A stretch of 64,000 nucleotides of DNA from Obrimoposthia wandeli (GCA_977020255.1 CDROCS010001101.1:372001-436000), one strand, 5' to 3'. Positions 1 through 64,000 are shown, numbered from the stretch's first letter. The notes: a model not told the origin generated them from the sequence alone. A program made the numbers and translations.

Positions 1-336
1 ATTTATACCAACTCACCAAAGCATTACGCGACCAAGGTTTTAACTAAGTTAGCTTTAATCGACAGTTTTGATGCTATATTTTCATTAGAAGATGCTAATT
101 ATGAGCTAAAACCACACAATGCCAGCTACCAACAGCTTTGTGAGACACACGCCATTAATCACCATAAAACAGTGTTCTTTGATGATCAATTACGTAATCT
201 AAAACCAGCAAAAGCCCTTGGTATGACTACGGTCTGGGTTTCAGGTTCAGAGCAAGTCGTGACAGATTTGAACTATACTGCAGATTACGAAACAAATAAT
301 TTAACCCAGTTTTTCAACTTGTTACAAACAAGCTAA
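1..336 (+). CDS. 3' part of a HAD-superfamily (pyrimidine 5'-nucleotidase-like) hydrolase, truncated by window start
   Basis: Frame 1 reads IYTNSPKHYATKVL...ELKPH...VFFDDQLRNLKPAKALGMTTVWV...* with stop at 334-336. It has the HAD motif II TN, the motif III K-P and the motif IV FFDD. Not in the ORF track because there is no start codon in the window. Confidence 0.8.
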   Translation: MYTNSPKHYATKVLTKLALIDSFDAIFSLEDANYELKPHNASYQQLCETHAINHHKTVFFDDQLRNLKPAKALGMTTVWVSGSEQVVTDLNYTADYETNNLTQFFNLLQTS

Positions 337-491
337 AGATTTATTGCCACTTTTAATCGCAAAACACGTAGTAAGTGGCTATAATCCGCCCTCAGTAACG
401 ACTGGCGTTCTCATTGTTGTATTTATCCCAGTCGTGAAAATAGCCTTCGCAATTAACTTTGCGCACTAAAATTAATACCCAAGAGTACTTT

Positions 492-2924
492 ATGCAAACT
501 GCCAAAGATCTTTTTTCATATCCAAAATTTCAGAATCGGGTGACAAAACCCGCACCGTTTTTGCCAATGACACGTGCAGAAATGGATATACTCGGTTGGG
601 ATAGCTGTGACGTTATTGTCGTTACAGGTGACGCGTATGTCGATCACCCAAGTTTTGGTATGGCTATTATCGGCAGAACCTTAGAAGCACAGGGCTTCCG
701 CGTTGGTATCATTTCTCAACCAGATTGGGAAAGTGTAGAACCATTTAAAGAATTAGGTCGTCCGAATCTATTTTTTGGTGTTACCTCAGGTAACATGGAT
801 TCGATGATTAACCGTTATACATCAGATCTTAAATTACGTCATGATGATGCTTATACACCAGGTGACATCGGCGGCAAACGTCCCGATCGCGCTGTTTTAG
901 TTTATACCCAACGTTGTAAGCAAGCATTTAAAGAAGTGCCTGTTGTGATTGGTGGTATTGAAGCAAGTTTACGCCGTATTGCCCATTATGATTATTGGTC
1001 TGATAAAGTACGTGGTTCTGTATTACCCGATTCAAAAGCTGACATGCTTATTTACGGTAATGCTGAACGTCCACTTATTCAAGTGGCACATCGTTTAGCC
1101 AATGGCGAATCGATCAAAGACATTAAAGATGTACGTGGTACGGGCGTAATGCTTAAAGAACCACTGCCTACTTGGAAAGGTCTTGATTCTCGCACCTTAG
1201 ATACACCAGGAAAAATCGAACCAATTATCAGTCCTTATACTGAAATTGATGAAACCTGTTCTAAACAAGATTCACAAGAACAAGTAATCGATAATTCAGA
1301 CGCTAACGTCGCTAAACCAGTCGTTATGCAAGCACCTAAGCAAATGCCATGGCATGAAACTTATATTCGCCTGCCTGATATGGAAACAGTGAAAAAAGAT
1401 AAAATGTTATATGCGCATACATCACGTGTATTTCATCAAGAAACTAACCCTATTTCATCACGTGCATTGATTCAAAAACACGGCGCACGTGAAGTATGGT
1501 TAAACCCACCAGCAACACCACTTGCTGAAGGTGAAATGGATGGCGTATTCGATCTAGCCTATGCACGCGTTCCACACCCAAGTTATGGCGATCAAAAGAT
1601 CCCTGCTTATGACATGATCAAAACGTCGATCAACATTATGCGCGGTTGTTTTGGTGGTTGCTCTTTCTGTTCGATTACCGAACATGAAGGCCGTGTAATT
1701 CAAAGTCGTTCTGAAGATTCGATTGTGAAAGAAATGGAAGCTATCCGCGATAAAGTACCCGGTTTCACCGGTGTTATTTCCGATCTTGGTGGCCCAACGG
1801 CAAACATGTACAAATTAGGCTGTATGAGTGCCAAAGCAGAAGCGACTTGTCGCCGTCTGTCTTGCATCTTCCCGTCAATTTGTGCACATATGGATACAGA
1901 CCATACACCAACAATTGATTTATACCGTCGTGCACGTAAAGTACCGGGCATTAAGAAAATCTTAATTGCATCAGGCGTACGTTATGATTTAGCGATTGAA
2001 GATCCACGTTATGTGAAAGAGCTAGTAGAGCATCACGTCGGTGGTTACTTAAAAATTGCCCCTGAGCATACAGAAAAGTCACCGCTTGATATCATGATGA
2101 AGCCAGGTATGGGCACTTATGATAAGTTTAAAGAAATGTTTGATCGTTTCTCTGCTGAAGCCGGCAAAAAACAATACTTGATCCCTTACTTCATCTCGGC
2201 GCACCCTGGCACCAATGATGAAGATATGTTGACGTTAGCATTGTGGCTAAAACAATATAAATTCAAACTTGATCAAGTACAAAACTTCTACCCGTCACCA
2301 CTTGCTAATGCAACAGCCGTGTATCACACAGAGCTTAACTCATTGCATAAAGTACGTGAGACAGATGAAAAAGTAGTCGTACCAAAAGGCGCACGTCAAC
2401 GTCGTCTGCACAAAGCATTATTACGCTACCACGATCCAGCTAACTGGCCAATCATCCGCGAATACCTGCTTAAAACAGGTAATCGTAACTTGATTGGTCG
2501 TAGCCCACGTCACCTTGTGCCGCCAGAAAGCTTAGCGGAAAAACAAGAAAAACTGAGCAATGCGAAACCACATCTTGGTAAAGGTGGTGCTAATAGTAAA
2601 AATAGACCTAATAGCAGTAATAAAGGCGCTAAACAGCAACGTGCAGAACCAGGTACCAAGCAATTTACCAAAGCGTTAACCAAACATACCGGCCTTGCTC
2701 CGCAAGAAGGTGTTGGTATCAACGAAAACGGTAATAAAGCGGGTAATAAACCAAACCGCAAAAAACCTGCTGTAGGTGGAAGTTCTGCTAACAACACGGG
2801 TGCGAATAAAAATGCCAATGGCAGTACTAAGGGTGGTGGTTTTAAAAAACCATCAGCAAATCGTCCTGGTGCTGCAAACAAAGGCGGTCAAGGCCAACAA
2901 GCTAAGCGTAGTAACAAACGTTAA
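492..2924 (+). CDS. ygiQ: YgiQ family radical SAM protein (UPF0313) with long K/N/G-rich C-terminal tail
   Basis: N-terminal [34 protein letters not shown] and CFGGCSFC (CxxxCxxC). ATG at 492 is preferred over TTG at 459. Confidence 0.92.
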
Positions 2925-2952
2925 GTATTAACCGACTACCGACGTAAAATAT

Positions 2953-2987
2953 AAAAGGGTAAAATGTGTATGCATTTTACCCTTTTT
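2953..2987 (+). terminator. Rho-independent terminator after ygiQ
   Basis: AAAAGGGTAAAATG / CATTTTACCCTTTT stem followed by a T run. Confidence 0.8.
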
Positions 2988-3103
2988 AATATGCTAGAAA
3001 GCATTTCTATTAATCTACACGCCACCTTTATATAGACCTTTACTTAAATTCATCCATGTATAGATATTAGCAGCTATAATTAAAGCTCCTAGTTACACCG
3101 CTA

Positions 3104-3131
3104 TATAATATATTGGTTACTGTAACCAATA
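3104..3131 (+). promoter_or_regulatory. -10 TATAAT followed directly by a 21-bp palindromic operator-like site
   Basis: TATAAT at 3104-3109; TATTGGTTAC-T-GTAACCAATA at 3111-3131; RBS GGGAG and ATG 3145 follow. Confidence 0.5.
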
Positions 3132-3144
3132 CGGGAGATGGATT

Positions 3145-3663
3145 ATGCTCATGCGAAAAATCACCCACTATTTAGATCAAGCTTATATAAACTACCAAAG
3201 CGATCACCATCCGCCCGGTTATACTGCGCAGCACGCCGCAGAATTAAGTAAAACCAGTGGTATGTGTTTTGCGAAAACCGTCATTATCACGGCAGACACG
3301 CGATTGGTTATGATTGTAATGCCCGCCCCCTATACCATTGATTTTGATAATATTGCGTTTTCAATTGGGGCTCGTTACGTCAATTTAGCCTATGAACATC
3401 AATTCCGCCATACCTTCCCTGACTGTGAAACAGGCGCAATGCCACCCTTTGGTCATCTCTTTAATATGCCCGTTTTTATGTCCGATGCTTTAATAACACA
3501 ATCAGAAGTGAGTTTTAATGCTGGAGACCACAGTGAAACCATCCGTATGAAAAGCGTCGATTTAGTCGATCTCATTCAACCAACAATCATCAGTTGTGGC
3601 TTCAACAAATCAGGTAGTGGCTATCATCATGAACACGCAAGGCAGGGTAAATTAAGGCATTAA
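3145..3663 (+). CDS. YbaK/EbsC/ProX family aminoacyl-tRNA deacylase
   Basis: YTAQHAA...FAKTVII (conserved Lys), CETGAMPPFG, FNAGDH motifs. Confidence 0.85.
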   Translation: MLMRKITHYLDQAYINYQSDHHPPGYTAQHAAELSKTSGMCFAKTVIITADTRLVMIVMPAPYTIDFDNIAFSIGARYVNLAYEHQFRHTFPDCETGAMPPFGHLFNMPVFMSDALITQSEVSFNAGDHSETIRMKSVDLVDLIQPTIISCGFNKSGSGYHHEHARQGKLRH

Positions 3664-3781
3664 GAACAAAGGGAGCAATTCGCCATGTATTTTCACCTTG
3701 GATAGTGAAAGTACATGACTAAATAATTCAACCAGATTGAGTTACTTTTAATTACTTAAAGACTAGTTATTTAAAGACCAG

Positions 3782-4315
3782 TTATTTTGCTTTCGGTCTG
3801 AATGGTTTAATCACCGACTCATCACATTCAAGGAAAGGGCCATCCATTAAATCAATGCAATAAGGGATTGCAGGGAATACCGCATCTAAACATTCACGAA
3901 TAGATTTAGGTTTTCCGGGTAAATTCACAATTAATGAATCTGCACGTAAACCAGCGGTTTGACGTGAAAGGATCGCTGTCGGTACAAATTTTAATGACTC
4001 TGTACGCATTAACTCACCAAAACCAGGCATCATACGATCACATACAGCTTCAGTTGCCTCTGGTGTTACGTCACGCTTAGCAGGGCCAGTGCCACCCGTT
4101 GTTACGATCAAACTACAATTTTGTTCATCTGCCATTTTAATCAAGGTTGCTTCAATCACATCTTGCTCATCTGGAATAACTTCATAAACAGCTTCCCACT
4201 CAGAAGTCAGGTACTCGTTTAATACAGCGATAATAGCCTTACCAGAAAGATCTTCATAAATGCCAGCACTGGCTCTATCACTTACTGTCACAATACCGAT
4301 TTTAGCTTTAGTCAT
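3782..4315 (-). CDS. mog: molybdopterin adenylyltransferase
   Basis: IGIVTVSDRAS, TTGGTGPAKRDVTPEAT, NLPGKPKSI motifs. Confidence 0.95.
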   Translation of the reverse strand: MTKAKIGIVTVSDRASAGIYEDLSGKAIIAVLNEYLTSEWEAVYEVIPDEQDVIEATLIKMADEQNCSLIVTTGGTGPAKRDVTPEATEAVCDRMMPGFGELMRTESLKFVPTAILSRQTAGLRADSLIVNLPGKPKSIRECLDAVFPAIPYCIDLMDGPFLECDESVIKPFRPKAK

Positions 4316-4389
4316 TGTTTATTCCATATAGCTTATTTGATTAATGAACTAATTTTAGCGGAAGCAGTGGGGAGTGTAAAATCAAGAGG

Positions 4390-4403
4390 TTGATCTACCT
4401 CAA
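4390..4403 (+). promoter_or_regulatory. FNR-like box upstream of dcuC
   Basis: TTGAT-CTAC-CTCAA, one mismatch to TTGAT-N4-ATCAA; dcuC is FNR-activated in E. coli. Confidence 0.55.
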
Positions 4404-4565
4404 ACTATTTATTGAGAGTTTATAAAATGCTGACTTAGATCATTAATAGTCGTATTAACCATCGCAAAACCATCTCTTTGTGGGTACATTCGACCAGTAA
4501 CGAAACATTAGTTTAAACGTTAAAACAATGTTAATGGTTTATTGATATATAACAAAGAGGTTTCA

Positions 4566-5933
4566 ATGTTAGAGTTATTCATTGGTTTGATGGTGACGGT
4601 TGCAGTCGGCTACTTCATCGTCAAAGAGTATAAAGCAGCGGGAGTATTACTCACCGCTGGTATTACACTGCTAATCATCACCGGATTACTTGGTAAACAA
4701 ATTCTTCCATCAGGCATAACAAGTACAGGGAATATTCTGACAGACTCATTGGAGTTTGTTAAATACATGCTGAAGTATCGTGGCGGCGGTCTGGGCATGC
4801 AAATCATGTTGTTATGTGGTTTTGCCGCTTACATGACTAAAATTGATGCCAACAACGTTGTTGTTAAACAGTTCTCCAAGCCCCTATCATATATTAAATC
4901 CCCTTATACCCTACTCGTCGCTGCTTACATCGTGGCTTGCTTAATGTCGCTTGCTGTAAGCTCTGCTACAGGTCTCGGGGTATTATTAATGGCGACCTTA
5001 TTCCCAATGATGACTGCCATGGGTATCTCTCGTCCTGCTGCTGTAGCTGTTTGTGCGTCTCCAGCTGCAATCATCTTGTCTCCAACGTCTGGTGATGTTG
5101 TTGTGGCAGCCGAAAAATCAGGATTACCTTTGCATGTATTTGCTGTAGAAACAGTATTACCTGTATCAATCTGTGCAATCATTGTAATGGCCGCAGCTGC
5201 ATTTTTCTGGAACCGTCATTTAGACAAAAAAGAAAATACACCTATGGTAAAAACAGATATCTCAGAGATCGTGGTAACAGCGCCTGGATATTATGCATTC
5301 TTACCCTTCCTACCAATTATCGGGGTATTTCTATTTAACGGTTCAACAATTGAAGGGCTATCACTTGATATCTACACTATCGTAGTCTTCTCTATCTTTA
5401 TTAGTGCGATTGTCGATTTTATAACGAAACGCTTAAATGGACGTGCAACCTTAGAAGATTTAGAATCTTGCTACGAAGGCATGGGTGATGCATTTAAAGG
5501 CGTTGTCATGTTGTTAGTGGCTGCTGGTGTATTTGCGCAAGGCCTAATGTCGCTAGGCGCAATTGATAATTTAATCGGCTTAGCCGAAGCCGCTGGTGCT
5601 GGTGGATTTGCATTAATGCTTATCCTAACGGGTCTAACCGTTGCAGCAGCGATTGCAACAGGTTCGGGTAATGCGCCATTCTACGCGTTTGTTGAGTTAG
5701 CCCCTGCCCTTGCTGGGAAAATGGGTCTAAACCCTGCTTTCTTAATCATCCCTATGTTACAAGCGTCAAATCTTGGCCGCACAATATCACCTGTTGCTGG
5801 CGTTATTGTTGCTACCAGTGGGATGGCAAAAATCAGCCCATTCGAAGTGGTTAAACGTACTTCAGTGCCTGTAATCGCAGGTTTGATTACTGTTATTTGC
5901 GGTACAATGGTACTTGTACCTATGTATGTCTAG
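4566..5933 (+). CDS. dcuC: anaerobic C4-dicarboxylate transporter DcuC
   Basis: Highly hydrophobic; SSATGLGVLLMATLFP, TGSGNAPF, ASNLGRTISP motifs. ATG 4566 follows RBS AAAGAGG (ORF track starts at 4542). Confidence 0.9.
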   Translation: MLELFIGLMVTVAVGYFIVKEYKAAGVLLTAGITLLIITGLLGKQILPSGITSTGNILTDSLEFVKYMLKYRGGGLGMQIMLLCGFAAYMTKIDANNVVVKQFSKPLSYIKSPYTLLVAAYIVACLMSLAVSSATGLGVLLMATLFPMMTAMGISRPAAVAVCASPAAIILSPTSGDVVVAAEKSGLPLHVFAVETVLPVSICAIIVMAAAAFFWNRHLDKKENTPMVKTDISEIVVTAPGYYAFLPFLPIIGVFLFNGSTIEGLSLDIYTIVVFSIFISAIVDFITKRLNGRATLEDLESCYEGMGDAFKGVVMLLVAAGVFAQGLMSLGAIDNLIGLAEAAGAGGFALMLILTGLTVAAAIATGSGNAPFYAFVELAPALAGKMGLNPAFLIIPMLQASNLGRTISPVAGVIVATSGMAKISPFEVVKRTSVPVIAGLITVICGTMVLVPMYV

Positions 5934-6000
5934 CAGCATGTCTCTCTGGTAAGTAGAATCTACTTATCTCGAAGATAAAGTCGTCATCACGGCGTCAGTA

Positions 6001-6033
6001 AAAGGCTAGGGTTTCAAATCCCCTAGTCTTTTT
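6001..6033 (+). terminator. terminator after dcuC
   Basis: AAAGGCTAGGG / CCCTAGTCTTT stem plus T run. Confidence 0.75.
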
Positions 6034-6128
6034 AGTATAAAAATCAAAAACGATGTTGAATAAATTATCAGTTGAATTTGTTATACTCCACCACTAATAA
6101 GTTAAATCTAATATAGGGTAAACAATAA

Positions 6129-6794
6129 GTGAATTATCAAGCAGCTATTTTTGATATGGACGGCCTACTTCTTGACACTGAGCGTGTATGCAAAGGTGTA
6201 TTCGAAGAAGCCTGTGCCTCATTATCGATTCCTTTTTTAGAAGATGTTTACTTAGACATTATCGGTCGTAATGCCCAAGGTATCGAGCAAGTGCTTCGTG
6301 CAGGTTACGGCAAAGATCTTGACTACCCAGTGCTTCATCATGCATGGAAAACCCGTTATAACGCAGTAGTAATGCATCAAGCTATTCCTGTAAAAGAAGG
6401 GGTCATTGAATTATTAACTTGGCTAAAAGACAACAACGTGCCAACAGCCGTAGCAACGTCAACGCAAAATGATGTCGCCAAGATTAAGCTGAAATTCGCA
6501 GGGTTAGATCACTACTTTGATAATCTAACGACTGGCTGTGAAGTTAAGAATGGTAAGCCTGATCCTGAAATTTATTTACTGGCTGCAAACCGTTTAAACA
6601 TTAGACCTGAGGATTGTTTGGCATTTGAAGATTCTAATAATGGCGTACTTGCGGCAGTGAACGCTAATATGCAAACATTTCAAATACCTGATTTAGTTCA
6701 GCCAAGTGCAGAAATATTAACATTAGGGCATACAGTAACGGATTCTTTATCTAAGGTTTTAACTAGTCTAAAGGAAAATAAACAAACCATTTGA
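6129..6794 (+). CDS. HAD family phosphatase (beta-PGM/CbbY-like)
   Basis: IFDMDGLLLDTE, ATST, GKPDPEIY, FEDSNNG. Confidence 0.9.
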   Translation: MNYQAAIFDMDGLLLDTERVCKGVFEEACASLSIPFLEDVYLDIIGRNAQGIEQVLRAGYGKDLDYPVLHHAWKTRYNAVVMHQAIPVKEGVIELLTWLKDNNVPTAVATSTQNDVAKIKLKFAGLDHYFDNLTTGCEVKNGKPDPEIYLLAANRLNIRPEDCLAFEDSNNGVLAAVNANMQTFQIPDLVQPSAEILTLGHTVTDSLSKVLTSLKENKQTI

Positions 6795-6889
6795 TAACAC
6801 CCAACGCAATAATCTCCACCTCTAATAACACTTCTGTTTAAAATAAACTAGAATTATTGATAAGCAGGTTATTAGAGGTAAATGCCATC

Positions 6890-7048
6890 ATGTCAGTATT
6901 TAATGAAGCAATGCAACTAAAAGGCCAAGTAGAAGAAGATCTCTTTTTTGCAAAATTAGATCTTGAACTCATCGCAGCCCTACATAAAAAGCACAATAAA
7001 GAACAGCAGTACGAAGAAAGCGAAACTGAATACAGTTATGTTCGTTAG
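6890..7048 (+). CDS. 52-aa acidic helical small protein, IF1-like motif (see findings)
   Basis: RBS GAGGT at 6875-6879 and ATG 6890; protein MSVFNEAMQLKGQVEEDLFFAKLDLELIAALHKKHNKEQQYEESETEYSYVR. Confidence 0.65.
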   Translation: MSVFNEAMQLKGQVEEDLFFAKLDLELIAALHKKHNKEQQYEESETEYSYVR

Positions 7049-7342
7049 TTACTCAACAAACACAATCATCAGCGCTTCTAATGCTCCACTATCGACTAAG
7101 CTAGCGCTTCCACTAATAAAAATAACCATACCAGCAATAAAATATTTAACGAGTTGATGCAATCCATCATCTAAAATAGCTTCTGGTGAAGTTTTTTCAA
7201 ATTGCATATAAGCTTGCTGCTTATCGGTGCTCGTTAATGTTTTTTTGTGTTGTAAATACCGATGTAAATTAAATCGAGCAATTGCCGCAAACAAAAATCC
7301 TGAAATCATGATTACGCCCAACATCCATTCTAAATCACCCAT
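7049..7342 (-). CDS. hypothetical two-TM membrane protein
   Basis: RBS AAGGA upstream, two hydrophobic segments; stop codon abuts the stop of the convergent small ORF. Confidence 0.6.
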   Translation of the reverse strand: MGDLEWMLGVIMISGFLFAAIARFNLHRYLQHKKTLTSTDKQQAYMQFEKTSPEAILDDGLHQLVKYFIAGMVIFISGSASLVDSGALEALMIVFVE

Positions 7343-7469
7343 TACTTTTCCTTAAGCATGAAGATAACTATAAAGTACAATAAGACAATATCATTGAGTT
7401 ATAGCATCAATAGCTTAAAAAAGTATTAATCGACCATTCATAATTCATTAATAATATTTTAATAGCAAA

Positions 7470-7507
7470 AAAAATGGCTAGAATGAATCATCATTCCAGC
7501 CATTTTT
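7470..7507. terminator. terminator downstream of yqhD (A and T runs on both sides)
   Basis: AAAAATGGCTAGAATGA / TCATTCCAGCCATTTTT. Confidence 0.75.
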
Positions 7508-7564
7508 ATTTATTCAATACTTAGGACTAGCTAGTCACTAAAGTTAAGTGTTTTAGCACTGTAA

Positions 7565-8722
7565 TTATAATGCCGCGTTTAAAATCTGGCGGCTTACTTC
7601 TAAGGTGATATTTTTACGTTCACCTAGGGCTATCATGCCGTGTTTCTCTAGCTTCATAATCAAATTATCAATATCTGCAGACGTAATACCCGCATCAGTC
7701 AACCTTGTTGGTACTTCCATTGCTTTAAAGAAGGCCTCTGTTTTAGCTATCGCAAGATCAATTTTTTCATCTTCATCAGTCGCTGTAATATTCCAAACAC
7801 GTTCGGCATATTGCAATAATTTACTGCGTTTATCTTCACGCATGACTTTCATTACTGCTGGTAACACAATTGATAAACTACGAGCATGATCAACACCATG
7901 TGCTGCAGTTAATTCGTGACCAATCATGTGCGTCGCCCAGTCATGTGGTACACCAGCACCAATTAGACCGTTTAGCGCCATCGTTGCAGACCACATAATA
8001 TTACCGCGAATATCTAAATCATCTTTGGTTTCAGGCTTTAATGCTTTCGGGCCTTCTTCAATCAATGTCAGTAATAAACCTTCAGAAAAACGGTCTTGCA
8101 CTTTCGCGTTAATGCTATACGTCATGTATTGTTCCATCGTATGCACAAACGCATCAACAACACCGTTACTGATTTGGCGATCAGATAAACTTAAGCTAAC
8201 GGCAGGATCAAGGATCGCAAAGGTAGGACGTACTAATGGACTACCAAATGATAACTTACTACCATCACGAGTAATAACAGCACCACCATTGGACTCAGAT
8301 CCAGTTGCAGGCAAGGTTAGAACAGCCCCTAGTGGCAATGCTTTAGTGATAGGTGCACGCTTACTCAGGATATCCCAAGCATCATCACCTGTAAAAACAG
8401 CCGCTGCGGCAATAAACTTACTACCATCAACAACAGAGCCACCACCGACAGCAAGGATGTAATCAACATGATGCTCGTTTATTACATCGACAGCTTGGAT
8501 CAATTGATCATATGTTGGATTCGGTTCAATACCCGAAAATTCAACCCAGTTATGCTCAGATAATGCCGCAACAACCTGGTCATAAACACCGTTAGATTTA
8601 ATAGAACCACCACCATAAGTCACGAGTACTTTCGCGTCTAATGGAATTTCAGTGCTTATCGCTTTAATCTGGTCATCACCAAAATGAATGCGCGTCGGAT
8701 TTTGAAACGTGAAATTCAACAT
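7565..8722 (-). CDS. yqhD: iron-containing NADPH-dependent alcohol/aldehyde dehydrogenase (YqhD type)
   Basis: MLNFTFQNPTRIHFG, GGGS (twice), TLPATGSESN, WATHMIGHELTAAHGVDHA. Confidence 0.9.
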   Translation of the reverse strand: MLNFTFQNPTRIHFGDDQIKAISTEIPLDAKVLVTYGGGSIKSNGVYDQVVAALSEHNWVEFSGIEPNPTYDQLIQAVDVINEHHVDYILAVGGGSVVDGSKFIAAAAVFTGDDAWDILSKRAPITKALPLGAVLTLPATGSESNGGAVITRDGSKLSFGSPLVRPTFAILDPAVSLSLSDRQISNGVVDAFVHTMEQYMTYSINAKVQDRFSEGLLLTLIEEGPKALKPETKDDLDIRGNIMWSATMALNGLIGAGVPHDWATHMIGHELTAAHGVDHARSLSIVLPAVMKVMREDKRSKLLQYAERVWNITATDEDEKIDLAIAKTEAFFKAMEVPTRLTDAGITSADIDNLIMKLEKHGMIALGERKNITLEVSRQILNAAL

Positions 8723-8737
8723 ATGTTTTTCCTAATA

Positions 8738-9418
8738 TTAAGCGTGTGCGATTAGTTTTTCAGCCACTAAAGCTGAAGAAGCAGGGTTTTGGCCCGTGAT
8801 AATTAAACCATCTTGTACTGCAAACGGAGTCCAATCAGCTACTTTCTGATAGTCGCCGCCGCGTTTTACAAGTTCATCTTCGAGTAAAAATGGGACAATA
8901 TCAGTTAATTGTACTGCATCTTCTTCAGTATTTGAAAATCCAGTTACGGCTTTACCTTTAATTACATATTCGCCTTCAGGCGTCTTCACGTTTAGCAATG
9001 CCGCTGTTGCATGACAAACCGCAGATACCGGCTTGTTATTAGCGAGAAACGCTGACAGTAAATCAATTGATGTTGTGCTGTCCGTTAAATCCCAAAGTGG
9101 ACCGTGACCGCCTGGATAGAATACTGCATCAAAATCTTGCTCTTTTACTTCAGCAAGTTTCATTGTCGTCGCAAGCGCTTGCTGTGCAACCTTATCAGCA
9201 TCAAAACGGCGAGTTGCAGCTGTTTGCATGCTTTCATCGGCACTTGCAGGATCAATTGGTGGCTGGCCACCAGCAGGTGACGCTAGCGTTATCTTCATTC
9301 CAGCATCAAGAAATACATAATAAGGAGCGGCTAGTTCTTCAACCCAAAAACCTGTTTTCTTGCCTGTATTACCTAAATCTGCATGTGATGTTAATACCAC
9401 TAAAATATTCTTAATCAT
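8738..9418 (-). CDS. DJ-1/PfpI (type 1 glutamine amidotransferase-like) protein
   Basis: TGFWVEE, PGGHGPLWDL, AVCHA, TGQNPAS. Confidence 0.9.
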   Translation of the reverse strand: MIKNILVVLTSHADLGNTGKKTGFWVEELAAPYYVFLDAGMKITLASPAGGQPPIDPASADESMQTAATRRFDADKVAQQALATTMKLAEVKEQDFDAVFYPGGHGPLWDLTDSTTSIDLLSAFLANNKPVSAVCHATAALLNVKTPEGEYVIKGKAVTGFSNTEEDAVQLTDIVPFLLEDELVKRGGDYQKVADWTPFAVQDGLIITGQNPASSALVAEKLIAHA

Positions 9419-9633
9419 GATAATTCCTTTGCTTTAACTGGGCATAAATCTAATGACTAGATAGCCGTGTGATGAATAAACTGTGTCAGTAATAGTCAGT
9501 GCCGTTAGTTGATAACAGCGAATACAAACAGTCTATACCTCGATGTTAATTCTAACAATGCAGAGTAAACTGACTACACTGTTCAATTTTTTGATACAAT
9601 GTAATTCATTACACATCGGTACGGTTTCAATCT

Positions 9634-10539
9634 ATGAATGTTTCTTTTGAACAATTAAAAAGTATGGTTGTTTACGCTCAGATTGTCGAACAAGGGACGC
9701 TCTCTGCTGCTGCAAAGCATTTAAACCTCTCGCGCGCTGTTGTCAGCTACCATCTTAAAAAGCTAGAAACCCAGTTAGGGCTGAAGTTACTTAACCGCAC
9801 AACCCGTAGCTTTACCCTCACGGAAGCTGGTCAGCAGTACTACCAACACTGCCAAGAAATTGCGCGGCAGGCTGAAGCGGCAAATCAACAAATAGAAAAT
9901 TTGAAACATGAACCTGAAGGTTTATTAAAGGTCACTTGTCCGGTCAATGTTGGATTACAGATCATTGTTCCAGCATTAAACATGTTTAAGATCCAATTTC
10001 CGAAAATTGAATTGGACATCATTCTAACCGATGATATCGTCAATATCATGCAAGAAGGTATAGACCTCGCGATCAGGGGCGCACCATTAGTTGACTCCGG
10101 CTTGCAGGCAAGAAAACTAATCTCAATGAAAACCTGTTTATGTGCATCACCCGATTACTTAAATAAATATGGTAGGCCGACAGCCCCGACTGAATTGGTT
10201 GAACATGATTGGGTATTATATAAATTAAGCTCGAGTACTTTAACATTAACCAAAGGTACCCGTGCTTATAGCGTTAAACCAAAAGGGAGTATTACGACCA
10301 ACAATGCGGCCGCACGAACAGCCTTTGTTGAAGGAGGTCATGGTATTGCGCGGATCCCGTTTTACGACGCAGCGCCTAAAATAGCGTCACACAAGCTCGA
10401 ACAACTATTGTCTGATTATGAGTTAGCAAACATTGAGCTATACGGCGTTTTTCCACCAGGAAGCGCGGGTTCGAAAAAACATAGGGTGTTACTCAGTTTC
10501 CTAAAGGAACATTTCAAACATTTAGCGACAATTATGTGA
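9634..10539 (+). CDS. LysR family regulator, divergent from the PfpI-yqhD operon
   Basis: N-terminal HTH (GTLSAAAKHLNLSRAVVSYHLKKLE...LLNRTTR) and a substrate-binding domain. Confidence 0.92.
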   Translation: MNVSFEQLKSMVVYAQIVEQGTLSAAAKHLNLSRAVVSYHLKKLETQLGLKLLNRTTRSFTLTEAGQQYYQHCQEIARQAEAANQQIENLKHEPEGLLKVTCPVNVGLQIIVPALNMFKIQFPKIELDIILTDDIVNIMQEGIDLAIRGAPLVDSGLQARKLISMKTCLCASPDYLNKYGRPTAPTELVEHDWVLYKLSSSTLTLTKGTRAYSVKPKGSITTNNAAARTAFVEGGHGIARIPFYDAAPKIASHKLEQLLSDYELANIELYGVFPPGSAGSKKHRVLLSFLKEHFKHLATIM

Positions 10540-10647
10540 CCAAGATCGAACTATTACTTTTTAGGCATTATTAATCAAGTTTAAACCTCTCCAAATGAAT
10601 CTTTGAGGCTAGACTTAAAATTAGTTTAAACAAGTGGAGATAAACCA

Positions 10648-11031
10648 ATGCAAGCAATCGCATTTATTAATGAGAAATCAGCACTATTAACCAATAATAT
10701 AAACCAATTTCTCATGCATAAAACCAGTTATAAAGAATTAAGTAATCTGGTATGGGATGTGTTACAAGATTGGCAATCTCTGGATGTAGTCGACGAAAAA
10801 GTCTCAAATGAAAAAGAACAAATATTTTGGTTTTTGATTTTTGAATTACATTACTGGGGAGAAGAAAAGTTAGACACTGACATCGAATTACGTAAAAATT
10901 TATATAATTGCGCATTATACTTAGATCGTGAACAAGACTTACCAAAAAACTGTATTGGTTTACGACCAAACAGATTGGTTTCGGAAGAAAACTCAACCAG
11001 CAAGGAGCAAGACATCGTTACATCACGTTAG
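10648..11031 (+). CDS. hypothetical protein
   Basis: RBS GGAG, 127 aa ORF, followed by a terminator. Confidence 0.7.
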   Translation: MQAIAFINEKSALLTNNINQFLMHKTSYKELSNLVWDVLQDWQSLDVVDEKVSNEKEQIFWFLIFELHYWGEEKLDTDIELRKNLYNCALYLDREQDLPKNCIGLRPNRLVSEENSTSKEQDIVTSR

Positions 11032-11056
11032 GTCATCCTCATTTCAACGTTATAAA

Positions 11057-11090
11057 AAACCCCTTAGAAATATACATCGCTAAGGGGTTT
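11057..11090. terminator. terminator between convergent genes
   Basis: AAACCCCTTAG / CTAAGGGGTTT. Confidence 0.75.
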
Positions 11091-11137
11091 CATCAATTAT
11101 CGTCGCTATTTAACGCCGTTTATCTCACAGTCATCAC

Positions 11138-11998
11138 TTACTGTTCAATTTCATCAGCCGATTGAATACGCGCTAAACGATCAAGTTCTTCTTCTCTTGC
11201 TGCGTTAATCTCATCTAAAATACCTTCAACATCAGCAGATTCAGTATTTTCAACAAACTCACCGGTCAACTTAATTTCAGTAGTCAACTCACCAAGTTCA
11301 TAAAGCGCCCACATCTCTTTGGCATACTTTGTTTCAAGTAACTCAGGTGCATATTGGCCGTAATATTGAGTCATATTCTCAACATCCCGTTCAAGCATCC
11401 ATTTTGCATTATTATTTGCTGATGCATCAACCGCTTGCGGTAAATCAATAATAACAGGACCGTGTTCATCAACAAGTACATTAAATTCTGATAAATCACC
11501 GTGAATAAGGCCATCGCAAAGCATTAATCTCACATAGTGGATCACTTTGTCATGATCTATCACAGCTTGCTCTGGCGTTAATGAAACATCACCTAAACGC
11601 GGTGCGGCAAAACCATTTACATCAGTGACGAGTTCCATAAGCAAAACACCGTCAAAGCAGCCGTAAGGTTCAGGTACTCGAACGCCCACTTTATCTAAGC
11701 GGTATAACGCGTCAACTTCCGCATTTTGCCATACTTTTTCTTGTTCATTTCGCCCAAAACTAGAGCCTTTTTCCATTGCACGTGCACGTCGACTATTACG
11801 AACTTTTCGACCTTCACGATATTGCACAGCTTGTTTAAAACTACGTTGGTCTGCGTCTTTATAAACTTTTGCGCAACGGATCTCTTCACCACAACGCACA
11901 ACATACACTGTTGCTTCTTTACCACTCATCAACTGACGTAATACTTCGTCAACAAGCCCATCATCAACAAGAGGTTGTATTCTTTGAGGCACTTTCAC
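11138..11998 (-). CDS. RIO1-like Ser/Thr protein kinase (PA4780 family)
   Basis: LMSGKEATVY, AKVYK, IHGDLSEFNVL, IIDLPQ. Confidence 0.9.
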   Translation of the reverse strand: MKVPQRIQPLVDDGLVDEVLRQLMSGKEATVYVVRCGEEIRCAKVYKDADQRSFKQAVQYREGRKVRNSRRARAMEKGSSFGRNEQEKVWQNAEVDALYRLDKVGVRVPEPYGCFDGVLLMELVTDVNGFAAPRLGDVSLTPEQAVIDHDKVIHYVRLMLCDGLIHGDLSEFNVLVDEHGPVIIDLPQAVDASANNNAKWMLERDVENMTQYYGQYAPELLETKYAKEMWALYELGELTTEIKLTGEFVENTESADVEGILDEINAAREEELDRLARIQSADEIEQ

Positions 11999-12102
11999 TA
12001 GTTGTTATCCCCTAGTTAACCGTTACATGAATCTAGGATAATACCATTAAGTGAATTTGTTTTAAAACACCATCGTCTAATTTTTATGCAGTATTATCAT
12101 CT

Positions 12103-12336
12103 TTACTCATTAACTCGCTCACATTTACCTTCGTATACAATACCCGCTGTTGAATCAGTCGTTTTTTGTACTTGAACTTGGCTTAATTGCTGCTTTATTT
12201 TTTTCAGTAAAAAAGGCTTAGCAACAAAACCTACCACTAATAATATGGCAGTTAAGGCCAAGCCAAAGCTTGTCAGCAATACAAAACCGATAAATCCAAT
12301 AAACAGTGTTATAAACTTAATAATTGTATTTTTCAT
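12103..12336 (-). CDS. small membrane protein
   Basis: RBS AGGA, long N-terminal hydrophobic segment. Confidence 0.6.
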   Translation of the reverse strand: MKNTIIKFITLFIGFIGFVLLTSFGLALTAILLVVGFVAKPFLLKKIKQQLSQVQVQKTTDSTAGIVYEGKCERVNE

Positions 12337-12461
12337 GTGATTTCCTACTAATGCTGATTGTTTATAATCACAATACTAATACTCTTAATATGAATCAAAC
12401 ATGAACAAGTGTAAAACACACTCCGAGCTTTCAATAATATCTATCATTGCAGATGCTTTGA

Positions 12462-14687
12462 TTACCACTTAGATAACACAGCGGCAGGTGTAAATTGTGG
12501 ACCGAACTGTTCACAAAGCTGCTCTGCCCTACGCTTAAAATTATCCGCACCATAATGCTCAACAAACTGTAATACTCCGCCAGTCCAAGCTGGAAAACCT
12601 AACCCGAAAATAGAACCAATGTTAGCATCACGGGTACTTGTCACTACGCCTTCTTCATAGGCTCTAAGGGCCTCTAAAGATTGCACAAACAACAAACGGT
12701 CTTTTACTGTATCTAGATCCCAATTATCTTGTGTAGGGAACAGCTCAACTAAACCTGGCCATAATTGTTTGTGCCCTTGTCGGCTGTAATCATAGAAACC
12801 CGCACCAGCAAGTTTACCAAGTCGTTTTACGGCTAAGAGTTTATCTAAAACAGTATCAGCTGGATTATCAAGTCGCTCTTTGCCTTCGGCTTTAAAATCT
12901 AACCGCGTTTGATTCCGTACATTATCAATCAGTGACAAACTCACTTCATCGATGATAGCTAAGGGCCCCACAGGTAATCCCGCTTGAATCGCTGCATTTT
13001 CAATAACTTCAGCCGGTACGCCGTCACTGAGCATACGCATACCTTCGGACACATAAGTGAAAAATAACCGTGAGGTAAAAAAGCCTCGACAATCATTAAC
13101 CACGATGGGTACTTTGCCTATTTGTAATACTAAATCATAAGCTGCGGCCAAGGTAGCTGATGAGGTTTTATCACCTTTTATTATCTCGACTAACGGCATT
13201 TTATCTACTGGAGAAAAGAAGTGTAAGCCAATAAAGTTCTCAGGTTTGCTGGACGCTGTCGCTAAACTCGATATCGGTAACGTCGACGTATTCGATGCCA
13301 TGATTAGACCATAACGATGACTATTAATTTTATTGCCGTCTTTATCACTACTACCATGATTAAGATCCTCACTTGCGTCATTAACATCAATAACGGCGAG
13401 AGTTTCAGAGATCGCTTGTGACTTCACTTTACGGTCTTCAAAAACGGCTTCAATAACCATATCGCAGCCGATCAAATCGGCGTGGGACTTCGATGGTATA
13501 ATACGTCTTAAAATGGCGCCTTTTTCTTCATCTGCAAGTTTACAATTAGCTAAAATAGAGGCTGTATATGATTTAGCAAAAACGGCTTTTTCTATACTTA
13601 TATCTTTTAGGATCACGATAATGCCATGACTTGCTAGCGCATAAGCAATCCCCGCCCCCATCATACCCGCTCCTAGTACGCCAACTTTACTAAACTTCCT
13701 GACGGGATAATCTAGCGGACGCGACGCTCCAGCTTTGACTTCATTATATTGATGCCAAAAGGTATTAATCATATTTTTAGCTACTTGACCACTAATCACA
13801 TTAAGAAAGTAGCGAGTTTCTAATCTTAATGCAGTTTCAACATCGACTTCAGCCGATTCAATCATGACTGCTAAGATAGCCTCTGGCGCAGGGAGATTAC
13901 CTTGTGTTTTTTGCTTTAACATGGCGGGTGCTTGTACCAGCAAACTCGCGATATCGGGGTTATTTACATTACCGCCGGGAAGTTGATAGTGTTCAATATC
14001 GAAGGGCTGCTTCACTGGTTGTGATTGTGACAAGATCCAGTGAGTTGCTTGCGCCAGCATTTGCACATTGGATGTTGCAATCTGATCAATCAGGCCTAGC
14101 TTCACGCCTTCTTCACTATCGAATTGCTTACCTTTAAGCAGATACGGGATTGACGTTTCAAATCCTAATAATCTTGTCATTCTGACGATACCACCAACAC
14201 CCGGTATTAAGCCTAACGTGACTTCTGGTAATCCTAGCGTTACTGCTGGCAAACCTAATTTTGGGGGGGTAACCAAGGCTACGCGATAATGGCAGGCTAA
14301 CGCTAATTCCCAACCACTACCAAGTGCCGCGCCATTTATACAAGCAACAACCGGTTTTCCGCATGTCTCTAACCAACGCATAGACTCTTTCAGCGAGGAT
14401 AATAACTGGAAACTGGCTTCGATGTCTTGCACCGCACCATCGCTGAGTTCCGCTATATCACCACCAGCAAAAAAACTTGTTTTTGCAGAGCGCAGAACAA
14501 CACCGGTAAACGTCATTTTTTTGAGCTCATTCACTGTTTTTACATAGTCATCAATAAAACTGCGATCAAGTAAATTAACCTTTGAATCGGCTTTATCGAA
14601 AATTAAATGCACTATTCCAGCATCATCTTGATCTATACGAATTGATGACGTCATACTCATTAATGACACAGTACTAATTAATGACAT
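12462..14687 (-). CDS. fatty-acid oxidation multifunctional enzyme alpha subunit (enoyl-CoA hydratase plus 3-hydroxyacyl-CoA dehydrogenase; FadB/FadJ-like)
   Basis: FFAGGD, ALGSGWELALAC, PEVTLGLIPG, VLGAGMMGAGIA, ASNTS, GLHFFSPV. Confidence 0.9.
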   Translation of the reverse strand: MSLISTVSLMSMTSSIRIDQDDAGIVHLIFDKADSKVNLLDRSFIDDYVKTVNELKKMTFTGVVLRSAKTSFFAGGDIAELSDGAVQDIEASFQLLSSLKESMRWLETCGKPVVACINGAALGSGWELALACHYRVALVTPPKLGLPAVTLGLPEVTLGLIPGVGGIVRMTRLLGFETSIPYLLKGKQFDSEEGVKLGLIDQIATSNVQMLAQATHWILSQSQPVKQPFDIEHYQLPGGNVNNPDIASLLVQAPAMLKQKTQGNLPAPEAILAVMIESAEVDVETALRLETRYFLNVISGQVAKNMINTFWHQYNEVKAGASRPLDYPVRKFSKVGVLGAGMMGAGIAYALASHGIIVILKDISIEKAVFAKSYTASILANCKLADEEKGAILRRIIPSKSHADLIGCDMVIEAVFEDRKVKSQAISETLAVIDVNDASEDLNHGSSDKDGNKINSHRYGLIMASNTSTLPISSLATASSKPENFIGLHFFSPVDKMPLVEIIKGDKTSSATLAAAYDLVLQIGKVPIVVNDCRGFFTSRLFFTYVSEGMRMLSDGVPAEVIENAAIQAGLPVGPLAIIDEVSLSLIDNVRNQTRLDFKAEGKERLDNPADTVLDKLLAVKRLGKLAGAGFYDYSRQGHKQLWPGLVELFPTQDNWDLDTVKDRLLFVQSLEALRAYEEGVVTSTRDANIGSIFGLGFPAWTGGVLQFVEHYGADNFKRRAEQLCEQFGPQFTPAAVLSKW

Positions 14688-14689
14688 AG

Positions 14690-15907
14690 TTATCCCTCTA
14701 CACGTTCAATAATTGTTGCGATCCCCATGCCTCCACCGACACATAAGGTTGCAAGACCCCGCTTTAAATTACGAGCTTCTAATTCATCTAATAACGTGTT
14801 CAAAATAATCGCGCCCGTTGCACCTAACGGATGCCCCATCGCAATCGAACCGCCATTAACATTAACAATATCAGCCGAGATATTCAGTTCATTCATAAAC
14901 CGCATGACAACAGCTGCGAACGCTTCGTTCACTTCAAATAAATCAATATCGTCAATGGTTAATCCCGCGACAGCTAATGCTTTTTGGGTTGCTGGCACAG
15001 GGCCTGTTAACATAATAGTAGGATCTGCGCCAACGACAGCCGTTGCGACAATTCTTGCTCTGGGTTTTAAGCCCCATTTAGTGCCAGCCTCCGCACTACC
15101 CACTAAAACTAGCGCTGCGCCATCGACAATACCAGAGGCATTACCGGGCGTATGAACATGGTTAATGTGCCCGATTTGTGGGTAACGACGCTTAGCAACA
15201 CTATCAAACACCGTCTGACCAAGATAAGCAAATGCCGGTTTTAATTTTGCTAATGAAGTAACAGAGCAATCAGCTCGAACGAGTTGATCTTTGTCGAGTA
15301 ATAACATGCCATTACGGTCGTGTACGGGAATGACTGAATTAGCGAATGCACCACGATACCAAGCAGCGGCTGCTCGTTGATGAGAACGCGCTGCAAATGT
15401 ATCTACATCTTCACGGCTATAACCATCAAGCGTCGCAATTAAATCTGCACCGATCCCTTGTGGCATATAATCAGTGGCTAAACTGGTTTCAGGATCCATC
15501 GACCATGCGCCCCCATCAGCGCCCATTTTGACCCGAGACATAGATTCAATACCGCCAGCTATCACCAAATTCTCCCAACCAGAACGGATTTTCATCGCCG
15601 CCATATTCACAGATTCAAGCCCAGAGGCACAAAATCGGTTGATACTTACTCCCGCGACATTGTCTTTCCAACCAGCAACCAGCGCAGCTGTTTTAGCAAT
15701 GTCAGCACCTTGTTCACCTACCGGCGTCACGCAACCTAATACGATGTCATCAACCGCATCTGTATCAAAGCCATTTCGAACCTGCAAATGATTGAGTAAA
15801 CCAGCTAGAAGATTAACGGGTTTGACTTCATGCAAAGCACCACTGGGTTTACCTAAACCGCGTGGTGTGCGAATCGCGTCATAAATGAAAGCTTGAGGGA
15901 TCATCAA
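14690..15907 (-). CDS. acetyl-CoA acyltransferase (thiolase), operonic with the alpha subunit
   Basis: [25 protein letters not shown] catalytic motifs. Confidence 0.93.
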
Positions 15908-16058
15908 CGACTCCTAGATAGTTGAATAAGAATTGAATAAGTAGCTAAATAAATAGTTGAATATGTTATCGATATAATTAAAAACATTAACCTAACAATA
16001 GCACAACAACCCATTAATCTTCATTTTATCAACCCCGTACAAACTAAACCTCACGCCA

Positions 16059-16664
16059 TCATTGTGTTGCTTGCAGGGTTGTTGCAGAAATACCATTATG
16101 ATCTTTTAAGTGAACATCTGCCCCGCGGCTGATTAACATCGCTTTCAATTCTTCACGACCAAATAAAGTGGCATACATAACCGCTGTTTGCCCTACTCTA
16201 TTTTTCTGATTAGCGTCACAATCACTTTTCATCAATAGGTTTGCAATACTAAACTCGGCTCGCACAATCGCAGCCATCAATGCAGTATTGCCTTTATTAT
16301 CTTCTGCACAAACATTAGCGCCACGTGCTACCAATGAATTAACGATAGATATGCGGCCGTTATAAGTCGCTATCATTAACGCGGTATAACCTTTACGATT
16401 CCGGATATCAATCGGTAATCCCGCATTTAAAAAGACTTCAATAACATCATCGTCCCCCGTCCTCGCAGCCGCATAATAATACGGCGTTAAATCCTCATAA
16501 CCTTCGATGCTGGATAGCTGATGTGCAGAGCGTTCTTGTGTAGATGGCTCTTCTGTAAATTCTTGTATAAATGGTTCAGCCGCGTGTAAATTAACAATGA
16601 CCAGTAAAGATAAGACAGGTATTACAAACAATATCAGCGGCAATATTTTTCTTAGATTGAACAT
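16059..16664 (-). CDS. ankB: exported ankyrin-repeat protein associated with catalase
   Basis: N-terminal hydrophobic segment; repeats GYTALM, GNTALM, GQTAVM; lies directly downstream of katB, as in Pseudomonas katB-ankB. Confidence 0.85.
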   Translation of the reverse strand: MFNLRKILPLILFVIPVLSLLVIVNLHAAEPFIQEFTEEPSTQERSAHQLSSIEGYEDLTPYYYAAARTGDDDVIEVFLNAGLPIDIRNRKGYTALMIATYNGRISIVNSLVARGANVCAEDNKGNTALMAAIVRAEFSIANLLMKSDCDANQKNRVGQTAVMYATLFGREELKAMLISRGADVHLKDHNGISATTLQATQ

Positions 16665-16735
16665 CTTGAAAGTACTCGATTCATATTGGCAATGCGAAAG
16701 AAAGCCTCTTTCGCATTGCGGTCATTTCAGTGCGT

Positions 16736-18274
16736 TTATAAACTCATTGCCAGTGTTTTCACTTTAGCAATATCGCCATTAACAGCTTGCGTTAATTTCA
16801 TGCCGTAATCAGCATCCGCTTTATAAAAATAACTCAACATTTTATGCTTAGTATTAATATCCTTAACAGAGCCAAGATCTCCCGCTAAGTTTCGAATCAA
16901 ATTAAGCTGTTCTTGCTCAGAAAAACTGCGATATAGTTCACCGGTTTGAGCAAAGTTTGACTTCTTTGCAATTGTCGCTTGTTGAACTTGCCCTGCAAGC
17001 GATGGCGTTGAGTGACGCGCTTTAGTATTCTCAACAACCCCTTCTCTGCTTGGTTGATAATTAACATTAGACTGGGTTACACCAACATTTAGCGCACCAT
17101 CTTGATTATAATTTACAACATTTACCACAGGTCGGTTTATCGGCAATTGTTGGTGATTAGCACCGAGTCGATACATTTGAGTATCAGAATAAGAAAACAT
17201 ACGTCCCTGCAGTAATCTATCTTCCGACGGTTCAATACCAGGGATAAGGTTTGCAGGCGCCATCGCAACTTGTTCAGTCTCTTGGAAGAAGTTAGTCGGC
17301 ATTCTATTTAACGTCATCGTGCCGACTTTTGTTTCAGTAATATCAGTCCACACTTTGGTCGCATCAAGTGGGTTATAGTCAAAATTGTTAAGATCTGACG
17401 GGCTCATTATCTTGATATACAGATCCCACTGCGGATATTGCTCGTCAGCAATACTGGCATACAAATCGCGCGTTAAATGTTGGAAGTCTGTCGATTGCAT
17501 CTTAGCCACTTCATCCGCGTCTAAATTATCAATACCTTGCAAGCTCTTCCAGTGGAATTTCACATAACTCACTTCACCCGCATCATTAATCATTTTATAA
17601 GCATGAACACCAAAACCATCCATTTTACGGTAACTTGCAGGTGTGCCATTATCACTGTATACCCACGTCAACATGTGGATAGCGCCAGGTTCATTAGAAA
17701 AGAAATCAAACACACGGTTGGCATCTTGTATATTAGTCACAGGCGAAGGTTTTAACGAATGCACCATATCAGGGAATTTAATCGCATCTCGAATAAAAAA
17801 CACCGGTAGGTTATTACCGACCAGATCCCAATTACCTTCATCCGTATAGAATTTTGTAGCAAAACCACGTGGATCACGTACGGTTTCAGGACTGCCTTTA
17901 CTGTGGATCACCGAAGAAAAACGTACAAATACCGGAGTTTCTTTACCTTTATCTGCAAATGGTGCCGCTGCAGTAATACCACTAAAATCAGTACTTGCTA
18001 CGAATACACCATGAGCGCCTGCGCCACGTGGATGCACAACACGTTCAGGAATACGTTCACGCGCAAAACGCTGTAGTTTTTGAATTAACTGCACATCTTC
18101 TAATAGCACGCTGCCGTTTGGACCTGCGGTAATTGAATTTTGGTTATCACCAACTGGTGCACCATTATCTCGAGTGAGGGTTTCAGCTGTCACGTTAAAA
18201 GCAATACCTGCGGTTAAGGTGCTCGTTACACTAAAAGCTAAGGCAATCGCTAAAGGTTTTTTGTTAAAATTCAT
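16736..18274 (-). CDS. katB: exported monofunctional heme catalase (KatB type)
   Basis: Signal peptide; FARERIPERVVH distal His, RDPRGFA, LQGRMFSYSDTQ proximal Tyr. Confidence 0.92.
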   Translation of the reverse strand: MNFNKKPLAIALAFSVTSTLTAGIAFNVTAETLTRDNGAPVGDNQNSITAGPNGSVLLEDVQLIQKLQRFARERIPERVVHPRGAGAHGVFVASTDFSGITAAAPFADKGKETPVFVRFSSVIHSKGSPETVRDPRGFATKFYTDEGNWDLVGNNLPVFFIRDAIKFPDMVHSLKPSPVTNIQDANRVFDFFSNEPGAIHMLTWVYSDNGTPASYRKMDGFGVHAYKMINDAGEVSYVKFHWKSLQGIDNLDADEVAKMQSTDFQHLTRDLYASIADEQYPQWDLYIKIMSPSDLNNFDYNPLDATKVWTDITETKVGTMTLNRMPTNFFQETEQVAMAPANLIPGIEPSEDRLLQGRMFSYSDTQMYRLGANHQQLPINRPVVNVVNYNQDGALNVGVTQSNVNYQPSREGVVENTKARHSTPSLAGQVQQATIAKKSNFAQTGELYRSFSEQEQLNLIRNLAGDLGSVKDINTKHKMLSYFYKADADYGMKLTQAVNGDIAKVKTLAMSL

Positions 18275-18523
18275 TTGTCTATCTCACTAACACTATAAAG
18301 TATATTATCAAAGTGGGCAGTCTAATGAGGTTAGTATGATTTGTTAATACGTTATAACCTTACACATTAAAAGGAATTAACTATCTAAAACAATAGTTAA
18401 AACAACGACTAAAAGAAAAAACCTATCAATCTAGTAGTCTATACAAATGAATATCAAACTGGACTTTTAGTGCTAATGAATTGATAATCAATTTACTAAT
18501 AGATTCTTAAATATAAATAAACT

Positions 18524-20239
18524 ATGCCTCTTCGCGATTACCAACAAGCAGCTGTCGATGCCGCTTTAGCTCACTTTAGAAAATCGGATCAGCCTGCAGT
18601 GATCACACTGCCAACAGGTGCAGGTAAAAGTCACGTACTAGCGGAATTAGCCCGTCTAGCAAGGCACCCAGTACTGATCCTTGCCCATGTAAAAGAGCTG
18701 GTGGAACAAAATCACAGCAAGTTCGAACATGACGGTTTTGAAGCAGGTATCTTTGCAGCAGGGTTAGGAAAAAAACAGCATGGTCTTAAAACCACCTTTG
18801 CCAGTGTGCAATCACTAAGCCGTAATCTAGATAAGTTTGATGGTTTCTTTTCATTACTGATTATCGATGAATGCCACCGCGTCAGTTTGAGTGAAGATAG
18901 CCAATATCAAAAAGTCATCAGCCATTTAAAAAAAACCAATCCAAAACTAAAAGTACTTGGCCTTACAGCAACACCTTACCGTTTAGACAAAGGCTGGATA
19001 TACAAAAAGCATTATCAAGGTTATGTCAGAACAGAAGACGATACCCCGTTTGAAAGCTGTATTTTTGAATTACCACTACGCTATCTAGTACAAAAAGGGT
19101 TCTTAACCACACCAACCGTAATCGATGCACCCGTTGCCCGTTATCAGTTTGATGATTTGCCACTGGAATATAATGAAGTACAACTGGATCAATTTTTAGC
19201 TAAGAGCCCCCGAGTCACCCATGCGATCTGCAAACAATTAATTGAGCTTGCAGCGAATCGTAAAGGCATAATGATCTTTGCTGCCAGTATCAAGCACGCA
19301 AAAGAGATCTTCAAACAATTACCAGACGAACAAGCCGCGATTATCACAGGTAAAACTTCGATTAAAGAACGTGATGAATTGATTCGTCAATTTAAAGCCA
19401 AGGAAGTTAAATATCTCGTTAATGTGTCGGTATTAACCACAGGTTTCGATGCCCCACACGTTGACGTTATCGCTATTTTACGCCGAACAGACTCCGTCAG
19501 TTTGTATCAACAAATAGCAGGTCGCGGCTTACGTCTCGCTGAAGGTAAAACCGATTGTTTAATTATTGATTACGCAGGTAATGGATTTGATTTATACCAA
19601 CCTGAAATTGGCTCAACCAAACCCAGCAGTAATAGCGATCTCGTACAAGTACCCTGCCCAAGCTGTGACTTCGCCAATCTTTTTTGGGGGATAACCGATG
19701 CAGATGGTGACATTATTGAGCACTATGGTCGTCGCTGCCAAGGCTTAGTTGAGGCCAACAATGGCAGTGAAGAGCAGTGTAATTACCGCTTTAAATACAA
19801 ACAATGCCCTCAATGTAACGCCGAGAATGATATTGCTGCCCGAGAGTGCCAACAATGTCACGTTGATTTGATCGATCCAGACAATCAGCTGAAAAAAGCA
19901 CTACAATTAAAAGACCGTAAAGTACTGCGTTGTTCAGGCATGTCAGCACAAGCTGATGGCGATAAAATAAAACTTAATTATCATGATGAGGATGGTGATG
20001 TTGTTAAAGAAACCTTCTACTTCAGTAACAGCAAACAACGCCAACGCTTTTTTAGCATTTTTTCAAGAACCATCACTGGCGCGTCGATTACAGCTACAAC
20101 AGCTGAACAAATAGTAACGCAGGTACAAGGGTTTGTACCGCCTGATTTCGTGATAGCAAAAAAAGACAAATATTTCTGGAAAATTGAACATCGTATATTT
20201 GATTACAAAGGTAACTATAGAAAAGCCAATCAGATTTAG
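18524..20239 (+). CDS. radD: SF2 DNA repair helicase RadD/YejH
   Basis: LPTGAGKS, DECH, LTATP, TGFDAP, GRGLR and C-terminal CxxC zinc clusters. Confidence 0.9.
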   Translation: MPLRDYQQAAVDAALAHFRKSDQPAVITLPTGAGKSHVLAELARLARHPVLILAHVKELVEQNHSKFEHDGFEAGIFAAGLGKKQHGLKTTFASVQSLSRNLDKFDGFFSLLIIDECHRVSLSEDSQYQKVISHLKKTNPKLKVLGLTATPYRLDKGWIYKKHYQGYVRTEDDTPFESCIFELPLRYLVQKGFLTTPTVIDAPVARYQFDDLPLEYNEVQLDQFLAKSPRVTHAICKQLIELAANRKGIMIFAASIKHAKEIFKQLPDEQAAIITGKTSIKERDELIRQFKAKEVKYLVNVSVLTTGFDAPHVDVIAILRRTDSVSLYQQIAGRGLRLAEGKTDCLIIDYAGNGFDLYQPEIGSTKPSSNSDLVQVPCPSCDFANLFWGITDADGDIIEHYGRRCQGLVEANNGSEEQCNYRFKYKQCPQCNAENDIAARECQQCHVDLIDPDNQLKKALQLKDRKVLRCSGMSAQADGDKIKLNYHDEDGDVVKETFYFSNSKQRQRFFSIFSRTITGASITATTAEQIVTQVQGFVPPDFVIAKKDKYFWKIEHRIFDYKGNYRKANQI

Positions 20240-20357
20240 AATGTTAACTCTAAAAATAAAGTGCTAAAAACAGCCTTAAAAGACTAAAATTAGACCAGTT
20301 GGCTGTCACGACTTCAACGCCATTGTCAATAAAAATACTAGTAAAACTACCTATTTG

Positions 20358-20372
20358 GTAAATATACGTAAA
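20358..20372 (+). promoter_or_regulatory. CpxR-type box upstream of the RND operon
   Basis: GTAAA-TATAC-GTAAA, exact match to GTAAA-N5-GTAAA. Confidence 0.6.
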
Positions 20373-20551
20373 TAAATTATTTTAATAGACAAAATGCTTG
20401 ATTGCGCTTAGTTAACATCTAAAATAGGTATAACAAACACATCTCTGAACGAGCTTTCAGCGAAAGTCATCTTTACCGATACAGCATGGACAAGCTCAGT
20501 TTCATATCAGAATTTATAATATATGTATAACACCCCGGAGTTAATCTAGTC

Positions 20552-21661
20552 ATGAAAAAGTGGACCTTAGCCATGTTACTAATCGCACTCGCCTTGTTTG
20601 GCAGCGTGATTGGTTTTAATCTTTTTAAACAGCAAAAGATTGCAGAATTTATGGCCAATAGACCTGAACCTGAGTTTCCAGTAACTGTTGTTGATATCAA
20701 AACATCAGATTGGATCCCAACTATTCAAGCTATTGGTTTTATCGAACCTAACCAAGGTGTAGAAATTTCTAACGAAATTGCTGGTAAAATCGATCGCATC
20801 TCATTTGACTCAGGTACGAAAGTAACTAAAGGTCAATTATTGGTTAATCTAGACTCTCGCGTAGAAAAAGCCAACCTAAAAAGTTCGCAAGCAAAACTGA
20901 ACGCGTCTAAATCTAAATTCTTACGATATGAAGCACTGTATAAGAAAAATGCAGTATCAAAAGAAGCATTAGACGAATCTGAAGCTGCATACTCTTCACT
21001 ACTTGCTGATATTGAAAGTCAAAAAGCAGTGATTGAACGTCGCCAAATCACAGCACCGTTCGACGGTGAAGTTGGTTTACGTAACGTATTCTTAGGTGAG
21101 TTTTTATCTGTAGGTACATCAATCGTTCGTTTAGAAGATACGAGTGTAATGCGTCTTCGATTCACTGTGCCACAAACTCAAATTTCAAAAGTTTACTTAG
21201 GTCAAGTTGTTGAAATTTTTGTTGATTCTTATCCTGAAACAGCTTTCAGCGGTAAAATTAGCGCTATCGAACCTGCGGTAAATTATCAAAGTGGTTTAAT
21301 CCAAATCCAAGCTGATATTCCAAACAACGATTCACAACTTCGTTCAGGTATGTTTGCACGTGCGAATGTCATTTTGCCTACAGTTGAAAAGCAAATTACA
21401 GTGCCACAAACTGCAATTACGTTTACGCTTTACGGTGATAATATCTACATCGTTAACGAAGACGAAAATGGTGATTTACGTGTAACACAATCGGTTGTCA
21501 AAGTTGGCGAACGTATTGATGCTATCGCTCATGTATTGGACGGCGTTAAAGCTGGTGACAAAATTGTCACATCAGGTCAAGTACGTTTAAGTAATCACGC
21601 GAAAGTGCGTATTATTGAAAACGATACATTGAAAGTACCAGCTGAAACACCAATGCTTTAA
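20552..21661 (+). CDS. vexA: RND efflux periplasmic adaptor (VexA-like)
   Basis: N-terminal anchor, lipoyl/hairpin MFP pattern (ITAPFDG, LRSGMF), upstream of an RND permease. Confidence 0.8.
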   Translation: MKKWTLAMLLIALALFGSVIGFNLFKQQKIAEFMANRPEPEFPVTVVDIKTSDWIPTIQAIGFIEPNQGVEISNEIAGKIDRISFDSGTKVTKGQLLVNLDSRVEKANLKSSQAKLNASKSKFLRYEALYKKNAVSKEALDESEAAYSSLLADIESQKAVIERRQITAPFDGEVGLRNVFLGEFLSVGTSIVRLEDTSVMRLRFTVPQTQISKVYLGQVVEIFVDSYPETAFSGKISAIEPAVNYQSGLIQIQADIPNNDSQLRSGMFARANVILPTVEKQITVPQTAITFTLYGDNIYIVNEDENGDLRVTQSVVKVGERIDAIAHVLDGVKAGDKIVTSGQVRLSNHAKVRIIENDTLKVPAETPML

Positions 21662-21672
21662 TCGGAGGATAC

Positions 21673-24600
21673 ATGCGCTTTACTGATATTTTTATCAAGC
21701 GTCCTGTTCTAGCGGTATCTATCAGCTTTTTGATTGCGTTGCTTGGTGTTCAAGCAATTTTCAAAATGCAGGTTCGAGAATACCCTGACATGACCAATAC
21801 GGTTGTTACCGTAACAACTGGCTACTACGGTGCCAGCGCCGATTTGATCCAAGGCTTTATTACTCAGCCCTTAGAGCAAGCGGTCGCCCAAGCCGATAAT
21901 ATCGACTTTATGACATCATCAAGTGTATTAGGTAGTTCAACAATTACCATTACGATGAAGCTAAATACCGATCCGAATGCTGCCCTCTCTGATATTTTGG
22001 CCAAAACGAACTCTGTTCGTTCACAGCTGCCAAAAGAAGCAGAAGATCCAACGGTGACGATGTCTACGGGTTCAACAACTGCGGTAATGTATATTGCCTT
22101 TAGCAGTGATGAACTATCATCTAGTCAGGTAACTGATTATCTTGATCGTGTAATCAATCCACAGCTGTTCACTATTAATGGTGTTTCTAAAGTAGACATG
22201 TACGGTGGTATTAAATACGCACTACGTGTTTGGTTAGACCCATTAAAAATGGCAGCTTATGACCTTACCGCAACCGAGATTATGGGTGTACTGAATAGTA
22301 ACAACTATCAGTCTGCAACAGGTCAAGCTATTGGTGAATTCGTGCTTTACAATGGTAATGCCGATACCCAAGTAAGTAGTGTTGAAGATCTAGAACGTCT
22401 TGTTGTATCTACAGATAAAGGTCAAGTGATTCGCTTAAGTGACATTGCAAAAGTTTCTTTAGAGAAGAGCCATGACGTTTATCGCGCATCTGCAAATGGT
22501 AAAGAAGCCGTTGTAGCTGCCGTCAATGCCGCACCAACAGCAAACCCAATTAACATTGCTGCTGACGTATTAGAGTTATTACCGGAACTAGAACGTAACT
22601 TACCGACAAACATCCACATGAACGTGATGTATGACTCAACAGTTGCGATCAATGAATCAATCAAAGAAGTAATTAAAACAATTATCGAAGCAGCACTTAT
22701 CGTTATTGTAGTAATTACCTTATTCCTTGGTTCACTACGTGCCGTTATCATTCCAATCGTGACAATCCCACTATCTTTGATCGGTGTTGCAATGGTCATG
22801 CAGATGTTTGGTTTCTCATGGAACTTAATGACATTGCTGGCGATGGTACTTGCGATTGGTCTGGTAGTAGATGACGCGATTGTTGTATTAGAAAATATTG
22901 ACCGCCACATAAAACTCGGAGAGTCCCCTTTCCGAGCCGCCGTGATCGGTACGCGTGAAATTGCGGTACCTGTTATTGCGATGACATTAACACTGGGTGC
23001 GGTATATGCACCTATTGCGTTAATGGGTGGTATCACGGGTGCGTTATTTAAAGAATTTGCGCTTACTCTTGCTGGTGCGGTATTCATTTCTGGTATTTTA
23101 GCACTAACATTATCGCCGATGATGTGTTCTAAAATCTTATTAGCTAATGCGAAGCCAAGCAAATTTGAACAAATTGTTCATGCTTTCCTTGAGCGCATGA
23201 CTAACGGTTATGAAAAAATGATCAGTGCAGTAATGCACAAGCGTCCGGTTATGGTTGCATTTGCTGTTATTGTATTTGGCGCTATGCCATTCCTGTTCAA
23301 ATTTATTCCAAGCGAACTTGCACCGTCAGAAGACAAAGGTGTATTGATGATGATGGGTACTGCACCATCAAATGCTAACTTGGATTACATTGAAAGATCG
23401 ATGAGTGAAGTTAACGATAAGCTAAACGAACAGCCTGAAATTGCCTACGCTCAAATCTTCTCTGGTGTACCTAGCTCAAACCAAGCATTTGGTATTGCGT
23501 CTATGGTTCCTTGGAGTGAACGTGAAGCAAGCCAAGGCGAAGTTGTTGATCGTATTACTGGACTTGTTAAAGATGTTCCAGGCATGTCAGTTATTGCTTT
23601 CCAAATGCCTGAATTACCAGGTGCTGGTTCTGGCTTACCTGTACAATTTGTAATTACTACACCGAATAGTTTTGAAAGCCTATTCCAAGTAGCAAGTGAC
23701 GTATTGACAGAAGTACAAGCTAATTCATTATTTGTGTATTCGGATTTAGATCTTAACTACGATTCTGCAACAATGAAGATTAACATCGATAAAGACAAAG
23801 CCGGTGCTTACGGTATTACCATGCAAGACATTGGTATTACACTTAGTACGATGATGTCTGACGGTTACGTTAACCGTATTGATTTAAATGGCCGTTCTTA
23901 CGAGGTAATTCCTCAAGTTGAACGTAAATACCGTTTGAATCCAGAATCAATGAATAGTTACTACGTACGTGCAGCTGATGGCAACGCAGTACCGTTAGGC
24001 AGCTTGATTACTATTGATGTAGTAGCTGAACCACGTTCACTTCCTCACTTCAACCAACTTAACTCTGCAACAATTGGTGCAGTACCGAGTCCTGGTGTAG
24101 CGATGGGTGATGCAATTTCATGGTTCGAAAATACAGCGTCATCAATGCTTCCAAAAGGTTACCGTTATGACTTTATGGGTGAATCTCGTCAGTTTGTAAC
24201 TGAAGGTAGTGCTTTGTATATGACCTTTGCACTTGCATTGGCAATCATTTACCTTGTACTTGCTATTCAGTTTGAATCAGCACGTGATCCTTTAGTTATT
24301 ATGGTATCTGTACCACTTGCTGTATCTGGTGCGCTAGTATCACTGGCTTGGGGTTTATCAACCATGAATATTTATTCTCAGGTTGGTTTGATTACCCTCG
24401 TCGGTTTGATTACTAAGCACGGTATCTTGATCTGTGAAGTAGCAAAAGAAGAACAGTTACATCACGGTAAGAACCGTACAGAAGCAGTAATTGAAGCAGC
24501 TAAAGTACGTCTACGTCCAATTCTAATGACAACAGCGGCAATGATTGCGGGTCTTATCCCGTTAATGTATGCAACTGGTGCAGGTGCTGAACAGCGCTTT

Positions 24601-24801
24601 AGTATTGGTCTAGTGATTGTATCTGGTCTTGCTATCGGTACCCTGTTTACACTATTCATCTTACCTGTGATTTATTCATTCCTTGCGACTGAACACAAAC
24701 CATTACCGGTTTTCGTTGAAGAAGCAGAGTTAGAAGAAAGTGATAAACAACATGCTATTGAGTGTGCTAAATTTGCCGCTGCTGAAAAACCAGCGAGTTA
24801 A
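21673..24801 (+). CDS. vexB: RND multidrug efflux permease (VexB-like)
   Basis: MRFTDIFIKRPVLAVSISFLIALLG, GLVVDDAIVV, RLRPILMTT; recalled similarity to Vibrio VexB. Confidence 0.85.
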   Translation: MRFTDIFIKRPVLAVSISFLIALLGVQAIFKMQVREYPDMTNTVVTVTTGYYGASADLIQGFITQPLEQAVAQADNIDFMTSSSVLGSSTITITMKLNTDPNAALSDILAKTNSVRSQLPKEAEDPTVTMSTGSTTAVMYIAFSSDELSSSQVTDYLDRVINPQLFTINGVSKVDMYGGIKYALRVWLDPLKMAAYDLTATEIMGVLNSNNYQSATGQAIGEFVLYNGNADTQVSSVEDLERLVVSTDKGQVIRLSDIAKVSLEKSHDVYRASANGKEAVVAAVNAAPTANPINIAADVLELLPELERNLPTNIHMNVMYDSTVAINESIKEVIKTIIEAALIVIVVITLFLGSLRAVIIPIVTIPLSLIGVAMVMQMFGFSWNLMTLLAMVLAIGLVVDDAIVVLENIDRHIKLGESPFRAAVIGTREIAVPVIAMTLTLGAVYAPIALMGGITGALFKEFALTLAGAVFISGILALTLSPMMCSKILLANAKPSKFEQIVHAFLERMTNGYEKMISAVMHKRPVMVAFAVIVFGAMPFLFKFIPSELAPSEDKGVLMMMGTAPSNANLDYIERSMSEVNDKLNEQPEIAYAQIFSGVPSSNQAFGIASMVPWSEREASQGEVVDRITGLVKDVPGMSVIAFQMPELPGAGSGLPVQFVITTPNSFESLFQVASDVLTEVQANSLFVYSDLDLNYDSATMKINIDKDKAGAYGITMQDIGITLSTMMSDGYVNRIDLNGRSYEVIPQVERKYRLNPESMNSYYVRAADGNAVPLGSLITIDVVAEPRSLPHFNQLNSATIGAVPSPGVAMGDAISWFENTASSMLPKGYRYDFMGESRQFVTEGSALYMTFALALAIIYLVLAIQFESARDPLVIMVSVPLAVSGALVSLAWGLSTMNIYSQVGLITLVGLITKHGILICEVAKEEQLHHGKNRTEAVIEAAKVRLRPILMTTAAMIAGLIPLMYATGAGAEQRFSIGLVIVSGLAIGTLFTLFILPVIYSFLATEHKPLPVFVEEAELEESDKQHAIECAKFAAAEKPAS

Positions 24802-24875
24802 TTCAAGTATATAAACGGCTGTAATACATGCCGTAATTAGTTCTAAATCAATATCTGGTTAGAATTGATGTAAAG

Positions 24876-24901
24876 AGGTCGCTTATGCGGCCTTTTTTTT
24901 T
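24876..24901 (+). terminator. terminator after RND operon
   Basis: AGGTCGC / GCGGCCT stem plus long T run. Confidence 0.75.
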
Positions 24902-24979
24902 ACCCATAACTTAAGTTAAAAGGTATATTGAACGCTTGGTTAGTTTTAGCCCCTTTAATTCTGTAATTGAGTATTCATC

Positions 24980-25522
24980 ATGACTTCTTTAGCACACTTC
25001 CCTATTCCCTTACTTGGCTTCGCCGCATTCAGTGGCACAGGTAAAACAACCTTAATTACCCAACTTTTACCAAAGCTAACTGAACGCGGTTTACGTATCG
25101 GCATGGTGAAACACAGTCATCATGATATCGAAATGGATAATCCGAAAAAAGACAGTTATAAACTACGCAAAGCTGGTGCTTGCCAAATGGTCTTAGCGTC
25201 ACCCCATCGCACTATTTTATTTTCAGAACAAGATGAACCTGCTGAACCGCAATTAATCACACAGCTTAAATGGTTAAACACGGATGAATTGGATTTGGTA
25301 TTAGTTGAAGGGTTTCGTCATGAGGCATTTACCAAGATAGAATTACATCGCCCTAGCTTAGGTAAACCAATACTTGCCATAAATGATCAACAGGTGATCG
25401 CAATCGCCACTGATGCAGCGATTGATAAAAAGCAATTATTGAATAGAGAGTTAACTTATTTAGAACTAAACGACATTGACGCTATCACCGACTTTGTCAT
25501 GCGTTATAGCCAGCAGGCTTAG
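24980..25522 (+). CDS. mobB: molybdopterin-guanine dinucleotide biosynthesis protein B
   Basis: AFSGTGKTT, VKHSHHD, LVEGFR. Confidence 0.9.
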   Translation: MTSLAHFPIPLLGFAAFSGTGKTTLITQLLPKLTERGLRIGMVKHSHHDIEMDNPKKDSYKLRKAGACQMVLASPHRTILFSEQDEPAEPQLITQLKWLNTDELDLVLVEGFRHEAFTKIELHRPSLGKPILAINDQQVIAIATDAAIDKKQLLNRELTYLELNDIDAITDFVMRYSQQA

Positions 25523-25542
25523 CTTTAATAAGGCTAAACCAG

Positions 25543-25989
25543 CTAAATATTGACGGTCGAGTTTAACTCCGTCAATTCATCAAGGTAGTCTTGATAACTT
25601 GATTCAATATCAATATCACAGGCTGTTAAATCCTTCATCGCTATTTTTTCTAGCGTTTCAAGTTCTGCAATACTTTCTTGTAATGCCAGTTGCTGCTCAC
25701 GCAGTTCATCGAGTCGTGTACGGCTCTGATGTAACATGTATAGCATGCGAGGTGGGCTATCAGGTTTATCATCATACAAGGCTAGATAATGCTTCGCAGA
25801 CTCTAAGCTAATCCCTAAACGCTTACTGCGTAAAATGATCGTTAAACGAGCGCGTTGACGGTAATCATAATACATAAACCGTCCGCGACGTTCAGACTGT
25901 AACAAACCTTTCGTTTCATAAAAACGGATAGCGCGTCGCGTGATCGAGAATTCTTCTGCAAGATCTGCCGCGGTATAATACGTCGTCAT
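25543..25989 (-). CDS. MerR family regulator (LiuR-like)
   Basis: AEEFSITRRAIRFYETKGLL...RLTIILRSKRLG. Confidence 0.85.
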   Translation of the reverse strand: MTTYYTAADLAEEFSITRRAIRFYETKGLLQSERRGRFMYYDYRQRARLTIILRSKRLGISLESAKHYLALYDDKPDSPPRMLYMLHQSRTRLDELREQQLALQESIAELETLEKIAMKDLTACDIDIESSYQDYLDELTELNSTVNI

Positions 25990-26151
25990 TTAATGTGCCC
26001 TTCCAACTCTTATTAAGATTTATTAAACGCTACCTTTTACTTAGCAATGAATAATTTACCACAAATTTACGCTATTGCTTAATTTAAACCATAATTAGTG
26101 TTGCAAGGCTTCGCCATTCCCACTGTACACAGCAAGGCACCGAGGTTAGAT

Positions 26152-26679
26152 ATGCGTATACCTAAATTACAGTCCAGCCAATACTCGTGGTTTATACGTC
26201 CATTTCTATGGCTATTAGAAAGAAAGCAAAATAAAACCTTAAAGCCCGCACAATTACTGGGGCGTCGACCTAAATTATTTATCGCGATGTTCTTATTATA
26301 TAAAACCATAAATAGAAAAACGTCTCCTATCCAACCTTATATTCATGCCTTAATGAGTGTACGTGTTGCGCAGCTCAATCAATGTGAATTTACCATTGAA
26401 CATGACTCTAAAATATTGAGAAGTCTTAAGGAAAGGCTTAACAAGGATAAATTACTGGATTGGCAAAATTGCAGTGATTTCAAACCTCAAGAGTGTGCAG
26501 TGTTAGCCTATACTGACGCTGTCACCAATACCGCATTGCATGTCACCGACAGACATATTGACCAATTACGTTGTTATTATAACGATGATGAGATTGTTGA
26601 GTTGACCACTATTATCGTTTTTCAAAATATGACCACAAAATTCAACGCTGCATTTGATGTATGTAGGAAAACACTTTAG
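26152..26679 (+). CDS. carboxymuconolactone decarboxylase/AhpD-like protein
   Basis: ATG 26152 after RBS GAGG; VRVAQLNQCEF, AVLAYTDAVT, DDEIVELTTIIVFQNM..KFN family pattern. Confidence 0.8.
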   Translation: MRIPKLQSSQYSWFIRPFLWLLERKQNKTLKPAQLLGRRPKLFIAMFLLYKTINRKTSPIQPYIHALMSVRVAQLNQCEFTIEHDSKILRSLKERLNKDKLLDWQNCSDFKPQECAVLAYTDAVTNTALHVTDRHIDQLRCYYNDDEIVELTTIIVFQNMTTKFNAAFDVCRKTL

Positions 26680-26818
26680 CAGATGAAATTGTCTCCACCG
26701 ATTGTTAAACCAATGTCTATTTAAACCAGAAACAAAAACGAGAAATTTAATACTTAATTCACCATTGAATCAAATACTAAATCTCTCGTTGTCACTTACT
26801 CAAAAACGTAATTAAAAC

Positions 26819-28195
26819 TTAACGGCCCATGCGTTTCAATGCTGAAGTAGAGAAGTCTTTACGCTTCGCTTTCACATCGAACTGAATGCCTTTACGTTCT
26901 TCATTATTCAAGCCAGTCACTAAGTAACGACCCGCAATAACATCGTATAAAGTTTCAGCCGCAAACCAATTCACGTCGGCATTATAATATTGAACGGAAT
27001 GCGCTTCAGCTACGCGCCATAGGTTGCCACGTGCATCATAGTGATCGATAACGCCTGCTTGCCAGCTATCTTCATCAATAAAGAAGTTACGCTGTGCATA
27101 AACATGACGTTGGCCATCTTTCACTTTTGCTTGCACTTCCCATACACGGTGTTTTTCATAACGTGTGTATTCTTGATTAATATGACCCGGCTTCACAATA
27201 TCTTTATATTCAAGTTCGGTAGAAGACAGATTGTATGAGTTATATGGAATATAGAGTTCTTTCTTACCTACAAGTGTCCAGTCATAACGGTCAGGTGCAC
27301 CATTGTACATATCGTAGTTATCAGACGTACGAGAACCTTCTACGCCGATACCTTCACCGTCATAAGATACATTTGGTGCTCGACGAACACGACGTTGACC
27401 CGAGTTATAGATCCACGCTTTACGCGGTTCTTTTACCTGATCCACTGTTTCATGTACTAATGCGATCGTACCTGTTAAACGAGCAGGTGCAATAATACGC
27501 TGCATGTAATAGAACAAGATATTGTCATCTTTCTTGGCATCACGACCACCCTTTAGAGCTTCAGGGATATAGAATTTATCTTCTACTTTCACTGCCGTGT
27601 ATGCACCATTACGTTGTACTGGAATAGTCGTGATCACACGTTCGGCATGACCACCACGGTAACGCGTAATGTGGTTCCAGATAACCTCTAAGCCATTTTC
27701 AGGAATAGGAAATGGGATCGAGATATTAAAATCATTAAGGCCATTACCACCAGCCGATAAAGTCGTATTTAATGCATTACCTTTAACCGTTTCATAGATA
27801 TCATCTGACTGCGCAAAGCTACGACGTGTTTCATAAACAGGCATAGTATAAGTATCAGGGTATTTCTTAAACATCGCCAATTGGCCAGGTGTTAAGTTGT
27901 CTTTATATTTATCCACATTAGCAGCGGTTATCACAAACAGTGGTTTATCTTCGGCATATGGATTCGTTACGCGATCATTCTTACCGATATTAGTACCGAG
28001 AATGGCATTAGTAATACCACCCGTCCACGCTGGAATAGAGCCGTCTGCATTACCTGCTGTCACCGCGCCTAAAGGCGTGAGTTCTTTACCTAGCTTGGCC
28101 GCATCTGCTTCACTGACTTTCGCCAGAGAGGATGCCGAGAATGCCATCGCCACTGAAATGGCTGCTACGCTATATGCTTTATTGAACACTTTCAT
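26819..28195 (-). CDS. DUF1329 family periplasmic protein
   Basis: Signal peptide; LTPLGA..AGNADGSIPAWTGG, RKAWIYNSGQRRVRRAP, FFIDEDSWQ. Confidence 0.88.
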   Translation of the reverse strand: MKVFNKAYSVAAISVAMAFSASSLAKVSEADAAKLGKELTPLGAVTAGNADGSIPAWTGGITNAILGTNIGKNDRVTNPYAEDKPLFVITAANVDKYKDNLTPGQLAMFKKYPDTYTMPVYETRRSFAQSDDIYETVKGNALNTTLSAGGNGLNDFNISIPFPIPENGLEVIWNHITRYRGGHAERVITTIPVQRNGAYTAVKVEDKFYIPEALKGGRDAKKDDNILFYYMQRIIAPARLTGTIALVHETVDQVKEPRKAWIYNSGQRRVRRAPNVSYDGEGIGVEGSRTSDNYDMYNGAPDRYDWTLVGKKELYIPYNSYNLSSTELEYKDIVKPGHINQEYTRYEKHRVWEVQAKVKDGQRHVYAQRNFFIDEDSWQAGVIDHYDARGNLWRVAEAHSVQYYNADVNWFAAETLYDVIAGRYLVTGLNNEERKGIQFDVKAKRKDFSTSALKRMGR

Positions 28196-28273
28196 ATTAA
28201 AATCCTTTTCTAAAATTCTATTCGTTCTATCCGTATTAATAATTTAAAAATTGAGTCATCTTTTAATTATCTA

Positions 28274-30109
28274 TTAGAACGAGATACCAACGGCTGCAGA
28301 CACATAGTCACGGTCAGATAGTGGATTAAAATCACCACCGAATTGCGTATAACTTACCGACATAGAATACATATTTAAGTAATTAGCTTTCAACGCTAGA
28401 TTCACACCAGTACGACCTTCTTGGAACGTACCTTGTGGTTCAGGGCTATAACCATAAACATCATGTGACCAAGCTACAGATGGTGCTAAATCAACACCAG
28501 CGAATACGTTACGGTAATCAGCTTTTACAGCTAAACGGTAACCTGCGCTGTCTGTGGTAGTGAAACCATCGTCATCATCACCAACACCATCAAAACTTGC
28601 TCCATATACAGTTGCACGGCCATACTTAATATCATCATCACCTTCAGGTAAATCCCAAACGTGACCATAACCTAGTTCAGCAACAGTGGTAATACGATCC
28701 GTTCCTAGTGCTTTATCGAAAAACTTAATAAAAGTAAGTTGTGATTGCGTGTAATCAAAACGTTCAAATCCATCCACAGTATCACCTGCAGAAGCCTCGC
28801 GATATGTTGGTGTAAGTGGAGAACCATCTGTATCGGTAAGAGCTGAGGCTAATAGATCTGCACCATTTATTTGCAATGGCATATCTAGACGGTGACTGAC
28901 TTCACCAGACACGGCCCATTCAGAAACTGTAGTATTGAAACTTAAACCAAATAACTGAATATCTTCAGGATAAACCGTGTGATACTTCGGGTTATATGTA
29001 GAGGCAAACCCAGGTGTAGGTTCTAAGCTAATCGGTATAAAAGGATCTCCACCGACATTATTATAAAGACCCGCTTCTGCGCTAGCATAAGGCAAACGAG
29101 AATGGTAATTCATATAGTACAGACCAAATTCAGTTGCATTCAAACTCTCAGCGTAGTATTTAAACGCTACACCAAACTGCCCATCGTCTGACGCATCTTC
29201 ATCGGTACCACGTTCAGCATAAAAACCGCCGACATACAGCTCTCTATCGGCTAAATCAGGGACTGGTGCACCTGGTTGAACGACTAATTTATCACAGCCT
29301 TCAGCTAAATAATCGGCAGTCGAAAAATAGGTACCACAACTATCAATCACTGTTGGTTCAAATTCCAATTGATAAAACGCTTCTACACTGAAATTATCCG
29401 TTAAACCTATATTAGCGAAAATCATGTTCACCGGTAATAGGCCTTCTTTCACTTCAGCGCCAGGGCGGCGGAAAGCTGCGGCGTCAACCGGATTAACCGC
29501 GTTAATACCACCTTGAATGAATGAGCTTTCACCCCAGTTAACAACTTGCTTACCTATACGCAAATCAACCGCTGTATCACCTAGGTAAAATCCAGTGAAA
29601 ATATAGGCATCAAGTAGTGCTACGCCTTGCGATTTTGTTAAATCATTAAAATTATCATCATTAATTGGTTCATTGGCAACATAGCTATTCGTTGCGCTAC
29701 CATGGTTTACATCATTTTGATCAAGTGCGTAATCATACCAATATTTACCACGGACGAAGACACCAAAAGTTGACCCTTCTTCCGTTTCATACGTTAATCC
29801 AAGATCGTGCAGTCCCTTAATCGTTTGGGTAAATGCATCACCTTTATCATAGTTTAAGTTACCGTCATCACCAGTAGGCGTATTACCCGGTAAACCACCG
29901 TTACCGACACCAACGTTTTTTGCAGCAGCTTCTTCAACACGCCAGCTAGAACCCGCGGTGATTTGAGAATTAAACGAACCTTCGACATCACCCCAATTAA
30001 ATTCGATTGCTTGTGGTGCTGCGGTATAGCCTGAAACAATTAACGCTAAAGCAATCGGCGTAGTTTTAAAGAATTTCTTCTGAGTTGTGTTTTTCATTAT
30101 AGTATCCAT
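28274..30109 (-). CDS. DUF1302 family outer-membrane beta-barrel protein
   Basis: Signal peptide; DDGNLNY, GKQVVNWGES, PGAEVKEGLLP, C-terminal DRDYVS...F. Confidence 0.88.
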   Translation of the reverse strand: MDTIMKNTTQKKFFKTTPIALALIVSGYTAAPQAIEFNWGDVEGSFNSQITAGSSWRVEEAAAKNVGVGNGGLPGNTPTGDDGNLNYDKGDAFTQTIKGLHDLGLTYETEEGSTFGVFVRGKYWYDYALDQNDVNHGSATNSYVANEPINDDNFNDLTKSQGVALLDAYIFTGFYLGDTAVDLRIGKQVVNWGESSFIQGGINAVNPVDAAAFRRPGAEVKEGLLPVNMIFANIGLTDNFSVEAFYQLEFEPTVIDSCGTYFSTADYLAEGCDKLVVQPGAPVPDLADRELYVGGFYAERGTDEDASDDGQFGVAFKYYAESLNATEFGLYYMNYHSRLPYASAEAGLYNNVGGDPFIPISLEPTPGFASTYNPKYHTVYPEDIQLFGLSFNTTVSEWAVSGEVSHRLDMPLQINGADLLASALTDTDGSPLTPTYREASAGDTVDGFERFDYTQSQLTFIKFFDKALGTDRITTVAELGYGHVWDLPEGDDDIKYGRATVYGASFDGVGDDDDGFTTTDSAGYRLAVKADYRNVFAGVDLAPSVAWSHDVYGYSPEPQGTFQEGRTGVNLALKANYLNMYSMSVSYTQFGGDFNPLSDRDYVSAAVGISF

Positions 30110-30300
30110 TCTATACCCTTTGATTTGTTTTCATTCCATTAACAATTAGGTCGTAGGTATTATATTCACATAATACTTTTAGCACACAGTGTCAGATATA
30201 GGCCAAACGTGCCAAATCATTGTCAATCGGAGCCAGAGCGATATTTTATGCGATGTGGGTCAAAGATTTAGAAGTAATGGTGAAACTTAATATTGGTAGT

Positions 30301-30324
30301 AAACCTCCCCTAAAGAGGAGGTTT
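30301..30324. terminator. hairpin/terminator downstream of the NTF2-like gene
   Basis: AAACCTCC / GGAGGTTT. Confidence 0.55.
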
Positions 30325-30382
30325 ATAGGATTTTCAGTACTAGAGAGGTAGGATATACAGATTGGTACAATTAGATTTAATG

Positions 30383-30784
30383 TTAATTTTTTGTTGCCTG
30401 GTGAAATTGAAGGCGCCATTTTAGATCATGAAAACGCCAAATTGAACTACGTAAGCTGCCTGTTGCTTTGACCACACCATCATTAATAGAATTAGCTTGA
30501 TAACAAACCAACATCGTATCGCTGGCTAATTCCACAATTTTAAAATCAGACAAGCTCCAACGCTGTAGTGGTGACTTAGCTAATAGCCAATTTACAATCT
30601 CAACACGAGAGGTATAACTGCCTACTGGGGATATTTCAAAAAGCGCAGGGTGTAAGAAGTTATCTAGTTGTTCTGGTGATTCAGAAAAATTGGTGTGTAA
30701 TAAGGTTTCTTCACGTTGTTTGAAACGTTCAATCAGCGCAGTTTCAGATTTGTCGATATGACCAGCATTGTCGAGGTGGTTCAT
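30383..30784 (-). CDS. NTF2-like DUF4440 family protein
   Basis: FLHPALFEISPVG, LRSSIW, W.LQFHQAT. Confidence 0.8.
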   Translation of the reverse strand: MNHLDNAGHIDKSETALIERFKQREETLLHTNFSESPEQLDNFLHPALFEISPVGSYTSRVEIVNWLLAKSPLQRWSLSDFKIVELASDTMLVCYQANSINDGVVKATGSLRSSIWRFHDLKWRLQFHQATKN

Positions 30785-30903
30785 CCTTGCTCCTGTTTTG
30801 TATGCATACGATTGCTTCTATATACGATTAACTGCGCCATACCTTTAATCAATACATCAACAGTATAAAAAGATATGGCGAATATAAGCCAATCAGCATC
30901 AGC

Positions 30904-31572
30904 TTAATCGATAAAGATATATTTATGCATCTGTACTGATAATTTCCAATTACGTTCAATACACAATTTAATCGCGAGCTCTGTAGCACGCTGCTGTTGC
31001 GAGATAGGCTGTAAACACATGATCTTATCTGTAAGATCAATATCAGCGATTAATGCATCAAGTTCATCAATGTGTTTTTCCATCGCGATCACATGCTTGA
31101 TTTCATTAGCGCGGCGTAATGCACTTTGTAAAACAGGTAGCTGACCTTTCATTTGGATCTTTGGTGATACAGTCACCCATGTTGAGTCGGTAGCACGTAC
31201 TTCAGATGTGCCAGAAGTCTCAATTTGGCAGAAGTACCCTGCTTGTTCTAATTCACTTGTCAATTCAACAAGATCATATTGGCAAGGTTCACCGCCCGAG
31301 ATCACAATATGTTTTGCAACAAAACCATTTTTTAGTATCATGGTAATGAATTCTTGTGCAGTAAAGTTCGCCCAATGGGGTTTATCATCACACGCTTTGT
31401 TCACCGTCTGTTGTGACACTTGCATTTCAGGGTCTACATTCCAAGTTTGTTTGGTATCACACCAAGAGCAACCAACATCGCAACCTTGTAGGCGAATAAA
31501 GATGACGGGATAACCAGTAAAATGGCCTTCACCTTGTACTGTTTCAAAAATTTCATTAACCGGATACTGCAT
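30904..31572 (-). CDS. queE: 7-carboxy-7-deazaguanine synthase
   Basis: EIFETVQGEG, RLQGCDVGCSWCDTK, ETSGT, WVTVSPK, LSVQMHK. Confidence 0.95.
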   Translation of the reverse strand: MQYPVNEIFETVQGEGHFTGYPVIFIRLQGCDVGCSWCDTKQTWNVDPEMQVSQQTVNKACDDKPHWANFTAQEFITMILKNGFVAKHIVISGGEPCQYDLVELTSELEQAGYFCQIETSGTSEVRATDSTWVTVSPKIQMKGQLPVLQSALRRANEIKHVIAMEKHIDELDALIADIDLTDKIMCLQPISQQQRATELAIKLCIERNWKLSVQMHKYIFID

Positions 31573-31704
31573 TTTTATAACCTAATAAACTTCAAGTAAC
31601 GTTTATTGTATCATCTGCCCTATATATTTTTAACATTTTATATAGGACGCTTTCGATCGCACAGTAATTGCTTAGCAATCGCATAATTAGTAGGTAGGTA
31701 ATCA

Positions 31705-32100
31705 ATGAAGATATGGCTGTACAATATTTTCACCATTTTTTGTTTCGTGGTTTTAGGACGTGCCGTCAGCATGTTATTACCCGTTGAATTTCCTTCAAGC
31801 ATCATCGGGCTGCTATTACTCTTCTTCGCGCTCAGTAGCGGTCTATTAAAACAAAAATATGTCGAAAAAATTTGTGGACAACTTAACCGTCACATCGGTA
31901 TTTTATTTGTACCAGCAGGTGTTGCGCTCATGGGTTATTTTGAGTTAATCCAACAAAATATCCTCGCGCTCATCATGGCCGGATTGATTGGCACTATCGC
32001 CATCTTCTTCACAGTGGGACATACCTATTGTTACTTGAATCGAGCCAGTGCAGCAAAACAAAAAGCAGCGTTAAGCAAACAACAAGGTGACGATGAATGA
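31705..32100 (+). CDS. CidA/LrgA family membrane protein
   Basis: PSSIIGLLLLF, LFVPAGVALM; 4-bp overlap with lrgB. Confidence 0.88.
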   Translation: MKIWLYNIFTIFCFVVLGRAVSMLLPVEFPSSIIGLLLLFFALSSGLLKQKYVEKICGQLNRHIGILFVPAGVALMGYFELIQQNILALIMAGLIGTIAIFFTVGHTYCYLNRASAAKQKAALSKQQGDDE

Positions 32101-32786
32101 TCTTCTATTTAGCGATTCCATTGACCCTGGCGGTCTACTTACTTGCACAATTGTTTTATAAGAAAACCGCACTGGCAATATTCAACCCGATTTTATTATC
32201 GATTAGTGCATTAATCACCATCATGTTGATATTTGGGTTTGAGCTTGAACAATACGAGCAAGGCACCAACATTCTGACTTGGTTACTTGAGCCTGCAGTG
32301 ATCGCCCTTGCCTTCCCCTTATACCAACAGTTTGTGCATGTAAAATCTAAAATTGTACCGGTATTAGTGGCATGTAGTGTCGGTGTTATTGTTGGTCTTG
32401 TGGTAACAACCTTTGTCGCGATCAGTTTTTCAGCCTCGCCGGAGATCATCGCCTCACTGGCACCTAAAGCGGTAACAACACCTATCGCAATGGCAATCAG
32501 TCAGACTATCGGTGGGATCCCTGCCATATCCGCTATTATGGTTATTATTGTGGGTATATTCGGTAACGTCTGCGCGCCATTTTTATTAAAACATTTACGT
32601 ATTAGAACGCCAGAAGCACAAGGCCTAGCCATCGGTTCAGGTTCGCATGTAATAGGTACATCTAAAGCCATGGAACTGAGTCATATACACGGGGCATTCA
32701 GTACAACAGCCTTGTTAATCAGTGCCGTACTGACCTCTATCATCGCACCAGTACTATATCCATACTTGCTCACTTGGATGCTGTAG
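32097..32786 (+). CDS. lrgB: LrgB family membrane protein
   Basis: LLEPAVIALAFPLY, PKAVTTPIAM, GSGSHVIGT. Confidence 0.88.
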   Translation: MIFYLAIPLTLAVYLLAQLFYKKTALAIFNPILLSISALITIMLIFGFELEQYEQGTNILTWLLEPAVIALAFPLYQQFVHVKSKIVPVLVACSVGVIVGLVVTTFVAISFSASPEIIASLAPKAVTTPIAMAISQTIGGIPAISAIMVIIVGIFGNVCAPFLLKHLRIRTPEAQGLAIGSGSHVIGTSKAMELSHIHGAFSTTALLISAVLTSIIAPVLYPYLLTWML

Positions 32787-32807
32787 TTATATTGTAATAG
32801 CGCAATT

Positions 32808-32845
32808 TTATTAGCTGTTATTTCAGCTGAAATAACAGCTAATAA
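32808..32845. repeat. 38-bp perfect palindrome
   Basis: TTATTAGCTGTTATTTCAG|CTGAAATAACAGCTAATAA, 19-bp arms with no spacer. Confidence 0.9.
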
Positions 32846-32956
32846 CTCGTGACTAAATACTCCACAGCAAAATAGCGCGTCTTCAACTAGAATAAGCTAA
32901 GAAGATGTAAAGTAGTCTCGTTATATTCGAGAGAGTTATAGCCTGTGGAGGTTATC

Positions 32957-33160
32957 ATGAAACAGTTTTCTCATAGGACCATTGTGTGTCCTCATTGTGG
33001 TCAATTTGTCACTGCAGATATTGATGCCAGCAATGGCGCGCAAGATTTTTATGATGAATGTAGTGCCTGCTGTAATAGTATTCATTTTAAGCTATTGCAT
33101 GATCAGATAAATGAAAAGTATGAGTTATTTATTGATGCGGATGATGAGCAGATATTTTAA
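32957..33160 (+). CDS. CPXCG motif cysteine-rich small protein
   Basis: RBS GGAGG; CPHCG...DECSACC. Confidence 0.85.
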   Translation: MKQFSHRTIVCPHCGQFVTADIDASNGAQDFYDECSACCNSIHFKLLHDQINEKYELFIDADDEQIF

Positions 33161-33253
33161 ATATGAGTAAAACTAGGAGCGATACGGCATGTTTGAATAA
33201 ACATAGAGGCCAGACTATCGCTCTTAACTATTTATCTTAATTATTTATCTTAA

Positions 33254-33859
33254 TTATTTATTTAACATCATACGTTCGACCGTATCTACAATCGCTTGTG
33301 TTTGACTATCAATCTCAATATTCACAAACTGGCCCACTTTACGTCCACCTAAGTTCGTCACGCCCAATGTTTCTGGAATTAAATGCACCCAGAATTTTCC
33401 GTCGGCAACATCACCTAAAGTTAAGCTAATACCATCAATCGAAATAAAGCCTTTTGGTAGCACATATTTTTGCCATTCCGGCGCTATTTTAAAACAGATG
33501 TCACAGTTAGTGTCGGTGCGGTTAATCGTGACAATTTCAGCTTGGGTATGAACGTGACCCGACAATAAATGCCCACCGATTTCATCACCAAACTTAGCAG
33601 CTCGTTCTAGGTTCACTTCATCGCCGACTTCAAGGTCAACGAGGTTGGTTACTTTCAGCGTTTCTTCAATTACATCAAAGCAAACACTGTTGTCGTTCAT
33701 CTTTACGACAGTCAAACATGTACCGTTATTAGCGATACTAGCACCAATAACTAAACCGTCTTGGTGTGCTTTATCAAGCGTTACTTCTAAGGTATGTAAC
33801 TGCTCTTTTTTATCGATACTAATAATTTTTGCTTTTCTTTGTACAATGCCAGTAAACAT
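33254..33859 (-). CDS. ribE: riboflavin synthase (alpha chain)
   Basis: MFTGIV, SIANNGTCLTV, GGHLLSGH, GFISIDGISLT. Confidence 0.95.
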   Translation of the reverse strand: MFTGIVQRKAKIISIDKKEQLHTLEVTLDKAHQDGLVIGASIANNGTCLTVVKMNDNSVCFDVIEETLKVTNLVDLEVGDEVNLERAAKFGDEIGGHLLSGHVHTQAEIVTINRTDTNCDICFKIAPEWQKYVLPKGFISIDGISLTLGDVADGKFWVHLIPETLGVTNLGGRKVGQFVNIEIDSQTQAIVDTVERMMLNK

Positions 33860-34131
33860 AAATAACCTTCATCATGATTTAAAAGAATATACGTCACTAT
33901 ATCGCGTTATTTTAGATAATTCATCTAGTTAATAAGCCGATATTAATATGGAATAAAATAATTTCAAATACATCTGTAAATACTAGCTATAAAGGATTAT
34001 TATGCTCCTAGCTGGATCAGGTATGTCCTCACGAACGCGAATATCACCACATTCATAATCAAATCTTTCGTTTTCAGCAACATCAATTCTTAGAATACAC
34101 AACATAACAACCCTACATATCCGGAGTACCA

Positions 34132-35508
34132 GTGCAGAAATATCGATCTGAGGTTTCTAACTTATTTAAATTAATGGTTCCAATTTTGATCGCCCAACTG
34201 GCGTTCACTGTGATGGGCTTTGTTGACACCGTAATGGCTGGCGCAGTAAGTGCAACAGACATGGCTGCTGTCGCAATTGCCAACAGTATTTGGTTCCCAG
34301 TGCTAATGTTTTTAGTTGGCATCTTAATGGCGATCACACCGATCGTCGCGCAGCTTTATGGCGCAAAAAGACAAAGTGAAATTGCGCAAGTGGTTCAGCA
34401 AGGGATCTGGTTTGTATTAATCATCTTCCTGCCAATGATGGCACTGTTGTATTACAGCCCAATGATCCTTGATTTCATGCATGTTGAAGATAGATTAGCC
34501 GAGTTAACAACAGATTATTTACGCATGATCTCATTAGCGCTACCGTTTGCCTGTGGTTATCAAGTGATCCGTAGTTATCATGAAGGTTTAGGTATTACCA
34601 AACCAACTATGGTAATCGGCCTAATTGGTATCATGGTCAACGTACCAGCAAACTATATCTTTATTAATGGTCACTTTGGTATGCCAGCACTTGGTGGTGT
34701 TGGTTGTGCGGTAGCGTCTGTACTGGTCTTTATCGCGATGTGTATCTCGATGATTGCTTATAGCTATTTCCATAAAGATTTTAAAGACATCAAATTATTC
34801 GATAAAGTTTACCCTATCGACAAAAAAGAGATGTCACATATCATCGGTGTTGGTTTTCCAATTGCTGCATCTATGTTCTGTGAAGTAACCTTATTTGCTG
34901 TTGTATCAATTTTGTTAGCACCGCTTGGCGCTATCACAGTTGCAGCGCATCAGGTAGCGTTAAACTTCTCATCAATGGTGTTTATGCTACCGCTAAGCTT
35001 AGGTATTGCTGCAACCATTGTTGTTGGTCAATATGTCGGTGAGAAAAAACCATTACAAGCGAAATCTGCCAGCATCACAGCAATGTGGATGGGCGTTGGT
35101 TTTTCTGTTATCACGGCGATCTTTACTATCGTGTTACGTAACGAAATCGCAGAGATTTATACCGATGACATCACAACGATTAATATCGCAACAGGCTTGA
35201 TGTTGATTGCTGCTGTATATCAAATCTCGGATGCTGTGCAAGTGATTGCTGCTGGTGCATTACGTGGTTATAAAGAAACTAAGATTATTTTTGCCATCAC
35301 CCTGTTCTCTTACTGGGCTGTAGGTATGACGATTGGTTATACACTCGCATTAACAGATCTCATTGTACCTGCGATGGGTCCGGCTGGTTTCTGGATTGGC
35401 TTTATCTCTGGTTTAACAATGGCGGCAATATTGCTATCAATTAAACTGTCTAGTGTGTTTAAAAAAACAACCTTAGGCCATACCGTTGAATTAACCGCGA
35501 CTGCTTAA
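34132..35508 (+). CDS. norM: MATE multidrug efflux transporter NorM/MdtK
   Basis: GFVDTVMAG, FCEVTLF, YQISDAVQV; divergent from ribE as in enterobacteria and vibrios. Confidence 0.92.
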   Translation: MQKYRSEVSNLFKLMVPILIAQLAFTVMGFVDTVMAGAVSATDMAAVAIANSIWFPVLMFLVGILMAITPIVAQLYGAKRQSEIAQVVQQGIWFVLIIFLPMMALLYYSPMILDFMHVEDRLAELTTDYLRMISLALPFACGYQVIRSYHEGLGITKPTMVIGLIGIMVNVPANYIFINGHFGMPALGGVGCAVASVLVFIAMCISMIAYSYFHKDFKDIKLFDKVYPIDKKEMSHIIGVGFPIAASMFCEVTLFAVVSILLAPLGAITVAAHQVALNFSSMVFMLPLSLGIAATIVVGQYVGEKKPLQAKSASITAMWMGVGFSVITAIFTIVLRNEIAEIYTDDITTINIATGLMLIAAVYQISDAVQVIAAGALRGYKETKIIFAITLFSYWAVGMTIGYTLALTDLIVPAMGPAGFWIGFISGLTMAAILLSIKLSSVFKKTTLGHTVELTATA

Positions 35509-35541
35509 TAAGCAATACGTTATTTGACCGATATGACATGT

Positions 35542-35580
35542 AAAAAGGCGGTAGTGATGCACATCACTACCGCCTTTTTT
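35542..35580. terminator. bidirectional terminator between norM and norR
   Basis: AAAAAGGCGGTAGTGATG / CATCACTACCGCCTTTTT. Confidence 0.9.
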
Positions 35581-35623
35581 ATGCGAACTACATAACCATT
35601 TTATTACACTTTCACACCGTTAA

Positions 35624-37273
35624 TTACTGAATATCGAGTCGCTTCATTAATCGATGTAAATTACTTCTATCTACCCCTATCGCACGTGCTGTTGCCGCAG
35701 AGTTACCACTATTTTCAGCTAACATTTTTTTGATAAACTGAGTTTGAAAATCATCGGTTATTTGCTTTAAGCTATTGTCGTTATCCAGGGTATTAATGAC
35801 TATATCATTTTCCCCCACATTAAGCGCTACAGCGGTTATCCCCGTAGTGTCGGTTGTTAATAAAGACGCTGGCATACTATCATCACCTAGCATTTGAATA
35901 TCTAGATCACGACTTTCTAATACCACAACACGCTCATCTTTACGATTACGCGCAGCGGCTCTTAATGACGCGCGACTTAACAAATGCTCAAGCTCTCGCA
36001 CATTACCCGGCCATTCATACGCCAGCAATGCGCGTTCAGCATCTTTTGCTAGGGTTAAGTTATTTAAACCGACTTTACGTTGGATCTTGGCAAGAAAATT
36101 ACCCGCTAATAACAAGATGTCATTACCACGTTCACGTAAGCTCGGTACTTTTAATGGATAGACAGTTAACCTGTGATACAAATCATCTCTAAAGCGCCCT
36201 TCGACCACCTCTTTGGCTAAATCTCGGTTGGTTGCAGTAATTAACCGTACATCGACCTTATGCGGTTTATCGCTACCTAAACGCTGCAACTCGCCAAACT
36301 GAATAACCCGTAATAACTTAGCTTGAATAGATAACGGCAGTTCGCCGATTTCATCGAGAAATAAGGTACCAGCATCAGCAAGTTCAAATTTACCTAAGCG
36401 GTTTTTGGTCGCCCCAGTAAATGCGCCAGCAACATGCCCAAACAACTCACTTTCAACCATAGTTTCTGGTAACGCGGCGCAGTTCACCGTGATTAAAGCC
36501 TCTTTGGCGCGCTTAGATGCCATGTGAATTTTACGAGCCACCAGCTCTTTACCTGAACCTGATTCACCATATATGAGTGCAGCTAAGTCAGAGTTTGCCA
36601 CGAGATCTATTTCTATATTGAGTGTGTTCATTGCTGAACTAGTACCAATCATTTCTTCACTAAATTTTTCATTAATAAGACTGGCAGTCACCTGTTCTTG
36701 ATGTTGCACTCTTTGGTCTAATGCAAAGATCAAATTCGCGGTTTTTATGACGACTTCGGTTAAGCCGATCATTGAATTTAACATAGCAGGATCGAGTGAA
36801 TCAAAGCGTTGTGGATTAAGCGCATCCATGGTGACAATACCCCAAGGCTTATTATCTATCACTAACACCGCCCCCATGCAATCATGCACGTTCAACTGGC
36901 CATCAGGTGTTTGGATCAAGCCATCATAAGGGTCAGGTAATTCACAGGCGGCATCAAAGCGGTGCACCTTCTTTTGTACTTCATTATCATTGTCGTTGTC
37001 ATTATCACTGTCATCATAATAATGCGCTAAAATCTGTTCGAATCGTGGGTGTTCTGCTATCGGAAAATGTCTACCCATAGCTTCAATTTGTAAGCCGTTC
37101 GCAGACTTAGGCACCAAGTTATCACCCTCAAGCTTTAACAATACGCACGCATCACATGCAAACGTATCGCGCCATGCCTGTAACAAACGATTGTAGCGTT
37201 GATACTTTGGCAGCTCTCGAGATAAATCATAAATAATAGTATCCATGCTTTCGATAAAACGGGTGCTATCCAT
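35624..37273 (-). CDS. norR: NO-responsive sigma54 activator
   Basis: GAF domain with PDPYD, HDCMG and TMDA iron-ligand motifs; [23 protein letters not shown]; C-terminal Fis-type HTH. Confidence 0.9.
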
Positions 37274-37327
37274 GGTAACAGATCCTTAAAACGGTCATTC
37301 AATGGCTAGTAGTTATAACACTGAGTA

Positions 37328-37338
37328 GTCATTGTGAC
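37328..37338. promoter_or_regulatory. NorR-type site upstream of norR
   Basis: GTCATTGTGAC (GT-N7-AC, GTCA-N3-TGAC). Confidence 0.5.
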
Positions 37339-37569
37339 AACGAGCAATATCTTTATTAGTTTGCATTTTACTTGCATCCACCAGCCTGTAGGTTAAATCG
37401 CCGCCTTTACACGACAACTTCGCCTGTGCTCATTGATGCATATCAACTATTTTTATTGATTTACCGATAAATTTTAAACCACCATTAAACCTGTGATAAA
37501 ATCAGCCAATTAAATACATTAATATATAAATCTGCCGGGTCTAAACTCGACATAATAAAGGAATTCTTT

Positions 37570-38802
37570 GTGTCATTAACACATCCCGCACACGTCGTTA
37601 TTATCGGCGCAGGCCCTTCAGGTTCACTTGCTGCAGCACTACTAAACAAGCAAGGCATTAATACCACTATTATCGAAAAATCAACATTCCCACGCTTTTC
37701 AATTGGCGAAAGCTTACTGCCCGCTTGCATGGAATCACTTAAAAAAGCCGATATGTTTGATGCTGTAAACGCGGCTGGTTTCCAGTTTAAAAATGGCGCG
37801 GCTTTTCACGCTAACGGTCAATATACAGAATTTGATTTTACTGATAAATACACGGCTGGAGAAGGTACAACATTCCAAGTTCAACGTGGTCAGTTCGATA
37901 AACTGCTTGCCGATACAGCTGAGCAACAAGGCGTCACGATCCATTATCAGCACGAAGTTAAAAGCATCGATGTCGACAGAGAAAAGCCATTATTAACCGT
38001 GTTAGATGAAAATCAAAATAGCTATGACTTAGAAGCTGATTTCATCCTTGATGCCAGTGGTTTTGGTCGTGTTATTCCACGCTTACTCGGATTAGAAGAG
38101 CCATCTACCCTGCCGCCAAGACGCGCTATCTTTACCCATATTGAAGATAACATTACTGCGGCGCATTATGACCGTAACAAAATATTGGTGTCCGTTCATC
38201 CTAAAGATAGCAAAGTTTGGTATTGGTTAATTCCATTTAGTAACGGCACTTGTTCATTTGGTGTGGTTGGTGAACCTGAGTTTTTTGCCAACTATCCAGA
38301 TGATCATCTTGCAGCATTAAAGCAGCTCGCGACTGAAGAAAGTAATCTCAATAGCTTACTTTCACAAGCAAACTACCCTAACCCGTGTGGCACGATCATG
38401 GGTTATTCTGCTAACGTAACTAAACTCTTTGATCGTAATTTTGCTTTACTGGGGAATGCAGGTGAGTTTTTAGATCCGGTATTTTCGTCAGGCGTTACGA
38501 TTGCAATGAAGTCGGCAGAACTGGCCTCAGACTTGTTAGTGAAGCAGTTCAATAATGAAACCGTTGATTGGCAAACAGAATATGCCGATACATTGATGAC
38601 AGGTGTTAACGCATTCCGTTGTTATGTTGAAGGTTGGTATACGGGTGAATTTCAAGACGTGGTCTTACACGACAATCCGAATCCGAAGATCAAACAAATG
38701 ATCTGTTCTATTTTAGCCGGTTATGCGTGGGATAAAAGCAATCCATTTGTAGCAGAACCAGCGCGCCGATTGAAAGCAGTAGCTGCTATTTGTAAGGCTT
38801 AA
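37570..38802 (+). CDS. FAD-dependent oxidoreductase of the flavin-dependent halogenase-like family
   Basis: GAGPSG FAD motif, FPRFSIGESL, WYWLIP, GNAGEFLDPVFSSG. Confidence 0.8.
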   Translation: MSLTHPAHVVIIGAGPSGSLAAALLNKQGINTTIIEKSTFPRFSIGESLLPACMESLKKADMFDAVNAAGFQFKNGAAFHANGQYTEFDFTDKYTAGEGTTFQVQRGQFDKLLADTAEQQGVTIHYQHEVKSIDVDREKPLLTVLDENQNSYDLEADFILDASGFGRVIPRLLGLEEPSTLPPRRAIFTHIEDNITAAHYDRNKILVSVHPKDSKVWYWLIPFSNGTCSFGVVGEPEFFANYPDDHLAALKQLATEESNLNSLLSQANYPNPCGTIMGYSANVTKLFDRNFALLGNAGEFLDPVFSSGVTIAMKSAELASDLLVKQFNNETVDWQTEYADTLMTGVNAFRCYVEGWYTGEFQDVVLHDNPNPKIKQMICSILAGYAWDKSNPFVAEPARRLKAVAAICKA

Positions 38803-38830
38803 GCTATTGCTTAAACAAGCTAGATAACGA

Positions 38831-38864
38831 AGCCTTCCCCTGTCATTGAGGAAGGCTGATTTTT
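38831..38864 (+). terminator. terminator between convergent genes
   Basis: AGCCTTCC / GGAAGGCT then a T-rich tract. Confidence 0.6.
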
Positions 38865-38885
38865 AAACTACGTATATAAAATACT

Positions 38886-39386
38886 TTATAACCACTTTTC
38901 GATTAGTACTTCATCGATATAATCGCCATTTATCTTCGCGTGCTTTTTAGCGATACCAATGACTTCAAACCCATGCTTTAAATACGTTGCGAGTGCATTC
39001 TTGTTGTCCTCTCGCACATAAGCAAACAACTTTTCATAACCTTTAGATTTTGCTCGTTCAAACGTGGCGTTAAACAAACTCGATGCAATACCTTGCCTTC
39101 TGTAGCTACCATCAACATAGGTACCTATGATCCCAACATGATCAAAAGCATGGGTATACGTTGCGAACGGCTCTACGTTTTGGAAACCAACAATGGTTGA
39201 TTCTGCTGAATTCACCGCAACATTAAATACACCTCTTTCAGGGAAGTCTTGAATAAATTGCACTTCCTCTTCGAGCGTAAATGTAGAATCAAGAATGGTA
39301 TAAAGACCACCTTCGATAATAGGGTTCAATATATTCATGATGCCTTGCGCATCTGCTTGTTGAACATCCCTAATAGTTAATTTCAT
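38886..39386 (-). CDS. GNAT family acetyltransferase
   Basis: ATG 39386 after RBS AAGGA; YVDGSYRRQGIA acetyl-CoA motif, NKNALATY. Confidence 0.85.
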   Translation of the reverse strand: MKLTIRDVQQADAQGIMNILNPIIEGGLYTILDSTFTLEEEVQFIQDFPERGVFNVAVNSAESTIVGFQNVEPFATYTHAFDHVGIIGTYVDGSYRRQGIASSLFNATFERAKSKGYEKLFAYVREDNKNALATYLKHGFEVIGIAKKHAKINGDYIDEVLIEKWL

Positions 39387-39611
39387 GGTTTTCCTTGAAT
39401 GTCTAAGTTGTGCCCTACTGGGCGTATTTATCATAAGCCCAATTCCATCTCATCCTTGAGAATAAAATCGGCTTTTAAATTAATTGACTAAGCAGGTAAT
39501 TCACAAGCCAAGCGCCAACTATAAACTATTTTATTGCCTGTAAATCGGCTATTTAAACAAACTGAATCGGTTTTATACATGCTGTTGTTGTTTATTATTA
39601 CCACGATGGTT

Positions 39612-39666
39612 GTCAAAATGACTTTTAGTTGTATTTATGACAACCAATGACCGTTGTCATAAATAC
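39612..39666 (+). promoter_or_regulatory. three NorR binding sites upstream of hmp
   Basis: GTCAAAATGAC (39612-22), GTATTTATGAC (39631-41), GTCATAAATAC (39656-66); all GT-N7-AC. Confidence 0.85.
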
Positions 39667-39731
39667 AACTAAATTGATTATTAATTTATCATTAAAATAA
39701 AAAACATTAATAATCAACAGCTTGATAAACT

Positions 39732-39747
39732 TGGCACGGCTACTGCA
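39732..39747 (+). promoter_or_regulatory. sigma54 (-24/-12) promoter of hmp
   Basis: TGGCAC-GGCTA-CTGCA. Confidence 0.85.
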
Positions 39748-39765
39748 ATACAGAAAATATAAATA

Positions 39766-39779
39766 TTGATGTAGATCAA
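39766..39779 (+). promoter_or_regulatory. FNR box downstream of the hmp sigma54 promoter
   Basis: TTGAT-GTAG-ATCAA, perfect consensus. Confidence 0.8.
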
Positions 39780-39823
39780 TTATTCTCAAAAACCGATTAA
39801 CCAACCTATACAAGGTAGCTATT

Positions 39824-41014
39824 ATGTTAACTCAACAAACTATTGATATTATTAAAGCGACTGTCCCAGCTGTTTCTGTTCATGCTAATGATATTACAGC
39901 GCATTTTTATCCTTTGATGTTCAGAGAATATCCAGAAGTAAAACGTTTCTTTAACCAAAGTAACCAAGCAGGTAACGCCCAACCTAAAGCACTGGCGAAC
40001 GCACTTGTTGCTTATGCGGGTAACATCGAAAACCTATCTGTATTAGAAGCTGCTGTAAACCGTATTGTTAACAAGCACGTGTCATTGAATATTTTACCAG
40101 AACAATACGCAATTGTTGGCGAGTGTTTGTTAAAATCAATCAAAGCCGTATTGGGTGACGCAGCGACAGACGCTGTAATTGAAGCTTGGGGACAAGCATA
40201 TTGGCAGCTAGCCGATCTACTTATCGCAGCAGAAGAAGCGGCATACACAGCGAATGCAGAGAAAGAAGGCGGCTGGCGTGGCGAACGTGACTTCAAAGTC
40301 ACTTCAAAAGTAGCTGAAAGCGATACCATCACGTCATTCTATCTAACACCTACTGATGGCCGACCTGTATCTTCATTCACACCTGGTCAGTTTATCGGTC
40401 TAGTATTAAACATTGATGGTGAAGAAACACGTCGTCAATACAGCCTTTCTGACTCACCAAATTCTGAATACTTACGTATTAGTATTAAACGTGAAGAAGG
40501 TGGCGCAGCATCTAACCACTTACATAATAAAGTGCAAGCTGGTGACACATTGCGTGTATTAGCACCTGCTGGTGACTTCGTATTAAAAGACAATAAAAAA
40601 CCTGTTGTACTTGTTACTGGTGGTGTAGGTATCACACCTGCAATCAGCATGCTTAATAGCTTGAAAGATACAGACCGCCCGATTCACTTTATTCACGCAG
40701 CAATGAACACTAAAGTTCACGCCTTCCGTGATCATGTAAAATGTCTTGCCGCTGAAAACGACAACATCAAACCTTACTTCGTTTACAGCCATGCAACGGA
40801 AGAATGCCAGCCTGACGCAACAGGTTTCATCAATCTAGCAATGCTTGAAGAGAAAATTGGTAATGACCGTGACGTAGAATTCTATTTCTTAGGTCCAAAA
40901 CCTTTCATGCAAGCAATGAACGGTTTCGCTCCTAAATTAAGAATTCCAGCTGAAAATGTGCATTTTGAATTCTTTGGCCCTGCAGAAGATTTAAATATAG
41001 ACCCGGCTGCTTAG
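39824..41014 (+). CDS. hmp: flavohemoglobin (NO dioxygenase)
   Basis: Globin N-terminus (TAHFYPLMF, NKHVSL), RQYSLS, GGVGITP, FEFFGP. Confidence 0.95.
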   Translation: MLTQQTIDIIKATVPAVSVHANDITAHFYPLMFREYPEVKRFFNQSNQAGNAQPKALANALVAYAGNIENLSVLEAAVNRIVNKHVSLNILPEQYAIVGECLLKSIKAVLGDAATDAVIEAWGQAYWQLADLLIAAEEAAYTANAEKEGGWRGERDFKVTSKVAESDTITSFYLTPTDGRPVSSFTPGQFIGLVLNIDGEETRRQYSLSDSPNSEYLRISIKREEGGAASNHLHNKVQAGDTLRVLAPAGDFVLKDNKKPVVLVTGGVGITPAISMLNSLKDTDRPIHFIHAAMNTKVHAFRDHVKCLAAENDNIKPYFVYSHATEECQPDATGFINLAMLEEKIGNDRDVEFYFLGPKPFMQAMNGFAPKLRIPAENVHFEFFGPAEDLNIDPAA

Positions 41015-41109
41015 TTTTAAAGCAATATACTGATATTGTTTAAAAAAGACTTGATGATAATAAGGATGCGGGATAGTATTTGATTCGTCTTAACGACATA
41101 CCAAATTAT

Positions 41110-41185
41110 GCTCGCTTAGCTCAGTTGGTAGAGCGCTAGCTCGACATGCTAGATGTCACAAGTTCAAATCTTGTAGCGAGCACCA
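41110..41185 (+). tRNA. tRNA-Val(GAC), copy 1
   Basis: Acceptor GCTCGCT/AGCGAGC, D arm GCTC/GAGC, anticodon arm CTAGC-TCGACAT-GCTAG, T arm ACAAG-TTCAAAT-CTTGT, A73-CCA; 76 nt. Confidence 0.95.
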
Positions 41186-41206
41186 TTTTTTAATGGTACA
41201 GATTCC

Positions 41207-41282
41207 GCGTCCTTAGCTCAGTTGGTAGAGCGCTAGCTCGACATGCTAGATGTCACAAGTTCAAATCTTGTAGGACGCACCA
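41207..41282 (+). tRNA. tRNA-Val(GAC), copy 2
   Basis: Acceptor GCGTCCT/AGGACGC; positions 8-65 identical to copy 1; encoded CCA. Confidence 0.95.
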
Positions 41283-41289
41283 AATAATG

Positions 41290-41318
41290 AAGCCTTGCTC
41301 ACTGAGCAGGGTTTTTTT
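41290..41318 (+). terminator. terminator of the tRNA-Val operon
   Basis: AAGCCTTGCTC / GAGCAGGGTTT plus T run. Confidence 0.85.
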
Positions 41319-41435
41319 ATACCTGAAATTCAATGTTCAAAACAATCTTCCTAAAACAACCTACTAAGCCAATCAATATAGCTATCGACCTAGTAAGATT
41401 TCATTACTGTTTACAACGTATATTACTTCCACGTA

Positions 41436-42497
41436 CTATTTTAAGCTGGTATTTAACTCCGGCGCTTTAACAAGCTCAGATAGACAAGTATTACCATCTA
41501 CTCCACTTTCCTTTAATACACTTAACGCATCCAACAAAATTGACTTTAATTCAATAACAACACATGCATAATCTGCATCACCCTGTTGCAACGCCTGATG
41601 ATCAGCAAAGCTTAATCCAAGCTTGTTCATCTTTTTATCGAGGTTATGAATTAACGAAAGTAAGCTTGCGTGATACTCAACAACCAATTTTTCCGCACTA
41701 TGTTTATCAATAATAGATAGGCCAGCTAGCAGCCCCGTTTCATCAACAAAGTGTTCTGCCATGACAAAATCAATATCTTTATACCATTCACGTACAGCGA
41801 GCAGTGGTGTAACATCAGTATTTAACCCCTGATGGCAAGCAGCTAAGATCGGCGCTTGCAAAAACAGATCATCAAAACGAGCCTGGGTATTGACGTATTT
41901 AATCATGGCAGGAAATAACAGTTTAATATCGTCCAACTTTAACTGCTCATGCGCAGCAAGGTTTAATGCTTGTTGCTTAGCATCCCGCCATTTAGCAGAA
42001 AACCAACGAAACATACCCGCATCATCTAAACAACATTGAATCGAATACAGACTATTTACCGAACCCAACGTTTTGATGTTAACAAACGGCGCGAGTTTCT
42101 TGTTCAACGGTCTTAAAACGCTTAACTGCTGTTGTAATTCAGCTAAACGAAAATCCATTTCATAACAATTAAAACTATCCGCTCTTAATCCCCATAAATC
42201 TGCAGGCGCACGCTCAATCAAATTTACCAATGCAGCAAGTTGTTCAATACTGATTGTTGAACCTTGAAAACAAGCGTGCAATTGTACAGGTAAGTCCTTC
42301 GCAATCTCTGCATAACATGTTTGTAATTGCTGGCAACTCGCTAAAGCAGCATCAAGCTCAAGGGTCTGAAATTCTATTGCTTCAAGTGTCATCAATCCCG
42401 CAATACCCAAATCATTTAGCTGCTTAACGGCAGCCACATAGCTATCGTTGTTCAGTGTTTTATCTTGTAACAAACGATCAGCGTCTAAAGATGACAT
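41436..42497 (-). CDS. hypothetical helical protein resembling the central region of large DUF4011 helicase-nuclease proteins
   Basis: 353 aa ORF with RBS AGGA; motifs GMFRWFSAKWRDAK, HQGLNTDV..LLAVREWYK; family link is from recall only. Confidence 0.6.
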   Translation of the reverse strand: MSSLDADRLLQDKTLNNDSYVAAVKQLNDLGIAGLMTLEAIEFQTLELDAALASCQQLQTCYAEIAKDLPVQLHACFQGSTISIEQLAALVNLIERAPADLWGLRADSFNCYEMDFRLAELQQQLSVLRPLNKKLAPFVNIKTLGSVNSLYSIQCCLDDAGMFRWFSAKWRDAKQQALNLAAHEQLKLDDIKLLFPAMIKYVNTQARFDDLFLQAPILAACHQGLNTDVTPLLAVREWYKDIDFVMAEHFVDETGLLAGLSIIDKHSAEKLVVEYHASLLSLIHNLDKKMNKLGLSFADHQALQQGDADYACVVIELKSILLDALSVLKESGVDGNTCLSELVKAPELNTSLK

Positions 42498-42727
42498 TAT
42501 TTTATCCTACTCAATATGAGGTTATGCAAATTAATTACATGTTTAACTTAGCATAATCAACGGTAAATATTTAACAGACTTGAGCTTACCTTATTCCGCA
42601 AACTTAATCGACCTACTTCATCTTTGCTAGAGTTCGCTATACTATTTAATGACATACCTTGTTAATGACATATCTTGATTTAATAGCATTATTTTATAAC
42701 ATGATTTTATAAAAAGACTTTATAGCG

Positions 42728-44116
42728 GTGATGAACATGATTAATACTCGAATCGAACGCGATAGCATGGGTGAGGTTAACGTACCGGCCAATGCGCTTT
42801 ATGGCGCGCAAACACAACGCGCAATAGATAATTTTCCCGTCAGTGGCCAAACCCTACCAATTGACTTTATCAAGTCATTGCTTCTCATTAAATCAGCGGC
42901 TGCTGAAGCCAATCTCGAATTAGGCCTAATACCCCAAAACATCGCTACCGCTATCTGCACAGCAGTGAACCAATTACAGGCCGATAAAAACATCATGCAG
43001 CACTTCCCTGTTGATATCTATCAAACAGGTTCTGGTACCAGCTCCAACATGAACGCCAATGAAGTGATAGCCCATCTTGCCAGTATCTATAGTCAAACAA
43101 ATGTTGATGCCAATGATCACGTCAACTATGGTCAAAGCAGTAATGACGTGATCCCGAGTGCCATACACGTCAGCGCAGCAATATTAGTGGCCAAACAGTT
43201 ATTACCAGCACTGCACCATTTACAACAAACCATTGTCGACAAAGCCCTGAGCCTTAATCATCTGGTCAAAACCGGACGCACACATCTAATGGATGCCATG
43301 CCAGTCAGAATGAGCCAATCCTTATTCAGTTGGGCAGCACAAATCAGTGCCAACATTGATAACATTAAAATGTTACAACCCAAATTACAGCAGCTAGCAC
43401 AAGGCGGTACAGCCGTAGGCACAGGCATCAATGCCCACCCCGATTTTGCTAGCCATTTTAATCAAAAGCTATCAGGGTTAACTGGCATCACTTTTAGTCA
43501 AGCAGATAATTTTTCATTTTTGATGGCCACACAAGACACAGCAGTCGCATTATCCGGGCAATTAAAAACCACCGCCGTATCGTTAATGAAAATAGCCAAT
43601 GATCTGCGCTGGATGAATTCAGGACCACTAGCAGGATTAGGCGAGATCAGTTTACCGGCACTGCAACCCGGTTCTTCTATCATGCCAGGAAAAGTAAACC
43701 CGATTATCCCAGAATCAACCGCGATGGCCGCCGCGCAAGTTATCGGCAATGATGCCGCGATCACTATCGGTGGTCAGTCAGGTAACTTTGAACTTAATGT
43801 GATGCTACCGATGATCGCAACAAACCTTATCAGCAGTATTAACTTGCTCACATCAAGTTCACGCTTACTCGCAGACAAAGCGATTGCCGGTTTTGAGGTA
43901 CACGAGCAACAATTAACACAAGCACTACATAAAAATCCGATTCTAGTCACGGCACTCAACCCGCTCATTGGTTATCTTAAAGCAGCAGAAATTGCAAAAC
44001 AGGCTTATCGTGAACAACGTCCTATTATTGACGTCGCAGCAGAACACACTGAATTAACACGACAAGAACTGGAAAAATTATTAGACCCAGCGCGATTAAC
44101 AAGAAATACAAAGTAG
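42728..44116 (+). CDS. fumC: class II fumarate hydratase
   Basis: RIERDSMGEV, QTGSGTSSNMN, KTGRTHLMDA, GSSIMPGKVNP signature. Confidence 0.92.
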   Translation: MMNMINTRIERDSMGEVNVPANALYGAQTQRAIDNFPVSGQTLPIDFIKSLLLIKSAAAEANLELGLIPQNIATAICTAVNQLQADKNIMQHFPVDIYQTGSGTSSNMNANEVIAHLASIYSQTNVDANDHVNYGQSSNDVIPSAIHVSAAILVAKQLLPALHHLQQTIVDKALSLNHLVKTGRTHLMDAMPVRMSQSLFSWAAQISANIDNIKMLQPKLQQLAQGGTAVGTGINAHPDFASHFNQKLSGLTGITFSQADNFSFLMATQDTAVALSGQLKTTAVSLMKIANDLRWMNSGPLAGLGEISLPALQPGSSIMPGKVNPIIPESTAMAAAQVIGNDAAITIGGQSGNFELNVMLPMIATNLISSINLLTSSSRLLADKAIAGFEVHEQQLTQALHKNPILVTALNPLIGYLKAAEIAKQAYREQRPIIDVAAEHTELTRQELEKLLDPARLTRNTK

Positions 44117-44257
44117 ATTTAAAATCTGGCGTACTATTTGCTTTTAATAATTAGTTATTTAAATGTTTATTAAAAGCTGTTTAAATGTTGTAGTGATTGT
44201 GATGATTTAAACTCAAAACATTAATTCAAAAATGAATTCAAAGAAAAGTGGTGATCT

Positions 44258-45184
44258 ATGAAGACAATGCCCATGCTAGACCAATTCATTCAGCGTCACC
44301 AGTTGGATGCAGATTATTTAACGCATGCATCAGAGTACTTTTCGAGTGCACTATTAAGTATCGTAGCGCACCAAAAACAAGCAAAAAAGACCTTTATCGT
44401 CGGCATCAATGGTTGCCAAGGTTCAGGTAAATCGACGCTGGCTGATTATCTTGGCACCCGCCTAAGTTCAGAGTTTGATTTAAACGTCGCGGTATTATCG
44501 CTAGATGATTTTTATTACAGCAAAAAACAACGCCACGAGCTTGCTAACCAAATTCATCCGTTGTTGCGTACCCGTGGTGTTCCTGGCACACATGATATGA
44601 ACCTTGCCAATGAGACCTTGGAAAAACTGTGTGCAGGCGCATCAGCAAGTAACCCAGTACAACTTCGTCGATTTAACAAGTTTGCAGATAACCCCTATCC
44701 AGAATCACAATGGCCAATTATCGATCGCCCTATTGATGTGATAGTACTAGAGGGTTGGTGCCTTGGCGTACAGCCACAATTGATGAAAGACCTTATCTAT
44801 CCAATCAATCAATTAGAAGCGAAAAAAGATAAATACGGCATTTGGCGCAGTTATGTTAATCAGCAACTAAAACAGAATTACCAAGGTTTATACCAACGTA
44901 TTGACCATTGGTTGATGCTCAAAGCACCGAGTTTCGACAGTGTACAAGCGTGGCGATTAGAGCAAGAACATAAACGTAAAAATCTAGAACCAAGCACAGA
45001 TCAAAAACAACAAGAAACGTTTATGACCAGTGCCGAAGTTCGTAATTTTACCGCTTATTTCCAGCGTATCACCGAGCAGTGTTTAGCTACCCTACCCGAG
45101 CAATGCGATTGGGTATACGAATTAGATAATCAGCGTAACATTATCAATACCGTGCACCAAGATTCTGTCAGTGTTAGCGTTTAA
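44258..45184 (+). CDS. P-loop kinase (glycerate 3-kinase/GLYK-like)
   Basis: GINGCQGSGKST, SLDDFY, RGVPGTHD, LEGWC, WRLEQE. Confidence 0.8.
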   Translation: MKTMPMLDQFIQRHQLDADYLTHASEYFSSALLSIVAHQKQAKKTFIVGINGCQGSGKSTLADYLGTRLSSEFDLNVAVLSLDDFYYSKKQRHELANQIHPLLRTRGVPGTHDMNLANETLEKLCAGASASNPVQLRRFNKFADNPYPESQWPIIDRPIDVIVLEGWCLGVQPQLMKDLIYPINQLEAKKDKYGIWRSYVNQQLKQNYQGLYQRIDHWLMLKAPSFDSVQAWRLEQEHKRKNLEPSTDQKQQETFMTSAEVRNFTAYFQRITEQCLATLPEQCDWVYELDNQRNIINTVHQDSVSVSV

Positions 45185-46707
45185 ACAAGATTAACAATAG
45201 CAATGACAATATAAACAAGCATTAAACCAGCAAGGCCCATGATAAGCCCAACTTTTGCCATGTCCTTGCTGGCCACTAACCCCGTTGCATACGCTAACGA
45301 ATTAGGCGGGGTTGAAACCGGTAATATCATCCCTAATGACGCAGAACACGCAACCACAACCAGCATCATCAATAATGACAAGTCATCCATTGACGTAGCG
45401 ACTGCCGCCGCTATTGGCATTAATAAATTAGCCGTCGCGGTATTAGAGATAAAATTAGCCATCAACCAACACACGAGCGACATCACTAACATCACCAACA
45501 AAGCTGGTAATACTGAATAATCAATGGCATTCGCCATGACCGCTGCCAGTCCAGTTTTATCCAACGCAATACCAATCGCAATACCACCAGCAACCAGCCA
45601 TAACACATCCCAGTTAATCAGTTTCAATTCTTCCTTACCTATGATGCCTGTTAGCGTAAATACCGCCAATGGCACAATAGCGACAACATAGGTATTCATG
45701 CCATGTAAACCCGTGCTCATCCATAAAATAATGGTCATCGCAAAGGTAATATAGACCACTATTGCTTGCCAGCTCCGCTGAAAGTCACCACCAAGTTCTA
45801 AATGTAAACTGTCGCCACTAAACGGAAACAGCTTTTGTAACAGCCACCATGCAAAGGCTAACAGCACAATAACAAAGGGCAGCCCTAGCATCATCCAGTC
45901 TAGAAAGCTGACATTGTAAAGGCTATCAAGGTACTGCAGCGCAATCGCATTCGGTGGCGTACCAATTGGCGTCGCAATACCGCCCAGGTTGGCAGCGATA
46001 GGGACACTCAGCACCAAGGCTTTAATGCCCTTTTCTTCTTTTGGTACCGACATTAAAATCGGACCGAGTAATGACAGCATCATTACCGTGGTTGCCGTGT
46101 TCGACATAAACATAGAAAACAACGCCGTGATCATCATTAGACCAAGCATAATAGAAGCGGGTTTCGTGCCAAATGGTTTTAATAACACATTCGCCAGGTT
46201 AGTATCGAGCGCATATTTATTCGCGCCAATCGCAAGTGAGAATCCCCCCAAGAACAAGACAATAATCGGTGACGAAAAAGCCGCAAAAATATCGTTATAA
46301 TGCATCAAGCCTTCAATACTTGTCGCAGGGTCTAGCCCATCATTCAACAACCGAAAACTGTAAAGCCCTTGGTCAGATAGCATCACCAATTCAAGGGTAA
46401 TAATCAATATGGACGTCGCAAAGACAGGCACAGGTTCAAGGATCCACAGCAGTGCTGCCAGTACAAAAATGGCGAGTAATCTATGCTGAATAATACTCAG
46501 GTCATCAAAGGGTAATTCAGAGGTGGGCGTCGATAGTAAAAATAATGGAATAGCAAAGGCAATGAAAAGTTTAACGAACCTCGCCATCAAAGATTGGTTA
46601 TCGTCATGTACTGACGGTGTATGTGCTGTGTGGTTCTTTTTATCAACAAGCTGTTTATCTACTTTGTCTTCATCTGTCGGTTGTTTGTCTACGGTTATAT
46701 CCGTCAT
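45181..46707 (-). CDS. SLC13/DASS family anion permease
   Basis: SMFMSNTAT, TPIGTPPNA, NFISNTAT, PVSTPPN. Confidence 0.9.
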   Translation of the reverse strand: MTDITVDKQPTDEDKVDKQLVDKKNHTAHTPSVHDDNQSLMARFVKLFIAFAIPLFLLSTPTSELPFDDLSIIQHRLLAIFVLAALLWILEPVPVFATSILIITLELVMLSDQGLYSFRLLNDGLDPATSIEGLMHYNDIFAAFSSPIIVLFLGGFSLAIGANKYALDTNLANVLLKPFGTKPASIMLGLMMITALFSMFMSNTATTVMMLSLLGPILMSVPKEEKGIKALVLSVPIAANLGGIATPIGTPPNAIALQYLDSLYNVSFLDWMMLGLPFVIVLLAFAWWLLQKLFPFSGDSLHLELGGDFQRSWQAIVVYITFAMTIILWMSTGLHGMNTYVVAIVPLAVFTLTGIIGKEELKLINWDVLWLVAGGIAIGIALDKTGLAAVMANAIDYSVLPALLVMLVMSLVCWLMANFISNTATANLLMPIAAAVATSMDDLSLLMMLVVVACSASLGMILPVSTPPNSLAYATGLVASKDMAKVGLIMGLAGLMLVYIVIAIVNLV

Positions 46708-46868
46708 TAGCTTTCACCTCATAAGCCACTAATTCATAGAATATAAAATACCCTTTTTTACATTTTTTTATCTGCTTAGCTATCACGTTTTTAGATTATC
46801 AATACATTTAATTAACCATAAAGTGATAGTTAAATAATAGTTAAGTGTACTGGTATTATAAAAAGCAA

Positions 46869-46901
46869 AAAGCCCCAAAAGTTATTCACTCATGGGGCTT
46901 T
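46869..46901 (-). terminator. terminator after htpX
   Basis: AAAGCCCCA / TGGGGCTTT, U tract on the minus strand. Confidence 0.7.
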
Positions 46902-46939
46902 ATTTATTAGGCTATTATCAGCCTAGTACATCCGTAAGA

Positions 46940-47818
46940 TTAAAGATTACGTAATGCGTTGATACGGTTTTGAAGTGGTGGATGGCTCATTAATAGCTCC
47001 ATCATTGTCTTCTTACCGGTAATACCAAACGCCATCATAGAACCTTCAAGCTGTGTTTCTTGGCTTGTTTTAAGACGTTCCAATGCTGCAATCATCTTCT
47101 CTTTACCAACAAGTTCTGCTGCGCCAGAGTCTGCTTTAAACTCACGTTGACGGCTAAACCACATCGTTAAGAAGCTTGCTAAGAAACCAAATATCATTTC
47201 TAACGCCATTGATACGATGAAGTAAGTCATAAAGCTACCGCCGCCTTCACCCTCGCCTTCTTCATCATTTGATGTGAAGCCACTTACTGCGTTAGCAATA
47301 ATACGTGATAAGAAGATAACAAAGGTATTCACAACACCTTGCATCAGTGCCATCGTGATCATGTCACCGTTAGCAACGTGATTGATTTCGTGAGCAACAA
47401 CCGCTTCAGCTTCATCACGTGTCATTTGCGCTAGTAGACCAGTTGAGACTGCAATTAAGGCAGCATCTTTTTTAGCACCAGTGGCAAAAGCATTCATCTC
47501 GACAGCATCATAAATCGCAATATCAGGCATGCCAATACCAGCTTGTTTTGCTTGTCGAGTAACTGTTTCCATCAACCAATGTTCGTTGGCATTACGCGGT
47601 TCAGTAATGATCTCGCCGCCAATTGAACGTAGTGCCATTTTCTTCGACATCATTAATGAGATTAATGAACCACCGAAACCAAACAATACCGCCATCACCA
47701 ACAACCCAGAAAGGCTACCTGATTGAATACCAGTAGTTGCATAGATAATGTTTAATACAATACTAAAAACCACCATTACGGCCAGGTTGGTTGCTAGGAA
47801 TAGCATAATGCGTTTCAT
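46940..47818 (-). CDS. htpX: membrane zinc protease HtpX
   Basis: [14 protein letters not shown] start at 47818 after GGAG (ORF track start 47989 is too far upstream); [19 protein letters not shown]. Confidence 0.95.
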
Positions 47819-47888
47819 ATATTTTTGTTCTCCAATAAAATAGAGTGACATAATATGACAAAATAGAGAAAACGCAAATAGAGAAATT

Positions 47889-47903
47889 GTAAAGAGGAGT
47901 AAA
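47889..47903. promoter_or_regulatory. CpxR-type box upstream of htpX
   Basis: GTAAA-GAGGA-GTAAA exact consensus; htpX is Cpx-activated in E. coli. Confidence 0.7.
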
Positions 47904-47946
47904 GAACAAAAAGTGACCTTTAAACGCCCAGTGCATTTAAAGGTCA
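47901..47946 (-). terminator. probable terminator of the 67-aa gene
   Basis: TGACCTTTAAA / TTTAAAGGTCA arms followed on the minus strand by CTTTTTGTTCTTT. Confidence 0.55.
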
Positions 47947-48056
47947 AAGTCACGCTAGCGCTATCACTAGAGCAAAATATCAATGCCACGGAGTGATGAC
48001 ATTCTATCGATTATAAAAAAGTCGCTATATTGAGTAATTAGCGATCTATGAGTTTA

Positions 48057-48260
48057 TTAATTCATGGCGCTTTGAATGAGATCAATTAGCTCATTTTCTG
48101 TAGCGGGCTCATGTGATAAATCGAGTTCAGGTCCCGCGCCACCACTTAAAGAATAAACCTTAGAACCACAATGATCATAGTGATACCAAGTACCATCGAT
48201 ACATACGTCCGTGTAACATTTAGGATTGCGTAATAATTCCATCTTTACCACCTTAATCAT
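48057..48260 (-). CDS. small Cys/His-containing hypothetical protein
   Basis: 67 aa ORF (CYTDVC...HYDHC) with its own promoter and terminator signals. Confidence 0.7.
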   Translation of the reverse strand: MIKVVKMELLRNPKCYTDVCIDGTWYHYDHCGSKVYSLSGGAGPELDLSHEPATENELIDLIQSAMN

Positions 48261-48292
48261 GTGTTGAGTTTTTTTACAATCTGTTCACATTA

Positions 48293-48335
48293 AATATAAA
48301 CGCACATCCCTATTAACGCTATTGATGCAGATCAA
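48293..48335 (-). promoter_or_regulatory. FNR class II promoter of the 67-aa gene
   Basis: TTGAT-GCAG-ATCAA at 48322-48335 (perfect); -10 TATATT at 48298-48293 on the minus strand, about 30 bp from the box centre. Confidence 0.7.
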
Positions 48336-48425
48336 GTAACACTTTGTTTCACCATCCCTGCTCACTATATTTTACATACTTGCAGCATGGGCACAGCTTT
48401 AGTCGATGTCTACTCTGCCATTTAG

Positions 48426-49124
48426 TTAGTTAATTCGCGTGATCACCAAACGCCCAACCTGCCCAGCAATACGATGCTCAGGTAATAGTACCGATGCAGG
48501 ATCATCCGCCTGTGTTACCAGTCCGGGATGACGAGTTACTTTATCCATCACATCATCTCGTAACACGTTATAACCTTCTCCACCATCCGCGGGTCCCGGA
48601 ATACTCCCAGCCGCTTCACTGTTAGCTTCTGTACCTGCATCATAAACAGGTAAGCTGTAAGTCATACTATTCCCTACTGCTAAACTGCTAATGTCGATAC
48701 TATTTAATCCCGTGAATGCATCATTGGTATTAACTAACATACTACCGAATGACAGTTTCATTGCATGACTTTGATTTGCACTGATCGTCAGCAATTCATT
48801 ACTACCAGGTCCAATCGCACTCGCACCAGACATTGCCACATCCCCAGTACTGAACAAAGCAACTAACTCAGCGTTGCTCCCGCTTTCAGCCATATTCTCT
48901 AAGGTGCTGCTGGCCGGTGTACCTACTGACCACAAATTAGCAGCTGACTGATGTAACGCTAACAACACTGGAGAAAAAGGTTGCCCAGCAGTATCGTTAT
49001 AAACTGTAACTTGATATTCAAGTGTGGCCTGCGTACTACTATTATTGTCATCACCACATGCGCTAAGCCCCGTTGCTAATAATGTAACGCCCAAAAACTT
49101 TTTACTCAATATTGAAATAGCCAT
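48426..49124 (-). CDS. spondin-domain lipoprotein
   Basis: Lipobox LSAC; QPFSP, MLVNTNDAF, YDAGTEAN. Confidence 0.88.
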   Translation of the reverse strand: MAISILSKKFLGVTLLATGLSACGDDNNSSTQATLEYQVTVYNDTAGQPFSPVLLALHQSAANLWSVGTPASSTLENMAESGSNAELVALFSTGDVAMSGASAIGPGSNELLTISANQSHAMKLSFGSMLVNTNDAFTGLNSIDISSLAVGNSMTYSLPVYDAGTEANSEAAGSIPGPADGGEGYNVLRDDVMDKVTRHPGLVTQADDPASVLLPEHRIAGQVGRLVITRIN

Positions 49125-49138
49125 AAATCCTCCGGCGT

Positions 49139-49837
49139 TTATTTAACGGTAACAACCACTTTGGCTACTGGGTTTAACCAACGGTGAATTCGGCTATCGA
49201 GATCACTCACCCCACCATTAACATCACTATCGCCTATATTGCCTGGATGAATGTGAATATTACTGTTAGACGAAGATGTGGTCACGCCACTACCACCGGT
49301 ACCTCCGTTTGCCCCTGGATTTGCAGGTATTCCAGGTACCCCGGCAACACCACCGCCGTTAACAATTTCGTCATTAGCCTCTGTTCCCGCATCATAACCA
49401 TTCATATAAAAAGTATACGTACCCGCTTCGGTTGGGATCGCCCAACTGTCTTTCCCGACGAAACCATCGTTGGTAGGTAACATCATCGCAGCAATGGTCA
49501 ATACGTTATTACTACCCGTGTTTAAGTCTGTCACCACCGTATTATTCGATGGCGCGAGTAAACCTGCGGCAGGATTAGCAACTGAGATTGCAGAGACACT
49601 ATCTGCAATCGTGATTAAATCTGCAATAGCACCACCTTCAGCCATGGCCTGTAATGCTGGAGATGCACTTTTACCAACTTCAAATAGATGAACATCACTA
49701 GTATGAGCAGTAACAAGTAATGGCGTAAAATATATACCTTGAGTCAGGTTAGTGATACTTACATCAACTACAGCGGCTTGGCTTACAGTGCTAAGCGTTA
49801 ATAGCGGTAAAGCTAATAAAGATGATTTTAAATTCAT
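49139..49837 (-). CDS. spondin-domain secreted protein
   Basis: Signal peptide; ITNLTQGIYFTP, MMLPTNDGF, YDAGTEANDE. Confidence 0.88.
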   Translation of the reverse strand: MNLKSSLLALPLLTLSTVSQAAVVDVSITNLTQGIYFTPLLVTAHTSDVHLFEVGKSASPALQAMAEGGAIADLITIADSVSAISVANPAAGLLAPSNNTVVTDLNTGSNNVLTIAAMMLPTNDGFVGKDSWAIPTEAGTYTFYMNGYDAGTEANDEIVNGGGVAGVPGIPANPGANGGTGGSGVTTSSSNSNIHIHPGNIGDSDVNGGVSDLDSRIHRWLNPVAKVVVTVK

Positions 49838-49903
49838 AGGATATTCCTTTGTATGCCGTTTTGAATTGTCACACTGAGAATAAGCAAGGAATATAATGAG
49901 GAG

Positions 49904-49921
49904 GTCACGAAGTTGTCACGA
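49904..49921 (-). promoter_or_regulatory. OmpR/PhoB-type direct repeat upstream of the spondin operon
   Basis: GTCACGA-AGTT-GTCACGA (11-bp period) just upstream of a minus-strand -10 TATATT (49895-49890). Confidence 0.5.
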
Positions 49922-50011
49922 TTTTATAACTAATAGTATTAATGGTATCAGCGTATATATTTAAAGCCTAACGACTGGGAGCAGTTCAATGCGCTAGGCT
50001 TTAATTCTAAG

Positions 50012-51001
50012 TTACGTTAATACCTGATTAGCACAGGTATTCCCTGCACTAATGTCAGTTAAATTATTGAGAGTCGTTTGGGCAATACTAATTAATGCTT
50101 CTTTGGTCAAAAAAGCTTGATGGCCAGTAAAGATCACATTATGACAGGCAGATAATCGGCGGAAAGTGTCATCAGTAATGATTTCGCTAGAATGATCATT
50201 AAAGAATAAGTGCTCTTCCTCTTCATAAACATCTAAGCCTAGCCCCCCAATTCGGCCTGATTTTAACGCTTCAATGGCATCGTTCGCATCTAACAAACCA
50301 CCACGACTGGTATTAATAATCGTGACACCGTCTTTCATTAACGCGAACGTTTTTTCATTTAACAGATGCTTATTATCGGCCGTTAATGGGCAATGTAAAC
50401 TTATCACATCACTGTTAGTAAACAGCGTATCTAAGTCCACATATTCAGCCCCTAACGCAATAGCATGTTCAGAAGGATAAGGGTCAGAGGCTAAAATTTT
50501 ACAACCAAAGCCTTTAAAAATAGCCATGGTAGCGACACCTATTTTACCAGTACCAATAATACCAACCGTTTTACCGTGTAAATTAAACCCTACTAGACCT
50601 TGTAACGAGAAGTTAGCATCACGGGTGCGTTGATAAGCTTTATGAATACGGCGATTAAGTGTCATTAGCAAAGCAATAGCATGCTCGGCAACAGCCTCTG
50701 GCGAATAGGCTGGAACACGTACGATAGTGATGCCAAGCGCTTCAGCGCAATCTAAATCAATATTGTTAAAACCAGCACAGCGCATTGCAATACACTTTAT
50801 TCCCATGTCTTTCAGTTGATGTAAAACAGGGGCACTTAAATCATCATTAACGAAAGCACAAACAGCATCATATCCTTTAGCTAATACCGCTGTTTGTTGA
50901 TTTAATTGCGCATCAAAAAAATTAATACTGATAGGTTCAGAAATCAATGGTTCAAAATATTGAATATCATAACTGCGGGAACTAAACATAATCACTTTCA
51001 T
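50012..51001 (-). CDS. ldhA: D-lactate dehydrogenase (NAD-dependent)
   Basis: ATG 51001 with RBS GAGG gives 329 aa; RCAGFNN, GTGKIG, LHCPL, NTSRG, GHQAF. Confidence 0.92.
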   Translation of the reverse strand: MKVIMFSSRSYDIQYFEPLISEPISINFFDAQLNQQTAVLAKGYDAVCAFVNDDLSAPVLHQLKDMGIKCIAMRCAGFNNIDLDCAEALGITIVRVPAYSPEAVAEHAIALLMTLNRRIHKAYQRTRDANFSLQGLVGFNLHGKTVGIIGTGKIGVATMAIFKGFGCKILASDPYPSEHAIALGAEYVDLDTLFTNSDVISLHCPLTADNKHLLNEKTFALMKDGVTIINTSRGGLLDANDAIEALKSGRIGGLGLDVYEEEEHLFFNDHSSEIITDDTFRRLSACHNVIFTGHQAFLTKEALISIAQTTLNNLTDISAGNTCANQVLT

Positions 51002-51069
51002 AAAAGTGTTCCTCATATAAATTTATATTGCGGTTCAGTAGTGTACATACATTTGTTATATCGATGACG

Positions 51070-51534
51070 CTAACTTATAATGTTCTTTGACATATTATAG
51101 CCAGAAATAGCAAACCCCACTTCTTGATACAGTTTTAGCGCTCTTTGATTTTGGTAAGCAACTCGTAATTTAATTTGCCCAATACCAATCGATTTTAATT
51201 GTGACTCTAGCGCAATGATTGCCAATTTTCCATAACCATTATTACGGTTGTTGGAGAAAATGAAAAAGTCATAAATGAACGTCGATTTGTCATCTGTATT
51301 AATCGAATGCCATAAGTAACCAACCAATTCTGAATTCGACTCGATACACAACAATTCGTGATCGTTGGTTTCCAACCCATTAGGAAAGCTACGAAGCAGA
51401 TCTTGATTGGCTAATTCGACCGCCTTTTCCATTGAGTGGCCATAATTACCAGCAATTTCACGACTATAATCATCAATGAAATAGTCGCTATATGCGGGGT
51501 ATTCACTAGAAGTCATAGGTCTGAGTTGAATCAT
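51070..51534 (-). CDS. GNAT family acetyltransferase
   Basis: VGYLW, RNNGYG motif, NQRALKLY. Confidence 0.85.
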   Translation of the reverse strand: MIQLRPMTSSEYPAYSDYFIDDYSREIAGNYGHSMEKAVELANQDLLRSFPNGLETNDHELLCIESNSELVGYLWHSINTDDKSTFIYDFFIFSNNRNNGYGKLAIIALESQLKSIGIGQIKLRVAYQNQRALKLYQEVGFAISGYNMSKNIIS

Positions 51535-51577
51535 ATTTAATCCTTTAAACCATGAACTAAAAAAACGATAACACTTA

Positions 51578-51641
51578 AGCTTTCATCGGAACAAAACTCA
51601 GCTAAATAAATAACACCCTCGGGCTTTAGTTCTCGACGAAG
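51578..51641 (-). pseudogene. internal fragment of the methyltransferase gene at 54317-54892
   Basis: 58/64 identical to 54484-54547. Confidence 0.85.
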
Positions 51642-51696
51642 CCTCTATGGTTGTTGTGGCTTAATGAACCTGTACACTTAAAGAGTTGGGGATGAG

Positions 51697-52596
51697 TTAT
51701 ATCTCTTGATTCTCAGTAACATCTAAGAAATTTTCCGCATTCCAATTCTTAACATCGGCACTTAAGTCCTTTAGTAGCTCGTTAAATTCACTATTAGACA
51801 CGCCATTATCATCGATAATTGCTGACTCTCTCCACTTTTCTGAATGAGAGAGTTTTTCTCTTATAACCGCAGTGGCAATATCAATCCAAGTCGGCGGTGT
51901 AAAAGTAAAATTAAACGAAACAGCATCTGTAACGGCTTCGGTCATATGCCAAACGCCTCGTGGTACAAATAGAATTGAACCCGGTTCTAATATATATTCA
52001 ATACAATCTGCAGGGAATGCTTCTGGAAATTCTTTATCTGCATAACCTGCTAGCTCATGGTCAACTGGGTGGCCGATCACATGGCGAGTCATTGGATTAT
52101 TAATGGTTTTATTTTCTGCTAACCACCATTTTTTTGTGCCTTCTAATTGCACAACAAAATTATAATTCTGATCGAAATGAGGCGCATTGCCCTTGCCCGC
52201 TGGTGATGCGTAGACTAAGTTTCTAACGTAGGTCAACTCAGAGAAACCAATTTCCTTTCTGATTTTTTGATTCCACATGTCAAACTCAGGAATCATTCTA
52301 TTGACGTCATTAAAAAGAATGCAGTTACCACAATAATATTCATTAATCGCGTCTTCAGGAGAAACTGAAGTCTTTGAAATTTCATCTGCAACCTGTGGAT
52401 TAAAAACATCCACAGTGTCTTGCCAGTAAGCCGCAAGGTTTTCAACAGATTTAAGAAATGGAAGACCCATCAAATCTTTAAGGGATTCTGTATTACCATG
52501 GGATACAAAAGGTGTTTGAGACTCGAGTAACTTTAAAAATTCTTCTTTGGTGTTATCACCAATAAGTGACTGTAGATTGATTTCTGTATTACTCAT
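51697..52596 (-). CDS. JmjC/cupin 2-oxoglutarate-Fe(II) oxygenase (RoxA/YcfD-like)
   Basis: PHFD...GVWH facial triad, VQLEGTKKW, LEPGSILFVPRG; ATG 52596 preferred (ORF track 52623). Confidence 0.85.
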   Translation of the reverse strand: MSNTEINLQSLIGDNTKEEFLKLLESQTPFVSHGNTESLKDLMGLPFLKSVENLAAYWQDTVDVFNPQVADEISKTSVSPEDAINEYYCGNCILFNDVNRMIPEFDMWNQKIRKEIGFSELTYVRNLVYASPAGKGNAPHFDQNYNFVVQLEGTKKWWLAENKTINNPMTRHVIGHPVDHELAGYADKEFPEAFPADCIEYILEPGSILFVPRGVWHMTEAVTDAVSFNFTFTPPTWIDIATAVIREKLSHSEKWRESAIIDDNGVSNSEFNELLKDLSADVKNWNAENFLDVTENQEI

Positions 52597-52681
52597 ATTT
52601 AATTCGCGTAATTTAATGGTCAATAATGCGGACTATCGCATGAAACAAGCAATATGAAAACTAATAACGAAACAGATAACT

Positions 52682-52762
52682 ATCATATCCTTTAGCTAAT
52701 ATCGCTGTTTGTTGATTTCGCTGAGCATCAAAAAATATACCTCATATAAATTTATATTGCGG
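52682..52762 (-). pseudogene. relic of ldhA 5' region and its RBS/upstream sequence
   Basis: 52682-52735 is 49/54 identical to ldhA 50867-50920; 52740-52762 is identical to 51011-51033. Confidence 0.85.
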
Positions 52763-52913
52763 CTAAGGATAAAACGAACTGCATTTCCTTTTAAAGGACG
52801 TACTATATTTCAAATACTTGTCCACGCCATTTATCATCTATTTCTCTGCAATAACCAGAGATGTTTGACTCTTAGAAACACAAGCCTCCTACCTAGACTT
52901 GTAACACTTTGGT

Positions 52914-53456
52914 CTAAGTGGACTCTTCTGGGATCTCGAGTAAGAAATCAGTAACCCCCACATCACGACCTTGTTGATTTAACAACGTAGATAACTGACC
53001 TCGATGATGTGTTTGGTGATTAAATAAATGACAAAGTAACTCGCCAAAATTACGAGTACTAATAATACCTTTTGTATTTGAATATGCTAAGTTTTTAGTA
53101 AAGTCATTTGCACTAGCTTCATTATGAAGCCAATTAGATAACAATAAATCGACCTTTTCACGCGCTATTTTGAATGCACTAAACTCAGGAAAAAGTATAT
53201 CATTTAATCCTTTAGGTTTAGGCAGTTCAAGTACACCTTTAAGTTCGAAGTAATTACTTGAATGCGTAGAAAACCTTGATAGCCAAATAATGTCGCCAAC
53301 TAATATGTGATTAAGCGTTCCCATTATAGAAGTGAAATACGCGCCTAAATCTTCATTGGTTCTTTCATCACTTAATTTATCAATCACATCAGAAAATTGT
53401 GTGTTCATACGATGATTGTAATCTGCCATTAAAATAAAATGACCTAATAGATTCAT
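52914..53456 (-). CDS. DinB family protein
   Basis: YFTSIMGTLNHILVGDIIWL, HLFNHQTHHRGQ. Confidence 0.9.
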   Translation of the reverse strand: MNLLGHFILMADYNHRMNTQFSDVIDKLSDERTNEDLGAYFTSIMGTLNHILVGDIIWLSRFSTHSSNYFELKGVLELPKPKGLNDILFPEFSAFKIAREKVDLLLSNWLHNEASANDFTKNLAYSNTKGIISTRNFGELLCHLFNHQTHHRGQLSTLLNQQGRDVGVTDFLLEIPEEST

Positions 53457-53527
53457 TGCTACTCCGAGCTATATCAGTGGAACGTCACAGAATCAACAGT
53501 GAGTAGCCCCAATTAAATAAATTATCA

Positions 53528-54142
53528 CTATGCCTTAATTGCAACTAAAGCGCCTGTAGATACCATTATCGTACCAGCAGTTTTGTTGATTATTGATGAT
53601 GCATTTGGACTCTTTAACATTTTTTTAGCTCTTAGCGCTAATAATGCGTAGCAAATATTAACACTACCAAAAGCCACAGACGCAATCATCATGATAGAAA
53701 TTACATCATAGGCAGTTACTTGATTTACATTTATAAAAGCAGGGAATAGACCAACATAAAAAAGAATAGCTTTGGGGTTACCTAAATTTATCATTAACCC
53801 CGTTAATAAATTAGCCAATAAAGAAGACTCTTTAGATTCTTGAATGTCTTCAGCAGTCACTTTTGTTTTAAGCAAATTGACCCCTAGCCAGATGAGGTAA
53901 GCTGCACTTATATATTTGATGAATAAAAATGCAGCACCCATGATTTCAGATATGACAGATAAGCCAAATAACGCAAAAAGAATAAATAGAAAATCACCTA
54001 AAGCAATGCCAACGATCATCATTAATCCCCTACTGAATCCAGAAGAAAAAGTGCGGGCTATCACTGAGAATACGGCAGGACCAGGTACAATAGCAACGAT
54101 AAACATAGCGCCAAATAGGGCTAAAAGATCTCCGAATGACAA
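53528..54142 (-). CDS. LysE family translocator
   Basis: VPGP, GNPKAILFY, hydrophobic helices. Confidence 0.9.
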   Translation of the reverse strand: MSFGDLLALFGAMFIVAIVPGPAVFSVIARTFSSGFSRGLMMIVGIALGDFLFILFALFGLSVISEIMGAAFLFIKYISAAYLIWLGVNLLKTKVTAEDIQESKESSLLANLLTGLMINLGNPKAILFYVGLFPAFINVNQVTAYDVISIMMIASVAFGSVNICYALLALRAKKMLKSPNASSIINKTAGTIMVSTGALVAIKA

Positions 54143-54211
54143 TGTAATTTCCTTAAAGTATAAAGACTGCTTAGTACATTACCTTGCAGACAAAAATGAA
54201 TTTTAACGCTT

Positions 54212-54245
54212 ATTCACTAGACGTCATGGGTCTGAGTTGAATCGC
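54212..54245 (-). pseudogene. 5' stub of the GNAT gene at 51070-51534
   Basis: 30/32 identical to 51501-51532; start ATG changed to GCG and codon 12 TAC changed to TAA. Confidence 0.85.
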
Positions 54246-54278
54246 ATTTAATCCTTTAAAACCATTTATTTAAAAACA

Positions 54279-54322
54279 ACATAACACTTAAGCCTTCATT
54301 GGCTAAGTTAAGCTTGTTATAT
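54279..54322 (-). mobile_element. degenerate attC-like site
   Basis: Coding strand ATATAAC (contains the MTase stop codon)...GTTATGT, 44 bp, imperfect hairpin. Confidence 0.45.
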
Positions 54323-54892
54323 CGTTTTACGTGCGAATATGTGACTTGCATGGCTTGCATGTCCTGACATTGTTGAACTCTCAACTACTTGAGATTGCTC
54401 AACATTGAATCCATCGAGTATATCCTTAAGTTCCGATAACTGGCTGTGCCACATCGGGACTCCAGCACCAGAGGTAAATCGATAGCTTTCATCGGAACAG
54501 AACTCAGCTAAATAAAGAACACCATTAGGCTTTAGTACTCGACGAAGTTCTATCAATATTTGCTTGCGAAGGTCTTCGTTAGGGATACACGTGAAGACAG
54601 CGCAGGTAACAATTGAGTCAAACTCGTTATCTGCAAACGGCAGTCTCGAGCCTAAAATATGCCGTAAATCTAAATGTGAGTTCTCGATTAAGCCTCTATT
54701 TATCATTTCCTTTGAAGAATCGACCCCGATTAGATGCTTATAACCTAAATGATGAAGTTGATTTCCAATACGACCATAGCCGCAACCAAAATCAAGCACT
54801 TTAGCGTCTTGAGGTACAGTAGTTACAAAATCCTCAGCTAAAATTTCAAGATTGAAATCAACACTCTCTGCCACACTATCCCATTCGCTCAA
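54317..54892 (-). CDS. class I SAM-dependent methyltransferase
   Basis: VLDFGCGYG, GVDSS, LPFADNEFD, RVLKPNG. Confidence 0.9.
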   Translation of the reverse strand: MSEWDSVAESVDFNLEILAEDFVTTVPQDAKVLDFGCGYGRIGNQLHHLGYKHLIGVDSSKEMINRGLIENSHLDLRHILGSRLPFADNEFDSIVTCAVFTCIPNEDLRKQILIELRRVLKPNGVLYLAEFCSDESYRFTSGAGVPMWHSQLSELKDILDGFNVEQSQVVESSTMSGHASHASHIFARKTI

Positions 54893-54910
54893 TGAGTAAC
54901 TCCTTTAATC

Positions 54911-54942
54911 ATATAAGATCCAACTTGAATATCGGGTTATAA
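54911..54942 (-). mobile_element. degenerate attC-like half site
   Basis: Coding strand TTATAAC (HAD stop)-CCGAT-ATTCAAGT-TGGAT-CTTATAT; R''/5-bp spacer/L'' intact, L' missing. Confidence 0.55.
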
Positions 54943-55572
54943 GCCAATATATGCAAAAGCTTCGTTTTTCTTTTCAAAGTTTTTAATTGACTGATGATGT
55001 TCCAATTTATCACCAACTAAAACAAAGTTAACGCCTAACTCTTTACAAGCCTTTAAATCCCAACTTCCATCACCAAAATATGTAAATGATAACCGGACTT
55101 CTTTAACTGCTCTTTTTTCTGCAATCTTCATAATCTCGATTCTTGAATAGTGATCATTAGAGGATGCAATTGGAATACCTGAAATATCTATACCAGCGGA
55201 CTTCAACTTTAAAACGGCACTCTCATACCAACCGCCAGTTGCAAATGAAATAACGACATCATCGAGTTCTTTTAAATTGGCGATAAACATGGAAGCCCCT
55301 GTGATTTCACTAATTGGCTTTTCATCAACCCTAGTTTGAATTTTAGCTAAGAATAAATTTTTAATATTTTCAGTCACTGTATTGGTATTTTGAATGTTCT
55401 TTTCATTAAAAAACGCTTTGAGGATCCCTGCATCTGTTACATGTTTATAACGAGCCCAGTTTGTATCAATATCGAATCCAGTTACTTCTTTTACAGCCTC
55501 ACTAAAACACTCAGAGTCAAAATCATACGACTCAATAAGTGTTCCATCGATATCAAACATTATATGGGGCAT
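54937..55572 (-). CDS. HAD family hydrolase
   Basis: FDIDGTL, ATGG, FGDGSWD. Confidence 0.88.
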   Translation of the reverse strand: MPHIMFDIDGTLIESYDFDSECFSEAVKEVTGFDIDTNWARYKHVTDAGILKAFFNEKNIQNTNTVTENIKNLFLAKIQTRVDEKPISEITGASMFIANLKELDDVVISFATGGWYESAVLKLKSAGIDISGIPIASSNDHYSRIEIMKIAEKRAVKEVRLSFTYFGDGSWDLKACKELGVNFVLVGDKLEHHQSIKNFEKKNEAFAYIGL

Positions 55573-56105
55573 ATTGCTGACTCCTTTTTTTCACACCACT
55601 CACTACGAAGCACGCCATACTTAATTGAGTCGTAGTATTCACCTTGGTAATATCTCACTTTACGAATACAGGCCTCTTGTTTAAACCCCAATTTTTCTGC
55701 ACAAGCCATCATACGTGGATTTCCAGACCACGTTGTTAGGCCTACTCGTTCAATGTTTAACGTAGAAAATAGGTGAGTAACCCAATGTATTAATGCTTTA
55801 TAACCTAACCCTTGCCCCCAATATTTGGGATCATAAATAACAACACCAGCCTCTAACCATCGTGTTGATTCACACTCCCAATAAAAACTAACCGAACCTA
55901 CTGGTACGCCATTAACCATTATTGCTTGTGCTTTTTCACCCTCACATAAGTTTGAAAAAAGACCGCTTTTAAACTCAGCCAGTGTAGGCTTTGAGTAAGG
56001 AAAATATGGGCCGTTAAACTTTGTCCATAACTCATCACGTGTAATCAAATTATAAAATTGAGCAAGCTCATCGGGGCAAGTTGGTTTAAGTACTACATTT
56101 TCCAT
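55560..56105 (-). CDS. GNAT (RimJ/RimL-like) acetyltransferase
   Basis: YWGQGLG, TWSGNPRM, LGFKQEACIRK; 13-bp overlap with the HAD gene. Confidence 0.88.
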   Translation of the reverse strand: MENVVLKPTCPDELAQFYNLITRDELWTKFNGPYFPYSKPTLAEFKSGLFSNLCEGEKAQAIMVNGVPVGSVSFYWECESTRWLEAGVVIYDPKYWGQGLGYKALIHWVTHLFSTLNIERVGLTTWSGNPRMMACAEKLGFKQEACIRKVRYYQGEYYDSIKYGVLRSEWCEKKESAICPI

Positions 56106-56177
56106 CCATGACCTTTAATCTAGTAAGTTAAAGTTAAAAGGGACATAATTGAGTTATACCGTTTTACGTTTATACAT

Positions 56178-56438
56178 CTATTCAGTTTGATCACCGAAAC
56201 TCTCTATTATTTTGGTGCCACAAACATCACATATTAGATGCTTATCACGCAGGTCCATAAATGAAGCGGCTCGTCCAGCGCCCCAACCTGCTAAAAAAGC
56301 GGTCATAAACACTTTTATACGATCTTTTCTACTTTCAGGTCTAACGGCTGAATTCGAGATCCTAAGTAAGTGATGATTTCTATCAGCTTTACATTGCTGG
56401 CAATACCTTGACACCAATGTTGATTCATTATTATTCAT
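56178..56438 (-). CDS. small hypothetical protein with CxxC...CxxC zinc-ribbon pattern
   Basis: CQQC...H and CDVC; RBS AAGGA. Confidence 0.7.
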   Translation of the reverse strand: MNNNESTLVSRYCQQCKADRNHHLLRISNSAVRPESRKDRIKVFMTAFLAGWGAGRAASFMDLRDKHLICDVCGTKIIESFGDQTE

Positions 56439-56467
56439 AAATATCCTTTTTATTAGCTAAGCCACAA

Positions 56468-56510
56468 CGATAACCAACTTTTTTGATTCCGTTTAAGCAG
56501 TATGTTATGT
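56468..56510 (-). mobile_element. degenerate attC-like half site
   Basis: Coding strand ACATAAC (gene stop)-ATACT-GCTTAAAC...GTTATCG, 43 bp. Confidence 0.45.
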
Positions 56511-56852
56511 ATTAATTTTCAACTGTTCCAATTTCCATTTGCCAAGATTTTTATTCCACAATTCTTGGATCTGAAGCTTTAACCCTATGTGTTTACCACT
56601 AACTATTTCACAATAACCAACAACTTGAGTATGGTTTTCTTGCTCTTCATAAGTCACAATGGTCTCCATTTCAGGTTGAAACCAATCCCCGCGGTTAACC
56701 CTAGCTTGTATCTTTTTATAACGATTCCCTGAATCGATTATGCCGTTATCCACTACAATAATATTTTGGGACTCGTATTTCATTAAGCCTTCTACATCGC
56801 CACTCCTATAGCACGCCAACCATATTGTTCTAATTTCTTTTAAATCAACCAC
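56505..56852 (-). CDS. NTF2-like (DUF4440-like) small protein
   Basis: GTG start after GGAG; YRSGDVEGL, ELWNK..GKWKL. Confidence 0.65.
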   Translation of the reverse strand: MVDLKEIRTIWLACYRSGDVEGLMKYESQNIIVVDNGIIDSGNRYKKIQARVNRGDWFQPEMETIVTYEEQENHTQVVGYCEIVSGKHIGLKLQIQELWNKNLGKWKLEQLKINT

Positions 56853-56873
56853 TAAACAAGATCTCCGAATTAG

Positions 56874-56914
56874 GCGTAATGCTGCAATAACAGGTGTTGA
56901 TTGCTTTGTTATAC
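56874..56914 (-). mobile_element. attC-like site with collapsed central loop
   Basis: Coding strand GTATAAC-AAAGC-AATCAACA-CC-TGTTATT-GCAGC-ATTACGC. All four boxes have VCR-type 5/5 spacing and an extrahelical base, but the loop is only 2 nt and R' is ATT instead of GTT. Confidence 0.7.
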
Positions 56915-56936
56915 CCGTACTAAAACTGTCCTTAAA

Positions 56937-57287
56937 CTAGGAAGTAACTAATAACAAAACACTACCTAGAAATGCAGGTATTCCTGATATAAACATAACT
57001 AAGCCAAATTGATAGTTCTGTCTTTTTTGTTCATGAAAATCAGATTCAAAATCATGACCTGAAACCATTTTATTAGTTTTATTCGCCGCAGGATCTTGTG
57101 ACCAATTACGACTTTGACTACTCCCCTCCCAAGTTAAGCTAGCAACTCCCCAGATAATGATAACGATGAAAAATAGGAAATCCATCAAACTTGTTGAGTT
57201 GAAAGCAGTCATGTACTTAGAGAGAATAAACACAGTTAAAGCTGCTAATAGGTTAGTAATAGCAACAACTTTAAACAGATTTAGCAT
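56937..57287 (-). CDS. hypothetical membrane protein (three hydrophobic segments)
   Basis: RBS AAGGA, 116 aa. Confidence 0.7.
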   Translation of the reverse strand: MLNLFKVVAITNLLAALTVFILSKYMTAFNSTSLMDFLFFIVIIIWGVASLTWEGSSQSRNWSQDPAANKTNKMVSGHDFESDFHEQKRQNYQFGLVMFISGIPAFLGSVLLLVTS

Positions 57288-57298
57288 TAGGGTTCCTT

Positions 57299-57352
57299 CC
57301 TTAACAGCCTTTTATAATGTTATAAGCATCGTCTTGATTGCAATTCTTAATG
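57299..57352 (-). mobile_element. degenerate attC-like site
   Basis: Coding strand CATTAAG-AATTGC-AATCAAGA...GTTAAGG immediately before the RBS and ATG of the next gene. Confidence 0.4.
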
Positions 57353-57659
57353 AGAACGTAGTAACAACTTGAAATACAATACAATATAATAAAATACAAT
57401 AACTTACCACTAAAGGTTTAGAGTTACCAATTCATTTGAATGAGTACCTATTGCGTAAAGCTCGGAATTGGGAAATTAAATATAACTGAAAGATCACTAG
57501 GCATGAGCAGACCGACGGTAAATCAACTGGCGTGATCTACGACTGAGTAATGACGTTAGCTAAAAAAGGAGGGCATTTCGGCTTAGCATTATGACACCAC
57601 TCCAGGCCTGAATAAGAATGACTTGGAGTAATTGTGCTAGCCGATAGTACTATTGCTTC

Positions 57660-57839
57660 TTACTCTATCGTTAAGGCCTCAATAATATGCACTTGACCAC
57701 TTGAGGTTGTGACTGAGGTAATATCATTAGATTGTAATACCTTTAAAATTTCAGATGGTAATTCAATAACTTCAGTTGAATTAAAATTGAAGGCACATTT
57801 CAATGCGCTATACTCTTCTGCCGTTAAGATATTTAACAT
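57660..57839 (-). CDS. 59-aa ORF, possibly the 5' part of a decayed gene
   Basis: RBS AAGGAAG, ATG 57839; MLNILTAEEYSALKCAFNFNSTEVIELPSEILKVLQSNDITSVTTSSGQVHIIEALTIE*; below the ORF-track cutoff. Confidence 0.4.
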   Translation of the reverse strand: MLNILTAEEYSALKCAFNFNSTEVIELPSEILKVLQSNDITSVTTSSGQVHIIEALTIE

Positions 57840-58087
57840 GGCTCTTCCTTGAAAGATCTATAAAACTATACTACTTAAATAGTAGTGCATTTTTTTAAAT
57901 GTATAGTTTTTATTAAAGAAATATTATTTAATCTTTAGAAACTTCCCTTCAAGTACTCGTTTAAGCCTAACTAATTGTAGTGATTCATTAAGTGGCAAAA
58001 TACATAACGAAACATCAGTTTTGTAATACCAAAGAGATTACTATCATAGAATGAATAAGTAGAAGTTTTAGCAAGGTAAGGGGTAAG

Positions 58088-58116
58088 AATAGCTTAGGCT
58101 GATCACCCTAAGCTAT
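58088..58116. terminator. hairpin downstream of DUF2956 gene
   Basis: AATAGCTTAGG / CCTAAGCTATT. Confidence 0.55.
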
Positions 58117-58155
58117 TGGTCTACGACGGAATAAAACTAAGCCGTAAAATAATAT

Positions 58156-58503
58156 CTAACCGATGACAAGCACGCCATTTTGTACGAGATAACCAGCAAA
58201 ACCAGCCCAGCTTAGTGCTAATAATGCCCAAGGTAGTCGGCTTGATCTTACTTGCTTTTGCTCACTTTCAATCTCAACATTACTTTCTTGTTCTGCTGCC
58301 GCCGCATTCGATCTTATTTTTTGTTTTTTCTGCTTATCGAGCTGGCGAGATTTAGCCTTATGCTGTTTTTTGTACTCAGCGATGCCCTTCTCGATACCAG
58401 CTGCGATCAATTTAGTCTGTTCGCGACTTTGACCTGGTTTTTTAATACCGCTAGCAATACGTGTAGATTCAGCTTGCACTTCTGTTGATGCTTTCTGTGT
58501 CAT
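58156..58503 (-). CDS. DUF2956 family protein
   Basis: KKPGQSREQTKLIAAGIEKGIAEYKKQHKAK.R..DK; C-terminal LPWALLALSWAGF. Confidence 0.85.
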   Translation of the reverse strand: MTQKASTEVQAESTRIASGIKKPGQSREQTKLIAAGIEKGIAEYKKQHKAKSRQLDKQKKQKIRSNAAAAEQESNVEIESEQKQVRSSRLPWALLALSWAGFAGYLVQNGVLVIG

Positions 58504-58722
58504 GGAATTTCACTCTTAATTCAGTACTATAAACCCAGTACTCTTAACTTAACTCAATTAACTTGATGATAAATAACTCAGGTCCATGTTGCAAGTGAGC
58601 AAGACCAAATGGGCAAGATTGCTTGATGTTTTCAGGTAATGGAAAAAACAAAGACCTCCCCCGCTTTTCAGTTATAATGCCCCACCAGTTACATGCCCGC
58701 ATTTAAGAGATATTAAAATACC

Positions 58723-59487
58723 ATGGATATCAAAGGAACCTGTATCTCATCAATAGTCGATGAGCACGGCCCCATTTATGTTTACGAAACCAAGAAAAGC
58801 CGCATTCTTAGCTTTGATGGCAAGATTTATCAAAGCTGCATGAAAATAAATAACATTAATGGATTACCTTTAGGTTATACCAAGGCGATGATGACAGGTT
58901 TGTTTTTTATTCCGACACTATCTACAACAGCAACAGCAACGGCGACTATCATGGGGCTCGGTGCAGGCTCTATGGCAAAGAACTTGCTCAATAGCTTCCC
59001 CGAGTTAAAGGTTCACGCGGTTGAATACCGTGAAGCAGTGGCTAAGACAGCAAGAGAGTTCTTCTATTTACCTGATACTGACCGCCTTGTTGTGCATATA
59101 GACGACGCGGTTAATCACATGAAAAATACCGACGTGAAAAGCGATATCATCTTTTCAGACCTATATAACTCAGATGGTATGGAACCCAAACAAGTACAAG
59201 CATCTTACTTGCGTGATTGTAAAAACGCGCTCAACGACCAAGGTGTGCTGGTACTCAATATCTGCCATACAACACATGAATTACAACAAGAATTAGATGA
59301 TTTACTTGCGCTGGAATTTGACAACCAATTACTGAGTTTCGCTGTAGACAGTAGCAACACCATCGTACTGGCATTCAAGAACGATATGCCTTCGATAAAC
59401 AGAGAAGATCTACTGATTAAAAGTAACTGGTTACAAGAAAAGATGAATATTCCGATGGAACGTTATGCCGAATTACTCTTGGCTTGA
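58723..59487 (+). CDS. spermidine synthase-like SAM-dependent methyltransferase
   Basis: MGLGAGSM, VEYRE, IDDAV, FSDLY, GVLVLN. Confidence 0.85.
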   Translation: MDIKGTCISSIVDEHGPIYVYETKKSRILSFDGKIYQSCMKINNINGLPLGYTKAMMTGLFFIPTLSTTATATATIMGLGAGSMAKNLLNSFPELKVHAVEYREAVAKTAREFFYLPDTDRLVVHIDDAVNHMKNTDVKSDIIFSDLYNSDGMEPKQVQASYLRDCKNALNDQGVLVLNICHTTHELQQELDDLLALEFDNQLLSFAVDSSNTIVLAFKNDMPSINREDLLIKSNWLQEKMNIPMERYAELLLA

Positions 59488-59516
59488 TAAGTGCTAACTT
59501 AAATAAATTGAATAAG

Positions 59517-59774
59517 TTAAATAGCTGAAAACTGATGCGTCACACGGCTTTTCGATTTAAGTGAGTTGCAGGTATTACAAAAGTAATTGGTCGCACCACA
59601 CGCCTGCAGCTTTTCAAGCTCTGCATTACAGTCAGGGCAAAAGCTTATCTTTTTGTAATCCTGATTGCAGCTAACGCAATGATACAGCCCTGCTTTCCAA
59701 GCAAGTGGCTCATGGCATTGATTACAGTTATTTTCATTCCGATTTGGCATAGTTAACATAGTTGGAGTGGTCAT
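59517..59774 (-). CDS. YfgJ-like zinc-ribbon protein
   Basis: CNQC...CVSC...CPDC..LEKLQACGATNYFCNTCNSLKSK. Confidence 0.85.
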   Translation of the reverse strand: MTTPTMLTMPNRNENNCNQCHEPLAWKAGLYHCVSCNQDYKKISFCPDCNAELEKLQACGATNYFCNTCNSLKSKSRVTHQFSAI

Positions 59775-59845
59775 TGCGAGATTCCAGATGATAGTAAACA
59801 GCGTTCATTATACCCACAAAGATATAGCCTTAATACAGTTTAAAC

Positions 59846-59881
59846 AAAAAAGGGGCTGCAACCTAAGTTACAGCCCCTTTT
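59846..59881. terminator. terminator after the HlyD gene
   Basis: AAAAAAGGGGCTG / CAGCCCCTTTT. Confidence 0.85.
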
Positions 59882-59963
59882 AATCATCGTATTAGCTCGT
59901 CTTATATTTCTAAAAAATACCTAACTAAGCTACATTCCTAACTAAACATGCATTAAAGCAGTA

Positions 59964-60923
59964 TTAATGGAATGGGAAGAAGTAGTTCATCCACGATGCC
60001 ATACGTAACAAGACTTTACGCATAATAGCCACATGTTCAAAATGCGTAGAGTAAATAGCCGTTTGGCCATATGCACCACCCATCATCACATCGCTGTATT
60101 GTGCAAAACGCGGATCATCAATTTCAAATAATACCGGAATACGGCCCGGAAAACGTGCCGTTTGCACAGAGATTAACGTGCCAGATGCTTGGATCTGACC
60201 TTCAGGAATAGCCGGAATAGCACCAACAACCTTCGCGTTAAATACTTTACCTGGTAGGCCATCAAAGATCACTTCTGCTTTCGAGCCTTTTTCAAGACGT
60301 AGCATACTGTTTTGACGATACCAACCAACAAGCATTTTATCACCTTTATGCTTGAACACCATTACAGGGCGTAAAGGCAGGCTCACTGCGCGCATACCTG
60401 GACGTAATGCTTGTTGCACCACATAACCATCGGTAGGTGCACGAACAATCGTACTATCAAGATCAAATAACGCCAACTCACGCTTAGCCGTTAAGTCATC
60501 AACTTGTCCACGCGTAAGGTCTACATCACGTTGTTTACCAATACCTTTACGGTACAACTCTGTAGCACGTTTAAAATCTGACGTCGCCACAACAAGGTTA
60601 GCTTCAATTGAATCAAGTTTGTCTTGGAATGGTTTTGGATCAAGTTTGAAAAGCACATCACCTTTCATTAATAATTGATTCGGTTCAACCGGCACTTCAA
60701 TAACATTACCACTAACCGCTGGTACAATTGGTGTTGTTACATAGTATTCACGACTAATTTCTGAAAACGGATGATTGTAGTTCATGGTAAATACCAGACC
60801 ACCAATCAAGATAATGCCACCAAGTACAGCCGTTGGTACACTCCATTTATTCAGTGGGATCTTAAATATTTTAAAGATAGCGATACAAAAAGCGGTATAC
60901 GTTAATATGAGTAATAAATCCAT
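59964..60923 (-). CDS. HlyD/MFP family protein (YiaV/YibH-like)
   Basis: MDLLLILTYTA..IAIFKIFKIPLNKWSVPTAVLGG, VRAPTDG, C-terminal LLRMASWMNY. Confidence 0.88.
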   Translation of the reverse strand: MDLLLILTYTAFCIAIFKIFKIPLNKWSVPTAVLGGIILIGGLVFTMNYNHPFSEISREYYVTTPIVPAVSGNVIEVPVEPNQLLMKGDVLFKLDPKPFQDKLDSIEANLVVATSDFKRATELYRKGIGKQRDVDLTRGQVDDLTAKRELALFDLDSTIVRAPTDGYVVQQALRPGMRAVSLPLRPVMVFKHKGDKMLVGWYRQNSMLRLEKGSKAEVIFDGLPGKVFNAKVVGAIPAIPEGQIQASGTLISVQTARFPGRIPVLFEIDDPRFAQYSDVMMGGAYGQTAIYSTHFEHVAIMRKVLLRMASWMNYFFPFH

Positions 60924-61249
60924 TATTCACTCCCTCCTTCTAACGTATTAAGACGTTGTTTTACTTCAATTAGTTCTAATTCTAGCTTTTCGATATGCTC
61001 TTTACTTGAATGACCATCAGAGAATCCCCAACCGCGGTCAGTGCGGTATAGCGTTGCCCAAATCCATAGGAAAGGCCAGAGTACATGCAAGGTGAATAGA
61101 CTTACCCAGCCTGCAACATGAATTGCATCTTGATGAGGATGATTTCGGTGAACAGCGATTTCATAAGGGATATCATGGATGACAATGACACCGTAAAAAA
61201 GCACAATAGCAACAAACACCAGTATAACCAGTGCAACGTATTCCAACAT
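60923..61249 (-). CDS. DUF3302 (YiaW/YibI-like) membrane protein
   Basis: ATG 61249 after AGGAG; HDIPYEIA..RNHPHQDAIHVAGWVSLFTLHVLWPFLWIWA. Confidence 0.9.
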   Translation of the reverse strand: MLEYVALVILVFVAIVLFYGVIVIHDIPYEIAVHRNHPHQDAIHVAGWVSLFTLHVLWPFLWIWATLYRTDRGWGFSDGHSSKEHIEKLELELIEVKQRLNTLEGGSE

Positions 61250-61438
61250 AATTAACTCCTTTAATCGCTTAGAAACGTTCTTACTTCTTGTAAGAAGTGA
61301 TAAGCCTACCATTAAACCTGTCATTAAAGATAATAAAAACAATAATATAATTAACGCTACAAGCTTAAATAATAGACGATTTCAAACAATAATAAGGAAA
61401 TTAACCGTTACAAACATCACAGGTTTGGTCAATGGATG

Positions 61439-62494
61439 TTAGCCATTCATACGTTGCACAATTCGTTTTATAAAATCCTTCAGTTTAGGTTTCTTATCTG
61501 CTGAAAAACTAATTGGTCGACATGCCGTGACAGCAGCTAAACCGATGCGCGCAGTATAAACACCAGCGCCAACACCTTGGCTCAAACGTGCACCAGTGAT
61601 ACCTGCTAAGCTAGTGGTACCAAATTCTTGTAGCATTTCATCAAGGGCAAGTTCACTCACACCTATTAATGCTAAATAACGCATAACGCTTTTCAATAAC
61701 TTATAACGGTTCGCCAACGAAGGACGCATACCGTATACCTGCCCGACTTCGTCAATCATTTTCATACTACGCCACAAAGCTAACAGCATATCCACGGCTG
61801 CCCACGGACTCGCAGCAACAACAACACCCGTTTGCACGCTGTATTTTGATACTCGGCGTAAAGCTTCTTTATCTAGCGGTGCTAAAAACACATTCTCAAG
61901 ATGCGCCATGGCTTCTTTATCACTGCTGTAGTCCGGCATCGTTTTAATGCTTTTAGCCAACAAAGGTGCCTGTGGTTTTCCTTGATAAAACTGTGATAAC
62001 TTGGCGATTAAAGCCTTAGCTTGACCTACATCATTCGTCGTTTTAAGTTGCTCCGCTTTATCTTGAATACCCGCTAACGCCGCCATGTTTTCTTTATCAG
62101 CGATAAAGCTAAATACACTGCGTAATGCCAACATAGCAACAATAATAACCAAGCCAGCAAAGCCTGCTGCCGCGAGCCAATGAAACGCTAATACACTTTG
62201 AAAAATGCTGTAAATTTGCCATAGCGACATCACGCCAAAAATACTCGCGACACCAATCGCAAAGGATTTAAGACCTTTAATCGGTAGTGCTTCAAGTGTC
62301 AGTCCACGGTAGCTGTCATCAACGGTATCTTCTGCGGTAATAGATGCAGGTACTTGGCTCAAATCATTATCAAGATCGGGCATAAATATTTTCGCTTCGC
62401 GGCTCACAGTGGCAACACCATCATCGGCTTGCATATCGATGGTTTTACCTTGGCTACGTGTCGCGTTATCTACTGTCTGTTTGTTCATAGGCAT
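61439..62494 (-). CDS. ycjF: YcjF family membrane protein
   Basis: VVVAASPWAAVDM, YGMRPS, RLSQGVGAG..TARIG..A..ACRP. Confidence 0.88.
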   Translation of the reverse strand: MPMNKQTVDNATRSQGKTIDMQADDGVATVSREAKIFMPDLDNDLSQVPASITAEDTVDDSYRGLTLEALPIKGLKSFAIGVASIFGVMSLWQIYSIFQSVLAFHWLAAAGFAGLVIIVAMLALRSVFSFIADKENMAALAGIQDKAEQLKTTNDVGQAKALIAKLSQFYQGKPQAPLLAKSIKTMPDYSSDKEAMAHLENVFLAPLDKEALRRVSKYSVQTGVVVAASPWAAVDMLLALWRSMKMIDEVGQVYGMRPSLANRYKLLKSVMRYLALIGVSELALDEMLQEFGTTSLAGITGARLSQGVGAGVYTARIGLAAVTACRPISFSADKKPKLKDFIKRIVQRMNG

Positions 62495-63942
62495 TTGTCC
62501 CCTACTAATTCATTTAAAATACTATCAATACGAATGTGTGGTAATACATCTTGGTTACTAAACGACAATCCTTGTGGCGGATTTAACAAGGGTATTTGCC
62601 AGTCTAAAAATGGCTGCCATTGTTCGCCTTCTGGTATACGTGTGGGTATGGTTGGGTGAATATAACCAATCGGCTTGCCATTCACACCACACCCAGCAAT
62701 ACCGCGATCGCCTTGATGTTTTATCTCTTTAGAAGAGCGTACTGCTGCTGTCGCTTCACAAATGGGTTGCACGCCTTCATGCTGCGCACTTTTATAAGCT
62801 TGTTTGACAATCACGCCCAATAATTGGCGTACGGCATCATGATCTTCACTCAATACCTGATCGATCTTAGTCGCAGCAAACACAACCTTGTCAATCTTAG
62901 GTCTGAATAATTGCGAGAACCGATTTTGGCTACCATACGAAAAGCTCTCGGTAATACTGGTTAAGGCTTGGCGCATATCATCAAGATAATCAGGGCCAGC
63001 GTTTAAAGTATTTACTACATCCACCAGCACTAACTGGCGATCGATACGACTAAAGAAGTTTTTATAAAAAGGGTCTACTAACTCTTTCACATAGCCTTGA
63101 TAATTGCGCTGACAGTACTTGTAATAACTGTTTTCAGCGGCATCACTCAACGCATCGTCACTGTATTTATGACAACCAAGTAACGGCACGAAGCTTAACA
63201 GTTCGCTGTTTTCTACCGAGCCAGGCAATAAGAAACGCCCAGGTTGGATCAAGCTTAAACTACTGTGTTTATATTTACAGTCATGTAAGAACTGCACAAA
63301 CTTCGCGTTTAACGATTTCAATACGCTTTCGTCTACAACCGATAACGGATCTAACTGACTTAATTCGTCAAATAAAGGGCCCATTAGCTCACGTCGCGGT
63401 GATGCTTGATATTGTCCTTGGCACTGTTCACTCCAACGCGCAAAGCTCATCTCACGTAACGGTAAATCGAGTAACCATTCACCCGGATAATCACGGATTT
63501 CTAAAAACAAAGAAAATTGCTCTGCTTTTAACGGGTTTAAGCGTCGTCCAGCACGCGACAATCTCAATTCCAGTAAACAACCGCTACTATCTGTCGTTGA
63601 CGCGGGCCACTTTGCTTGTGCTTGCGTTAGGCTCTGGTAGTTCTTTTCATACGGGAATACCGGAATATTGGTATCTGCTAACGGGTGCATTTTCACGCCG
63701 AGCAGACGCTCACTCAATACCGGTGAAAAACCTGCCAAACTGGCTTTCTCATGGTGCATTAATTGATTAATTAAACTGGTGATAAAGGTCGATTTACCAC
63801 TTTTACTCAAGCCTGTAATACCGATACAAAAATAACGGTTCTGCAGCTTAGCAATACTCGCCAGCCCATCTTCTTTAAGGGACGTTGCTTTGCGGGATGC
63901 TTTGTTGATTAACTTGGAAAACTTTTTGTCTGAGTCTCGCAT
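62485..63942 (-). CDS. ycjX: YcjX family P-loop ATPase
   Basis: GITGLSKSGKSTFITSL, DYPGEWLLDLPL, PGRFLLPG, FAATKID, LPHIR. Confidence 0.92.
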   Translation of the reverse strand: MRDSDKKFSKLINKASRKATSLKEDGLASIAKLQNRYFCIGITGLSKSGKSTFITSLINQLMHHEKASLAGFSPVLSERLLGVKMHPLADTNIPVFPYEKNYQSLTQAQAKWPASTTDSSGCLLELRLSRAGRRLNPLKAEQFSLFLEIRDYPGEWLLDLPLREMSFARWSEQCQGQYQASPRRELMGPLFDELSQLDPLSVVDESVLKSLNAKFVQFLHDCKYKHSSLSLIQPGRFLLPGSVENSELLSFVPLLGCHKYSDDALSDAAENSYYKYCQRNYQGYVKELVDPFYKNFFSRIDRQLVLVDVVNTLNAGPDYLDDMRQALTSITESFSYGSQNRFSQLFRPKIDKVVFAATKIDQVLSEDHDAVRQLLGVIVKQAYKSAQHEGVQPICEATAAVRSSKEIKHQGDRGIAGCGVNGKPIGYIHPTIPTRIPEGEQWQPFLDWQIPLLNPPQGLSFSNQDVLPHIRIDSILNELVGDKCL

Positions 63943-64000
63943 ATACCTACTTCATATATTAAAAGGAAGGAGCAATTTATTATTACAAACAGCAGCACTT

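What the first reader, a model, noticed from the sequence alone, without database searches (positions are those of the whole stretch)
51070..57430. Fossil integron-like cassette array with shortened and mutated attC sites and no integrase
SEEN: eleven annotated small genes, all on the minus strand, lie between ldhA and the DUF2956 gene (GNAT, JmjC, DinB, LysE, methyltransferase, HAD plus GNAT, zinc-ribbon ORF, NTF2-like, membrane protein, 59-aa ORF). The 56874-56914 spacer reads GTATAAC-5bp-AATCAACA-CC-TGTTATT-5bp-ATTACGC on the coding strand. That is R''-L''-L'-R' with one extrahelical base, but the loop is only 2 nt and the core GTT is changed to ATT. Four genes end with the stop codon inside a TAAC box: JmjC 51697, MTase 54317, HAD 54937 and the NTF2-like gene 56505. 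Half sites occur at 54911-54942 (L'' ATTCAAG, as in aadA-type attC), 54279-54322, 56468-56510, 57299-57352 and more weakly 57397-57428. ESTABLISHED: functional attC sites are roughly 57-141 bp, need GTT at R', often overlap the cassette stop codon, and carry this type of cargo; attC clusters lacking an integrase (CALINs) are known. INFERENCE: these are cassettes fixed in the chromosome. Most sites are only about 32-54 bp and carry a different lesion each. This could reflect locking-in of cassettes by attC collapse, or an undescribed family of mini-att sites used by an integrase acting in trans.
Basis: partly seen in the sequence, partly recalled or inferred. Interest (0 to 1): 0.75.

Follow-up and report, generated by a model that had tools for sequence, protein, structure and literature searches.

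The report
Decayed integron cassette array near ldhA
This 7-kb block of small accessory genes in a Moritella-like marine bacterium is a real but eroded integron cassette array; sister genomes keep full recombination sites at the same places, so we can see how deletions locked mobile gene cassettes into the chromosome.

Summary
The second reading (a new family of working mini-att sites) is not.

The window is Moritella-like. Moritella sp. JT01 and a Moritella MAG have the DUF2956 gene and ldhA about 60 nt apart. Here 7.1 kb with eleven co-oriented genes lies between them.

I built a covariance model from 20 genuine attC sites of Moritella integrons. The best sequence-profile hit is 56462-56508, which matches only the 5' half of an attC.

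Sister genomes carry the same cassettes at this locus or elsewhere, with full attC sites scoring 34-88 bits. Alignments show a different lesion at each window site:
- a 63-nt internal deletion plus GTT to ATT
- a 47-nt loss of the 3' half
- a loss of about 100 nt
- one complete loss that fuses two cassettes

The genes stay under purifying selection. No intI lies in the window or on its contig.

This is a degraded CALIN with fused cassettes, a known kind. Its value is the site-by-site record of decay. Other notes of this scan report a similar decayed array about 28 kb further along the same contig.

The parts
58156..58503 (-). DUF2956 gene (orf115). A conserved core gene that marks the proximal edge of the hotspot.
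   Evidence: Pfam PF11169, E 2.7e-35. It sits directly beside ldhA in Moritella sp. JT01 and a Moritella MAG.
58088..58117 (-). Conserved hairpin downstream of the DUF2956 gene. Homology among sister genomes ends about 40-70 nt beyond it (near 58044-58092), and that is where the array begins.
   Evidence: Inverted repeat I24; five-genome alignment; BLAST end points.
57980..58051 (-). Relic of the 3' end of a gene that is intact (243 aa) in G006. Copies of this piece lie near attC sites on other contigs.
   Evidence: 86% match to L114 inside an open frame there. Matches at G000:C933 and C5637, each within about 1.3 kb of an attC hit.
57660..57839 (-). 59-aa ORF. It and its surroundings (57315-58043) have no counterpart in 13 Moritellaceae genomes.
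57308..57326 (-). 5' boundary of the memb116 cassette. An R''-like box is directly followed by a mutated core (ATT where a copy in G007 has the GTT of the upstream attC).
   Evidence: Four-copy alignment: homology among copies starts exactly at the TTAT of the R' core. nhmmer finds an attC 3' end just upstream of the G007 copy.
56937..57287 (-). Membrane-protein cassette gene (116 aa).
   Evidence: 92-96% identical copies in G004, G012 and G007, dN/dS about 0.10-0.14.
56874..56914 (-). Collapsed attC of the memb116 cassette. The R''/L''/L'/R' boxes are kept, 63 inner nt are lost between 7-nt direct repeats, and the core GTT is changed to ATT.
   Evidence: Best covariance-model hit of the window, 21.2 bits. 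Long forms at L113:4637-4742, L112:5603-5706 and in G003. G004 has the short form with GTT.
56505..56852 (-).
   Evidence: G004 and G003 keep only relics of its 3' end.
56456..56509 (-). Half attC. The 5' half (model positions 2-49) of a Moritella-type attC overlaps the stop codon; the 3' arm and R' are gone. G004 and G003 are in the same state.
   Evidence: Best nhmmer hit of the window, E 0.022; alignment. A metatranscriptome contig joins the same 40 nt to the rest of a full site (table 7).
56178..56438 (-). 86-aa cassette gene (Zn86).
   Evidence: 85-97% identical copies in G004, G003 and G006.
56137..56159 (-). Stub of the Zn86 attC (R'' box and the start of L''). The window lacks about 100 nt that G004 keeps, including a GTTACGC core.
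   Evidence: Alignment; L107:7568-7647; a roughly 95-nt attC-like site read by eye from the alignment, not model-scored, follows the G006 copy.
55560..56105 (-). GNAT2 gene, fused to the next cassette. Its attC is wholly deleted, and its frame now runs into the HAD leader and overlaps the HAD start by 13 nt.
   Evidence: G004 has GNAT2 plus a spacer of about 108 nt (GNAT2 stop to MTase start), and G003 has HAD without GNAT2. The junction is at 55576-55603.
54937..55572 (-). HAD hydrolase cassette gene.
   Evidence: Pfam. An 86% homologue at G000:C2866:4337-4978 abuts a full attC of 84 bits at C2866:4243-4342.
54924..54942 (-). R''-like box at the HAD stop codon. The rest of the site is missing.
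   Evidence: No model hit; alignment with G003 and G004.
54317..54892 (-). Methyltransferase cassette gene.
   Evidence: Pfam; 91% identical protein in G004.
54279..54322 (-). 44-nt mini site after the methyltransferase gene. R'' and R' (GTT kept) are present, but the spacer/L-box architecture is not canonical. G004 shares it; G007 has a 29-nt form.
   Evidence: 10.7 bits; alignment; fold z -2.1.
54211..54260 (-). Relic of the GNAT1 5' end and its leader (copy of 51500-51549).
   Evidence: Repeat D3, 92%.
53528..54142 (-). LysE-family exporter cassette gene.
   Evidence: Pfam; 97% identical protein in G007.
53478..53525 (-). Half attC after LysE. The 5' half is kept; a 47-nt deletion removed L' and R'.
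   Evidence: The orthologous G007 site L109:9252-9351 is a full attC, 34 bits, E 2.5e-6; alignment.
52914..53456 (-). DinB-family cassette gene. No attC remnant was recognised downstream.
   Evidence: Pfam; alignment with G007.
52682..52767 (-). Relic of the ldhA 5' end and its leader. It marks the old array/ldhA junction of a G007-type arrangement.
   Evidence: Repeats D2 and D6; G007 order is DinB then ldhA.
51651..52678 (-). JmjC unit, 97% identical to G003. Its stop codon sits in an R''-like box (51683-51702) and its downstream part is cut at 51651.
   Evidence: Metagenome contigs continue as in G003 (table 7).
51566..51641 (-). 64-nt internal methyltransferase relic, followed by the L'-R' end of the mini site (GTTATCG).
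   Evidence: Repeats D1 and D8; alignment.
51070..51534 (-). GNAT1 cassette gene, the last one before ldhA.
   Evidence: Pfam; 93-96% identical proteins in G004 and G007.
51032..51061 (-). Stub of the GNAT1 attC (R'' box and about 20 nt), joined to the ldhA leader.
   Evidence: In G007 the same gene is followed by a site of about 78 nt ending in GCGTTAAT (L109:8502-8579).
50012..51016 (-). ldhA, the distal edge of the hotspot.
   Evidence: Pfam; 94% identical to Moritella sp. JT01.

Best explanation
The stretch is a degraded, integrase-less integron cassette array (an eroded CALIN). It sits in a hypervariable hotspot between the DUF2956 gene and ldhA of a Moritella-like chromosome.

Each gene or gene pair arrived as an integron cassette with a Moritella-type attC of about 80-105 nt. 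In this lineage the attC hairpins have since been cut down by ordinary deletions, several of them between short direct repeats. The results are:
- one collapsed 41-nt site that has also lost its GTT core
- one 44-nt mini site
- half sites and stubs that keep only the 5' arm (one long half with a partial L' trace, one clean half, two short stubs)
- one complete loss that fuses two cassettes

Without paired R boxes and a core, an integron integrase cannot excise these units, so the genes are locked in place. They continue to evolve as ordinary chromosomal genes under purifying selection.

Shown: homology to genuine attC sites, full sites on the same cassettes in sister genomes, the deletions themselves, and the absence of intI nearby. 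Inferred: that slippage across the hairpin caused the deletions, that the sites are now inactive, and how the array first reached this place.
For: (1) Empty site. JT01 and a Moritella MAG have DUF2956 and ldhA 62 nt apart.

(2) Variable content at the same locus. The orders are:
- G004: memb116-Zn86-GNAT2-MTase-GNAT1-ldhA
- G007: three other cassettes, then MTase'-GNAT1-LysE-DinB-ldhA
- G003: other cassettes, then a memb116 relic-Zn86-HAD-x-JmjC
- G006: a 19-kb unrelated island

(3) Genuine attC reference. Six of 13 Moritellaceae genomes have intI. Twenty attC sites beside it align with 17 of 23 pairs covarying. They give model R1.

(4) Model hits. R1 finds full attC sites inside the sister arrays at this locus: G007 at 74.5, 88.4, 34.1 and 34.0 bits; G003 at 67.6, 59.4 and 27.3 bits. 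G012 has a 74.6-bit site in the same array about 420 nt downstream of a memb116 copy, after an intervening 82-aa ORF; the memb116 copy's own long site scores weakly (14 bits in the G007 copy). In the window its best hit is 56874-56913, and the best HMM hit is 56462-56508.

(5) Lesions seen by alignment. These are a 63-nt deletion between TTATTAC repeats, plus ATT for GTT; a 47-nt deletion after LysE; a loss of about 100 nt after Zn86; the GNAT2-HAD fusion; and the GNAT1 stub.

(6) Cassette boundary. The memb116 unit starts exactly at the TT of an upstream R' core.

(7) A HAD homologue abuts an 84-bit attC elsewhere in the assembly.

(8) dN/dS is 0.04-0.25 for nine of ten cassette genes.

(9) No intI was found in the window by tblastn or on contig C1101.

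(10) Public metagenome contigs show further deletion variants of the same array.
Against: - Only one window site reaches a convincing model score. IntegronFinder itself was not run, and its general model might call none of them.
- Folding energies do not support hairpins at most sites.
- No attC remnant was found after DinB or JmjC.
- The long site after memb116 scores only 14 bits with R1 and has two possible R' ends, so the exact parse of the collapsed site is uncertain.
- Inactivity of the mini sites is inferred, not tested. Deleting the variable terminal structure of a VCR site barely affects recombination (PMC2727003), so a short site with GTT could still work.
- The assembly is a 1.35-Gb mixture, so 'no integrase in this genome' cannot be proven.
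Confidence: 0.85

Rival explanations
1. The short sites are a working family of minimal att sites that an integron integrase encoded elsewhere recombines in trans. On this view the array is still a live, if unusual, cassette platform.
For: - Two short sites keep both R boxes, and one keeps GTT (54279-54322; also the G004 form of the memb116 site).
- G004 does encode an intI 660 kb away.
- A VCR site with its 65-nt terminal structure replaced by three bases still recombines (PMC2727003).
- Gene content differs between genomes.
Against: - The sites share no common short architecture. Each is a different truncation of a different long site.
- Four sites lack R' altogether.
- The best site has ATT.
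- The NTF2 and memb116 losses in sister genomes left gene relics, which is deletion and not site-specific excision.
- The 44-nt site lacks a symmetric unpaired spacer.
- No Moritella-type intI was found in the assembly.
Confidence: 0.07
2. This is an ordinary recombination hotspot or genomic islet, filled by homologous recombination and illegitimate events, and its resemblance to attC is coincidental.
For: - Segmental duplications and relics (ldhA 5' end, GNAT1 5' end, methyltransferase fragment) show non-site-specific rearrangement.
- G006 holds a non-cassette island at the same place.
- Most window spacers score no better than background.
Against: - The two best attC-model hits of the whole window fall in the array, on the coding strand, at stop codons.
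- Orthologous spacers in G007 and G003 are full attC sites with E down to 3e-21.
- The same genes sit in other attC arrays.
- The memb116 unit boundary falls at an R' core.
Confidence: 0.05
3. Origin variant: the array is what remains of a complete integron whose intI and attI once lay next to the DUF2956 gene and were later deleted. The alternative origin is cassettes inserted in trans at a secondary (attG-type) site.
For: - Intact attC sites lie at the DUF2956 end and decayed ones at the ldhA end in G007 and G003. This is the polarity expected if new cassettes entered at that end.
- The window has 700 nt of unexplained sequence and a gene relic there.
Against: - There is no intI pseudogene trace in the window.
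- In Moritella the integron platform sits at another conserved locus, next to a 916-aa gene.
- IntI-mediated insertion outside att sites is documented (10.1101/2022.09.11.507474), and most CALINs lack nearby intI pseudogenes (PMC4889954).
Confidence: 0.15

Closest known systems
CALIN (cluster of attC sites lacking an integron integrase; Cury et al. 2016, PMC4889954)
   Same: A co-oriented array of small accessory genes derived from integron cassettes, with no intI nearby, in a genus where other genomes carry a complete integron. The homologous arrays of G007 and G003 at this locus are textbook CALINs with 3-4 full attC sites.
   Different: In the window almost every attC has decayed below what a covariance model detects, so the array would probably not be called a CALIN by the standard definition (two or more detected attC sites).
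Fused gene cassettes of class 1 integrons (partial or total loss of an attC; PMC4670013)
   Same: Loss of the attC between two cassettes locks them together. GNAT2-HAD here is such a fusion, and the upstream frame runs into the next cassette's leader.
   Different: Here the process has hit nearly every junction of a chromosomal array in an environmental bacterium, and the ancestral states are still visible in sister genomes.
Sedentary chromosomal integron of Moritella (intI plus an array of about 95-100-nt attC sites, as in G004, G012, G013 and G009)
   Same: The same attC sequence family (R'' of the TATAACAAG type, R' of the GGCGTTA type), stop codons overlapping R'', and the same kind of cargo.
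   Different: A different chromosomal locus, with no intI or attI, and the sites are truncated.
Cassettes inserted at non-classical genomic sites (attG; SALIN) by IntI acting in trans (10.1101/2022.09.11.507474)
   Same: It offers a route by which cassettes could enter an intergenic region that has no attI, such as the DUF2956/ldhA spacer.
   Different: It was not shown here. The original insertion junctions are no longer recognisable.

Membership tests
Integron gene cassette | An ORF followed by an attC site, with the stop codon often inside or next to R'' | tested here: met
   The stops of the JmjC, MTase, HAD and 115-aa genes lie in TAAC boxes. Remnants of attC follow memb116, the 115-aa gene, Zn86, MTase, LysE and GNAT1. 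The same genes have full attC sites in sister genomes.
Integron gene cassette | Unit boundaries at the G/TT of the R' core | tested here: inconclusive
   Met for the memb116 unit: homology among four copies begins at the TTAT of an upstream R'. Other boundaries are blurred by deletions.
CALIN (Cury et al. 2016) | At least two attC sites detected by a covariance model, within 4 kb of each other | tested here: inconclusive
   With my Moritella-specific model, only 56874-56913 passes (E 0.005); 54279-54321 has E 4. IntegronFinder's own model was not available. The feature is met in the homologous arrays of G007 and G003.
CALIN (Cury et al. 2016) | No integron integrase gene nearby | tested here: met
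   No TIGR02249 hit on contig C1101. tblastn of a Moritella IntI against the window gives nothing below E 0.6.
Functional attC site | Complementary R''/R' boxes with conserved AAC and GTT | tested here: not met
   56874-56914 has ATT where G004 has GTT. The sites after the 115-aa gene, Zn86, LysE, GNAT1 and HAD have no R'. Only 54279-54322 keeps both boxes with GTT.
Functional attC site | L boxes with an extrahelical base and an unpaired central spacer on both arms | tested here: inconclusive
   56874-56914 can be written with 5-nt spacers and one unpaired base in L'', but the predicted fold is no better than shuffles. 54279-54322 folds without a symmetric spacer.
Functional attC site | Recombined by an integron integrase | not testable with these tools
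   This needs a conjugation or excision assay.
Complete integron | intI with attI and Pc adjacent to the array | tested here: not met
   In Moritella genomes intI lies at another locus, beside a conserved 916-aa gene.
Fused gene cassettes | Two cassette ORFs joined by loss of the intervening attC | tested here: met
   GNAT2 and HAD overlap by 13 nt. G004 keeps a spacer of about 108 nt (GNAT2 stop to MTase start) after GNAT2, and G003 has HAD with its own leader.

The most novel reading that the evidence does not exclude
Hairpin-internal deletion can shrink an attC to about 42-44 nt while keeping the R and L boxes and the GTT core. Examples are the memb116 site as found in G004 and the site after the methyltransferase gene. 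On this reading, such sub-minimal sites are still recombined by a Moritella IntI. The DUF2956/ldhA spacer would then be a second, integrase-less cassette platform served in trans. The lower size limit of natural attC sites would fall well below the roughly 57 nt now accepted.
Probability: 0.1. Interest if true: 0.6.

Novelty: new member of a known kind. Interest (0 to 1): 0.42.

Why it matters
Integrase-less cassette clusters are common in genomes, but how they age is poorly documented, because detection tools see only intact attC sites.

This locus offers a natural series across sister genomes: empty site, array with full sites, collapsed site, half site, fused cassettes. The lesions are resolved to the base. 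It shows that cassettes can become ordinary chromosomal genes through small deletions in the attC hairpin while selection keeps the genes. It also shows that such arrays drop below the reach of standard integron finders, so cassette-derived genes are probably undercounted.

The locus also supplies defined natural substrates (full, 42-nt and 41-nt ATT versions of one site) for testing what an attC minimally needs.

Tried and rejected
- Rfam scan of the window: only two tRNAs, and no attC family exists there.
- DNA folding of bottom strands against shuffles: not discriminating. Verified full attC sites of this AT-rich family have z between -0.2 and +0.9, so a weak fold says nothing.
- Looking for the window organism's own integrase:
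  - The assembly is a 1.35-Gb mixture.
  - Its four full intI genes lie on other contigs and are only 41-46% identical to the G004-type Moritella IntI.
  - The conserved neighbour gene of the Moritella integron has two 95-96% orthologues, on C410 and C3203, with no intI hit listed beside them.
  - Linkage of these contigs to C1101 could not be settled.
- I considered that the 76-nt repeat at 57983-58058 was an attI-like element. It is the 3' end of a gene that is intact in G006.
- I considered clean cassette excision as the cause of NTF2 absence in G004. I rejected it because a relic of the gene's 3' end remains.
- NCBIfam and Pfam gave no specific function for the 86-, 115-, 116- and 59-aa ORFs.
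- I did not use the large protein searches, since the question did not depend on them.

Full report
**What is there.** The window comes from a Moritella-like gammaproteobacterium. Its ldhA product is 94% identical to that of Moritella sp. JT01 and 83-88% identical to those of Psychromonas. The contig, C1101, belongs to a 1.35-Gb mixed assembly.

Eleven ORFs, all on the minus strand, lie between ldhA (50012-51016) and a DUF2956 gene (58156-58503). Pfam supports GNAT, JmjC, DinB, LysE, class I methyltransferase, HAD, a second GNAT and DUF2956.

The sequence at 56874-56914 and the four stop codons inside TAAC boxes are exactly as described.

**The block is an insertion in a hypervariable hotspot.** In Moritella sp. 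JT01 and a Moritella MAG the DUF2956 gene and ldhA are 62 nt apart. Other Moritellaceae genomes have different fillings at the same place:
- G004: memb116-Zn86-GNAT2-MTase-GNAT1-ldhA.
- G007: three unrelated small ORFs, then MTase'-GNAT1-LysE-DinB-ldhA.
- G003: several unrelated ORFs, then a memb116 relic-Zn86-HAD-x-JmjC, with no ldhA.
- G006: a 19-kb non-cassette island with GNAT1 fragments.

So gene order is not fixed in the genus.

**A reference for genuine attC sites.** Six of 13 family genomes encode an integron integrase above the TIGR02249 cut-off. Upstream of it, G004 has an array of repeats about 95-100 nt long. I collected 20 full sites from four genomes. Their alignment folds into the expected R/L-box hairpin, and 17 of 23 pairs show compensatory change. 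From this I built covariance model R1.

**Scoring the window.** With filters off, the best R1 hit in the whole 64 kb, both strands, is 56874-56913 on the minus strand. It scores 21.2 bits, E about 0.005 (rough calibration). It aligns end to end with the model, but three bases stand in place of 62 inner positions. Nothing outside the array exceeds 12.5 bits; the only other hit above that (13 bits) lies inside the array, over the memb116 start, and is not credible.

A sequence-only profile of the same alignment gives its best hit at 56462-56508(-), E 0.022. That hit covers model positions 2-49 only.

Site 54279-54321(-) scores 10.7 bits (E 4), and 53437-53529(-) scores 9.3 bits.

Folding energies are uninformative. 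Even sister-genome sites that R1 scores at 34 bits fold no better than shuffles.

**Sister genomes keep the full sites.** R1 finds full attC sites inside the homologous arrays:
- G007: 74.5, 88.4 and 34.1 bits after the three proximal ORFs, and 34.0 bits between LysE and DinB.
- G003: 67.6, 59.4 and 27.3 bits.
- G012: 74.6 bits in the same array as a memb116 copy, about 420 nt downstream of it and just after an intervening 82-aa ORF. The memb116 copies' own long sites score weakly with R1 (14 bits in G007).
- G006: 38.7 and 82.1 bits in the array that holds a Zn86 copy.

Within the assembly, an 86% homologue of the HAD gene on contig C2866 abuts an 84-bit attC. Contig C1101 itself carries three isolated full sites far from the window.

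**Each window site is a different truncation.**

(a) memb116. Copies in G007 (second locus), G012 and G003 carry a long site of about 80-105 nt. The window and G004 forms equal that site minus 63 nt lying between two copies of TTATTAC. G004 ends in GTTATGC and the window in ATTACGC. G003 has the long form at this very locus, so the collapse happened in place.

(b) LysE. Compared with G007, the window lacks 47 nt comprising L' and R'.

(c) The 115-aa gene. Only the 5' half remains, and G004 and G003 are in the same state, so this lesion is older. A metatranscriptome contig joins the same 40 nt to what looks like the rest of a full site (table 7).

(d) Zn86. The window keeps 23 nt. G004 keeps about 80 nt, ending in GTTACGC, though its R'' has AGC.

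(e) GNAT2. Its site is gone, and the frame runs into the HAD leader and overlaps the HAD start.

(f) GNAT1. A stub of about 30 nt is joined to the ldhA leader. G007 has about 78 nt ending in GCGTTAAT.

(g) MTase. A 44-nt site with both R boxes and GTT is shared with G004; G007 has a 29-nt form.

(h) No remnant was recognised after DinB or JmjC.

The 5' edge of the memb116 unit coincides with the TT of an upstream R' core in the G007 copy. That core is mutated to ATT in the window and to TTT in G004.

**Deletion, not excision, drives recent change.** G004 lacks the 115-aa gene but keeps about 20 nt of its 3' part. G003 keeps a broken memb116 and the last codons of the 115-aa gene.

The window contains relics of an ldhA 5' end, a GNAT1 5' end and a methyltransferase fragment. 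It reads as a G004-type arrangement and a G007-type arrangement joined around the JmjC unit.

Public metagenome and metatranscriptome contigs that match the array at 90-100% show further variants. These include loss of GNAT1, of GNAT2 and of the methyltransferase, and a 49-nt further deletion in the LysE remnant. Contigs from RNA libraries cover much of the array, but they do not prove transcription.

**The genes are maintained.** Against their sister orthologues, dN/dS is 0.04-0.25 for nine cassette genes and 0.55 for GNAT2 at very low divergence. Their dS (0.05-0.23) is at or below that of the flanking ldhA and DUF2956 genes.

**Integrase.** No intI hit lies on C1101, and no trace appears in the window by tblastn. 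The four full intI genes of the assembly lie on other contigs and are 41-46% identical to the G004-type Moritella enzyme.

Two contigs carry 95-96% orthologues of the gene that flanks the Moritella integron, with no intI listed beside them. Because the assembly is a mixture, absence from this organism cannot be proven.

**Comparison with what is known.**
- Integrase-less attC clusters (CALINs) and their possible origins are described in PMC4889954. The origins discussed are loss of intI, rearrangement, and insertion at secondary sites.
- Efficient IntI-driven insertion outside att sites is reported in 10.1101/2022.09.11.507474.
- Fused cassettes produced by partial or total attC loss are known in class 1 integrons (PMC4670013).
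- Removing the variable terminal structure of a VCR site hardly changes recombination (PMC2727003). A collapsed site that keeps its boxes and GTT is therefore not necessarily dead, and this is the basis of the novel case.
- That the G of the core triplet is required is from my own knowledge of the field and was not tested here.

**Verdict.** This is a real feature. It is a new member of a known kind. Its modest but real value is as a base-resolved decay series for attC sites.

Other notes of this scan report a similar decayed array and a repeat at cassette joints about 28 kb beyond the window on the same contig. I did not examine them.

Noticed in passing
window 48426-49837: Two tandem paralogous 232-aa ORFs with a Spondin_N domain lie just downstream of ldhA. 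They are absent from G004, where ldhA is followed directly by the 48020-48400 region. This is a second indel at the same locus.
   Followed up: partly
window 50867-51641 and 52682-54547: Three repeat pairs of 91-92% identity (ldhA 5' end, GNAT1 5' end with leader, methyltransferase fragment). The array reads as a G004-type and a G007-type arrangement joined around the JmjC unit. The JmjC unit is itself 97% identical to G003, closer than its neighbours are.
   Followed up: partly
window 58723-59487 (+): In JT01 and the Moritella MAG, a spermidine-synthase-like methyltransferase gene lies on the far side of ldhA. Here it lies beyond the DUF2956 gene, so the hotspot has also seen a rearrangement of core genes.
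   Followed up: no
L108 (G003:C2:200000-215000): G003 has no ldhA at this locus. The JmjC unit is followed, after about 80 nt, by the homologue of window 48054-48335.
   Followed up: no
G000:C253:3004160-3020694 and 3512999-3528195: A large contig of a different genus (its copy of the integron-neighbour gene is only 74% identical) carries dozens of attC sites that score 50-100 bits with the Moritella model. It also has one full intI and one intI broken by stop codons. The same attC family therefore spans genera in this sample.
   Followed up: no
G000:C410:274773-282235 and C3203:17364-18773: Two contigs hold 95-96% orthologues of the gene that flanks the Moritella integron. At least two Moritella-like strains therefore seem to be present in the assembly. 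C410 has attC sites 3 kb away, but no intI hit was listed.
   Followed up: no
L108 9269-9323 (G003) and L109 7968-7996 (G007): Sister genomes also have very short sites: 55 nt at 27 bits, and a 29-nt perfect R''/R' hairpin. G003 also has a TAACGAGCGTTAG junction after HAD that equals the ends of the G004 GNAT2 site with its interior removed. Collapse of attC interiors recurs in the genus.
   Followed up: partly
window 57440-57640: The 370-nt non-coding stretch between the 59-aa ORF and memb116 has locally higher G+C and a hairpin followed by a T run. It has no Rfam hit and no counterpart in 13 family genomes.
   Followed up: no
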